Shown here: piece by piece, positions 1 to 64,000 of the stretch
Layout of the letters: each line of letters starts with the position of its first letter
Position numbering within the stretch: position 1 is the first letter of the stretch
DNA from: Octopus sinensis
Taxonomy: Eukaryota
Reading direction: 5' to 3'
Assembly: GCF_006345805.1 (NCBI RefSeq)
Contig: NC_043002.1
Coordinates: 74,276,001-74,340,000, forward strand
Length of the DNA: 64,000 nt
The notes under the pieces: model-generated
What the model was told of the DNA's origin: nothing
The model's database searches: none
The model's input: the letters and a program-made list of their open reading frames with translations, nothing else
Translations under genes and position numbers: made by a program

Positions 1-492
1 TGTGAGGAACCCATTGACCCAATTTGCTAACTTTTCTGATGGCATGCAGGTGTCAATGAATGGTTGAATGACCAAATCGAAGCATCTTTACTAGTTCCTC
101 AACAGATACAATGAGATTTTGTTTCACCAGGGTTTGCAGGATGTCCTCATTGAGCTCTACAGATCTTCCAGGACAAGGTTCGTCTTCTAGGCTGTAGATT
201 CCGACTCGGAATTTCTGGAACCACCATTGACACTGGTTTACACTTATTGTCTGATCCCCATATACTGCATTAATATTCCTCGTATTTTCTGTTGCATTGT
301 TGCTTTTATTGAACTCATAAAGCAAAACATGCCGAATATGCTCCTTTGTCACTTCTATTATAGCTTTGAAAAGAAAAAAACTATTAAAATCGAACTGCAC
401 TCTTCAAAACTTGCACTAAGAATAAGTACAAGGTAAAATTACTACCTGCTTTTATAGCAAGTTGATGCAAATAGTATTATTTATGGAATAAC

Positions 493-496
<4 letters not shown>
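1..496 (-). mobile_element. Decayed mariner (Mos1/Hsmar1-type) transposon, 5' part, cut by window edge
   Basis: ORF 53..400(-) encodes the mariner N-terminal HTH (EVTKEHIRHVLLYEF...YGDQTISVNQCQWWFQKFR...LEDEPCPGR). After a stop, WVPH (linker motif WVPHEL) is read at 13..2(-). The TIR-like end TTGGGTTATTCCATAAATAAT ends at 496, followed by TA. The ancestral start appears mutated to ATA. Confidence 0.9.
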
Positions 497-546
<50 letters not shown>

Positions 547-552
547 ATATAG
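497..552. repeat. (TA)n microsatellite at the mariner TA target
   Basis: Direct reading. Confidence 0.95.
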
Positions 553-730
553 TATATCCAGACATGTTTTTCCTCTCTCTATTGTTTTCTTTCCTTATTC
601 TTTTCTGTACAAGGGCATAGGCTTAAAAATTAAAGACTTTTCTATTTTTCCTGAGTGTCAAACTAATACACCTTGTTTGTTGTTCCCTCATGAGTCTGTC
701 TTGTTTTTTGCTTCTTGTACAACTTTCAGC

Positions 731-870
731 CATGCATGCATGCATGCATGCATGCATGCATGCATGCATGCATGTATGTATGTATGTATGTATGTATGTA
801 TGTATGTATGTATGTATGTATGTATGTATGTATGTATGTATGTATGTATGTATGTATGTATGTATGTATG
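731..870. repeat. Compound (CATG)n/(TATG)n microsatellite
   Basis: Direct reading. Confidence 0.95.
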
Positions 871-949
871 TGTTGTGTATAAATGTATGTATGCCATAAC
901 CAAAAATATACTATTCAACAATATAAAAGTGTGTGTGTGTCTGTGTATA

Positions 950-1052
950 TTTCATCATCATCATCATCGTTTAATGTCCGCTTTCCATGTTAGCATGGGT
1001 CGGATGATTTGACTGAGGACTGGCGAACCAGATGGCTGCACCAGGCTCCAAT
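950..1052 (-). mobile_element. 3' tail fragment of retroposon family A (RTE-like (GAT)n tail)
   Basis: CATCATCGTTTAATGTCCGCTTTCCATGTTAGCATGGG...GCACCAGGCTCCAAT matches 27800-27900 and the reverse complement of 8930-9030. Confidence 0.75.
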
Positions 1053-1494
1053 ATATATATATATATATATTAAAGAAAACAAAAAATAAAACAAAAATGA
1101 TAAAAGCAAAAGGCTAAATATGTGTGCAAAGGTATTCAATATGTTGGTTCAATATTTTGGTTCAGTGTTCAGTATGTTAGCCACAGGAATTTCTGTCAAA
1201 GAGATATGGTTAAACAAAGTTGTCCATCATCTCCCTCTTTCTCTCTCTCTTATTATTATTTCCACTGCCACTAGCAACACAACTTACTTTTATTAAAACA
1301 TCACCAACTCTCCCCTCTTTCTCTCCCTCTCTTTCTTTCTCTTTCTAACTCTCCTCACTCTCTTCGCCACTGCCCTCACCGTCTCTATGCCCAGCACGAG
1401 GAATAGTAGAAATGTCATTGAATAGTGAGAGAAGAGGATGCCAAAGTGTGACACACTGACACACAGAAATATATATAATATATCATAATGTTCT

Positions 1495-1815
1495 AATACT
1501 GGCACTGTCGGTTATGATGACAAGGGTTCCAGTCAATCTGATCAACAGAACAGTCTACTTGTGAAATTAACATGCAAATAGCTGAGCACTCCACAGATAC
1601 ACATACCCTTAATGTAGTTCTCAGGGAGACTCAGCATGACACAGAATGTGACAAGGCTGGCCCTTTGAAATACAGATACAATTCATTTTTGACAGCTAGG
1701 TGGACTGGAGCAATGTGAAATAAAGAGTTTTATTCAAGAACACAATGCCCCACCAGAAACTGAACTCACAACCTTACTATTGTGAGCTGAATACTCTAAC
1801 AACTGAACCATAGTA
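1495..1815 (-). mobile_element. tRNA-derived SINE family D
   Basis: Homologous to 10275-10500, 31880-32130 and 38980-39480; shared CAGGGAGA(C/T)TCAGC..GACACAGAATGTGACAAGGCTGGCCC block. Confidence 0.75.
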
Positions 1816-2132
1816 CCAGTATAATATCTGAAGCATACACTCATATATATATACACATGATTATCACTGTAGTATTTATAACTGTAGGATGTTGTAGCAA
1901 ATACAAAGTATATAATACTGGCATGTTCTCTGTATTATATAATGCATCCTACAACTATATTAAGGAGGCATTGATTGGTTTGTTAAGATTTGTTGCTTAT
2001 AAAACAATGTTTCATGTGAGGTGAGAACCTCTGTGACTATCACCAAAGGCTGGTAGATTAAGCATAATTCAATTGTTAATCTTGAGTACATGACTGCGAG
2101 CTTAATGAACTGTAGCTAGAATATGTGCGAGA

Positions 2133-2139
<7 letters not shown>

Positions 2140-2205
<66 letters not shown>

Positions 2206-2317
2206 TGGTGATGAAGAGGAAGAAACATGTTCAGACATGTAGCTTATAGGCTGAGTGGACAGAATACATTGGCAGCTCATCAGCCAGCAGGGCCAGCAAA
2301 CATAGCTTAAACACACA

Positions 2318-2377
<60 letters not shown>
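2140..2377. repeat. (AG)n and (CA)n microsatellites
   Basis: Direct reading, 2140-2200 and 2310-2377. Confidence 0.95.
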
Positions 2378-2382
<5 letters not shown>

Positions 2383-3584
2383 GTATATATGTATTTGTGT
2401 GTGTATTATATGTATGTTATATATGTATATAACATATATATAATATATATATTATAAATATGCTATATATATATATATATATATATAAATTACACAACAA
2501 GATGGGTATAAAATCAGTCAGACCAACCAACATATGAACACAGAGTTTTGTCGGATTTAAGTGGAAAGCTTCCAATAATCTTTTGTTGATCAATTTCTTT
2601 TCTTTTACTTTTTTTCTTTAAAGAGAACACCTATAACCAACTGAAAATATCAAATAAAAAAAAATACATTGAAATAATATATTTATTATAATTTCTCCTT
2701 TTGACTGGGCACTTAACTTACCAACTCTGTACGACCATTGCTTAAATCTATCCATTGTATGATTTTCTGTCTCCCATTGTTCTCAACCAACCAACCCCAA
2801 GTCAAACATAATTCATTGATTAGCTCCCATAATCTTGTTTGGAGGTTGTTTGGGCATTTCTGTTGCAATGTCTTAGCCATTATCTCTCTATATATAAACG
2901 GCAAAATGTCTGTCTGTGTGTGTGTCCTTTATACAAATCCACAATTTTTCAGTTAGAGGGCTCGCACTTTCTATGGTCATTCAAAACCGTCCAAGGGTGG
3001 TCGTGCACATCTTTACATTTCCCCAGTCACCCCGCAAAGCCATTAAAAAATCAATAGAAGTGACTTTTTTGTGAATTTTCCATCCAAAACCCAATCAAAA
3101 TGCCTGAAACTTGATACGCCAATTGAATGCCAGCTAGCTGTATGTGATTGGTCGGAGATTTGGACAGTACTTGCATGTATGTGCACATGCACGCAGCTGT
3201 ATATGCATGCACCAGCACTAGTCAGACACTTCCAGGACAGACCACTGATCAAAACAAATTTGACAGGACTTGAGACCAGAGATAAGGCTCACACAACTGA
3301 TATACTGGATTTCAAATGTTGGCACAAGGCCAGTGATTTCAGGGGAGTGAGTAAGTCAATCACACTGACCCCAATGTTTAAATGGTATGTAACAGCTAAG
3401 CATGTGTCTGGAGGAAGAAGCTGTGCCCATGGCCTTTGCAAACCCTCAAAGACTGGTGAGATTGATGCCATTAATATTCCATAAGAAAAAAAAAATGAAT
3501 AGAGAGTGAATTCTAGCAGGATAATGTTCTGGAGAGGAAAGACCAATGGGTAGAGGGATAGATAGTACAGGATTAAAGGGATGA

Positions 3585-3670
<86 letters not shown>
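3585..3670. repeat. (TG)n(AG)n compound microsatellite
   Basis: Direct reading. Confidence 0.95.
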
Positions 3671-3672
<2 letters not shown>

Positions 3673-4101
3673 TGCACCTGAGTTGAGACATCATGTGACC
3701 AGTATCCAGTGTAGAAGAGGGTAGAAAAGAGGGAGAGAGGTAATGACAATACAACTATAGGCCACAAGTTGAACCATATGTGAGAGATTTAATGTGAAGG
3801 TGCATGGCCTGGTGCTTCTGGTGTTGCACTCATGATTGTGGATTGTGTTCTTGAGCAAAACATTTCATTTCAAATTGCTCCAGTCTGCTCAGCTAACCTT
3901 GTGATGCAAGGGTGAGATGGTCACTTAGGAAAGTCACCTGAATAGAGGCCTCATGAGCCATGTTTTGTATTTGGTGATTGAAAGGATGAATAGTAGCAGC
4001 CACACTCTGAAACCTGACTTGTTGGGATTGGTTGTTCAACCACATCTTAAGTCATCATCAGCAATGCCAATCTATCAAATGACCTTGCTCTAGATCTGGT
4101 C

Positions 4102-4104
<3 letters not shown>

Positions 4105-4140
<36 letters not shown>

Positions 4141-4230
4141 TGTGTGTGTGTGCATGCGCGCGCGCGCGCGTGTGTGTGTGTGCATGCGCGCGCGTGCGTG
4201 TGTGTGTGTGTGTGTGTGTGTGCATGCATG
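4105..4230. repeat. (TG)n/(CG)n alternating purine-pyrimidine tract
   Basis: Direct reading; includes (CG)n runs. Confidence 0.9.
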
Positions 4231-6266
4231 TGTATGTAGCAACAGCACTCTCTCAAAATACACACGGACAGGACTTTAGTGAAGGTCTCAGCTGATCTTT
4301 GTAGATGGTCTGTAGTTACCAGGATGAGTAGAGTAGAAGGGAATGAAGTAATTTTTTTATTTTTCTCTTGGGAATTTACATAAAATCTTACCCAGTCTGA
4401 GTGAAATGTATCAGTAAATAATATTATCTGTACATTTTAACCCTTTAGCATTCAGATTACTCCATCAAATGTAATGCTTATTTATTAACATTGTTTTGAA
4501 TTTATCATGCATTACCTTGTAGTTTTGAGATTTCAACGATGTGATTGTTTATTAGAATGACATAGTAGGTTAAGTGTGAGAAGCTGGATCTGGCCAATTT
4601 TAACACAAAGCAGCTAGAATATTTGGGTCAAATCTGGCCAGTTTAAATACTTTGTATTAGTAAAGTCAGTTGAAAGGATGAGTTTGTTAAAAAAAAATGG
4701 AAGAGTAGTAAGTTAGGTACTCTATAAGATTTGCCTCTTATTTTTCATTCAAAATATTCCTCCACAGTTAACTTAGAGAGAAGGTCACATTTGTGTAACA
4801 TTTTATTGTTGTTGTTTAACTCAAAGAATCACAATGATTCTAGTCATGTGATCAAGCTGTCCTTTTTTTCCCCCCAGATGTAGTGCGTCTCAGTGTATTG
4901 CAGGTAGGGTGTGGCTTGTAAGAGATTTGGCTGCTATTTCTAACAAATCAAGCAACTTCATAGAAGATTGTTTCTTGGTTTGTTGTGTGATGTGACATTT
5001 ATATATTTCTCAAGGGCATCAGTTGGCATGACTAAACTGAATTGGTTTCAGCCAAGAATCAAACAAAGCAGCTGGAAGTGTTCATTTAACAGGAACTTAT
5101 TTCTTGCTCTACAGCTTTTTGCCATTAAGAAATAATTATGATAATAAGTGAGGGTGAATGCCCTTTTTATTGCTAACCACTCAATCTATTTTCAGTTATT
5201 TTGATTACAGGTAATGTCCTTTGCCTTGGTTACTGCAACACAGTGGCAGCAGCTGGAATATGAACCATATAGAAGCCAAAACACAAGATATAAAAAAACA
5301 TACACAAATACAGGTATATCAAATACCATACAATACAAGTTCTTGATGTTTTAAAATTATTTTTGCTTGTAGAATATATATCATGGATGTAGCAGGAATA
5401 TTTAGCAATCAGATCATTTACATAGGTAATTGCTAGAATACTACCTACATCATATGAAAACTCTGACCCGACAAGGCTTATGTGAAGTTGGCTCCAATAA
5501 ACAGCACTTTCATTTTTGGCATGCTTCTGTTAGAGCCAAATCACCTCTATATATTTAACACAGCAAACCCCATTGACAACAAATGTTGGATGGCAGCTGA
5601 TCCAAGTGCTGGATCAACATAAAAGCAATGAACATACAGTGAATGAGAGATATCAGAAGACAGCAGCATAACCAGAAGTTAACCACAATGGATGAACGGC
5701 AACAGCAACACACAATGACCAGTTAACATTTTGACTACTGTTACAACCATGCCAATCCAAAAACAATAATTTCCAACTCTTGATGTTTTGTCAGTTGTAG
5801 TAATGATAATACTTTTTTTTTATATTTATTACAAAAATCATAAATACTTTTTATCTAAAATCTCAAATAGTTATCAATGTTCTTAATTGTAATATGGTTA
5901 TTAAATGGTAAACAAGAACAGCTTTGTATGAGAGGAGCAGATAACATCAAGAATCAAGGATTTCATCAAAGTTGACATGCCATTAAAGAAAAGGACAGGC
6001 TTATCTTCAGGAGACAATAGGACAGTCATGGACATGTGTTTCTTCCTTGGTAAATGTCAATATGACAACTGTCAAACCTTTGGAGAATTCTCAATTCTTG
6101 AGATGATCTTTCCTTCTGATATAGAGCTGGTCTTAGCTACCAGTGGTAATTAAGAAACATGCACTACAGGTAGAGATAATTAGTGCTGTGTGGTATTTAA
6201 TATATCTGTATCAGTCTATATGGTTCAAATACATGCCACTGGCCACTCTAAGTTATTTCTTCTAGA

Positions 6267-7113
6267 TGAGGATGGATTAAAACCCACAAAAGCCTGAGGT
6301 ACTTAAAAGATTTTGGTGCCCCCATATACATGTAATTCAAAATCCAGACAATAATAAACCATAAAATAAATTTTGATTTTATAAAATTAAATGAAACTAA
6401 CAGTAAGAAGAAAAATGATGTTTATTTTTGTATACTTTATTTATATTTGAAAAGTTTTCTCCTCCTTTTTTCAGTTGCAAAGTCTTTGATTAGATCCTCG
6501 CTATAGTACCATTAACACTTCAAAACTATGTTTCCAATCATATAAACCACTTTGAATATTATTTTAGCAAGTTTAAAGTGATTTCTTTTGTGCTGTAAAC
6601 CATATACTGTTTCTTATTTCTTTATTGCCCACAAGGGGCTAATATATAGAGGGGACAAACAAGGACAGACAAAGGGATTAAGTCAATTACATCGACCCCA
6701 GTGCATAACTGGCACTTAATTTATCGACCCTGAAAGAATGAAAGGCAAAGTCGACCTCGGCAGAATTTGAACTTAGAATGTCAAGACAGACGAAATACCT
6801 ATTTCTTTACTACCCACAAGGGGCTAAACACAGTGAGGACAAACAAGGACACACAAACGGATTAAGTCGATTATATTGACCCCAGTGTGTAACTGGTACT
6901 TAATTTATCAACCCTGAAAGGATGAAAGGCAAAGTCAACCTTGGCGGAATTTGAGCTCAGAACGTAACGGCAGACGAAATACCACTAAGCATTTCGCCTG
7001 GCATGCTAACGTTTCTGCCAGCTTGCCGCTCTTTTACTGTTTCTGTGGTACACCCTACTTCCCTTGATGCCCTAAGCACATGCTTATTTTGCTTAATGGT
7101 TAATCCAGCACAG
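6267..7113 (+). mobile_element. hAT-like MITE (same family as 56347-56743) interrupted by a SINE dimer
   Basis: Colinear with 56347-56743 once 6615-7034 is removed; decayed GGATTAA / TTAATCC termini. Confidence 0.7.
6615..7034 (-). mobile_element. Head-to-tail dimer of SINE family C
   Basis: Two tandem copies flanked by a 10-bp TSD TACTGTTTCT (6605-6614 / 7035-7044). Confidence 0.85.
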
Positions 7114-8148
7114 CTCCTAAACTTACTTTAGTAAAACATAAACATTGTTTAGAACTGTTATTGTTTGTCAAACAACTGAGGTCATGTATTGAAACAAATC
7201 TATCATGGAATGGTCATGATGTCTAATTAAAACACACAAATGCCACATTATATTCATTGCTATCATATTTGTTAGAATATCAAAGTCTTTCATCATACAT
7301 CTACGACCTGTTTGCTGATAATCCATTTGTCTGTATCCATAAAGGGTCCATGCAGAGGAGTAGATTGCATTGGTGAACAGGATTCAAGTGTATTATGAAA
7401 GTCTGACATCCCTGCCAACACTGTCACTGTCGTCACCATCAATGACGCTGCTACCATGGCTTCCATCACCAAACCACCACCACCACAACCACCAGCATCA
7501 CCACCAGCATTACTACCAGCATCACCATCACTATCACCACCATATTCATCACCAGCAACACCATCATCATCATCATGTCTGCTTTTCCATGCTTGTATGG
7601 GAGTTGGATGAAACATATTGAGGCAGTGTTCTATGGCTTGATGCTCTTCCTACTGCCAACCCTTCTTTATGAAGTAAGGTATTTTTAATTCATGAGGCTT
7701 CACACCCCTTCTCCTCCTCCTCTTCCTCCATTTCCTCATCATCATCATTGTTGTCATCATCATCCACTTTTTCCAGCAGTTTCTCTCCACTAGTTTCACC
7801 ATAGTATAGAAGTTATGCCCCCTGACATAATACTGGTATATTTCATGCAGGGGGTATTAGACCCCTAATCACATTGTTCTGAGGCAAACTTCTTAACCAC
7901 TCAGCTATGCCTGTTTGATAACAATGGAACATACACTGACTAGCACACTCTGTACCAAACGTAGACAAATTCATTATAGTATGTGTGTGTGTGTGTGTGT
8001 GTGTGTATGCATGTATGTATTTGTGTGTGTGCATGTATATATGTATGTGTGTGTATGCATGTATATGTGTATGTACGTATATATAAAGGTATATGTGTAG
8101 ATGTGTGTGTGTATGTAGTATGTATTCATGTATGTATAAATGTATGTA

Positions 8149-8183
<35 letters not shown>

Positions 8184-8479
8184 ATGTGTGTGTATGTATA
8201 TATGTACATGTGCATATATGTATGTATATACGAAGGTATGTGTGTATGTGTGTAGGTGTGTATCTATGTATATTATTATTTTTCTCCTCTGTTACTTGTT
8301 TTAAGTCATTGGACTACAGCCATACTGGGGTACTCTCTTGAAAGGTTTCAGCTAAACCAATCTACTCTACAACTCAGCTTCTTTTTTTAAGCCTGGTACT
8401 TATTCTATTGATTGTAAAGTGGTGGTGGCAGACAAGACAAATACAAAGTCTCTCACACATACACACTGTTATATATACC

Positions 8480-9030
8480 CAGTAAGCCAAGTGAGATCGT
8501 AGTCGAAGCCTAATGCCAGTGTCGCATAACCAGCCCATTTAAGAGTACCCTTCAATCGTTGGGCAATATGCTGTGGTTGAGAAGAGCTGTTGAGTCAAGT
8601 GAAATCGTTGTCATGGCTGATGCCAGTACTGCCTGACTGGCTCCCATGCTGGTGGCATGTAAAAAGCATCATTTAAGCAAGGCTGATGCCAGTGCCACCT
8701 GAATGGCTCCGGTGCCGGTGGAACAGAAAAAGTACCATACGAACGTGGTTGATGCCAGTGCTGCCTGACTGGCTCCCACACCGGTGGCACGTACAAAGCA
8801 CCATTCGAGCATGGTTGATGCCAGTAGCACCTGACTGGCCCCCATGCCAGTGGCACATAAAAAGCACCCACTACACTCTCAGAGTGGTTGGCATTAGGAA
8901 GGACATCTAGCTGTAGAAACTTTGCTAGATCAGATTGGAGCCTGGTGCAGCCTCCTGACATGCCAGTTTTCAGTCAAACCGTCCAACCCATGCCAGCATG
9001 GAAAGCAGATGTTAAACGATGATGATGGTG
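8480..9030 (+). mobile_element. Retroposon family A with internal imperfect subrepeats and (GAT)n tail
   Basis: Repeated GATGCCAGT(A/G)C..CCTGACTGGCTCCC units; ends GCATGGAAAGCAGATGTTAAACGATGATGATG; reverse copy at 27800-28345. Confidence 0.75.
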
Positions 9031-9880
9031 ATATACACACATACAATAGGCTTCTTTCAATTTCTGTCTACTAAATCCACTCACAAGGCTTTGGTCAACC
9101 CAGGGCTAGACACTTGATGCATATATCATATACGTATGTATGTATACATATGTACATGCATACATACATACATACATACATACATACATACATACATACA
9201 TACATACATACATACATACATACATACATACATACGAGGTCCCCATCATATATTATGAGGCCTAGCATTTGTAACAATGCCAAGGGTTCTCATTTTCTGT
9301 TGTTCTTGAAAAGAAAAGCTGAAGTAAAAGACCATTTCTTTGAGATGTGTAGTGAGTGCATCTTTATGCTATTTAAGGGCACTAGATTGCTATCTTTCTA
9401 TAGAAGAAGATTTCCAAGATCCCTATTGGTAAAAGTAGAACAGATTTGGAATGAGGCAGCTTGATTTACAGGAATGACACCCATGTGCTAAATGTTTATT
9501 TAGAAGGAGTTAAGGGTGGTATCAGCTGCATAGGAATGAGTTATTAGAAGTGGCAGTAAAATACGTCATTAATGTATAGAAGATAGAGTGAAACAGACTT
9601 GACTGAAATTTGAGGCACACTAGAAATAGGGGCCATGTCAGAATGCATTGTAATGGTACAATCAGAGAGAAAGCAATCTAAATGAGTTGATACTGGCATG
9701 GTTGAGTGGTTGAGAAGTTTGCTCCACATGATACTTTGGGTAAATGTCTTCACCAAAGCCTCAAGTTGATACAAGCCTTGTGAGTAGAAAAAACTCATGC
9801 TCTGTTGGTTATGATGATGAGGGCTCCGATTGATCCAATCACTGGAACAGCTTGCTTGTGAAATTAACAATCCACAGACA

Positions 9881-10268
9881 TAGGCTGTGTTGGTAAGTAG
9901 CTTGCTTACCAACCACATGGTTCCAGGTTCAGTCCCACTGCGTGGCACCTTGGGCAAGTGTCTTCTACTATAGCCTTGGGCCAACTAAAGCCTTGTGAGT
10001 GGATTTGGTAGACAGAAACTGAAAGAAGCCCATCGTATATATGTGTGTGTGTTTGTGTGTCTGTGTTTGTCCCCCCAACATCGCTTGACAATCAATGCTA
10101 GTGTGTTTACGTCCCTGTAACTTAGCGGTTTGGCAAAAGAGACCAATAGAATAAATACTAGGCTTACAAAGAATAAGTCCTGGGGTTGATTTGCTCGACT
10201 AAAGGTGGTGCTCCAGTATGGCCACAGTCAAATGAGTGAAACAAGTAAAAGAGTAAAGAGTAAAAAGA
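9881..10268 (+). mobile_element. tRNA-derived SINE family B
   Basis: Head GGCTGTGTTGGTAAG...GGTTCAGTCCC (A/B-box-like), internal (TG)n, tail AAGTAAAAGAGTAAAGAGT; several homologues in window. Confidence 0.85.
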
Positions 10269-10274
10269 GAGAGA

Positions 10275-10500
10275 CATGTGTGCCCTTAATCTAGTTCTCA
10301 GGGAGATTCAGCGTGACACAGAATGTGACAAAGCTGGCCCTTTGAAATACAGGTACTACTCATTTTAGCCAGCTAAGTGGACTGAATTAATGTGAAATAA
10401 AGTGTCTTGCTTAAGGACCTAATGCAATGCTGGGAATTGAACTTACAAACTTACAATTGTGAGGCCAATACCCCTAACCACTAAACCCCATGCCTTCACC
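10275..10500 (-). mobile_element. SINE family D
   Basis: Homology to 1495-1815. Confidence 0.75.
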
Positions 10501-10644
10501 TTTCTGAGTGAAAATAAGTAGATGGAAACTGTGTAAAAGTATGTTGAATGGATTGTATCTGTAATTCAAAAGTTCAGCTATGTCACATACTGTGTTACAT
10601 TGATTTAGCTGGAGAATTACTTTAAGGTATATATGTCTTTGGAA

Positions 10645-10875
10645 GGCAGTGACATGGCAGAAATGTTAGCATGCCGGGCAAAATGCTTAGTGGTATTTCG
10701 TCTGCAGCTACATTCTGAGTTCAAATTCCGCCAAGGTCGACTTTGTCTTTCATCCTTTCGGGGTCGATTAAATAAGTACCAGTTACGCGTTGGAGTCGAT
10801 ATAATCGACTTAATTAGTTTGTCTGTCCTTGCTTGTCCCCTTTATGTTTAGCCCCTTGTGGGTAGTAAAGAAATA
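10645..10875 (+). mobile_element. tRNA-derived SINE family C, full length
   Basis: B-box GAGTTCAAATTCC; 19-bp TSD GGTA(T/C)ATATGTCTTTGGAA at 10626-10644 / 10876-10894. Confidence 0.9.
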
Positions 10876-11959
10876 GGTACATATGTCTTTGGAATACTCT
10901 GTCAGTTCCACATAATCCTTCTATTATTATATTTCTAGTGAAATACACTGCATTTGTTTCAATTAATTTTGAAAATAAGGAAGAATTTAGTAAAATAACT
11001 TTGCCATAATTAAGCTGGCATTTGAAACATAAATTAACATGAAATTTTGATGGAAGGTTTTAATTTTGATCAATTTAAAATAGGAAGTCTGTTTCATAGA
11101 ACCAAGGGTAGTCTCAAGTGGGTCGATATCAAAAGGGTAAATTTAATGAGTCAGATGCTCAGTTGATCAATGAAAAACTGAAGCTTGTCGTCCACATCTT
11201 ACCTTTATCCAGGCATTGATGGTTGAATAAAGGCTGGATTAGTGGGTAGTGATGGAAAGGTAACTAGTATCTTGTGTGTCAGTGAGTAAGTCGGTGATAC
11301 AGGTTAAGGAGGATAACAAGACATAGGCAGTTCAGAATGATAAAGGATTTGACCATTGCACAAACAGTAACTTATTGAAAGAGCACATGAATCAAGAAGA
11401 GCTGAGAGTGAACATGAATTCGAGTGGGGGCATGTTTCAGTGGGTTGTGGGCAACAGTTTGATGATGCTGGATGGTTAGAAGTAGTAAACAAAGTAAGCT
11501 ATACCAGTACTATGAAACTGAGTATAAGAGAAAAGACATTGCAGGCAACTAAAATAAATGGATCCTGCATTAAATTGCAGAAATAGATGAAAGCAATTTG
11601 AATTTCTAATGGCCATTTGTCCATGGCAAGTAACAATTTGAAATGTAATGGTGTAATTAATAACAGGAACATTCATAGACTTTCTGATGATTTGTAGGAA
11701 GTTTGTGCTTGGTATGTTGTTGTTGTTTTTGTTGCAGCTGTTATTGTTATCGTTGTAGGCAGATTATCTCTGTCAGCCGTGCATGATCAAACTTGTGACA
11801 CACAGGGAGTTAAGTGGATAAAGCATTTGATTAACATTTCTGGATGTAGTCATGCGGCCTTTAATGTGGAGCATGTTAGCCTAAATATTTCCAGCACTTA
11901 GTCCCAAATTTTCAATACGATAGACAACAACAATGATGACAATGATGACGACGATAATG

Positions 11960-12720
11960 ACAACAACAGTTCTTTCTAATTTTGGCAAAAAGGCAAAAGA
12001 GCAATTTTAGGGGAAGGTGGTTAGTTGATCACATCAACCACAGCATTGTATTCTATCAAACTCAAAAGGTAATTTTTGTGAAATATCAATTTTGGTGAAA
12101 TTTGAACTCAGAATGTGAAGACCCAGACAATATGCTGCTAATCATTTACTCCAACACGCCAATGATTCTTCCAGCTTAATAATAGTGACAACGATGACAA
12201 CAATGATGCTGCTGCTGCTGATGATGATCATGATAATGATGATGATGGTGATGGTGATGATGATGATGATGATGATGATGACGATGATGATGATGATGAT
12301 GACCCTTTCTACTATAAGGCCTGAAATTTTTTTCTGCGGTGGGAGGGAACTAGTTGATTACATCAATCCCAGTTCTCAACAGGTACTCATTTCATTGACT
12401 TCAAAACGATGAAAGACAAAGTTGATCTCGGAGGAATTTGAGCACAGAATGTGAAGACAGATGAAATGCCACCAAGAATTTTGCCCAGTGCTGTAATGAT
12501 TCTGCCAGCTTGCAACCTTAAAAATAACGACGATGATGGCGGCGGTGATGACGACGATAATTCTTTCTAACTTTGGCACAATGCCAAAAGTTTTGAAGGT
12601 AGGGTATTAGCCGTTGCCATCAACACCAGTATGAGACTGCTACTTTAGTTTATCAATTCTGAAGAACAAAAAGCAAAGTTTATTTTGACAGGATTTGAAT
12701 TGGCATTTTGTCTGATGCTC
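11960..12720 (-). mobile_element. Tandem cluster of three decayed SINE C2 copies separated by trinucleotide tracts
   Basis: Repeated TTCTAA(C/T)TTTGGCA..A / GATTACATCAA.CCC / GAATTTGAACTCAGAATGTGAAGAC modules with (GAT)n and (GAC/AAC)n between them. Confidence 0.7.
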
Positions 12721-12908
12721 TAATGATGACAATGATGACGATGATGGTAAGGATGATTAGAATGATGATGGTGATGACAATGATGATGAAGATCTTTTTC
12801 TTCTTCTTATCATTGTTATCACTAAGACAGTGATGACAATGAGAAGAAGGGGAGGGGGAGGAGGTAGCAGTAACAGTAGTTGTTGTTGTTGTTGGTTGTG
12901 GTGGTGGC

Positions 12909-12942
<34 letters not shown>

Positions 12943-13560
12943 AAGATTATTATCAAGGTCAGCATGTAGTAGTAACAACAAGATAATAAGATTTAATTTT
13001 TTCCATTGAAAGATGTAAACTCTGAAGCTAAATAATTTGGTTGATAGTAATTAAAGGCAAGAGCATGTCACAGCCTAGGAAAGTGTCCCACCTTGGTCTT
13101 AAAAGCTACAGCTTCCCAGTATGTTTGTTCTGTTAACTATTCTTGACAGTGAAGTCAACTGAGACAATACGGAATAAAACTTCGTATCTTGAAACAAAAC
13201 AAAATGCGAGTAGATTTGAACTCAAATCCATGGATAAGTAATCTGATACATTATCTGCTCAGCAACTTTGGTTTGGTGACAATTGTTAGTAAGCAAAACA
13301 TAACACACACACACACACAGGTATGCTTATGCACACCCACATACACACTGGAGTTAAATCAATGTGGTGGTAGTAGTAGTGATGAGGATGATCATGATGA
13401 TGGTGGTGGTGGTGATGCTGCTGCTGCTGTTACTGGTGAGGATGATGATGATGATAATGATGGTTGTAGTGGCAGTGATGGTGGTGGTGGTGGTGGAGGT
13501 GTTGACGACAATGATAACAACGACAGCGACAATGAGAACAATGACGGTAATGACGATGAC
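12720..13560. repeat. Low-complexity (GAT)n/(GTA)n/(GGT)n region
   Basis: Direct reading; source of the poly-M/D/Y ORFs. Confidence 0.85.
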
Positions 13561-14644
13561 ATTGTATCACCATAGTCCAACAAATCACAAACTGTATAGT
13601 GTGAATGCAACCAATCGTAAGAAGCAAAACACAGTGGTGCAGGACATCTACTACATATGTGGGAAATTCTGTCTGTGGGTGTGTTTGTGGAGTTGTTAGC
13701 TAACTCCTCCTACATCATTTTATCGAATTTGATGAAACTTGATATGTGAGTAGAACTCATGTCTGCAAACCACATGGTATACTCAGATTGTTGAAAAAAT
13801 TAATAATAGGGCCCCTGGAAGGGATCCTTATATATATCTAATATAACCCATTCGTCCAGATTTTAACAGCCAAGGGAAATAACCCATTCATTTTCCTAAA
13901 TCATTTGGTATAAATCAAATTGAGTATGCTTATTTCTTAGTATTTGAATGGTTAGAGTTATTTTAGCAATTTATCCAGTACAACCCTTAAACAAGTAAAT
14001 AGTATTTTCCTTAACAATAGATCCACATATTTTCGGTTAATGACTTATTCACGAATATACCAACATTACCACTCCTGAGGGTAATATTCTCTGGGAATGC
14101 ACAAAAGCCCTTTTCAGAGTTATTTACTTTGAATTGTTATTATCGCATATCTGATTAGCCTGTTATTATGTAAGATGCTTCACGCTTTTAGTATACATAC
14201 CTTATTAGCATTTCCTCCTAAATTCTATATACTCTGGGAATGCAGGACACTGCTTATATGATGGTGATACTTGTTTACAACTATCATACAAAGCCAACAC
14301 TAGGAAACAGTAATATGTTCACACACACACACACACACACACACAATGAGCTTCTTTCAGTTTCCGTCTGCCTTGGTTGATTTAAATGCTTAAAGGTCAA
14401 AACAGTGTTGCCAAATGCCTTTGATATTTAGTCCCTTTCTCACACATACAGGTGTGGCTGTGTGGTAAGAAGTCTGTTTCCCAACCACATGGTTCTGGGT
14501 TCAATCCCATTGCATGGCACCTTGAGTAAGTGTCTTCTACGATGACCTCAGGTTAACCAAAGCATTGAGAGTTGGATTTGGTAGATGCAAACTGTCAGAA
14601 GCCTGTTGTATATCTCCCTCTCTTTCTATATTTATATATATATA

Positions 14645-14955
14645 TATCACCGTGATCACCATGACCGATCAGGCTATCAGATGTTGCTACACATCGCTGG
14701 TCACAATGTGCTTCGCATTGTTTTAGCCTTCAAATGATGCCACCCCACTGGCTAAGCGAGCAGGCCAACAGAAGAAAGAGTGAGAAAAAGTTGCAGTGAA
14801 AGAGTATAGCAGGGATCGCCACCACCCCCTGCCAGAGCCTCATGGAGCTTTAAGTGTTTTCGCTCAATAAACACTCACAACACCCGGTCTGGGAATCAAA
14901 ACTGCAATCCTACGACCGCGAGTCCATTGCCCTAACCACTGGGCCATTGTGCCTA
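14645..14955 (-). mobile_element. tRNA-derived SINE family E
   Basis: Reverse complement of head ATGGCCCAGTGGTTAGGGCA..GGACTCGCGGTCGTA, seen forward at 37165. Confidence 0.8.
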
Positions 14956-15797
14956 CACACACACACACACACATATATATATAATATATGTGTGTGTGTT
15001 TTTGTGCATGTGTTTGTCTCCCCGCTCCACCTCACCACCACTAGACAATCAGTGTCAGTGTGTTTATGTCTCTGTAACTCAGCAGTTCGGCAAAAGAGAC
15101 TAATGGAAAAAGAACCAGGCTTTACAAAAATATAAGTACTGGGGTTGATTCAGTTGACTAACATTTTTCAAGACAGTGCCCAAGCAGGAGCAGAGTCAAA
15201 TGACTGAGACAAGTAAAAGATAAAAGTTAAAAGTCACGTATCGTAAATTAATTGAGCACCTAAAGGACCCTGTTTATCTTGTTCCTCTCTAACTCCTGTA
15301 GAGTCTCTATATTCACAGCACATCTTTCATAGCTAAACACCATCACACCCAATCTGCCTCATATGATACACTGAAAAAATGACTGGGTGTTAAAAGTATT
15401 TGTTAACACTGTTCTGAGAAGAAGATTTGTTGCTGACAGAAACAACAATTCTCTAAATTACCTCTGTAACTTCTTTGATCCCTAGCCACCAAGCTGTCCC
15501 TACCCCCAGCATTAATTATGTCACCTAAATTACTGAATTTATCCACAACTTTCTGCAATTCAATTAGTTTATGGCTTCATTTCATGTTATTAAGTTTATT
15601 CAAAGCATCAAGTAGAGCTAAATAAATCCAGTACCCGCTGTAATAATAACAACACAGCTTTTGTTTACAATATCAACATAATGGTGAACTTTTGCCTGCT
15701 CCCTTCCTAACCATTAAGCAAGGCTACTTGTTTGATGTTGAGCTAATGAAAAAACCTCTATGTTGTCACTCGATCAGCTAGAAATAGTAGCCAAATA

Positions 15798-16026
15798 GCA
15801 AGCTGGCAGAAACGTTAGCAAGCCGGGCGAAATGCTTACTGGTGTATTTTGTCTGCCACTACATTCTGAGTTCAAATTCCACCGAGGTCAACTTTGCCTT
15901 TCATCCTTTCGGGGTTGATTAAATAAGTACTAGTTGCGCACTGGGGTCGATATAATCAACTTAATCCGTTTGTCTGTCCTTGTTTGTCCCCTCTGTGTGT
16001 AGCCCCTCGTGGACAGTAAAGAAATA
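15798..16026 (+). mobile_element. SINE family C, full length
   Basis: Perfect 18-bp TSD AGAAATAGTAGCCAAATA at 15780-15797 / 16027-16044. Confidence 0.9.
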
Positions 16027-16799
16027 AGAAATAGTAGCCAAATATCCTTCAAAACATACTCTCCTACTTTCTTTTGAAAACAAACGTGTAAAAGAAATTT
16101 AAATAATGTCGTTCTTGTGGATACACTATCCCTGAAAGCAAAACAGAGTAGCCATGAATGGTAAGTCTTTAATCATATGTCTATTCAATTAAAGATGACT
16201 TAGGGTTAAACAATAGCATCAACAACAATAAATAAAAAGCTTGTCTGGTGTTAAAGGGTTCCTGCTAGCAACTGGTAACTTGTGTTCACCTTTAGGTTAA
16301 ATACTTTGTTGCAAGTTTTAAACTTTCCCCATTTTACAACCAAGAAAAAATACCATCAAACAAGCAAACTTCCATCTACTAACACTCCCCTTCACCAATG
16401 CTCTCCAAATACTGGATAAACTAGTTACAGATGTACAAACATATCTGGTGAGGACAATTAATTATTTAACTAAAGGAAGCTGTAAAGCAATCATTACTAT
16501 AACTTAATTTATAATGTCATTATGTTTTATGTAAGTTTTACCACACAAAAAATTCTATCTTTATCTTTACTCCTTTACTTGTTTCAGTAATTGGACAGCA
16601 GCCATGCCGGGACACCATCTTGATGGGCTTTTGTCAAATAGACTGGGCCCAGTACTTATTTTTAAGTCCAGTACTTATTCTTACATAAGTACCACACTTA
16701 TATAAGCCTGGTACTATTTACTAAGTTATATAGGATGTAGACAAACCAACACTAGTTGTCAAGCAGCTGAGAGAGGTGGGTAGACAAGCACAAACACAT

Positions 16800-17345
16800 T
16801 CACATATGGTGGCTGCCCCTCGTTATCGAGTATGGCCATTGCACAAAGCTTAATCAATGTTGTTATCGTGCAATGCCTGTGCAAGAGACTTTTTTTAAAG
16901 TGAGGAAAGGCTGTGCACTGAGCCAATCCTACTCACTAAGCAACAGCAGCCATAATCCGAAAAGAAGAACAAGTCAACATCATTGTGAACCACTGAGCTG
17001 CAGGTTTTATGTCGGAGTTATCCCAGTTACCTGAATTACCTTCTCCTAGAAGCATGCCCTAACAAAGGCTAGGAGTCCTTCACTCCCAATGGTTTAACCG
17101 CGCGATCGGGTATTCAGTCCGATTATTTCTATGTCCCTGTGCATAATACAGCCTTAAGACATTTATTGGATGGCCGTTGACTCTCAAGAGTTCCTCCGCC
17201 CTTTGACGGGTTTTGTTTTTCATCCCGCAGGGTGTACAATAAACACCCTCCTCACCAAGCAAGCTTGGTGGGGTTGCCGGTTTAGTCGCTGACGGCCCAA
17301 CCATGCAACAGGTTGTACTGGGTTACATGTTACCAGTAGCACTCG
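16800..17345 (-). mobile_element. Probable non-autonomous retroposon resembling an RTE-type 5' region (family F)
   Basis: GC-richer island, no credible ORF; the motif GTCAGCGACTAAACCGGCAACCCCACC on minus recalls RTE 5' UTRs (from memory, unverified). Confidence 0.4.
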
Positions 17346-17389
17346 AGAGTGACCTGACATTCACATATACATCTATACATACATACATA

Positions 17390-17515
17390 TACAGTTCTAT
17401 ATTTGAGAGATGAGGAATTATGTACATTATTTACATTTGACAGATATTTGTCCTCATCTTGTTTGCTGTTAACACATTTCAGCTGATATGCTCTCCAGTT
17501 TTCATCAGGTGTCTG
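17390..17515 (-). mobile_element. Tail fragment of Penelope-like-tail element with decayed hammerhead motif
   Basis: Minus strand reads GACAC-CTGATGA-AAACTG-GAGAGCATAT-CAGCT-GAAA-TGTGTT; inverted homologue at 17851-17945. Confidence 0.6.
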
Positions 17516-17711
17516 TGGAATGAAGTTAAAATAATAGACAGAGAACACCACTGGAAAATATAAAAACTAAAAGAAGCAGCACATATGATAGGACATAATA
17601 ACCCCCTTAGCAGACCGAGTGCAGATAAGAGTAGCATATGGGAATCGGTATTGAGGAAGGATAGGAAAATATTAGGTTTATTAACCCTAAAATTCACTCC
17701 ATAATTGCCCA

Positions 17712-17945
17712 CGGGCATATGGCATAGTAGTTAAGAGTGTGGGTTACTAACCTCAAGATTCCGAGTTCGATTCCAAGCAGTGACCTGAATAATAATAATG
17801 ACATTGAAAAACACCTTAGGAATGAGAACCCAGGTTTTAAATTTTCTCAAGACATCTGATGGAGAGTATATCAGCCAAAACGTTGTGTTGGCAACAAACA
17901 AGATGAGGATAAATATCTGTCAAATATAAATAATGTATACATACA
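17712..17945 (+). mobile_element. tRNA-headed SINE-like element with Penelope-like/hammerhead tail
   Basis: A-box-like TGGCATAGTAG, B-box GTTCGATTCC, then GACAT-CTGATG-GAGAGTATAT-CAGCC-AAAAC-GTT-GTGTT at 17851-17889. Confidence 0.6.
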
Positions 17946-18113
17946 TATATATATATATTATCCACAGTTTCAGTATTATATATTCATTAGAGCTGACCTT
18001 ACCAATAGGTTTCACGCTAGGGATTCAACAGAGTGTTAGATAACAATTTGATTATGTCACCCTACGCTCATCAGAGGTAGCCAATATGGAATGAAATATT
18101 GGCGACACATATG

Positions 18114-18147
<34 letters not shown>

Positions 18148-18151
<4 letters not shown>

Positions 18152-18335
18152 TCCTTAGTGAAGGCCGGTTTATGGTGTTACCCATCCATAAAGGGTTTAA
18201 CTTTATGGCACATCATCAGAACCCAAAACCTGTTGGCCAACAAGTCTTGGGGGTCTTACAATATGACATAAATTAAACCCTTTATGGATGGGAAACCCAG
18301 GGTAATCCCATAAACCAGCCTTCACCAGGAAAAAA
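18148..18335. mobile_element. Hairpin MITE
   Basis: ~65-bp imperfect TIRs TTTTCCTTAGTGAAGGCCGGTTTATGG...CCATCCATAAAGGGTTTAA / TTAAACCCTTTATGGATGG...CCATAAACCAGCCTTCACCAGGAAAA in a TA context. Confidence 0.75.
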
Positions 18336-18394
18336 TATAGACTGCTCTACTTCTTCGAGTGTGCTTCTACTCCAGATTTAGGTTTTTCTAAAAG

Positions 18395-18429
<35 letters not shown>

Positions 18430-19399
18430 CATACAGTATATACATACATGTGTGTGCATGTGTATGTGTGTCTATATGTGTGTATATGGATGTATGTAAG
18501 TTTTTGCATATATGCATTTCAGTGCTTTTGTGAATAAATGTGCAAACAAATAGGACCAGATACATCCTTTATGCTAAAAATAGGTCAAAATTAGCCATTC
18601 AATGGAGACAGTTAAAATAAGTACCAAATTGGAATAAGCACTAGGGTTGACATCATGGATGAAAAACCCTAAAGTAGTAGCAGACGCTCAGGGAAGGAAA
18701 GAAAGATGGTTTAATGTTTCGAGCAATGCTCTTCTTCAGAAACAGAGGAAAGTTCAATAGAAAGGAAGATGGAGGAAGAAAATCGCCAATACATATTTTG
18801 TTTGCAAGATTCTTTGATGTGAATTCGTGTGTTGAAAAAAATACTATTGAACCTTGGGAGGGGCATTATGCTGGTAATAATAAACACACACACTGGTTTG
18901 GTCCTTTATTGTTATTGTTAGTTAATGGGTTAATTACTCCGATTAGCAGTTTTTTTACTAGTTTTTCAAACTCATATGTTAAATACTTTAGTCAAATAGT
19001 TAATCATTCAAATGTCCAGTATTGTTAGTGTTGTCATTTCTTTTTCTTTTTTTTGTCTTGTCAAATAATTATTTCATCGCATTGTTGAATCTCTTCAGTG
19101 AAACGTCTCTCTACTTCCATTTCTTTTGAACTTATATTCCAGCATTGGGATTCGTCCGAGATCTGTCCGAGATGAGTATATGAGTGTGTGTATGTCAGCA
19201 TGTGTGTGTGTTTATACATAAGTGTGTGCATCCGTATGTGTGTGTGTGCTTTTTTAAATACTATGTCATTTTTCATATAAATAAGAAAGCTATTTTGGCT
19301 TTCTCTTTGTTTTCTTCACAAACTCACGCATTCAACCATATAACGTTTCTCTCAAAGACAGTTAAACCGTCTTCTTTCTTTGATAAACGTTGAATAAAT

Positions 19400-19850
19400 T
19401 GATATCTATCTGTGTGTGAGCATGAGCATACGTATGTGCGCGTGTGTCCATGTGTGTATGAGTGTGTGTCTGTGTTTGCATGTACGTGTGTGTGTATGAG
19501 TGTGTGTCTGTGTTTGCATGTACGTGTGTGTGTATGAGTGTGTGTCTGTGTCTCAGTGTGTCTTTATGTGTTTGTGTGTATGTGTTTGCATTCACATGTG
19601 TGTGAGTTCCTCTGTGTTTGTGTGTGCATCTGTACTTCTGTATGCATGTTTGTGTGTGTGTATGTGTATATGAGTGTATCTGTGTGGGTGTGAGGGCATG
19701 TCTGTGTCCTTGTTTGTCTTTGCATGTGTGTGTGTGTTAGTGCATGCATGTGTGTCCGTCCATGTGTGTGTGTATGTTTGTGTGCATGTGTCTGTTCGTG
19801 TGTGTGTGTATGTGTGCGTCCATGTGTCTTTGTAAGGACTCTGCTTAATG
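19400..19850. repeat. Degenerate (TG)-rich tract
   Basis: Direct reading. Confidence 0.85.
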
Positions 19851-20050
19851 AACGTATTTACTATTCAAAACCAGTTGTCTTTCATGAGGAGTCTTCATCA
19901 GGGTGCCTCAAACTAATAGGTATATGTTCTGAGCGCTCAAATAGGTGTGCCACCAAAATTTTACTATTTTTACCTTTCGTTATTTATATTAAATTAAATG
20001 TCCTTATCTTGCCCTACCTAATTGTTTGCCTTTCCTCACTACTTTAACCT

Positions 20051-20089
<39 letters not shown>

Positions 20090-20093
<4 letters not shown>

Positions 20094-20670
20094 GATGCTT
20101 TTTACGTGCCACCAGCACAGGGGCCAGAGGAGGCTGGCAATCGGCTATGATCGGTTGGTGCTTTTTATGTGTCACCGACATGGACGCCAGTCAGGCGGTG
20201 CTGGCATCAGCCACATTCGGATGGTGCTTTTATGTACCACTGGCACGGGTATCTTAACTTCAATTTCCATTTGATTTTTATTTTGAAGTTTATGTACTTG
20301 ACTCAATAGGTCTCCTCAAGCACAGCGGGTGGCTCTACAATCCAAGGTTAGCACAGCAGCCTGTCCTGCGAGCCATGAACTCACTTCATTTGTCGGGTCT
20401 TCGCAGTCACAGCATATCACAGAGGTCTTGGTCTTTTGTCATTTCGTCTATGAGGCCCAACGTGCCACTGGCATGGGTATCACAACTACAATATCCATTT
20501 GATTTTTATTTTGATGTTGATGTACTTGACTCAATAGGTCTCCTCAAGCGCAGCAAGTCACCCTACGATCTAAGATTAACATGGCAGGCCGTCCTGTGAG
20601 CCATGAACTCATTTCATTTATCTTCGAAGTCACAGTATACTTACTTCATTTGTCGGGTCTTCGAAGTCAT
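20090..20670 (-). mobile_element. Family A internal region with two ~230-bp related units
   Basis: CCATTTGATTTTTATTTTGA...GTACTTGACTCAATAGGTCTCCTCAAGC occurs at ~20268 and ~20496; the start resembles family A subrepeats. Confidence 0.65.
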
Positions 20671-21489
20671 GTATATAAAATATAGTGATTATAGCACAGA
20701 ATGTTATATGGTGTTGTATAGCTGATGTGTGTATATGCAGTAATATAATTAGCAAGATCATTTTTATATTTTTCTTTCTAGTGCTAACAGCAGGGAGTTT
20801 GGCTTCATGATTTACGTCATTTATTTTTCAGAGTTCTTATCGTGCTTAGGTTTACTTTGCTGTTCAATCCTTCCAAGATCAATAAATTAAGGACTGATAA
20901 TATACTAGTGGAGTGATAATACTATTGATCCAGTATTGCTGTCAACCCATCGAAAATGTTCTCATACCTAATGAACGGAAATCACATTAGCCAGAAGACA
21001 GTCATACATAGTCACACACAGACATTCATGTATGGCTTGCATGAATATTCACAGTTGGGAAGAGTCCCATAATCTGCTGGACCACAGGCTTCTTTCTTCA
21101 TGTGGTATATCATGGAGCAAATAAGGCTTGGAGAGATTATTCTCTTTAAGATTTAACTACAGAAACAGTTGGATTCAAAACAGAAAACTTATGGATCACT
21201 ATGGTTATTATCATTGCCATCATTGTCATTTTAATCTCTGCTTTTACATGCTTGCAAGGGGCAGATGGAATTCATGGAGACAGATTTCTCTGCAACTGGA
21301 CAGGCTTTCATGAAAGACTCAGAATAAATGACACCACTTGTATGATGGTTACACTCATCTACAACTATCACACAAGATGCAGAGGCACAAACACGCACAT
21401 GAATAGATTATCTGTCTGTCTGTCAGTCTCTTTCTCCCTCTCTCTCTCCCTGCCCCTCTCTCTCTAAATATATATATAATTACTATTAT

Positions 21490-23090
21490 TGTTAAGGCAT
21501 TAAGGCAGAATTGTTAGCACGCTGGATGAAACGCTTAGCAGTATTTTGCCTGTCACTACATTCTGAGCTCAAATTCCACCAAAGTTGACTTTGCCTTTCA
21601 TCCTTCCGGGGTCAATAAATTAAGTACCAGTGAAACACTGAGGTCGAAGTAATCAACTAGTACCCTCCCTCTAAATTTCAGGCCTTGTGCCTTTAGTAGC
21701 AAAAAATTGTTAGCATGCTGGCAGCATTTCAACTGAGAATGTAAAGATGGATGAAATGTTGCTAAGCCTTTTGCCCAGCATGCTAACTATTCTGTCACCT
21801 TGTCACCTTAAGACTATTACAAATAATAAAGATTTCAAATTCTTGTGCAAAGTCAGTGATTTCGGGGGAGGAGTAAGCTGATTACATCGACCCCAAATCT
21901 CCAGTGCTCAACTGGTACTTATTTTATCGATCCCAAAATGTTGAAATTCAAGGTCAACATCAGCGGAATTTGAACTCAGAATGTGAAGATAGACAAATTG
22001 CCACTAAACATTTTGCCTGGTGCAATAACAATTCTGTCACCCCACTGCCTTAATACTACTACTAATAATATCTTTAATACTAATAATATTGTCACAACCG
22101 ATGACCTTTACTGCTCTGAACTCACTAAATTTGCTTTGCCTCTTGAGCAATTTTTTCACCAGAATTGTGGCTTTCTCAATATCCCTGTTACTGATTAGCG
22201 CAGCAGTTTGGATACAATCACATTAATTTCATCCAGTTGTCTTAGATCTTCCATCCAAGAGGGTTTGATAGTGCTGCTACATCGCAGGCTAATAAAAACT
22301 AATAACTCTAACAATAATAATAATAATCCTGTCTACTATAAACACATGGCCTGAAATTTGGTAGCAGGGGGGCGATTCAATTACATTCAACACAGTATTC
22401 AACTGGCCCCTAATTTATCGACCCCGAAAGGATGAAAGGCAAAGTTCACCTTGGCAGCATTTCAACTCAGAATGTAAAGATGTAAATGTCGAGCTGGCAG
22501 AATTATTAACATGCTGAAGCATTTTTCTGTCTTTACATTCTGAGTTCAAATTCCACTGAAGTTGACTTTGCCTTTCATCCTTTTGGGGTTGATAAAATAA
22601 GTATCCGTCAAACACTGGGGGTCAATGTAACCGGCTAACCCCCACCAAACTAGCTAGGGTAATTTAGGGTAAAACCTACACAAAAGACTTCGATTACTCT
22701 GCTACACTCAAGGCATCAAAACTGCCCTCTTCCAGTAACTTTTCACCTGTATAGAAAAGCATATTCAGGGTAGGCCAATCTGGTGGCAGAGGGCGAGTTG
22801 TTTACATTGACTGTTGTATTCAACTGGCCCTTAATTTATGAGTCAAAGTTGGCCTTAGTAGCATTTAAATTCAGAATGTAAAGATGGATGAAATGCTGCT
22901 AAGCATTTTGCCCAGCATGATAACTATTTTGCCACCTTGACACCTTAAGACTACTACTAATAATAATGGTTTCAAATTCTGGCACAATGTCAGCAATTTT
23001 GGGGAGGGAGTAAGTTGATTACAATAACCATCAGTGCTGGTACTTATTTTATTAATCCTGAATGGTCGAAGGGCAAGTTTTTGCCACTTT
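21490..23090. mobile_element. Dense cluster of about six SINE C/C2 fragments in both orientations
   Basis: Recurrent GCCTTTCATCCTT / GAACTCAGAATGT motifs and TTTCAAATT..G(G/T)GCA tails. Confidence 0.75.
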
Positions 23091-23180
23091 CATCTATCTT
23101 TCATTAACCCTTATGATATCAACCAACATGAGACTATCCCTGGTTCCATGATACAAATTTCCTGTTTGAAAGTCATCTAA

Positions 23181-23383
23181 ATACTCTTTTACTTGTTTCA
23201 GTCATTTGACTGTGGCCATGCAGGAGCACCACCTTTAGTCGAGCAAATCGACCCCAGACTTATTCTTTGTAAGCCTAGTACTTATTCTATCAGTTTCTTT
23301 TGCTGAACTGCTAAGTTACAGGGGCGTAAACACACCAGCATCGGTTGTCAAGTGATGTTGGGGAGACAAACACAGACACAAAC

Positions 23384-23431
<48 letters not shown>

Positions 23432-23590
23432 CGGGCTTCTTTCAGTTTCTATCTACCAAATCCACTTACAAGGCTTTGGCTGGCCTGAGGCTATAGTAGA
23501 AGACACTTGCCAAAGGTGCCACACAGTGGAACTGAACCCCGAACCATGTGGTTGGTAAGCAAGCTACTTACCACACAACCACTCATATGC
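23181..23590 (-). mobile_element. SINE family B, full length
   Basis: Reverse complement of the 9881-10268 family, with internal (TA)n. Confidence 0.85.
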
Positions 23591-24016
23591 CTATGTTAAT
23601 TTATGTTTCAAACACCTGCTTAGTAATGACAAATTTATTTTGTTAAATTTTTCATTTTCAAAATTGACACAATAGTAGTGTATTTTAACAGAGATATGTT
23701 AACAAAGGGGTTAAACACCCTAAAAGATAGCACCTCCTACACAACCTTCCTCTTCCTTTTCAACTAGAACTTGAAGTTGATGAGAACTTGGCCAGAAAGG
23801 AAAATGTCTTCAAATCTTTCTGACAAGCCCACCTCTCAATTTCTTTGGTGGTAATCAGAAGACAGAGAAAGGTTAGTAGCCCTTCTTTGTCAAAGAAAGA
23901 TGGCATGTTGATTTCTTCTATAGATTTATCCTACACAAAACAGTAGCTCTTTGATACAAACCCACAAGTCAGTAATACATGGCTATTATTGATTGATAGT
24001 GTGGATGATGGTTTAA

Positions 24017-24025
24017 TAATAACTG

Positions 24026-24087
<62 letters not shown>
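24017..24087. repeat. (AAT)n microsatellite at the 5' junction of the R4 element
   Basis: Direct reading. Confidence 0.95.
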
Positions 24088-24088
<1 letters not shown>

Positions 24089-25310
24089 TTGAGCGATTGC
24101 TTGGAAGAAGTATGGAGAATTGGAGGACGGACTTGACAGCATATGGAAGAAGTTTAGGGACAGTAGAAATCAGGAGGGGCATCTTCCAAGGGGACTGCCT
24201 GTCCCCACTGATCGTTGTACTGTGTTTGATATTGCTAACACTAATTCTGAGGAAAGCAAAAGCTGGGTATGTATTCAAAAGCCACCAACAAAAAGTCAAC
24301 CATTTGTTACTCATGGATAACCCCAAACTTTATGGTAAAGATGAAGCCCAAGTCAGTTCCCTCATTGATACAGTGTATACTTTCAGTGCTGATATCAGAA
24401 TGGAGTTTGGACTGAGAAAGTGTGGTGTGTTAGTCTTGAAGAGAGGCAAAATCAAATGTATGGATGGGCTAACGATACCGTCGGTGGAGGTTATGAAGCA
24501 GATAGAAGAGACGGGCTATAAGTACTTGGGGACTTTGGAAATGGATAAATTGATGGAGAAAGAAATGACAGAAAAATTTAAAGTGGAGTACTTGCAGACT
24601 GAGACCGATCCTTAAGTTGAAATTAAATGGATGGAGTAAGATCGAAGCTATCAACACCTGAGCGATTTCACTCCTTAGATATGGAGCAGGGGTAATCACA
24701 TGGACAGTAGACGAGCTAAACAGATTAGACAAAAAGACAGGGAAGTTGCTAACTAGATATGGGACACTCCACCCCAAAAGTGACACAGATAGACTGTATG
24801 TTCCAAGAAAAAGAGAGGGAAGAGGACTTGCTGGATGCAAACACAGCATTAGAGCAGAAGAAAACAACATAGCATGGTATGTAAAAAATGCCACAGAACC
24901 GCTATTATTAGAAGTAAGAAGGTCAGGCTTGTGTAGGATGAAAGATTGCAAAAATAAAGCACTGTACAAGCAATTGAAAACGAATGAAACTGAAAATAGG
25001 TGGGTAAAGAAAAGAATGCATGGACAATTTCATAGGGATGTTGAAGATAAGACAGACAGAGAAAAAAGATGGCTGTGGATGACTAGAAGTGATTTAAAAC
25101 TGGAAACGGAGGCTCTAATCTGTGCTGCCCAAGAGCAAGCACTAAGAACAAACTACATAAAATACAGAATAAACAACACAGCAGAAAGAGATAAGTGCAG
25201 AATCTGTGGACAAAATGGTGAAACCGTATGGCACATTACCAGCCAATGTATGCCACTAGCCCAGAAGGACTATAAGAGATGCAATGATAATATAGCAAGG
25301 CTTGTCCAGT
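24088..25310 (+). pseudogene. R4/Dong-clade non-LTR retrotransposon remnant (RT and CCHC finger), 5'-truncated and frameshifted
   Basis: RRGIFQGDCLSPL, NHLLLMDNPKLY (YMDD-type catalytic motif decayed), DIRMEFGLRKC, YKYLG, MHGQF, QEQALRTN, CRICGQNGETVWHITSQC; frameshift near 24600. Confidence 0.88.
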
Positions 25311-25319
25311 TGAGCAGGT

Positions 25320-25680
25320 CCCTTGGTGGTTGATGATATGTGCATCTCTGATCATGAGTAGAAGTAGTGAGGGAGCATCATAGCCGTGTGTTGAAAGGAA
25401 TTCTTTGGGGTTTGAATAATTCATGTCTGGAAACATGGCTATTTTGTTCATCATCCTCAAACGACCCTTATTCAGGGACCTTTTGAGCAGGATGGGCTAT
25501 TTTGACGTGGGTCCCACCTGCAAGGTCATGTGCTGTTTATTTTGATATGAGCTCACCATGTCAGGCACATATGGTTGTGATGCATGTGCCTGGTGTACCC
25601 TTATCAGACAGATAGTCATGGTGGGTATATTGGGCTTCGTATATTTTACTCCAGTGTCACTTCGATGGCATGCACTGCTC
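25320..25680. mobile_element. Unclassified repeat family G truncating the R4 element
   Basis: GATCATGAGTAGAAGTAGTGAGGGAGCATCATAGCCGTGTGTTGAAAGGAATTCTTTGGGGTTTGAATAA matches ~42795-42870. Confidence 0.55.
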
Positions 25681-25683
25681 TCT

Positions 25684-25684
<1 letters not shown>

Positions 25685-25727
<43 letters not shown>

Positions 25728-25780
25728 ATAATAATAATAATAATAATAATAATGATAATAATAATAACAATAATAATAAT
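25685..25780. repeat. (ACT)n(AAT)n microsatellite
   Basis: Direct reading. Confidence 0.95.
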
Positions 25781-25789
25781 AGTAGTGAC

Positions 25790-26940
25790 ATTAAATTTTG
25801 GCACCAGGCCAGCAATTTTGAAGGGAGGAGGTTACTTGGTTACATTGACCCCAGTCCTTGGCTGGTACTTTATTTTCATTGACCACGGAAGGTTGAAAGG
25901 CAAAGTTGGTCTCAGCAGGATTTGAACCCAGAATGTAAAGGCAGAAGAAATGCTACCTAAGCATTTTGTCCAGCATGCTAACAACAACAGCAACAATAAT
26001 GCTATGATTTATTTTGATAATTACTCATATATTTGTTAATATACTGGTATTGTGCAGCATATGAAATTGACCCTAGGATATTACTAGTACATATTTCAGT
26101 AAAACTAGAAAGTTGAATTTAATATATTTTGAACAGAGAAACATGAAATATCAACTACATAAATCAGATGGTATCAGACATTGTAAATACCAATGTAAAA
26201 CATAAAAAAAAGAAAAGGCCAACATAAGTTTACTTTGATCACATGTCTATCTTTCATGTCTACTACTGCTAAATAACAAATTTTCTTATGGAGATAAAAA
26301 TATCATTGGTAAAAAATGCATACAAAAATTATGGTATCTAACTTGAGGGTATAGAAAGACAGGGGTTCTGTAGTGTTGTTGGTAATACAGTTGTCTAGAA
26401 ATTGATAGGTATATGGTTTAAGCCTTGTTAAATGAACATATTTTTCTTTTCTGTCTCCAACTGATATTTGTAATGTTTAATGTTACATTAAAGTCTGAAT
26501 GAGTCAATTCATAAAAAATATTGTTTTATAGTAATATTGGTTTCAAATTTTGGCACACGGCCAGCATTTTCAGGGAGGTGGGCTAGTCAATTACATCAAC
26601 CCCAATGCTCAATTGGTACTTAATTTATTGACTCCCAAAAGAATGAAAGGCAAAGCTTACCACAGCAGCATTTGAACTCAGAATATAAAGACGGGCAAAA
26701 TACTGCTAAGCATTTTGCCCAGCATGCTAACAATTCTACCAGATCATTGCCCTCATATAATGTTTTCAAATGTTGGCACAAGGGCAAGAATTTCAGGGGA
26801 GGGGGTAAGTTGACTACATCAACCCCAGTGTTCTTGTTTTATCAATACCAATGAATGAAAGGCAAAGTTGAACTCAGAACATAAAAACAGACAAAATGCA
26901 GCATTTTGTCTGGCATGCTAAAGATTCTGCCAGCTGACCA
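25790..26940 (-). mobile_element. Three SINE C2 copies (25790-25985, 26540-26750, 26760-26940)
   Basis: Homology to the C2 tail, core and head modules. Confidence 0.75.
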
Positions 26941-27799
26941 TCTTGTTTTAGAGTAATATTGCCAATATTAAAGAAAAGCCAAGGATTCAGAGTAACATAG
27001 AATAGAGAGTATATGAAGGACATAACATATAGAGTACATAAAGAGTAGATTGACATGACAATTGTATTTGTAAGGAAAGTAGCAGGGATCAAGGAGCAGA
27101 TTTGTAAGGAGGGCAGTAGGAGATAAGCTATGAAAAAACTGGCTGGTGCAGTTTGAAGCTTAGGTTTTTGAATCCTGTTTCACCAAATTGCCTCTCCAAT
27201 AGTCAGTATGCTTCTTTAAAATTTCCTTGTTGGCAGAAAGAAAGGATAAAAGAGCCCTGTAGAAAGATTAAGTGTAATAACTCAGAAACCTACAGCATGC
27301 AGGTTGGTATTAATATTCAAAGAAAAGCTCTGTTATTTAGAAAGAAATGGAAGTTCTTTTTATTTATCCTATTAGTAGTTTTTGGACTGTCAGTCAGAGA
27401 CAAAAGTGCATTATTTCAATGTAATCTTTGTGGAAACCAGTCTTTAAGAATGGAAAGCAAGTTCAGACAAATGAATTCTGTGGTTTTATCAGAGACAATT
27501 ACACTCATACTGATGTCAAATGGATTCCTAGATGACTTCATTATCCATAATGAGTTGTCAAAGTATTATGGTCCTTTTGGTTTGTAAAATATTCTCTTCT
27601 TCAAAATCATTTTAATATTTATGTATGTTTCAACAATATTAATCACTTTGATGCTTTATGGTAGGGCAATGAAAGGATATTGTAAAACCATGTTTATCAG
27701 CATATCTGGTAGGTTTCTAAATTGGAAACAGAAACTGAAATCTTCTGTTAGAATAATAGAACAATATTTCGAATATTATGTCTTATCCTATCATCATCA

Positions 27800-28345
27800 T
27801 CATCATCATCATCGTTTAACATCCGCTTTCCATGCTAGCATGGGTTAGATGATTTTGACTGAGGGCTGGCAAACCAGATGGCTGCACCAGGCTCCAATCT
27901 TGATCAGGCAGAGTTTCTACAGCTAGATGCCCTTCCTAATGCTAACCACTCCGAGAGTGTAGTGGGTGCTTTTTACGTGCCACCGGCACAGGGCCCAGTC
28001 AGGCGGTACTGGCAATGACCTCGCTCAAATCTTTTTACACATGCCACTGGCACAGGTGCTATTAAGGCAACGTTGGTAACAATCACGCTTGAATGGTGTC
28101 CTTTTACGTGCCACTGGCATGGAAGCCAGTTGGCTGCTCTGGCAACGATCACGTTCGGATGGTGCTCTTGGAGCCCTACTAGCACGGGCACAAGTGCCAG
28201 TAAGGCGACGCTGGTAATGATCACACTCAAATGGTGCCTTTTATGTGCCACTGGTACAGAAGCTGGTTAGCCGCTCTGTCAACGATCACACTCGTATGGT
28301 GCTCTTTGCACCCCACTAGCACAGATGCCAATCATCGAATTTGAT
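27800..28345 (-). mobile_element. Retroposon family A
   Basis: Reverse complement of 8480-9030; starts with (CAT)n. Confidence 0.8.
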
Positions 28346-28870
28346 AGTACTAGGCTTACAAAGAATAAGTTCTGGGGTGAATTTGGTCTACTAATGGTGA
28401 AGCTCCAGCATGACCACAGTCAAATGACTGAAACAAAAAAAAAGAGTAAAAAATAATTTGTATCCCAAATTCAATGATTGATTGATTGATTCTAGTTTCA
28501 GCTCATGAGCTGTGGCCATGCTGGGGCACCGCCATTTTTACAATGTTTACAATGCTTTACGAAAATTGTTTAAATATTGGTAGAATTAGTAAATATATAT
28601 ATATGTCTTAGATAGGATTGATTTGATTTCACAGACCTGTTGAGGCAAGTGAAATCAAATCAATCCTATCTAATACATATATATATATATTTACTAATTC
28701 TACTAATATTTAAACAATTTTTATAAAGCATTGTAAACATTGAATTTGGGATACAAATTATTTTTTACTCTTTTTTCTTTTGTTTCAGTCATTTGACTGT
28801 GGCCATGCTGGAGCTTCACCATTAGTAGACCAAATTGACCCCAGAACTTATTCTTTGTAAGCCTAGTACT
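28346..28870. repeat. 525-bp quasi-palindrome (inverted duplication), 16-nt loop at 28633-28648
   Basis: Arms are near-perfect complements apart from a 64-bp insertion (28477-28540) in the left arm. Confidence 0.9.
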
Positions 28871-28970
28871 TATTCTATTGGTCTATTTTGCTGAACCGCT
28901 ACATTACAGGGACGCAAACACAGTAACATTAGTTGTCAAGTGATGGAGGGGAGACAAGCACAGACACACA

Positions 28971-29005
<35 letters not shown>

Positions 29006-29116
29006 GATGGGCTTCTTTCAGTTTCCATCAACCAAATTCACTCACAAGGCTTTGGTCGACCCGAGGTCATAGTAGAAGACACTTGCTCAAGGTGCCATGC
29101 AGTGGGACTGAACCTG
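28765..29116 (-). mobile_element. SINE family B (its tail forms part of the palindrome's right arm)
   Basis: Family homology. Confidence 0.85.
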
Positions 29117-29264
29117 GAATCATGTGGTTGGTAAGCAAGCTACTTACCACACAGCCAATTTATCATTTGTTTATAATAAATTGTCCAGCGACAAATTAAT
29201 GCACCAATGACTTACTAGTGTTTCATTCAAAATTTCAATTCTATAGTGGTTCTGTATAATTTTC

Positions 29265-29319
<55 letters not shown>

Positions 29320-31266
29320 CACACACACACACACATACACACATATAAATGACCCATTCCGGTCATGAATGACCATGGGATTGCACCTAGAAAGTTCCCC
29401 TCCTAGGCATATGTCTGAGCAAAGGTTGTTTGTGGAAGGCCAGCAGTCACTTATGCATACCAGCCTCCTCTCTCCATGCCCCTGATGTTATCCAAGAGAA
29501 AGGCAAAGACCAGATTCAGCTTGGCACCACTTATGTTGCAACTCATTTCTACAGATGATTGAACTGGAGCAATGTGAAATAAAGTGTCTTGCTCAAGAAC
29601 ATAACACATAACCCGGTCCAGGAATTGAACTCATGACCTCACAATCACAAGCTCGATGCTCTACCTACTAAGCCATGATATAGATATATATCTTTCATCT
29701 TTTACTTTTTTAGTCATTAGACTATGGCCATCCTGGGGCATCACCTTGAAGAATTTGTAGTCAAATGAAGTGATCCCAATGCTTATTTTTTTAAGGCAGG
29801 TACTTATTCCATTGGTATCTTTTGCTGTACTGCTAAGTTATGGGGACATAAACACACCATCATTGGGACATAACCCAGAAACATGGGGTTGGGAAGCAAA
29901 TGAGCCTTTGTCAACAAATATTACTGATGTCATATCATTTATCATACACACATCTATAGGTACATATAAATATATATACATATATACTTTTAAAGACATG
30001 GATGTATGTACTCGGTCTAAAGCACTTGGTTTAAAATACTTCGGCCTAAGAACACTAACCTAAAACACTCTCATCTAATAAATATTATTGCTACTTTTTG
30101 AGGTACTTCCAAGATTCTTCACCATTTTCTGTATTATTTACAGTTACATCTAATTCTTATCTTCAGCCTTGAGTGATTTGACATTTACAGATCTAAGAAC
30201 TTTGATATTTTGATAGCATTGGTTTCTCAAGAGTTCTGAAATATTTTGTCGCAAAACAAAGAGCGATTCAATACCCAACTAATTGCAAAGAATGAGTGAG
30301 TAGACGAACATCTCTTTTAATTTCATTTTCCAGTGATTATGTAATCGATCTTCAGATCAAAGATGCATCAAAGTTGTTTTATAATTAATTGGTTGCTGGA
30401 ACAGTGTGTTTGCCACAGGGAGGAAAAATTCATTAGAAAAAGACATCAGACACAGACCATAACTATTCTTTTCGCCTACACTGCTTATCAATGGCACCAG
30501 ACCAATTACCAGAATCAGAAGTTACCGAGCAGTAGGATCTTGTCATTATTATAGGCTTATGAGAAGGTAGAATGTAAGCTATCAGAAAAAGCATTTTCTG
30601 AGATTGTCAAAACATTATTTAAAAAAAAAATTTCTTGAACTCTAGGCATTATAAGCTCAGTTAAACAGTTTCCATGACTGAGATCACAATATTCCCCCTG
30701 AATGGGATGATGGTCTTTTGCAGGATTCAAGACCATCAATTTTTCAGGTGAGGGGATAAGTTGATTGTATTGGCCCCAGTACCTGAGTGGTACTTTATTT
30801 TATTGTCTCTCAAGGAATGAAGGGAAAACTTGATCTCAGTTGGATTTGAACTCATAATATAAAGACCAAGAAGAAATGTCACTAAACATTATGTTCAATA
30901 GCCTAATGGTTTTGCCAGCTTGCTTTCTTCAGAGGATAGTTTATAAAATATGTTGAGTACCTCTCCTTCACATCTACTTTTAATGTCATAATCTCTTTGA
31001 CCTTGACAAAGGGCTAATAGTTGTTTAGCAATGATAATTTTTATTGCCAATCCATGACCAGATGACCAAGTTTCATTTTCTCCCTTGAATTTCCAATAAA
31101 AAATATATTTCTCCTATTTCATATAGTTGACCTACCCCATGAGAATATGTTTCATTAAGAATAGTAATATATTGGTAGATTTTACTGGAAGCTGAAACTT
31201 TACAAATTGTTTCTTTGAAGTATATGTGTATTATACACACACACACACACACACACACGTACACCT

Positions 31267-31298
<32 letters not shown>

Positions 31299-31393
31299 TT
31301 CAACAATTGAGGGCAAAATTAATTAATTATTAATCAATTTCACCAAGTGTTCAGTATGCAAAGGGACCATTCAAGGCGAATTCAAATTATTAC

Positions 31394-31531
31394 ATTATAT
31401 AAAAGGGCTTAGTAAAATAAATTACTTTGCCGCATACTGAACTCATTAGAAATAGCAGCTTTTTAGCTGCTATTTCTAATGAGTTCAGTATGCGGCAAAG
31501 TAATTTATTTTACTAAGCCCTTTTATATAAT
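31394..31531. repeat. Perfect palindrome, 67-bp arms, TTTT loop
   Basis: ATTATATAAAAGGGCTTAG...AGCAGCT / TTTT / AGCTGCT...CCCTTTTATATAAT, checked base by base. Confidence 0.95.
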
Positions 31532-31547
31532 ATATATATATATATAA

Positions 31548-31703
31548 AATCAAAATAAGCAACAAGGATATCCAGAGGCAATGCAGTATGATCGTTTCAT
31601 GCGACTCCATTTACTTGAACAATGAGCATTGTTCAATTAAATGAAGTTGCATGAAATGATTGTACAGCATTACCTCTGGATATCCTTGTTGCTTATTTTG
31701 ATT
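31548..31703. repeat. Imperfect palindrome, ~77-bp arms, 2-nt loop
   Basis: ATCAAAATAAGCAACAAGGATATCCAGAGG...GAACAATG / AG / CATTGTTC...CCTCTGGATATCCTTGTTGCTTATTTTGAT, about 8 mismatches. Confidence 0.9.
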
Positions 31704-32589
31704 ATAATCACCTTATTTTAAATTGTATGGATAATACCATACTAAATTCTGGTGCCTCAACTTAAGTACCATATTCATCTGAATCTAAATTTTTTACTGA
31801 ACTCATCGACCATACCTAGAGTATATATATATATACACATATATATGATGGACTCTCCCATCAAAGACAACATACTAGCATTCAGCTTTTGCCAAACAAT
31901 CTGCACACATGATTTGTTTATAGTGATCAAATGTTTGTGCCACAAATTAGCTCACTCTCTCCATCAAATCAATGTTGTCTGAACAGAGGTGCATTGTTTA
32001 CCACACGTCAGGTGTCAAAGTGATCACAAAACAATGTGAGATGAAGTGTTTTGATCAAGAACACACCACCTGGTGTAGGAATTGAAATCACAATCTCACA
32101 ATTACAAGTGCAACAACCTAACCACTAGGTCATTCACTGTGGTGAATTCACCGTGTACTAGCTATAGAAAATATTTTGATATTGGAGCATATAATCCCTT
32201 GATGGAAAAAAAAAATGAGAATAAGTACATGGGGGAATCAAACCCACATCTCTTATATTGATGATAAGTGTGCTGACCAATTACACCAACTTGACTATCT
32301 GAGTTCTTTCTATTATATTTAACAACTATAATTTCATAGCGTTATGTAAACAAACAAAGATGTGTGTATTCTGTGTTAAATTAAGAAATGGTGACAAGTG
32401 AAAATTCTGTAAATAATAATTATAAGCTTTAAGTTTATAAGTATTCACCATGTATAGGTTATAGAAAATAGTCTGATATTGGAGTGAATATAAGAGGTGT
32501 ATATAAAAGGTTCAATTCCCACTCCTAATGCCTGTGATGGGCATAGGTACAGCCCTATCCTTTATGCCACCCCATTAAAACTAAAATTA

Positions 32590-32712
32590 TGCACATGTGT
32601 GCATGTGTATGTGTGCATGTATGTACACATCAGTATGTGGTGCATGTGTGTGTGTATAAGTATGTATATATACACACACATATATATGCACACTCATACA
32701 CACACATGTATA

Positions 32713-32748
<36 letters not shown>

Positions 32749-32990
32749 CACACACACGTGCACACACACACATACAAACACATGCATACACATATATACA
32801 CACACACACATATGCGCACAGACACACACATACACAAACACGCATACTCATATATATCTATCTATTTATTTATCTATACATATATATATATATGCACATA
32901 CACACAAATATTTTCACATATACATATATAGACACAAACAGATAGACACATGCATACGTATGAATATCTGTCTATATATATCTATGTACA
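32590..32990. repeat. Complex (TG)/(TA)/(CA) low-complexity tract
   Basis: Direct reading. Confidence 0.85.
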
Positions 32991-34161
32991 ATTCATGTTG
33001 TATTGTCCTTCACTAGGGCATGTAATTTTGTATGCTGTGTAGTGTGTGTGTGTGTGTGTGTTAAAGGATATCCATTAAGGATCTAGGTATATCAAAGTGA
33101 AAATCCAAGGATGAATAGAACCATAAATGTGGCATAAAAACATAATAAACACAGATGATTGGGTTATCTGGTATAGTTACAATTGTTTTGTCAACTCTTA
33201 ATTGTGACATGGTATACTCAGGTATGTAGTATGCACAAACTCCTTTAAATCATGTAATACATTATGCAACCCTCAATTCATCAGATATACCAAATATACA
33301 AGCGAGCAATGACATGCTGAAGAGTCAACAGATCATTAACAAATGAAAGTTTGAATCAGAATTACCAACATTTCAGAAATGTAAAGTGGGTGGAACTATA
33401 ATCAAGAGGGTTGATAGCAGAATATGGTTGTAAATTATAGAATAGTTAAAAAGTATAACTAAGATGTCATTACATTTTGTGACATCACTCATAAAAACTG
33501 GTACTAGCAAAACAGGCTTATATAGCATCAGATAACAGGTGCTGAGTATGACATCTGACTCTATCAAAACATTTTTGAAGTCAGTTGCTATTGTCGTTCT
33601 CAGAAAAAAAAAAAGAAAGAAAACAAAAAGAAACCATTTACAATTTATAATGTCTTGTACATCAATGGCATGATCAGTATCAACATAAAAGATATAAAGG
33701 GTATAAAATTTACATTAGTTAAATATCAAAATTTAGAGAGATCGATTATATAACTGCTATGAAGTTACAAGTTGAAAGGCTAGAATTGGTAGAGATGGAA
33801 AAACAAAACCAACAGTCACATTAAAAACTCGAAAAACCATGAATCCCAATATTTTTATCGATATTGTTACTTTATTATTATTGAGAGTAAAGCAAGTCTA
33901 TTAAAATCATATAGGTTAAGTAGATAGGTCATACCAGTAATAATAATAATAATTTAAAATTACGAGGAACATTCAGAAAATGTTAAAAGAATTTAAAATA
34001 AATTACAAAGAATTATAAAAGAATTAAAAAGGCCATAAATGTTAAAAGAATTTATAAGGATTATACAGAATTGTAAAAATCATAACCAGGGAGGATGAAG
34101 CAAGTATAAAAAGCAAATTGATTAAAGTTATTAAATTGTAAATTATATAAAATTACAATTA

Positions 34162-35448
34162 CAAGAAGTGTTCATTGAAGATTTCCCCTGATCCACTTCC
34201 CAAGGACTGGGATAAATGAAACTTGACATAATTATTAGTCCTCCTCTACATAGCCACCACCAATGATGATACACTTTTCCCATTGCTTTATGTAGCTGTG
34301 ATGTCCTCATCTGAAGAAGTCGGTAGGTTGCATCTGGAGCCAAGACTTTACCCCAGAAATAAGTTCATCATCCAAAAAGTGCTTCCCCTTCATAAAAGAC
34401 TTCATGGTTGGAAAGAGGTGGAAGTCAGATGGTGCGAGGTCGAGGGAGTAAGTGGGATGAGGAAGGATTTCATAGCTGCAGGAGCATGCTATCATCTGGG
34501 CAACATGTGCATTGTGAACTGGGGCATTGTCTTGGAGGAACTGGACTCCTTTGACAGCATGCCACACCTCCCTACTTTGACGGTGTCCTGCAATTTCTGC
34601 AGCAGAAAAGCATAATGTCCTGTTAATTGTACTGCCCTTTGCCAGAAAATCCATCATCACTACTCTATGCTGGTCCCAAAAGACTGTGAGCATCACCTTG
34701 TCTGCTGAGGGTTGGACCCAAGCCTTCTTTGGAGGTAATGAGTTATCATGCTTCCATTGCTTTGACTGGACTTTAGTTTCAGGATTGTAGTAATGGACCC
34801 ATATCTCATCCTGTGTGATAAGCCTGCATAAAAATCTTCCTCGTTTTCTTGGTACATTGCCAAAAGAGCCTGGGAGCAATTGACTCATTTCTGCTTCTGA
34901 AAAGGTGTGAGCATCCAGGGAAACCATCATGCAGACAACTTCCACATGTGCAAATGGTCATGAATTATTTTTTCCATAGACCCTACACTTATCGTCACGT
35001 CTTCGACTAGTTGTCAAATAGTTATGCAGCGATCCTCTAAAATGACAGCTTCCACTTTATGGATGGTGTCATCATCAGTGGCAGAATGTGGTCATCCAGT
35101 AATAGGAGCAGTTTCCACTGACGTCCAACCACTTTTAAACTGGCAATGCCAGTGCTTGACTACGTCATATGATGATGAATTGTCACCATAAACTTCTTTC
35201 ATCTCATTGAAAGTCTCTTTTGGTGTACGACCTTTCAAGTATAAGAACCTAATCACTGATCTGCATTCAACTGCCTCCATTATAACACTTTAGTCCACTT
35301 CAGCAGTTGTAAAAGACAAATGAATATTAGTGGAAAGCTACAATTTATATTGTGACATGTAGAGACATGTATAATTACACCTGTACAAGTTCCATTTCCT
35401 GCAATAACTGGAAGTGGGTCAGGGGAAATCTTTAATGAACACCCCTCG
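34162..35448 (-). mobile_element. Full-length (1287 bp) decayed mariner transposon, irritans/Hsmar2-like TIRs
   Basis: TIRs C(G/A)AG(G/A)(G/A)GTGTTCATT(A/G)AAGATTTCCCCTGA(C/T)CCACTTCC with TA at 34160-61 and 35449-50; HTH ORF 35280..35092; catalytic ORF with TQDEIW, QDNAPVH, SLDLAPSD (D,D34D); several frameshifts. Confidence 0.95.
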
Positions 35449-35627
35449 TATTGGCATATGTTGTTAGAAGTAATGTTATACAAAGGTAGTTAAAGTATGA
35501 TCAAATTATTAGTATTAATAATATTAGGATATGCTAGGCTGCCTAAATACATAATTCATTGTAGGTTTATTGATATGTATCTAGTGTTCAGAGATTTTAT
35601 AGAATCTATTGAAGTATAAGAAAGTTC

Positions 35628-35879
35628 TTATTTTTTAAAAATATTCTATTTTTTATTTTTTGTCCACAAAGAGCTAAACATAGAGGGGACAAACAAGGAC
35701 AGACAAAGGAATTAAGTCGACTACATCAACCCCCAGTGTGTAACTGGTACTTAATTTATCAACCCCGAAAGAATGAAAGGCAAAGTCGACCTCAGCGGAA
35801 TTTGAACTCAAAACGTAACAGCAGATGAAATACTGCTAAGAATTTTGCCCGGTGTGCTAAGGTTTCTGCCAGCTCGCCA
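35628..35879 (-). mobile_element. SINE family C, full length
   Basis: 13-bp TSD TATAAGAAAGTTC at 35615-35627 / 35880-35892. Confidence 0.85.
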
Positions 35880-36376
35880 TATAAGAAAGTTCGGTGGATC
35901 TATTAATAACATCACCTGTGCATTTTAAAATTTCCAACAATTCCAGATAGCAGAGAGATTGTATCCATATCTATCACAAGCATAAAGCTTAGCATATCTA
36001 GTGATGCTCCATGATACTTTTGGCCTTTAACTCCAGGACTTCATGGAGAGTGATGTTATTTTTGCATTATCTCTCCTAAATGTTTGAAGATGATTGTGTA
36101 TACTCAATTTAAAATCTGAAGCTGAGCTTACGTAAATGAAACCATGTACATTAGTTTTTAACATTACTTTTATAAACAATCTTTTAGTTAGGAATTAATT
36201 TCCAAGTGGACATTCGTCGCTCAACTCACCCCCCAAAAATGTGTTAAATTTTTTTTTATCAACGAACAAGTCACAGTTTTGAGCAATGAAAATTTTGACA
36301 CCAAATTGGAAATAAATGTTTAAGTGAAGTTAACAGCCTCTGCATTTCGGAATGGCTAACTTGTGTCTTCCATACT

Positions 36377-36735
36377 GCAGGAGTGGCTGTGTGGTAAGTG
36401 GCTTGCTTACCAACCACATGATTCCGGGTTCAGTCCCACTGCGTGGCACCTTGGGCAAGTGTCTTCTACTATAGCCTCGGGCCGACCAAAGCCTTGTGAG
36501 TGGATTTGGTAGACAGAAACAGAAAGACGCCCATCGTATATGCGTGTGTGTGTCCAACATTGCTTGACAACCGATGCTGGTGTGTTAACGCCCCCATAAC
36601 TTAGCGGTTCAGCCAAAAAGACCGATAGAATAAGTATTAGGCTCACAAAGAATAAGTCCTGGGATCGATTTGCTCGACTAAAGGTGGTGCTCCAGCATGA
36701 CCACAATCAAAATGACTGAAACAAGTATAAGAGAA
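36377..36735 (+). mobile_element. SINE family B, full length
   Basis: Head GCAGGAGTGGCTGTGTGGTAAG...GGGTTCAGTCCC; family tail. Confidence 0.85.
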
Positions 36736-36874
36736 TACAATCTCAGATCAAAACACTTACTATGCAAGTATATCTCTATAATATGTATGTATGTATGTAT
36801 GTATGTATGACAACTGGATTAGTGTAAATACACTAATAAGATAGGGAAGTAGGAGAGAGTGAGAGAGAGAAAGA

Positions 36875-36947
<73 letters not shown>

Positions 36948-37164
36948 GGAAGTCGTTTGTGTATTCATTGTTTTAACAGCAGGGCTTCTGTTTGTTCATG
37001 TACGAATATAACTCTCTCTTCATTGCTTTAACAATCATTAACGTATATTTGTACGCGTATGAAGCATTGCGTTATAACATTCAGAAACACCTTCCATTAT
37101 ACCAATTTTCACTTTCAGTTGTATCCAACATATGGTTAATAATGACAACAACAACAACAGCAGG

Positions 37165-37340
37165 GGAGGACGCAAAATGGCCCAGTGGTTAGGGCAGCGG
37201 ACTCGCGGTCGTAAGAATGCATTTTCGATTCCCAGACTGGGCATTCTGAGTGTTTATTGAGCAAAAACATCTAAGCTCCATGAGGCTCTGGCGGGGTGGG
37301 GGTGGTGAACCTCGCTGTACTCTTTCTCTCACTCTTTCTT
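37165..37340 (+). mobile_element. SINE family E, 5' part
   Basis: A-box TGGCCCAGTGG, B-box-like TTTCGATTCC; homology to 14645-14955 and 39135-39300. Confidence 0.75.
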
Positions 37341-37719
37341 CTTACTTCTGTCACAAAGCAGAGGAACTATGGTGTAAAAAGCCAACGTAGCTTTCGCGCC
37401 CGTGCAATCGCCAGTCTAGTGCATGTGGTAGGTGGATCGGATCTTCAAGTTGCCACACGCATTCTTAGTAGCTTAGAGTAGGCTCGAATTATGAGATTAT
37501 TATTTGTGGTTAATGGCGTGAGTCCTGGTTGGAAGAAAAAGACAACACCAACAACAAAGCACTACCCAGCGATATGACTATTACGAGTGAGCTTTTCTGT
37601 GGTTGCTCGACCTGTAATAAATAGCAACCAAATCCTCCTCAAATCACAATCTACTGTCTTAGAAAAGAAGGGGTACATTCAACGTAGTAACCCCCCCCCC
37701 ACACACACACATAGCTTTT

Positions 37720-38460
37720 AACGTTTGTTTCAGTCATTGGACCTCGGCCATGCTGGGGCACTGACTTGAAGGGTTTAGTAAAAAAAAAACATCCACACCA
37801 GTACTTATTTTTTAAGTCTGGTATTTATTCCATTGGTTTCTTTTAACGAACCATAAAATTATGGGGACTTAAACAAACCAACACCGGTTGTCAAACGATG
37901 GTGTTGGGAAAGGAAAAACACACACACACACACACACACATACGACGAGCTTCCGCACAATTTCTGTTAACCAGGTCAGATCCGTCGCGTGACTTTTAGA
38001 GGGCCCCCTGCAAGTTTTTGTTTCGAGGCCCCACCCCTTGAATCAAAATTCATAATTTATGCACCTTTTATTCATAACTATATTTTACTTTATTCTATCT
38101 GAAGTTCAATATTTCACGTTATCCTAAAGAACATCTTTAAAGGTACAAGTTTAAAAAGATTTATTTAGGTCTATTTCAAATCGTTTAATTCATGTTCAAC
38201 ATCTCAACCAAAGTAAACAGATGACTCATCTACGTATTTTGATCTTAACATGGGGCCCCTCAACCGCGGAGGCCTCCTGCGACTGCAGGAGTTGCAGAGG
38301 CTTAGCAACAGCCCTGAACAGATTCACTCAAAAGTCATTGGTTGACCTGAGGGCTATAGTAGAAAAAAAACAACTTTGTCCAAGATGCCGTACATTGACA
38401 CTGAACCTGAAACCAAGCGATTGCAAAGCAAACTTCTTAACCACACAGTCACCCAAATGG
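37720..38460 (-). mobile_element. SINE family B interrupted by a probable hAT-like MITE (37977-38316)
   Basis: SINE halves rejoin across the insert; insert ends CAGATCCGTCGC / GCAACAGCCCTG (decayed CAGGGC-type TIR); TSD unclear. Confidence 0.6.
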
Positions 38461-38979
38461 GTACGTGCAAGAATGCTTTCGATAATATTTCATTTGCTCA
38501 GTTTTATTTGAATAAGACGAAACAACGCCGTCTTGAGTTGTATATTTCATTCGTATATCTCTGACCATATATCTATATATACTTATTTGTATATTGACGC
38601 GTGCAAATGCGTAAAAGAATATGCTAGCAAGAAAAAGCCAACACGGTTCAAATAACTAACTAAATAAATAAATGCCACCAATTTATAACAGAGGTGAGAA
38701 TGTTATGAAATACACAGCAACAGCACAAAAGCAACAGAAAGAATAGAGATGCGTTTTTATGTATATTATTCTGCAACCGCTTGCGTTGTGTAAACGCTCT
38801 TATCTTTATAACGAGATAGAAAATGTCATTTATATTATTCGTAATGACTGAAAAATATCTATTTTAAATCAAGTCTCTCTGTCTGTTTGTCTGTATGTCT
38901 CTATTTCTTTCGCTCTCTCACACATGTAGATTTGGTTGTGCAAACAGATAAATATAGCTCAAAACATAAGTGCACGTGT

Positions 38980-39480
38980 GTGAAGGTAACGCAGCTTAGC
39001 AGTAAGAGTATTCCGCTCACGATCGTAAAGTCGTGAGTTCGAATCTCGGCGGCGCGTGGTGCCCTTGAGTTATTTTATTTATGCGTCTTTTTCAAGCCTA
39101 GCCAGGCTCATAGGCCCGGTTTCTATGGCGTATGAGTGAGAGAAGTTGGGGCGAAAGAGTACAACAGGGGTCGCCACCACCCCCTACCGGAGCCTCGTGA
39201 AGCTGTAGGTGTTTTCACTCAATAAACACACACAACGCCCGGTCTGGGAATCGAAACCGCGATTCCGCTGCCCTAACCACTGGGCCATTGCACCTCCACA
39301 GGTGTCCTTGAGTAAGACATTTTATTTCACGATGCAGGAATTAGATGTATCACGCTGAACCTCTCTGAGAACTACGCTAAGGGTACGCGTGTCAATGGAG
39401 TGTTCAGCCACTTCTACGTTAATCTCACGAGCAGACTGTTCTGTTGATCGAATCTACAGGAACACTCGTCGTCCTAACCA
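38980..39480 (+). mobile_element. SINE family D with a nested family-E insertion (39071-39300, minus)
   Basis: 13-bp TSD GGTG(C/T)CCTTGAGT at 39058-39070 / 39301-39313. Confidence 0.8.
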
Positions 39481-39673
39481 ACACACACACACACATATGG
39501 TTTATAGATGAGAATCAGATAGTCTCCGTATAGAATACACTTAGCAGGGCTCAAGAGAATTGAACTTGAGAGCGGGTATAGAAATAAATGTGGGGTTAAG
39601 CAAGTTAGATCAATATATAAGGTTTTACTATATTAATACCTGAAATACAAGAAATGTATACAAATTATATATA

Positions 39674-39733
<60 letters not shown>

Positions 39734-40153
39734 GTGTGTGTGCGTTTACATACAAAACAGGTCCGACTTACACAGTATACAAATGAAATAGAAAATTTAA
39801 GGGGTTGCAGAAAAGTATTACAAATCCAACAGCTGTTTCTGGGGGCTCGGTGGTCCAAAATAATGTTTGTGGATTGATTCCATCATAGGATGTGATGAGC
39901 CTCCGTCTTCAGGGAAGAAGATCTGACATTTGAGGTTTTAAAGGAGAGAAGTTCAAAGATGGGATGATTTTGTGGAGAGCTAAGTGTATTGGGAGGAGGA
40001 GTTGGAGAAGTATTCTGATAGGGAATAGTGAGAGGAGAAAAATAAGTATCAGGAGTGAGGAGTTAATAGTAGGGAGTTATAGTAGCTGACGTGGAAAGTA
40101 AGAAGAAGAGGGGAAGGTTTTGTAGGTAGCATGTAAATGGTAGTCTATTGTGC

Positions 40154-40204
<51 letters not shown>

Positions 40205-40442
40205 GCGCGCGCAGCAGGACCGAACCCGAAATTAAGTGGTTGTGAAGCAAACTTCTTAACCATACAACCACACCTTACAAATATATACATACACATTTGG
40301 GACCACTTTAGCGAGCAGTTTAACTCTAAGCCCCAGCCCTAACCAGATCTGATCATTTCACAGTGTAGACTAAGGGTGGGTCTTACTGTAGACCGCACGC
40401 TAAAACAGCACCCATTTTATATGAATACACATATACATATAT

Positions 40443-40722
40443 TCCCAGCGCTTGAATTCATTTAGATCCAGGGACAGAGAAAACTCCACTTCCTTGACAC
40501 GCTTTCTCTGGAGACTTCGTAACTTCTGAGACGAAACACCCAGCATCAAGTGGACTATTACAGACAGGGTGCCACCATATTCCCCCAGCACACCTAATTG
40601 TCAGCTGTGCCTCCACGAAAAACTGCATATCATCTACCAATCCGTAGTATCCATCAACAAGAAATCTGAGGTATCGTATTGCTATCACCGGAGATACACC
40701 CTTCTGGTAAATTTCAAGCCAC
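40443..40722 (+). pseudogene. Penelope-like retroelement GIY-YIG endonuclease C-terminal remnant
   Basis: One frame reads SFRSRDRENSTSLTRFLWRLRNF*DETPSIKWTITDRVPPYSPSTPNCQLCLHEKLHII...INKKSEVSYCYHRRYTLL, the typical PLE pattern (SF..NSTxLS..W..IKWxI..PY..CxLCLxEK..NKxSE..CxH). Confidence 0.8.
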
Positions 40723-40899
40723 TGACCGCTGACAATCCTGATATACCTCCTTAGTACCAGCCACCCATAGTACCACCTGCACCAAGGTGACCGTCACAAA
40801 TGAACCCCTATGAACAGTACCGCAAATCACCAATCTCCAACACTTCTCCATGCCTATCTACCCGCATACCCTCACTCCTTGTGCATAACCACACGAGTA

Positions 40900-41285
40900 T
40901 ATGTGTACGTGCACGCATGTGCATGACTGCGCATATGCATCTGCTCGCCGTATGCATGTGCACTTTGTGTGCGCGGGTGTACATGTGCGCGCATGCGCAC
41001 CCATATACATGTGCACCTGTGCATGTATGTACGCGTGCACGCTCGTTTGTGCGTACGCGTGTGTGCTTGTGTGCATATGTACATGGAGATAAAGGTGTGC
41101 ACGTGTGTGTGTGTGTGTGTATGTGCGCCCGCGTGTATGCATGTGTACCTTCGTGTTTGTATGTGAGTGTACGTGCGCGCGCGGATGGATGTGTGAATGT
41201 ACATCTAAGCACACATGCACACTTGTGTAAGTACGGATGAATACACGCACATATATGGACATGTACATGTACATATATACCTCCA
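40900..41285. repeat. Degenerate (TG/CG/CA) alternating tract
   Basis: Direct reading. Confidence 0.85.
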
Positions 41286-41800
41286 CATCTACCGCCTCTT
41301 CCTACTTCCCCCAATCACACGACCGATTTCTTGACCACCACGCAGTCGATTTCCTGTTCACCATGCGGTATTTTCCAACTAATTGCTGTCACCGGAATAC
41401 CAATATTAAACCGCTACATCGCGCGACCTTTCTCGGCCAATCGCAGGCTAACATCTAATAGTAAACACCGACTCTCTACAACCGAACTCTCATTCAGACC
41501 CCAATGGCCGAAGACTACACTTATTGGTTTCAGATTTTGGCACAAGACCAGCTAGTTCGAGGAAGCGGAGTTAATCGATTTCATCGACCCCAGAACGCAA
41601 CTGATACTTATTTTATCGACTCCAGAAGAACGCAAAGCAAAGTCGACCTCGGCAGAATTTGAACAAAGAACGTAAAGGCGAACGAAATGCCTGTAAGCAT
41701 TACACATTTTGGAGCCTTTAAATATTCGGTGAACAAATTGCTGAAATGGAATCGATAAGAATAAATTATGTAAAAAGAAAAAAAATCAAAGAAAACAACT

Positions 41801-41806
41801 GCTTAC
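41801..41806 (-). other. foxj1: 5' splice donor GTAAGC of the FoxJ1 intra-forkhead intron
   Basis: Homology stops exactly at WQ; canonical donor. Confidence 0.88.
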
Positions 41807-42325
41807 TTGCCAACTTGGATCAGCCATCCGATAGTAAACAAAATTGTCTGTAATCCAGGAATATATCGCAGATAGAGTCATTTTGTTTGACGGACTTGCT
41901 TTCATTGCCATACATATTAGGGCAGCATAGGAAAATGGAGGTTTTACACAAGAGTTTGTTTTATAATCAATTGTCTGATGCTTATTTGTATTTTTGGAAT
42001 TGTTTAGATACATAAAATGGCTGTATTTTAATCTAGAGTCCGATTCTCCATCATCTTGAACAACCCGTAAAACTCCGTTGTCGTCAGCTTCTTCCGATAC
42101 CCCTCCTCTACGTCCCATCGATGTTGTCAAAACCCGCGCTGATTCGCAGTTTGGAGACGGCGACGGATTTGGTACCCGAAGAATCTTTAAGTTCTGAAGC
42201 CAGTTCAGACTGGTGAGACTATCGTCCAAATTAATTGAGCCGGTATTGTAGGTGTCAGACGGGTATTTGGATAACCAATTTTCACGCAGTTGTTTTGCCA
42301 AGTTACTCGTCGTGTAAATAGGCAT
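41807..42325 (-). CDS. foxj1: Forkhead box J1, first coding exon (N-terminus plus first half of the forkhead domain, 173 codons)
   Basis: ATG at 42325 in AAAATG context. FoxJ1 N-terminal motif LDDSLTSLNWLQ, and DYKTNSCVKPPFSYAALICMAMKASPSNKMTLSAIYSWITDNFVYYRMADPSWQ closely matching the FoxJ1 pattern ([44 protein letters not shown]). Ends at a CAA|GTAAGC phase-0 donor. Confidence 0.93.
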
Positions 42326-42403
42326 TTTGAGAGATGAAAGCACTCCAGTGCTCAGGAGAGCTTCACTACGGTCCGAGGAAGCACCCTCCACGGTTTATTC
42401 TGC

Positions 42404-42445
42404 CTGTATGTAAAAATGGAAAATAAAAATTAGTGATTTCCTTCA
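42404..42445 (-). other. foxj1: Predicted 3' splice acceptor upstream of the FoxJ1 start codon
   Basis: Minus strand reads CTAAT (branch-like) TTTTATTTTCCATTTTTACATACAG|GCAGAATAAACC; 78 nt of 5' UTR to the ATG. Confidence 0.6.
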
Positions 42446-44056
42446 ATTAGCAATAAAAAGTTTTATAAACTATAGAGATATGGTGGTATTATCTTATTAC
42501 ATTGTGTAACAAAATTAAAATTTTTTGTCTTTGGTCAGTAAGTGTTATTTCCTATTTGCTTCTATCTGAAAATCAAAAGAAATAACAACTACACCTCTCA
42601 AACTTTGCTTTTGTCACCCGGACATCAATGTTTTGAAACTGACCTATTTTCCATTACATTTCAGACAGATTCAGCGGTGAGTTGCTGAAGCAGAAATATC
42701 GTTATAGCAAATATTCTGCTCAAATACCACAGATTTGCTTGACTGTAACCGCTTGAGTGTGTCTCTTAGTGGCTAACAATATGTACAAATCTGACCATGA
42801 GCAGGAGTGGTTGGGGAGTATCAGAGTCATGTGTTGAGAGGAATTCTTCGGGGTTTGAATAAATGTAACAAAAGCAAAGTTTGAAGGAAATATTAACCAG
42901 TTTTTCATACTTTCTAGGGATAGGCAAATAGGAAATAATAGTTGCTACATAAGGACAAAAATTGTGTTATACAGTGTTATTTTATTGGTATCTAATTTAC
43001 CGACACCGACAGAATGACAGCCAAGCTAGCAAGATTTAAATTTTGGACATCATGGTACGAAATTCTGGAAATTTTGAACACCGTGATTCTAAATTCTAGT
43101 CAGCACGAAGCAATTATTCAGGTGCCTATTGACCAAGTTATCCACACTACTGATATAGACTGATATTTTTTTTTTAAATGTTTTTGTATGACATGCAGAT
43201 ATGTACACATGAATGCACGTATGTAAGAATTGTGGTGAAATCAGTAATAATAATGTACAATATAGGTGTCCATATCCTACAACATAAGAACATTTCGAAT
43301 CAAGACTGCCATCAAATTCAAGCGACTAGGTAATCGACTGAGACAGAAAAGTTTAAAATGTGTAATTGTTAACGAAGTTAACTGCTTAGCGTATGTAAAT
43401 AACCCATTCAAAAAGTAATAAAAAAAAGAAGACAATTATTGGACATGATGACGCTCTCGTGAGACAGTAAAATATGTTTTAACACACGCGTTTACATCAA
43501 AAGTGTTGCAAATCAAATATTATTTAGCAGTATATAGGTTTCATTTTCCTGGTACAAGGCCAGCAAGCTCAAGGGAGAGAGTAAGTTGATGTAATCGACT
43601 CCAGTATTCATTTTACTGACCGCGAAAGGATGAAAGGTAAAGTAGACTTCGGCGTAATTTGAACTCAGAACATAAAGACGAAAGGAATGTCGCAAAGCAT
43701 TGCACCCGGCGTGCTAATGATTTCGCCAGCTCACTGCCTTTTTGTTTGGTAACATATTATGAAATATTTATGAATAACTTACAACAGTCGGAATTCTCAG
43801 ACAAGGATAAAAGACAAATACGTGTTTGTAAATCCAATCATCAAAAGGGCTGCAGAAGCTATACACATTAACTCTATGCAAGTGATGATACATTAATGAA
43901 TGTGAATGTAAACCTTGAACAGTAAGAATGTACATAAATGATTAACAAATTAGTCAATTATTTCTTTACCGCATGCAAGCGACAAGGATATGGGAATATT
44001 TTTGACAACGTGGGCTGGGAAGATGATTCACAGGTAGTTAACACAGGAGATCTGGG

Positions 44057-44311
44057 GGATCTTTTCGGTTTGAACGGCAGTTTTTAACATAATTTCTAGG
44101 TAACTAAAAAATTTTAAACTTCGTATACTGGTAGAATGTGTTTATAAAACACCCTTTTCTCTTGGTTTTATTGAGAAAATTCTATAGTTTGTAAGATATT
44201 TGGGGTTTTTTTCTTCAATTTCTGCAATTTCAACCAATCGATGACGTCCATTGAGTTAAAAATTTCATATGACACCGCTAGAAAAAACTGCCGTTCAAAC
44301 CGAAAAGATCC
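44057..44311. mobile_element. Merlin-like MITE (255 bp)
   Basis: 29-bp perfect TIRs GGATCTTTTCGGTTTGAACGGCAGTTTTT; perfect 8-bp TSD GATCTGGG (44049-56 / 44312-19). 5'-GG termini with 8-9 bp TSDs fit Merlin; hAT not excluded. Confidence 0.8.
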
Positions 44312-45016
44312 GATCTGGGTCCTACATAACTAGATTTTACTTGGTTTCATCAAGAATTAACGATACGTTTTCCCCAAAATATTTCTCCCCAAGACAATTA
44401 GTCACAGACATCACCTGGATTCAAATAGATCGAGCTATCATATCCAAGAGTCCTGCAATTCGCCACGATTTTACTAACCTCCGCTCGCACCTCACATGTA
44501 TACTATGCTTTAAACATAATAAAGTTTCAGTGTGGGTTAGATAAAAAATATATAAACGCATTTTTTCCCCATGTTATTGATATGTGGAAGAAAAACTTCC
44601 TCCCTCCCTCTTTTTTCTGTAGAGTGTTTCGATTGTATTTCTCCTGAATTATGCTGTGTTTTGCATTAAATCTATACCTGCATCTATAAATTTGTCTGTC
44701 CGTCTGTCTGTATGTTTCGCTTAGGCATAGCGATACTAATAATCTAGTGTTAAAACACAATATACACGTGCTTCAGAATAAAGCATTAGTTGAGTACAGA
44801 GCGCAATACGAAATTGGATAAATGACAAAGGGACAGGAAACAATACAATGAACTTCATTAGCTGATAGTTGTTTTTGCTATAAGATGCACTGCACTACTC
44901 AAAGCCGATTGCATGTGCATCACTTTATAGCTTCGTCGGAGCTTTTAAAATAAAAGACAAGTTTATTTAGGAAATCACTTACATGTATAGCAGAAACAGC
45001 AGTAGGCTAATGAAGG

Positions 45017-45098
<82 letters not shown>
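45017..45098. repeat. (TAGA)n microsatellite
   Basis: Direct reading; a second tract lies at 48313-48418. Confidence 0.95.
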
Positions 45099-45322
45099 TG
45101 TGTGTGCGCGTGTATGTGTGTGTATGTATGTATATATACATATACATATATGTGTGTGTCTGTGTGTGAATTTATCGTAAGATTGGTGATCTTTTGAAGC
45201 TGTCACTTTGATTTTTAGCAAGCGGTATTTTTACCCTTCTTTTCTATATTATTACTCATTATTACTGTTTATAATAGTAATAATACTTCACACACACACA
45301 CATATGTATGTATACACACACA

Positions 45323-45368
<46 letters not shown>

Positions 45369-47129
45369 GTGTATATATATATATATATATAATATATATA
45401 TATATATACATATATATTTGCGTGCGTGCGTGTGTGTGTGTGTATGTATGTGTGTGTATATAGAGAGAGATACAGAGCTTTTGTATAAAAGCGTAACACC
45501 ACATATCTTTGAGAGTAGGGTCAATGGAAATGGTGACGCTATGGCTCTCCAAAAATATTTAACGAGGCGAGTGAAGCTACACTACCAGTAATTGTATGTG
45601 GATTGTGGAATAGTTCAGAGAGCGTGCAACTGCAATAACACACATGCATACATGAACTTTTCAGATACAATTTCCAAGTGGAACAGTAAAAGTATGCAAA
45701 ACTTTTTCGAAGTTCGATATATGAGCGTTGTTGTTATCGAAATTCCAGTGATGAATCTTTTGTTTCTTTGTTAGAAACCAGCTTACTCCTTCTATGAAAA
45801 ATACCAATAAACAGAAAAAAAGTAAAGACATTTATTCATCCATACATACATGCTTACGCACACATCTATATAACTATACATGCAAACAGCATCTCACAAT
45901 AAATACATTAAAAAAAAAACTGTTATTGATTAAGACATTCAATGAATATAGGAAAAGCGATCTTGTTAAATACACTTAACTATCGTTAATAGTTCAATCT
46001 ACTTTACTGAAAATAGGTCTAGCAGCAGCTCACTGCTGACATTTGTTTTGACAAATGCTTCTTCATTAGCATTCACTATTGATTTTAAATACTCCCATGG
46101 TCAATGTCTGCTCACACACTGGCCTTCCTATCTGGGAAAGATGTCCCTTGACCTCCTCTAAGCACTATGAAAGCTGAGATAAGCTCCAACATATTGCACT
46201 TATCTATACAGGATACCGAACTGAAAACTGACGAGTAAGTTTCGGAAGGTACCTACAATTGGCAAGGGTGAAGAGTGAATCTCCTTTCACTAGAATAAAC
46301 GAACGAATCTTGATTTGGGGTTTAAAAACTGGGTAACCATAATCATAAAATCATAAAATTATAAAAGCCCCATTTAAAAAATCCTTTTGCCTGTCTCGTG
46401 TATCAAGTGAGACACAGGACATATTTCTATGGCACCCATGCGTCATATATAATATACAAACACAGTATTTTTCGACTACCAGAGTAACTGGGGACCCACA
46501 AAAGAAAAGCTTTATATTACCCAGATTGTATGAAACAAGAGCAAAGTAAAAGTTTGAAAACAAGCACGGGAATTTAAGACAAATTTATGAAAATACTTCG
46601 GGCAGATAAATGGTTAAACGCCATTAATACTGTGTGACTTGATCATCCGTTACCCTTTTCACCGACCAAATACTGACATGTTGCATCTAACACTTTAGGA
46701 AACCTAGGTGATGCGAATGTGAGATAAAGCTTCGAAATGTAGATCCAGTCAGTAAGTTGTGTGATGACACATGAGGTGGATGGTTTATTTTTCCCACCAT
46801 CTATTGATTGCATCCAGGAATAGCTGGCTACTTAGGTTTTAATACAAGTGATTATTGTTGTTGTCAATGATGACTATAATGATGATAATGGTGGTGGTGG
46901 TGGTGGTGGTGGTGGTAGTAGCGGCGGTGGGTGGATGTGGTCGGTAGCATTGATGATGAGGAGTATGTGTGTGTGAGAAAGAGAAGGCGAGAGATTTATT
47001 TATGATGACAAATATAACATAATTACTGTTTTCATTGCAGACGCCATTACAAATGATCATTGGTCATCGAAATACTACTACTACTACTACCACCACCACC
47101 ACCAATGATATTTATATTACCTGTAATAA

Positions 47130-47590
47130 TGGCTTCAAATTTTGGTACAAGGCCAGCAATTTTGGGGAGGGGTCAAGTCGATTACAAAGACCCTCCAGTG
47201 CTCAACTGGTTCATATTTTATCGAGCCCGAAAAGATAAAAAGGAAAAGTCAACCTCGGCGGAATTTGAAATCAGAACATAAAGAGCCAGAAGAAATGCCG
47301 TTAAGCACTTTGTTCGACGCGCTAACGATTCTGCCAGCTTGCTATCCTAATTCTTTCTAATTTTAGCACAAGGCAAGCAATTTTTGAGGGCAGTGTGTGT
47401 GTGTGGGGGAGTAAGTCGAGTACAGCGACCCCCCCCCCCAATGCTGAACTGGTATTTATTTTATCGACGTTGAAAACTGAAATGCTAAGTGAACCTCTGT
47501 GGGATTTGACACCAGAAATTAAAGAACCAGGTGAAACACTGCTGAGTAATTTTTTTCCCGATGCGGTAACGATTCTGCCAACGCGCTGCC
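47130..47590 (-). mobile_element. Two tandem SINE C2 copies
   Basis: 47130-47340 and 47355-47590, each with tail, core and head. Confidence 0.8.
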
Positions 47591-47828
47591 TTTTGCCATC
47601 GCTGCTGCCAATCCAACTCGATCCAACCACACCATCTTCAGATTAGAAGAATACCAGAAAAATGAATAAACGAGTGTTGTGCTTGCAACACAGATCCACA
47701 TTAGCTACCGTTTCAGCACACACACAAACACATGCCATCGCGCCTTTATTTGTGAGTTGACACTGCTAAATAAAATGTACCAACAATATCCGTTTAATAG
47801 AAGGGAAAATCATGAACACGCACACACA

Positions 47829-47885
<57 letters not shown>

Positions 47886-47893
47886 TACAACAC

Positions 47894-48230
47894 AACACCC
47901 GTGGACATGTTTACCAAGTCAGAAAACAGCACAGCTCCCATGACTTTCGGAAACATTTTTTCACGTTAAGAGTTGCTGAAGTATGGGACAAACTGCTGGC
48001 ATCAGTTGTTAGTTGTCGGAGCACTGCATCCTTCAAAACTTCCATGCTTCCTGAGATTCGTCAACACTACACCTGATTTTCTCCCCTCCATACACACGCA
48101 AGCATGTATCTGACTCGTACACTGTTCACTTTCCAGACATTTGTACATTACTGCATATTCTTTATACGCACTTTTTGACAAGTTGTGGTGCACCTGAGCA
48201 CAGTATACAATAATTTCGTTATTATAAAAT
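47894..48230 (+). pseudogene. CR1-type LINE 3' end (ORF2 C-terminus plus 3' UTR)
   Basis: TRGHVYQVRKQHSSHDFRKHFFTLRVAEVWDKLLASVVSCRSTASFK...*(48076), the CR1 C-terminal motif TRGH..R..FF..RV...W..L..VV..S..FK. Confidence 0.8.
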
Positions 48231-48313
48231 AAAAATGGGAATGCATGTGGAGTTCTAAATATTGGTTATTTGTCGTGCAATTTAAAATTTTGATTGCAGT
48301 ACACACACACACT

Positions 48314-48385
<72 letters not shown>

Positions 48386-49202
48386 TAGATAGATAGATAG
48401 AAAAATAGATAGATAGACGGATGGTTATAATGTGTGTCTGAAGAAACATCTTCGTTTTTATATACTTAATGAGAAAATAGATTTGGATTTGTGATTCTAT
48501 CGTAATTACAAAATACAAGTTGATCAATCATTATATTTCAGATAGTTATTGATCAACGTGTATTAGAAATTCTTTTATCTTTTTCCCACAGCTATTTTAC
48601 TTTGAATGTACAGTAATGTTCACTTCCACGGACACTTATATGTGTGAAAGTGAATTCATTAGCAATAACATTTGTTTGCTTGTTTAAAGAAATTTTTTGA
48701 AAATACTTTTAAAAAAAACTGATTAAGAATAACAAATATTTGGTTGTATTATATCGTTATAATCGGAATGTTTAATGTGAAATATGTTTCAGATTTGTTT
48801 CAGGTATTTATCGACCCTTTGTATAGCACATAAACTCCATAGAGGTCAGTATTTACCAGTCTACCGATCCCTACTCTACAACAAGTATTTTAAAAACGTT
48901 TTCTTTTCGCTTAACCTGTTCATCACATCCGGCAGCGTTGGCGTACCTCCTGTAAAGAATATAATATAAAATGACTGAATACCATAAAACAGACAATAAT
49001 GGATCCAATTTTACGGAGACCATAAAACACAACGTATAATATGTTATTAATTATATTTTGATAGAAGGCGGCGAACTGGAAGAATCGTTACCGCGACGGA
49101 AAAAAAAGCTTAGCGACATTTCTTCTACCCTTACATTTTAAGTTCAAATTCTGTTGAGGTCGATTTTGCCTTTCATCCATTTCGGGGTCAACAAAATACC
49201 AG

Positions 49203-49842
49203 GGATCTTTTCCCTTTGAACGGCAGATCGAGGAATTCATTTTTTGTAACTAAACACTTTCAAACTTCGGACACTGGTAGAGTTAGGGTTTTAAGGTTAA
49301 TGTTTTAGGGTTACGGTTAGGGTTTTAGGGTTGGGATGTTAGGGTTAGGGTTGGGATTTTAAGGGTTAGAATTACGAAAAAAAGTGAAAAATGAAGAAAT
49401 TGGAGGGGGGAAAAAAGTCATTCCGAAAATGGTAGCTGAAAAACAGGAAAAAAAACGAACTAAAAGCAGTTGAAATGCACGAATGATTGTGGTGGTGCCA
49501 TGAAGTAAACATGCTTCAGATACACTCGTTTATTCATATAAACGTAACTGAGATGAAATATGTCATAAATAACAGTGACGAACGAAATATACACCGCCGG
49601 AAGTTGTTGTTGACAAACAACAGCAGTAATTTTATTCAGCTGAATACACGTCATTGATTGGTTGAAATTACCGAAATACGACTACTTTAACACAAAATAA
49701 CTTTTAAAATACAAACTTTTTTTCAACAACACTAAGAGTAAAAGATTGTTTTATATGACACATTCTACCAGTGTCCGAAGTTTGAAAGTGTTTAGTTACA
49801 AAAAATTAATTTCTCGATCTGCCGTTCAAAGGGTAAAGATCC
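49203..49842. mobile_element. Merlin-like non-autonomous element (640 bp) with telomere-like repeats, inserted in a SINE C2
   Basis: ~80-bp TIRs GGATCTTT(T/A)CCCTTTGAACGGCAGATCGAG...CTTCGGACACTGGTAGA; TTAGGG-rich 49283-49370; SINE halves at 49070-49202 and 49843-49940. Confidence 0.8.
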
Positions 49843-50636
49843 AGTCAATAAAATAAGTACCTGTTGAGCAGTGGAGTCAATGTAATCGACTCTGCCCCGA
49901 AGTACCAAAAATTGCAAACCTCGTACCAAAATTTGAAGGAAAGTGACTTGTTGGCAGAATCTTTAACGCGCCGAGGAACAAATAAATCGTTGCAATATTT
50001 GTTCCGACTCCATATATTTTGAGTTCAAATCACGTCGATGTCAACTCTACCCTTTATCCTTTCGAGGTCGTTAATATAACGTACCAGCCAACTACTGAGA
50101 TAGATATTATCGAGTAACACCATCCCGTCAAAATTACTCACAAGACATTGATCAGCCCAATAGCTATAGTAGAAAATATTTATGCAAAGGGCCGCACAAT
50201 GAGATCGAAGCGAACTTCTTAACCATACGTCTGTAACTGATACATTTATCTAGATTCTAACAAAAGAATTTCGTCATTTGTTTATTTCTTATTTTATTAA
50301 GAAGGAAGCTGTTAAATGATTGATAAATGCTTGCATGAATTATTTACACGTTGCACTGTTAAATGAACCAAACTCGTTGGCATAAACGCAAGACCGTCTT
50401 TCCTGCAAGGAAATGAAAATGATCCCCTATCGTTTTGATAAACCAAACAGGCTGCTTCGAATAGCCGTCCGTTCAGCAGCAATTATTTTCATAGAAGATA
50501 AATATATAGATCTTCGTCGGTTTCGACGATCTGTAAATTTGTTTGATTAGCTAAACTACCTGCTCATGGAATAAGCATTTACGTGGCTGAGTATTTCACA
50601 GACATATGTGCTTTTCATGTAATAAACAGATGGACC

Positions 50637-51799
50637 GGATCTATTCAATTTGACGGCCAGATTTTTTAATTAATTTTTTTTTAACTAAACACTTTGAAAC
50701 TTCGGATACTGGTACAATGTGTCACATAGAACAGGGTTTACTCTTAACGCTTTTGACAAAATTTTGTATTTTAGAAGTTATTTCGTGTTAAAGTTGTATT
50801 TGGGTAATTTTAAACAATCAATGACGTGTATTCAGCTGAAGAAAATTACTGCTGCTGTTTGCGAACAACTTCCGGATCCATTACACACACACACACACAC
50901 ATTAATAACAGGCAGAAGTTACAGAGTGACAATGGCCAAATTCGTGTTTGATAAGTGCCAATGATATATATATATATATATATATATACATACATATATG
51001 TGTAAAAAATCTCATCACGCGATCGAACCAATAAAAGAGCATCTACCTGGTCGTTCGACACGCTAAAAATAGCAGCCAAAGTATCCCCCTACCTAAATCA
51101 TACGCCCATTGTACGTAATGTCCTAGATTATCCCTAAATGACAGGCTGGAATGTCTTTGATGATAGGTTTGCTGTATCAGAGTTGATTTGAGGCTAAATA
51201 ACAACAAAATTATGGTCCTTAGTGAAAATCGTGCGGCTGAAAAGATAAATGTGGGCGGGTGGGGGTGGGGTGATATTTCCAAGGCTTCCACGTCACCCCA
51301 TCCCGTTTTTCAGACCCTAAAACGGGTTTTGTAGCATATTAGGAGGTCACAGGAATTCATTCAACAAAAAAAAAAAAAAATTCCAATGATTCCAGGATGG
51401 AGGCGCGGTCCCCCCACCCTTTTTTTCCGAATCAAAATAAGGGATTTGCAGCATATTAGGAGGTCAGGGTACTTGATTCCACGCAAAAAATTCAAGTTAT
51501 TTTTTACTTCGTGAAAATCGGGCGAGTGTTTACCATAATTTTGTTGTTATTTAGCCTCAAATCAACCTTGATACAGCAAATCTATCATCAAAGACATTCC
51601 AGCCTTCAGCAAACCGTCTTTTTATGGATAATCTAGGACATTACGTACAATAGGCGTGTGATTTAGGTAGGGGGATAGTTTGACTGCTATTTTTAGCGTG
51701 TCGGGCGACCAGGTTTGAGGCTCTTTCATTGGTTCGATTGCGTGATGAGATTTTGTTTACACATATATGTATGTATGTATATATATATATAATATATAT

Positions 51800-51849
<50 letters not shown>

Positions 51850-51944
51850 CATATATATATATATATATACATACATATATATCATTGGCACTTATCAATC
51901 ACGAATTTGGCCATTGTCACTCTGCAACTTCTGCCTATTATTAA

Positions 51945-51994
<50 letters not shown>

Positions 51995-52239
51995 GGACCC
52001 AGAAGTTGTTCGCAAACAGCAGCAATAATTTTCTTCAGCTGAATACACGTCATTGATTGCTTAAAATTACCCAAATACGACAACTTTAACACGAAATAAC
52101 TTCTAAAATACAAAATTTTGTCGAAAACGTTAAAAGTAAACCCTGTTCTATGTGACACATTGTACCAGTATCCGAAGTTTCAAACTGTTTATTTTAAAAA
52201 GTTAATTTAAAAAATCTGGGTGTTAAATTGAATAGATCC
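50637..52239. mobile_element. 1.6-kb foldback element of the GGATCT-TIR family
   Basis: Arms 50637-51215 and 51532-52239 are reverse complements, including internal microsatellites; termini GGATCTATTCAATTT / AAATTGAATAGATCC; no clear TSD. Confidence 0.85.
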
Positions 52240-52441
52240 AGCGGGGGAACTTCGAATTGCAACTACAATCCATCCGGAGGGTTTCAAATCAGTTTCTGTC
52301 TACCTAATTCCGATCACAATCCATGGGTTACTCGAAAGTTTTCAAAATGATACTTGCCCAAAATACCGTGCAATGGGATGAAAGCGCTAACTTCATGATT
52401 GCGAAGAAAATCTCTTAGTTATTCAGTCATGATACAAACAG

Positions 52442-52491
<50 letters not shown>

Positions 52492-53199
52492 TTCTCAACT
52501 TCGGCAGAATTCGAGCTCTGAGTGCAAGGACGAATACCATAAAGTAGTATGTCCGACCGACGCCATAACAGCTTTGCCAATTTGTCGCCGAATTGAGATT
52601 TAAATTAGGCGGACGAATAGGTAGAAGTTGTTAAAATAATAAACTAATTCGTTAAAGTCATTTCGACTTTCAAATGACAAACACATTTTTATTGCTTAAG
52701 TATAGGAATGTAGTTGGTGTGAGCGTGTATGTATGTGTGTGTGAATATGAGAGTGCGAGAGCATGCGTTTATCTACATGTGTATGACTTTGTATCTGCGT
52801 GTGAATGTGTGTGTGTGTGCGCGTGCATTCCTATTTGTCATGGATTTCAGTGTACTAAAAAAATCATCAAGTACATTTCCCCGCCAAAATCATTATAGTC
52901 AAATAAGATAGCTAACAAGGCACTTGGTCGCTGCTTGGCAAATACTCTCCGGCTCAACTACTTCGTAGGTACAATATTCTGTGTATATGGTGCCCCGAAT
53001 CACCTTATGTGGTTACCTTCGGTTTTGGAGACGCTTTATGGTCGTTATTTTGCTATTCCTGTCGTCGTTGCAATTTATCATTTATTTATTTATCTATTTC
53101 AGGCCTCCTGTTATTACTGATCTCGTCCCGTTACTCGATATTAACCCCTAGTTTTAGTTTTTGTGCTTCGTCCTTGTACTGTCCGCCAACATATTGCAC

Positions 53200-53830
53200 C
53201 CTTATTATCATTAGGGTGGGGGATTGGTCGAATCGTGAGAGGGTCAGGAAACAAATACTTTGCGTCATTCCTTCCACTCCTTTACGATCTGAGTTCAAAT
53301 CCCACCGAGGCCACCATTGCCTTTTAGCCTCCTACAGCCGAGTTCGATAAAATAAAGTACCAGTCTCTCCCCTAAAAATTGCTGGCCTTGTTCCTAGAAG
53401 CAATTACTAAATAGAGTGGCGAAAGGCGGTGAGCTGGCAGACTTGTTACCGCGCCAGACAAAATCTTTTGTGGTATTTCTTCTGACTCTACGGTCTGAGC
53501 TCAAATTTCAACCAGGCCTCACTTTGCCTTCATTCTTCCAGGGTTGATCAACTGAAATACCAGTCTAGTTATTGGAAACGACTAATCCCTTCTTCCAAAC
53601 TCCAGGCCTTGTGCCGAACTAAGAAACCAGTATTTTAAGGGACGGAGAGATAGGAGAATCGCTAGAGCGTCGGACGAAATGCCTTGCAGTATTCGTTCCA
53701 ATTCTTAACATTCTGAGTTCAAATCCTGCCGAAGTCAATTATACTATCAATTTCTTTCTAGGTCGATGTAATAAACTACCACTTCTCTCCCCTCAAAATT
53801 ATTACTCTTGTGCCGAAATTAAAAACAGTC
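53200..53830 (+). mobile_element. Three tandem SINE C2 copies
   Basis: Each with an AGTTCAAAT-type B-box, GCCTT..A core and AAATT.C.GGCCTTGT tail. Confidence 0.7.
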
Positions 53831-55030
53831 ATCAAAGGGTAGTGAATTGCTAGAATCGACATTGCCCTGCGGCACTGAGTACATTCCAAACCGTTCTGAC
53901 CTCAAAATCGAGGTCGACCGTATATTTTTGATGGTGAAATGCATTATACCATCCTTCAAACTTTGTGACCCTTACACCAATGAGAAACCATTGCTTTCGT
54001 AGTGGTTGTTGTTGTCTAAGTGATTATCGAAACTTTGAAGAGTGAATTACTAAAAGAATAAGACTGGCAGCTAGAAGCGAAAATAAATCAACATTTCTGT
54101 CATTCTCTCCCCCACCTCCCTCTCACATACACACGCTCCTTCTCTGTGATATGACCTGTCTCTCCGTTGTAATATTTTCATGTGACCGAGCAACTCCGGT
54201 CATATTAAGAGAATATGTTTATTCACTAATAGTCTCAGTGTCTATCCTTAGTCTGGACTAACTTTACGGATTAAAAATAGTCACTGATAGACTACTAATT
54301 TTTGCGACTATCCTTGCTTCTAATTGAAAACTACGACCACACATTCTATAACATACCAAAGCTGAAGAAATTTCCAGACGGACTATAATCAGATGTACCC
54401 CTCCAACAAAAATCCTAGCTCAAAACTTTACTACTTCATCTAACAGTAGCCAACATATATCATACAGACCCAGTCCTATACCTATCCTGTTAATTTTAGC
54501 GACTCCCAATATTAGTATTTGACTTAAGCTTAGTGGCATTTCGTCAGTCTTTACGTTCCGAGTTAAAATTCCACCGAGGTCGACTTTGTCTTTCATCTCT
54601 TCGTTTGAATTTGAGCTCAGAACGTAAAGACAGATAAAATGCCGCAAAGCATCTTGCCCGGTGTGCTAACGATTCTGCCAGATCACCGCCTTAGACAACG
54701 ATAATAGTAGTAAATTCAACTACATACAACTTAGAGGCCACGTCCACCATTTACGGCAAAATCAACAGAAGAGAACAACTATTTACAACGACGGATTAGT
54801 GTCATTTCTGAAGTAGAGCGAACAAACATATTTAAAAGTACTGAAGAAAATAAACAATGACTTGTGCGTAACACTCAGGTGATGCTAAGATTATATTTTA
54901 CTAAAGAGATATATAAAAAAAAAGCAAAGGAACGGAGGAAAGAAAGTAGGAAGAAAAACTTCGAGGAGGTCTTTAACATGCAACTCCTTCGAAGGAAAAT
55001 CTGAATGGAAATTTACAAAGATTTCATTTC

Positions 55031-55363
55031 GGATCTTCTCCTAACCCTAACCCTCACCCTAAAACCCTAAAGTTAAAACCAGTACAAATGCACGAACGAT
55101 GTCATAAATAACAGTGACAAACGAAATATACACCGCCGATAGATTTTGTTGACAAACAACAACAGTAATTTTATTTAACTGAATACACGTCATTGATTGG
55201 TTGAAATTATCCAAACACGACAACTTTAACACGAAATAACTTCAAAAATATAAACTTTTCTCAACAACACTAAGAGTAAAAGATTCTACCAGTATCCAAA
55301 GTTTGAAAGTGTTTAGTTTTAAAAAATTACTTTATCGACTTGCCGATCAAAAGGAAAAGATCC
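55031..55363. mobile_element. Deleted Merlin-like element with CCCTAA repeats
   Basis: GGATCTTCTCC left end; right end and body match 49560-49842; 8-bp TSD TTCATTTC / TTAATTTC (7/8). Confidence 0.75.
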
Positions 55364-56346
55364 TTAATTTCTAGTATAGTTTCACTTCAGACTTCCCAAA
55401 TGGTCTCATTTATTCACACACACACACACACACACACAAATAGGAGCAAAGCTTACAGTCATCAAAAAGTACATTGACATATGTCCATATAATTCTTTCT
55501 CCACAGGCACAAAGCCTGAAAAATTTCCGGGAAAGGGCTTGTTGATTTCATCGAAACCATTGCTTGACTGGTACTCATTTTACTGACCCTCAAAAAATAA
55601 AAGGCAAAGTCGTCCTCGGCAGAATTTGAACTCAGAACATAAAGCCGGAATAAATGCCATTTATCCATTTAATAAATCATTAAAGCGACAACAAAACATA
55701 CGTGAACAAAGCAGGCTTGGACGTAACATAATAAAATTTTTCTCCTTCCCGACAAATCTATAACCACCGCAGCAACATTTCGTTGTTTTTGCACAAGATC
55801 TCATCAACAAAACTGGTTGATTCTTTCACCAGAGAAGCAATTCAAGAATAACTGTACAATAAAATAAATAAATAAAATGACAGCTAAATTTATTTTCTTT
55901 CACACTATCGAAGTATTTCTCAACATAGTGTACGAGATCCAAGGAGAGAAAAATAGGAGCTAATTTAGACGAAAAACTAATTTTTCTTGAAAATCAAAAG
56001 TAGATAATGAAGAAAAATTCTAATTCGCGACTTACTTAAAACCTTTACTCAAAGTTATAAAACATTAGAGAGCAGAAATACTATCTTCTTCTGATAGATA
56101 GTATCAGCAGACGTTCATCTAGGGATAATTAAATTTTCTCATTTTACAGGTCGATGGGAGTGCAGGGTATGAGGTGTTTTCAGTAGGCTTTAAGTGAGAC
56201 GTCAAAAAGTAATAAAAAATAAAAGAATAGGAACATGGACACAAATTGAAAGCTTTAAATCTATCCGTATTGTACGATAACATTAGCGATGTACACTCTG
56301 AACTCGAGACTGTGACGGAACTATTACTATTTATATTTATTTCATA

Positions 56347-56743
56347 CAGGGTCGGATTAAGACCCACATAGGCCCTACGCACTTAGAAGATTTTGTTATC
56401 CCCATATATATGTCACTCAAAATATAAACACTAATAAACCATACAATAAATCTTTATTTTTCAAAATGAAACAAAAGTAACAGTGAGTTGGTAAATGATG
56501 TTCATTTTTGTATACTTTCACTTTATTTATATTTGAAGAGTTTTCTCTGACTTTTTGATCAGATCCTTACTATGAACACTTCGAAATTATATTTCCGATC
56601 ATATTAACCAACTCGAATATTATTTTAGCAAGTCTAAAGTGATTTCTTTTGTGTCGTAAACCATTTACCATTTCTGTGGGGCCCCTTCTTTCCTTGATGC
56701 CCTAAATATATGCTTATTTTGCTGAATGGCTAATCCAGCGATG
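56347..56743 (+). mobile_element. hAT-like MITE
   Basis: CAGGGTCGGATTAA / TAATCCAGCGATG termini; 8-bp flanks ATTTCATA / GTCTCATA (6/8); second copy at 6267-7113. Confidence 0.7.
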
Positions 56744-57021
56744 GTCTCATATCGCAACTGTCTAATCACAAGTTCACAACGTTGTTTCTGATGCGAGAGT
56801 GAGGAGAGAGTGTCACTACAACTTCGGTTTCTCATCGATGTTTATAGTCTCACTTACACACGGGATTCCCACAGTTTCCATCAACCAAGTTTCCACTCAC
56901 AAGGCCTTAATCAACCAGAAGTTAACAGTAGAAGACACTTAATTCGATTCCCGTCCAAATCCATGTTGCTCCACCACAACGGTTCTAGAGCAACTGGTAC
57001 CAAGACAACTCATTCCCGGAC

Positions 57022-57547
57022 GCGAAATTTTTTCCCCACGAGAGTTCCGGACCCCAGTAATGAACTCATTTGCATACAGCCAATCAGAGCTCACCTTGAC
57101 CATGTCAAGTTAACAAACACACTCTACCAAGTAAAGACGAAGAACGGTGTTGTAAGTCGACCGATCGCCCAAGTTATGCCTGATTTTAGGAGACAAATAA
57201 TTAGACAGATTTGCATCTATACCTATTATCGGATTTTGTTGGGGCCCTATATGGTAGAGATGTGGATGGGAAATGTGGCTAGAGCGTGATGTGCTAGCAA
57301 CTTACTGTTTTACAATGTAAACAACAACTCAACTATGCAGAGGCAGCCATGGTTGAAACAAGAACAAGATCAAGAGGCATTACTAAAAGAGAAAAGAAGC
57401 ATGGTCATTCCTTATCCAAGTGACCTTATCTCATCGCCCATGACTTGTTATGTGCTCATAAATTAGTTTGATAGTTGACCTCTGATTGGCTGTATGCAAA
57501 TGAGTTCATAACTGGAGTACGGAACTCTCGTGGGAAAAACATTTCGC
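57022..57547. mobile_element. Nested MITE (526 bp) with ~75-bp TIRs and 9-bp TSD
   Basis: TIRs GCGAAAT..TTTTCCC.ACGAGAGTTCCG...ATTTGCATACAGCCAATCAGAG; TSD TTCCCGGAC at 57013-57021 / 57548-57556. Confidence 0.8.
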
Positions 57548-57664
57548 TTCCCGGACAACTATCAGACAACTCATACCTGGACAATTGATATCTAGGACAA
57601 CTGATTATATAGGACAACTCATAACAGATATAAAGTGATAAAGATTTAATTTTGAAAGAAATTT

Positions 57665-57708
57665 TGCGCGTGTGTGGTGTGTGTGTATGTGGGTGCGGGT
57701 GGTGTGTA

Positions 57709-57752
<44 letters not shown>

Positions 57753-59472
57753 CGTGCGTATGTGTGTGCGTGTGTGGTGTGTATTTGTGTTTGTGGTGTT
57801 TGTGTGTGTATGTGTGTGGTGTGTATATATGTGTGTATGTGTGTGGTGTGTGTGTATGTGGGTGTGTGTGTTTGTGTGGTGCGTGTGGTGTGTATATGTG
57901 TGCATCTGTGTGGTGTGTCTGTGTGTATATGTGCGTATGTGTGTGTGCGTGTGTGGTGTGTATTTGTGTGCGTGTGGTGTGTGTGTATGTGGGTGTGTGT
58001 GTGTGTGTGTGTATGTGGGTGTGTGTGTGTGTGGTATGTGTGTATGCGTGCACGCGTATGTGTGTGTGTGTGGTGTGTCTGTATGTGGATACGTGTGTAG
58101 TGTGTATTTGTGTGCGTGTGTGGTGTGTGTATGCGTGCGTATGAGTGCATGCGTGTATGTGTATGCGTGCGTATGTGTGTAGTGTGTGAGCGTGGTGCGT
58201 GTGTATGTGTGTGGAGTGTATTTGTGTGTGCGTGATGTGTATGTGTGCATACGTGGTGTGTATGGTGTGTATTTGTGAGCGTGTGTGGTGTGTGCGCGTG
58301 TGTGGTGTGTGCGCGTGTGTGGTGTGTACGTGAGGTGTGTGTGTGTACGTGTGTGTGGTGTGTATTTGCATGTTTGTATGTGGCGTGTGTATGTATATGT
58401 GTGTGGTGTGTATTTGCATGTTTGTATGTGGTGTGTGTATATGTGTGTGGTGTGTATTTGTGTGTGTGTGTGGTGTGCATGTGTGTGATGTGCGTATGTG
58501 TATGTGTGTTTGTGCGTGTGTATGTGGTGTCTGTGTGCGTGTGTGGTGTGTATTTGTGTGTGTGGTGTGTGTATGTGTATGTATGTGCGTGTGCGTGCGT
58601 GTGTGTGGTTTGTGTGTGCATGGGGTGTGTATTTGTGTGTGTTGTGTGTGTGTGTGTGTGTGTGCGTGTGCGGTGTGTATGTATGTGGGTGTGTGTGGTG
58701 TGTATTTGTGTTTGTGGTGTTTGTGTGTGTATGTGTGTGGTGTGTATATATGTGTGTATGTGTGTGGTGTGTGTGTATGTGGGTGTGTGTTTGTGTGGTG
58801 CGTGTGGTGTGTATATGTGTGCATCTGTGTGGTGTGTCTGTGTGTATATGTGCGTATGTGTGTGTGCGTGTGTGGTGTGTATTTGTGTGCGTGTGGTGTG
58901 TGTGTATGTGGATGCGTGTGTGGTGTGTATTTGTGTGTGTGTGTGTGGTATGTGTGTATGCGTGCACGCGTATGTGTGTGTGTGTGGTGTGTCTGTATGT
59001 GGATACGTGTGTAGTGTGTATTTGTGTGCGTGTGTGGTGTGTGTATGCGTGCGTATGAGTGCATGCGTGTATGTGTATGCGTGCGTATGTGTGTAGTGTG
59101 TGAGCGTGGTGCGTGTGTATGTGTGTGGAGTGTATTTGTGTGTGCGTGATGTGTATGTGTGCATACGTGGTGTGTATGGTGTGTATTTGTGAGCGTGTGT
59201 GGTGTGTGTGCGCGTGTGTGGTGTGTGCGCGTGTGTGGTGTGTACGTGAGGTGTGTGTGTGTACGTGTGTGTGGTGTGTATTTGCATGTTTGTATGTGGC
59301 GTGTGTATGTATATGTGTGTGGTGTGTATTTGCATGTTTGTATGTGGTGTGTGTATATGTGTGTGGTGTGTATTTGTGTGTGTGTGTTGTGTGCATGTGT
59401 GTGATGTGCGTATGTGTATGTGTGTGTGTGTGTGTGTGTATGTGGTGTCTGTGTGCGTGTGTGGTGTGTATT

Positions 59473-59503
<31 letters not shown>

Positions 59504-59645
59504 ATGTGCGTGTGCGTGCGTGTGTGTGGTTTGTGTGTGCATGGGGTGTGTATTTGTGTGTGTATGTGTGTGTGTCCGTGTGTGTGGTGCGTATTTGTGC
59601 GTGTATGTGTGTGTATGTGCATGTGTGTTTGTGCGTGTGTGTGGA
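57665..59645. repeat. 2-kb degenerate (TG)-rich satellite with ~0.9-kb higher-order period
   Basis: Diagnostic blocks recur about 914 bp apart (e.g. ATGAGTGCATGCG at 58141 and 59055). Confidence 0.85.
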
Positions 59646-61134
59646 ATGTGCGGTTATTTTATCCTTGATTTTTTTTCAAAATGAAGTCTTTATCACATCA
59701 TGCCTGTTATGAGTTGTCCTATTTATCAGTTGTTCTATATAATCGGTTGTCTTAGATATCAATTGACCAGCCGTGAGTTGTCCTATATAATCAGTTGTCC
59801 TAGATATCAATTGACCAGCCATGAGTTGTCCTATATAATCAGCTGTCCTAGATATCAATTGACCAGCCATAAGTTGTCCTACATAATCAGTTGTCCTAGA
59901 TATCAATTGTCCAAGATATCAATTGTCCAGTATGAGCTGTCCTACATAATCAGTTGTCCTAGATATCAATTGTCCAAGATATCAATTGTCCAGCTATGAG
60001 CTGTCCTATTTATCAGTTGTTCTATATAATTAGTTGTCCGAGATATCAATTATCCAGGTATGAGTTGTCTGATATGAGTTGTTCGGGAATGAGTTGTCCT
60101 GTTATCGGTTGCCCTGGCACATACCACAACTACTAAGTAGTACGAACACCATTGCACTCGTTACTTTTTACTTCACTCAGAACAGATTCCACAATGCGTG
60201 CCTGTGTGCTACTGTAGTGGTGGTGGTGGTGTGTGTGTGTGTATTTGTGTGTGTGTGTGTGGTGTGTGTGTGTGTGTGTGTGTGGTGTGCATGTGTGTGA
60301 TGTGCGTATGTGTATGTGTGTTTGTGCGTGTGTATGTGGTGTCTGTGTGCGTGTGTGGTGTGTATTTGTGTGTGTGGTGTGTGTATGTGTATGTATGTGC
60401 GTGTGCGTGCGTGTGTGTGGTTTGTGTGTGCATGGGGTGTGTATTTGTGTGTGTATGTGTGTGTGTCCGTGTGTGTGGTGCGTATTTGTGCGTGTATGTG
60501 TGTGTATGTGCATGTGTGTTTGTGCGTGTGTGTGGAATGTGCGGTTATTTTATCCTTGATTTTTTTTCAAAATGAAGTCTTTATCACATCATGCCTGTTA
60601 TGAGTTGTCCTATTTATCAGTTGTTCTATATAATCGGTTGTCTTAGATATCAATTGACCAGCCGTGAGTTGTCCTATATAATCAGTTGTCCTAGATATCA
60701 ATTGACCAGCCATGAGTTGTCCTATATAATCAGCTGTCCTAGATATCAATTGACCAGCCATAAGTTGTCCTACATAATCAGTTGTCCTAGATATCAATTG
60801 TCCAAGATATCAATTGTCCAGTATGAGCTGTCCTACATAATCAGTTGTCCTAGATATCAATTGTCCAAGATATCAATTGTCCAGCTATGAGCTGTCCTAT
60901 TTATCAGTTGTTCTATATAATTAGTTGTCCGAGATATCAATTATCCAGGTATGAGTTGTCTGATATGAGTTGTTCGGGAATGAGTTGTCCTGTTATCGGT
61001 TGCCCTGGCACATACCACAACTACTAAGTAGTACGAACACCATTGCACTCGTTACTTTTTACTTCACTCAGAACAGATTCCACAATGCGTGCCTGTGTGC
61101 TACTGTAGTGGTGGTGGTGGTGTGTGTGTGTGTA

Positions 61135-61140
<6 letters not shown>
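59390..61140. repeat. Tandem duplication, 891-bp offset, covering the transposon right end and flank
   Basis: 59560-60245 appears identical to 60451-61136; identical ORF pairs are offset by 891. Confidence 0.92.
59705..60100. repeat. 48-bp tandem repeat in the right TIR (duplicated at 60596-60991)
   Basis: Unit GAGTTGTCCTATATAATCAGTTGTCCTAGATATCAATTGACCAGCCAT, roughly 7 copies with variants. Confidence 0.9.
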
Positions 61141-61210
<70 letters not shown>

Positions 61211-61378
61211 TCCCTAAAACTTCGTGAGTCTTACAAGGATCTGTGCTGGATTATGATTTCATGACGTTTATATCAATATTAATATCCTCTTGGTAAAGAC
61301 AATTGTCTTTGGAGTTTGTATGTGAGTGAGAGAGGCAGAAAAAGACAGACAGATAAGTAGCTAGCTAATTGGATATAT

Positions 61379-61427
<49 letters not shown>

Positions 61428-61489
61428 GAGAGACAGAGGAAGTGTGACAGAGAGAGAATGAAGGCGCTAAACAGTGAATGCATGTAACA

Positions 61490-61870
61490 GATACATCAAG
61501 TTCGCGTTGTCCTTTAATATGTTTTATCTCCAGAGGATTCTTTGATTCTCCTGGCGAGATAAGATTACGCACACATGGAACGTACACGATGCAGACATAA
61601 AAACCGAGATGGACTGGACATGTGCAAACCTGACTTGTGTCTTCTCCATAAATCCCCTGTGGCGAGTTGCCGCTAAGCTGGGCGAAACAACGAAACGGTT
61701 TGAAGGCAAGCCTGAAGACCGCTTTGAAGGAGAGTAACATCGACCCTTCGCAACCCGCTGCTCAGTTTGGTGGTCTTGCTGTCGAAGGGGGATGAAATAT
61801 TTGGAAGAGAAACGTTCGCAGAACAACCGGATGTCAAAGAGTTACACCAGAAACCTCGAACTAAACATTT
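61490..61870 (+). pseudogene. RTE-clade LINE, decayed ORF C-terminus
   Basis: Across frameshifts: LQRIL*FSWRDKITH, PRWTGHV and LKASLKTALKESNIDP, RTE C-terminal motifs. Confidence 0.7.
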
Positions 61871-62214
61871 ATATTTCTTCTCTGCAACCGAATCAAGAAT
61901 TGAAATATGCAGTCATCAAATGACCCACATATGAAGGCCAATATGGTTATCAAATGGATTCGATGGAGAAACATAGGCACGCAAGACCATCTATGAGTGT
62001 ACATGAGGCATACATCCGTGTGTATATGCGTGTACTGATGTGTTAATACCCTAATGTGTGTGTGTGTGCATTAAATTTTGTAAGAATACATGTGTAACAC
62101 TTACGTGGTGTGTGTGTGTGTGTGTGCATAATGTATGGTTGTATATTTTCATGTGATACATTAAATTTTGCAAGTATGTATGTATATGTCCGTGTGTGCG
62201 TGTGTGCGTGTGTA

Positions 62215-62251
<37 letters not shown>

Positions 62252-62811
62252 CAGTGTGAGAAATGCGTTAGTTAACTCGCATTATTTTCTTGATTCTCTG
62301 AAAAGATGGTAACTTACAGGAAGTTTTGTAATGATCAACGTTGGGAAGGAGGGGTTCCGAACCGCACTACAACCATTGTTGTAGATATACATCTGTATCG
62401 CAAACAGACCATTTTATAGCCATATACGTCGCGCATGCTCACTTCCCCTCTCCCACATACGTTTTTCTGTGTCAGTCGTAGTCATCTATGCGTTTTAGTG
62501 ACACACGCTAACTGCTTATCAAAGTGGTCGGTTACAGTCGTGGCCATACTATTTACATTATCCAATCTCTCTCCCTCTCTCTCTCTCTCCCTCTAAATAT
62601 CAGTAAGGATGTAAGATTTGAGCGAGTTTGGATGCTTCTCAGGTCTGACAGCAGTTATATGAAGGTCAGCAGAAGATATTAACGCGGAAATTTGATACGA
62701 GGAAACCCGAAGACTTAGTCTTCGGGAAACTAAACAACAGCAACAATAATAACTGCTTCTTGTTTAGACACAAAGCCAGCAATTTTGAAGGAAAAGAGAG
62801 TAGTGAATATA

Positions 62812-63215
62812 CTCTTACTCTTTACTCTTTTACTTGTTTCAGTCATTTGACTGTGGCCATGCTGGAGCACCGCCTTTAGTCGAGAAAATTGACCCTAGGA
62901 CTTATTCTTTGTAAGCCTAGTACTTATTCTATCGGTCTCTTTTGCTGAACCGCTAAGTTACGGGGACGTAAACACATCACCATCGGTTGTCAAACGATGT
63001 TGGTGGGGAGGGGGACAAACACAGACATACAAACATATACACACAAATATATACATATACACGACGGGCTTCTTTCAGTTTCCGTCTACCAAATCCACTC
63101 ACAAGGCTTTGGTCGGCCCGAGGCTATAGTAGAAGACACTTGCCCAAGGTGCCACGCAGTGGGACTGAACCCTGTGGTTGGTAAGCAAGCTACTTACCAC
63201 ACAGCCATTCCTACG
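62812..63215 (-). mobile_element. SINE family B, full length
   Basis: Family homology. Confidence 0.85.
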
Positions 63216-63612
63216 GAAGAGGTAGACCCAGGAAGACCTGGGACGAAGTGGTGAAGCACAATCTTCGAACATTAGGCCTCACCGAGGCAATGACCAATAA
63301 CCGATATGAAGTACTTTATTTTATTTCCACGAGAAATATGAACGGTACAGTTGACGGAGGCGGGATTTCAACTCATTACGTAAAGTGCCCAAAGAAATAC
63401 CGCAAGGCCTTTTGACCAATGGTTTCTCGTATAGCACAAGGACATAAATTTCGAGGAAGGCGTAAATCGATTACGTCAACCCCAGAACTTGGAAACCCGC
63501 CAAGGGTAACTTTGCCCTTTTCATCCTCTCAGAATCGATAATTTCAAGTACCAGTCGATGCAGTCTATTAACTCAATCTCCTTTCAAAACTGCTAGCCTC
63601 AATTAGAAACCG

Positions 63613-63707
<95 letters not shown>

Positions 63708-63719
63708 AAGAAGAAGAAG
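63613..63719. repeat. (AAT)n(AAG)n microsatellite at the 5' junction of the second R4 element
   Basis: Direct reading. Confidence 0.95.
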
Positions 63720-63727
63720 CTCAGAAA

Positions 63728-63949
63728 TAATAACAAGCTCAGAAAATATAAAGACCTGCTCATTGAAATTGAGAAAATGTGGCATCTCAAGGCGGTTACA
63801 ATACCAGTGATCGTAGGAGCACTAGGAATGATCAAGAAGGAAACCGAAAATTATATGAGAACAATCCCTGGCTTACCATCCTGCAAGAAGTGCAAAAGAT
63901 TGTCTTAACTGGTACATCACACGTATTGAGAAGAGCATTGTCGATGTGA
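63728..63949 (+). pseudogene. R4/Dong-clade retrotransposon 3' end (restriction-like endonuclease C-terminus)
   Basis: KLRKYKDLLIEIEKMWHLKAVTIPVIVGALGMIKK...(frameshift)LQEVQKIVLTGTSHVLRRALSM*, the typical R4 KYxDL..E...W..PVxxGALG..Q...GT..LR ending. Confidence 0.85.
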
Positions 63950-64000
63950 GAACTATTACTACCCATGTATTTTAATTTAACTTTATTTCTATCAAAAAAA

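What the first reader, a model, noticed from the sequence alone, without database searches (positions are those of the whole stretch)
56981..60121. 9-bp-TSD MITE nested inside the TIR of a 9-bp-TSD Mutator/foldback-like element
Removing 57022-57547 and one copy of TTCCCGGAC restores a left arm matching the right arm's reverse complement over about 100 bp. The outer element has a 9-bp TSD (8/9), GG-starting termini and arms built from GGACAACT modules. The inner element has its own ~75-bp TIRs and a perfect 9-bp TSD. Established: 9-bp TSDs and modular long TIRs typify the MULE/foldback group. Inference: two MULE-type families, one landing about 40 bp inside the other's transposase-binding end, possibly targeted.
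Basis: partly seen in the sequence, partly recalled or inferred. Interest (0 to 1): 0.7.

Follow-up and report, generated by a model that had tools for sequence, protein, structure and literature searches.

The report
MITE nested in a foldback transposon
A small non-coding mobile element sits inside one arm of a larger non-coding "foldback" mobile element in an invertebrate genome; this is real but ordinary nested junk DNA, and a recent local duplication has given the larger element a second right arm.

Summary
A 526-bp MITE (57022-57547; 75-bp TIRs, 90.7% identical; perfect 9-bp direct repeat TTCCCGGAC) sits 41 bp inside the left arm of a 3.1-kb foldback-type element (56981-60121). Removing it restores colinearity with the right arm. 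The outer arms are one-directional arrays of ~16-bp modules with a GGACAACT core: 7 on the left, 26 on the right, first module at nt 8 of both ends. They enclose a 2-kb GT-rich loop with no coding capacity. The flanking repeat is CACCACAAC/TACCACAAC (8/9) and lies at the 3' end of an old SINE copy.

- Only the left terminus starts GG; the right starts TG.
- The outermost 23 nt are only 65% identical.
- The arms are very unequal (146 vs 452 bp).
- An 891-bp tandem duplication (776 bp exact) gives a second identical right arm plus flank at 60561-61113.

The architecture matches type-2 foldback MULEs (Muta1, Tm1, Rehavkus). No transposase, second copy or empty site could be reached, so the superfamily is inferred, most weakly for the inner element. 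"Targeted" insertion is untested. This is an ordinary nested transposon of low interest.

The parts
56972..56980 (.). Left copy of the outer element's target-site duplication, CACCACAAC. It lies in the 3' end of a degenerate SINE copy.
56981..57021 (+). Outer element, left arm, terminal 41 nt. It holds the terminus GGTTCTAGAG..., modules 1-2 and the first half (GGAC) of module 3.
   Evidence: (I10)
57013..57021 (.). Inner element TSD, copy 1 (TTCCCGGAC)
57022..57547 (.). Inner 526-bp MITE. TIRs are 57022-57096 and 57473-57547 (75 bp, 90.7%), starting GCGAAAT. The 376-bp core is unique, has no family hit, and is 41.6% GC.
   Evidence: (I1)
57548..57556 (.). Inner element TSD, copy 2 (TTCCCGGAC)
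57548..57661 (+). Outer element, rest of the left arm: modules 3-7 plus the unique inner-end segment that pairs with 59670-59725.
   Evidence: (I2-I6)
57662..59669 (.). Loop of the outer element. A GT-rich degenerate microsatellite (57670-59643; G 43%, T 44%) carries an internal ~915-bp tandem duplication (57770-58690 vs 58691-59605, 96.2%). Only low-complexity ORFs.
59670..60121 (-). Outer element, right arm: 26 modules of ~16 bp organised as 48/63/96-bp tandem units. Terminus (reverse complement) is TGTGCCAGGG...
60122..60130 (.). Right copy of the outer TSD, TACCACAAC (8/9 with the left copy)
60222..61112 (.). 891-bp tandem duplicate of 59331-60221 (97.4% overall; 60377-61152 = 59486-60261 exactly, 776 bp). 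It contains a GT segment (60222-60534, partly identical to 58459-58642), a second right arm (60561-61012) and a second copy of TSD plus flank (61013-61113).
61120..61209 (.). (GT)n microsatellite of the right flank; one breakpoint of the 891-bp duplication lies in it.

Best explanation
Two unrelated non-autonomous cut-and-paste DNA transposons are nested.

Outer element (56981-60121). It is a foldback-type element inserted at the 3' end of an old SINE copy, duplicating 9 bp of target. Its arms are one-directional arrays of ~16-bp modules with a GGACAACT core. These are most likely multiple binding sites for a transposase supplied in trans. The arm copy number has drifted to 7 versus 26 modules. 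The middle is a non-coding GT-rich tract.

Inner element. A 526-bp MITE of another family later inserted into module 3 of the left arm, 41 bp from the terminus, duplicating 9 bp (TTCCCGGAC).

Later rearrangement. Unequal exchange or slippage between GT tracts duplicated ~0.9 kb twice, once inside the loop and once across right arm, flank and the flanking (GT)n. The second event gave an identical second right arm.

Shown: the anatomy, both flanking repeats, restoration of arm colinearity, module polarity and register, and the duplications.

Inferred: mobility in trans, modules as transposase-binding sites, and the superfamily. The outer is probably MULE in the broad sense (Phantom/Muta1/Tm1/Rehavkus-like). 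The inner is MULE or Merlin.
For: Inner element:
- 75-bp TIRs and a 9/9 TSD.
- Excision restores the arm.

Outer element:
- The inverted repeat ends exactly at an 8/9 direct repeat.
- Both repeat copies resemble the SINE 3' box TTACCACACAGCC, which SINE copies carry once.
- There are 7 and 26 modules spaced 14-17 nt (mode 16). All point the same way relative to the terminus. The first five are in the same register in both arms, and none is reversed.
- GGACAACT occurs 22 times against 2.3 expected.
- No coding capacity.

Literature:
- Muta1 has 8-9-bp TSDs and a 10-bp terminal motif followed by 12-bp repeats with 3-4-bp linkers. Its natural non-autonomous copy has 3 and 7 repeats at its two ends, and more repeats give stronger binding and more excision (PMC5499845).
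- Tm1 has 9-bp TSDs, ~14-bp tandem repeats of variable number so that the two TIRs differ in size, asymmetric terminal motifs, and a nested unrelated IR element (PMC3169594).

Duplications.
Against: - Only one copy of each element is available. There is no second copy, no empty site in another genome and no autonomous partner.
- The outermost 23 nt of the two outer arms match at only 15/23, although termini are usually the best-conserved part. Only one end starts GG.
- The outer TSD is imperfect and could be 8 bp.
- A 9-bp TSD is not exclusive to MULEs (Merlin: 8-9 bp).
- The exact identity of the duplicated right arm could be an assembly artefact.
Confidence: 0.75

Rival explanations
1. The nested anatomy is the same, but one or both families belong to a superfamily other than Mutator. 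Candidates are Merlin (8-9-bp TSD, long TIRs possible) or, for the outer element, an 8-bp-TSD superfamily (hAT, P-like) if its flanking repeat is read as perfect ACCACAAC.
For: - Merlin makes 8- or 9-bp TSDs, has TIRs of 24-462 bp and has terminal GG (PMC8101967).
- The outer left end starts GG.
- The outer repeat is perfect over 8 bp only.
- The inner element has no subterminal repeats and nothing but its TSD length to tie it to MULEs.
- The window holds another MITE family with GG termini and an 8-bp repeat (44057-44311).
Against: - The inner element starts GC, not GG, and the outer right end starts TG.
- With an 8-bp TSD the two outer arms fall 1 nt out of register.
- Arrays of ~16-bp subterminal repeats with unequal copy number and a 9-bp TSD are the described signature of foldback MULEs and Rehavkus.
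- P-type foldbacks are not known to make 9-bp TSDs (my own knowledge: Galileo makes 7 bp).
Confidence: 0.25
2. The outer structure is not a transposon. It is a local inverted duplication or palindromic rearrangement around an unstable GT-rich tract, and the flanking 8/9 repeat is chance.
For: - There is a single copy in 64 kb and none elsewhere that could be searched.
- The region is demonstrably rearrangement-prone, with two ~0.9-kb tandem duplications.
- The termini are poorly conserved.
Against: - The inverted repeat stops exactly at the direct repeat.
- An 8/9 match at zero offset is rare among control inverted-repeat pairs.
- Both arms share the same terminal register and the same unique inner-end segment.
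- The modular polar arms are a known transposon architecture.
- A SINE-derived 9-mer is found on both sides.
Confidence: 0.07
3. The inner family preferentially inserts into the GGACAACT arrays of the outer family (targeted nesting).
For: - The insertion lies inside module 3, with the TSD ending in GGAC.
- MULE families with strict target preference exist, for example MuTAnT in TA microsatellites (PMC4486113, abstract listed).
Against: - There is one event only.
- The arms (three including the duplicate) make up about 1.6% of the window (my arithmetic from the arm coordinates), and the finding was selected because it is nested.
- Nested insertions are commonplace in repeat-rich genomes.
- None of the other 32 modules is hit.
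Confidence: 0.08
4. The second right arm and flank (60222-61112), and perhaps the ~915-bp loop duplication, are assembly artefacts of a GT-rich low-complexity region rather than real duplications.
For: - 776 bp are identical base for base. A further 184 bp are identical to a different loop unit, giving a mosaic.
- The breakpoints lie in GT repeats.
Against: - The loop units differ by 3.8%, which is unlike a simple assembly stutter.
- Unequal exchange between GT tracts is a plausible biological mechanism.
- No reads were available to test this.
Confidence: 0.3

Closest known systems
Muta1 and its non-autonomous derivative Muta1NA1 (Aedes aegypti; Phantom-group MULE, 'type 2 foldback'; PMC5499845)
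   Same: - 8-9-bp TSD.
- The TIR is a short terminal motif followed by an array of short subterminal repeats with a 15-16-bp period.
- The natural non-autonomous copy has unequal ends (3 and 7 repeats), compared with 7 and 26 here.
- The left terminus GGTTCTAGAG shares 6/10 with Muta1's GGGTCTACCC. This is a weak similarity and only a lead.
   Different: - No sequence homology was shown.
- Here the two termini differ (GGTTCTAGAG vs TGTGCCAGGG), whereas Muta1 TIRs are 97% identical.
- The right arm is much longer (452 bp).
- The loop is a 2-kb GT tract.
- No transposase is known for this element.
Tm1 (Meloidogyne; Mutator/Foldback family; PMC3169594)
   Same: - 9-bp TSDs.
- Composite TIRs with a variable number of ~14-bp tandem repeats, so the two TIRs of one element differ in length.
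- Short asymmetric terminal motifs outside the inverted repeat.
- MITE-like non-coding members.
- One described copy carries a nested unrelated inverted-repeat element.
   Different: The motifs and host are different. Tm1's nested element has a 7-bp TSD. Tm1 has an identified Phantom-type transposase, and none is identified here.
Rehavkus (MULE-related; Repbase; PMC6446971 and bioRxiv 10.1101/2024.12.02.626372)
   Same: - 9-bp TSD and TIRs of 26-400 bp.
[quoted passage not shown]
- Arm repeats prone to expansion into satellite-like arrays.
   Different: Rehavkus is defined by a transposase with a PHD finger, which could not be tested. It has been reported from arthropods and annelids, and the host here is unidentified.
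Drosophila Foldback (FB) elements and Tetris
   Same: Long arms built from tandem subrepeats with different copy numbers in the two arms. FB has a 9-bp TSD (my own knowledge). Both have a tendency to seed tandem arrays (Tetris: PMC4079207, title and abstract).
   Different: The subrepeats are unrelated, and no FB-type coding region is present.
Merlin MITEs
   Same: 8-9-bp TSD and long TIRs are possible (PMC8101967).
   Different: The conserved terminal GG is absent from the inner element (GC) and from the outer right end (TG).

Membership tests
Foldback-type MULE (Muta1 / Phantom / Tm1) | Long TIRs made of a terminal motif plus tandem subterminal repeats, with copy number variable between the ends | tested here: met
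   7 and 26 modules of ~16 bp, all in one orientation and in the same register from nt 8
Foldback-type MULE (Muta1 / Phantom / Tm1) | Target-site duplication of 8-10 bp, usually 9 | tested here: met
   CACCACAAC/TACCACAAC, 8/9, exactly at the ends of the inverted repeat. One copy only, and a perfect 8-bp reading is also possible.
Foldback-type MULE (Muta1 / Phantom / Tm1) | Conserved, G/C-rich terminal motif shared by both ends | tested here: inconclusive
   The outermost 23 nt match at 15/23. The ends start GGT and TGT. Tm1 shows that asymmetric terminal motifs occur in this group.
Foldback-type MULE (Muta1 / Phantom / Tm1) | An autonomous relative with the same TIRs encoding a MULE DDE transposase | not testable with these tools
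   No such ORF in the window.
Foldback-type MULE (Muta1 / Phantom / Tm1) | Multiple dispersed copies with different flanks | not testable with these tools
   No other copy in 64 kb. Nothing in the protein or DNA collections.
Rehavkus | 9-bp TSD, TIRs of 26-400 bp, and a minisatellite or subterminal tandem repeats at the inverted termini | tested here: met
   compared with Table 1 of PMC6446971
Rehavkus | Transposase with a PHD finger | not testable with these tools
   The element is non-coding.
MITE (structural class), inner element | Short (<~800 bp), with TIRs and a TSD, and no coding capacity | tested here: met
   526 bp, 75-bp TIRs, 9/9 TSD. ORFs are at most 43 aa inside the element, and the ORF running into it has no Pfam hit.
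MITE (structural class), inner element | High copy number | not testable with these tools
   One copy in the window. External scans were empty.
Mutator superfamily, inner element | 9-bp TSD | tested here: met
   TTCCCGGAC, 9/9. This is not exclusive to the superfamily.
Mutator superfamily, inner element | TIRs shared with a MULE-transposase-encoding element | not testable with these tools
   No relative found.
Merlin | 8-9-bp TSD | tested here: met
Merlin | Conserved terminal 5'-GG-3' on both TIRs | tested here: not met
   The inner element has GC at both ends. The outer has GG on the left and TG on the right.
P-superfamily foldbacks (Galileo) | 7-bp TSD (my own knowledge) | tested here: not met
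   The flanking repeat is 8-9 bp.

The most novel reading that the evidence does not exclude
The most novel reading not excluded has two parts. First, the inner MITE family homes to the transposase-binding module arrays of the foldback family, a parasite-of-a-parasite targeting. Second, the foldback's arm minisatellite and GT loop actively drive local tandem duplication that carries host flank with it, an early stage of satellite or segmental-duplication birth from a foldback element. Both would need genome-wide counts.
Probability: 0.08. Interest if true: 0.45.

Novelty: new member of a known kind. Interest (0 to 1): 0.15.

Why it matters
The practical value is for repeat annotation of this genome:
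- Two TIR families get clean boundaries: a foldback element with a GGACAACT module array, and a 526-bp MITE.
- The right arm acts as an internal 'empty site' that proves the nesting.
- There is a concrete case of a foldback arm plus host flank being tandemly duplicated through GT tracts.

It opens no long-standing question. Nested MITEs and foldback MULEs with unequal modular arms are well described.

Tried and rejected
Routes to other copies or an empty site, all empty:
- Searching arm- and MITE-derived ORFs in the 5.8-billion-protein collection returned only one marginal hit and no self hit.
- Exact look-ups of two ORFs overlapping the MITE found no record.
- Exact DNA scans with a 23-mer of the inner TIR and a 22-mer of the arm module found nothing in metagenome, prokaryote-genome and viral contigs.

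Host identification:
- The FoxJ1-like exon has a best relative at 69% on an unnamed ENA contig. Named relatives are all chelicerates at about 40%.
- The 20-kb related locus L001 shares no repeats with the window.
- Literature searches for sequence words and for the ENA accession found nothing.
- From memory, the abundant SINE-like repeat resembles one common in octopus genomes. This was not verified.

SINE-consensus 'empty site' test. The element lies at the very 3' end of the SINE, so continuity across the junction is only weakly testable. What can be said is that the SINE 3' box occurs on both sides.

Alternative boundaries for the inner element. Extending the TIR 8 nt into the near-palindromic TCCCGGA gives no flanking repeat better than 5/9, so this was rejected.

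A transposase in the window. Only mariner fragments, reverse-transcriptase fragments and a forkhead exon were found. Rfam gave only a weak tRNA hit elsewhere.
Full report
**Context.** The window is eukaryotic, invertebrate-like DNA at 31-46% GC. It is rich in microsatellites and in a SINE-like repeat. It also carries mariner fragments, reverse-transcriptase fragments and one FoxJ1-like forkhead exon. The host could not be named. The exon's best relative is 69% identical on an unnamed ENA contig, and all named relatives are chelicerates at about 40%.

**Inner element.** 57022-57547 is 526 bp with 75-bp terminal inverted repeats at 90.7% identity.
- It is flanked by TTCCCGGAC at 57013-57021 and 57548-57556. 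The repeat is exactly 9 bp, because the bases outside it differ.
- It has no ORF over 43 aa of its own, no Pfam hit and no other copy in the window.
- When it is deleted together with one repeat copy, the left arm of the outer element becomes colinear with the reverse complement of the right arm. The right arm carries the target once, as TTCCCGAAC.
- The right arm is therefore an internal paralogous empty site, and the insertion is as well proven as one locus allows.

**Outer element.** The inverted repeat extends to 56982/60120. The 9-mers immediately outside are CACCACAAC and TACCACAAC.
- Each arm starts with 7 nt and then carries modules with a GGACAACT-like core every 14-17 nt (mode 16). 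There are 7 on the left and 26 on the right. All point the same way relative to the terminus. The first five are in the same register in both arms.
- Perfect GGACAACT occurs 22 times in the window against 2.3 expected, and 21 of those are in the arms.
- The extra right-arm modules form 48/63/96-bp tandem units.
- Both arms end internally in the same unique segment (57606-57661 vs 59670-59725, 86%).
- Between them lies a 2-kb tract that is 87% G+T and has only low-complexity ORFs.
- The element sits at the 3' end of a degenerate SINE copy. Both flanking 9-mers resemble the SINE's terminal TTACCACACAGCC box, which other copies carry once.
- In a control of about 33 unrelated inverted-repeat pairs, with +/-3 nt of slack, 9-mer matches were mostly 4-6. 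The single 8/9 belongs to what looks like another real MITE.

- Only the left end starts GG; the right end is TGTGCC.
- The outermost 23 nt match at 15/23, whereas the next 43 nt match at 42/43 with a 3-nt gap.
- The outer repeat could be a perfect 8-mer with a 1-nt longer right end.
- The arms are 146 and 452 nt long.
- 59486-60261 is repeated exactly at 60377-61152. The whole 891-bp unit 59331-60221 is 97.4% identical to 60222-61112. A second identical right arm (60561-61012) and a second copy of the TSD plus 98-bp flank therefore follow the first.
- The duplication breakpoints lie in GT repeats of the loop and of the flanking (GT)n at 61120-61209.
- The loop itself contains a ~915-bp tandem duplication at 96.2%.
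- 60271-60454 is identical to loop unit 1 (58459-58642), so the third unit is a mosaic. Either repeated unequal exchange or misassembly could explain this, and I cannot tell which.

**Mechanism.** The arm architecture matches experimentally studied foldback MULEs.
- Muta1 has 8-9-bp TSDs and a 10-bp terminal motif plus 12-bp repeats with 3-4-bp linkers. Its natural non-autonomous copy has 3 and 7 repeats at its two ends. More repeats strengthen transposase binding and raise excision, and the terminus plus one repeat suffices (PMC5499845).
- Tm1 has 9-bp TSDs, ~14-bp repeats of variable number, asymmetric terminal motifs and MITE-like members (PMC3169594).

I infer that the GGACAACT modules are multimeric transposase-binding sites. 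I infer that the element moved by cut-and-paste using a transposase supplied in trans. The MITE split module 3 but left the terminus plus two modules intact. By analogy with Muta1, this need not have immobilised the outer element. None of this is shown here.

**Superfamily.** No transposase is present in the window. No relatives could be reached in any collection. A 9-bp TSD also fits Merlin, although the Merlin GG termini are not met. For the inner element the TSD length is the only clue.

**Verdict.** This is a real but ordinary nested pair of non-autonomous TIR transposons, new members of known kinds. Targeted nesting is unsupported. Interest is low.

Noticed in passing
window 44057-44311 and 49203-49842: A 255-bp MITE-like element has perfect 29-bp TIRs (GGATCTTTTCGGTTTGAACGGCAG...) and a perfect 8-bp direct repeat, GATCTGGG. 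A 640-bp element with near-identical TIR starts and 79-bp arms at 96% lies 5 kb away, without an obvious TSD. This is a GG-terminated family with an 8-bp TSD, distinct from both elements of the finding.
   Followed up: partly
window 34160-35450 and 53-400: A 1.3-kb mariner-like element with 41-bp TIRs encloses a decayed transposase ORF (Pfam Transposase_1). A separate Mos1-type HTH_48 fragment lies at the window start.
   Followed up: partly
window 62800-63220, 56855-56980, 28920-29290, 23330-23700, 14340-14710, 9750-10120, 36250-36620: There are at least seven copies of one SINE-like repeat, each with an internal microsatellite. The outer element is inserted at the 3' end of one of them. From memory it resembles an abundant repeat of octopus genomes; this was not verified.
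   Followed up: partly
window 41786-42391 (-): An exon encodes the N-terminal part and the start of the forkhead domain of a FoxJ1-like protein. The best relative is 69% identical (unnamed ENA contig). Named relatives are all chelicerates at about 40%.
   Followed up: partly
window 57075-57087 and 57482-57494: Both TIRs of the inner MITE carry CAGCCAATCAGAG, which reads as a CCAAT-box-like motif (my own knowledge). The two copies are in mirror-image orientation because they lie in the TIRs.
   Followed up: no
window 23989-25333: Reverse-transcriptase and zf-RVT fragments of a non-LTR retrotransposon, interrupted by an (AAT)n-type run. The Pfam hits are below the gathering thresholds.
   Followed up: no
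window 28346-28870: A 525-bp inverted repeat with 136-bp arms at 96% and no flanking direct repeat. The arm sequence (AGTACTAGGCTTACAAAGAATAAGT...) belongs to the SINE-like repeat, so it is probably two inverted SINE pieces.
   Followed up: no
window 32230-32289 (-): A weak tRNA match just above the Rfam gathering score (29.9 vs 29 bits), possibly SINE-related.
   Followed up: no
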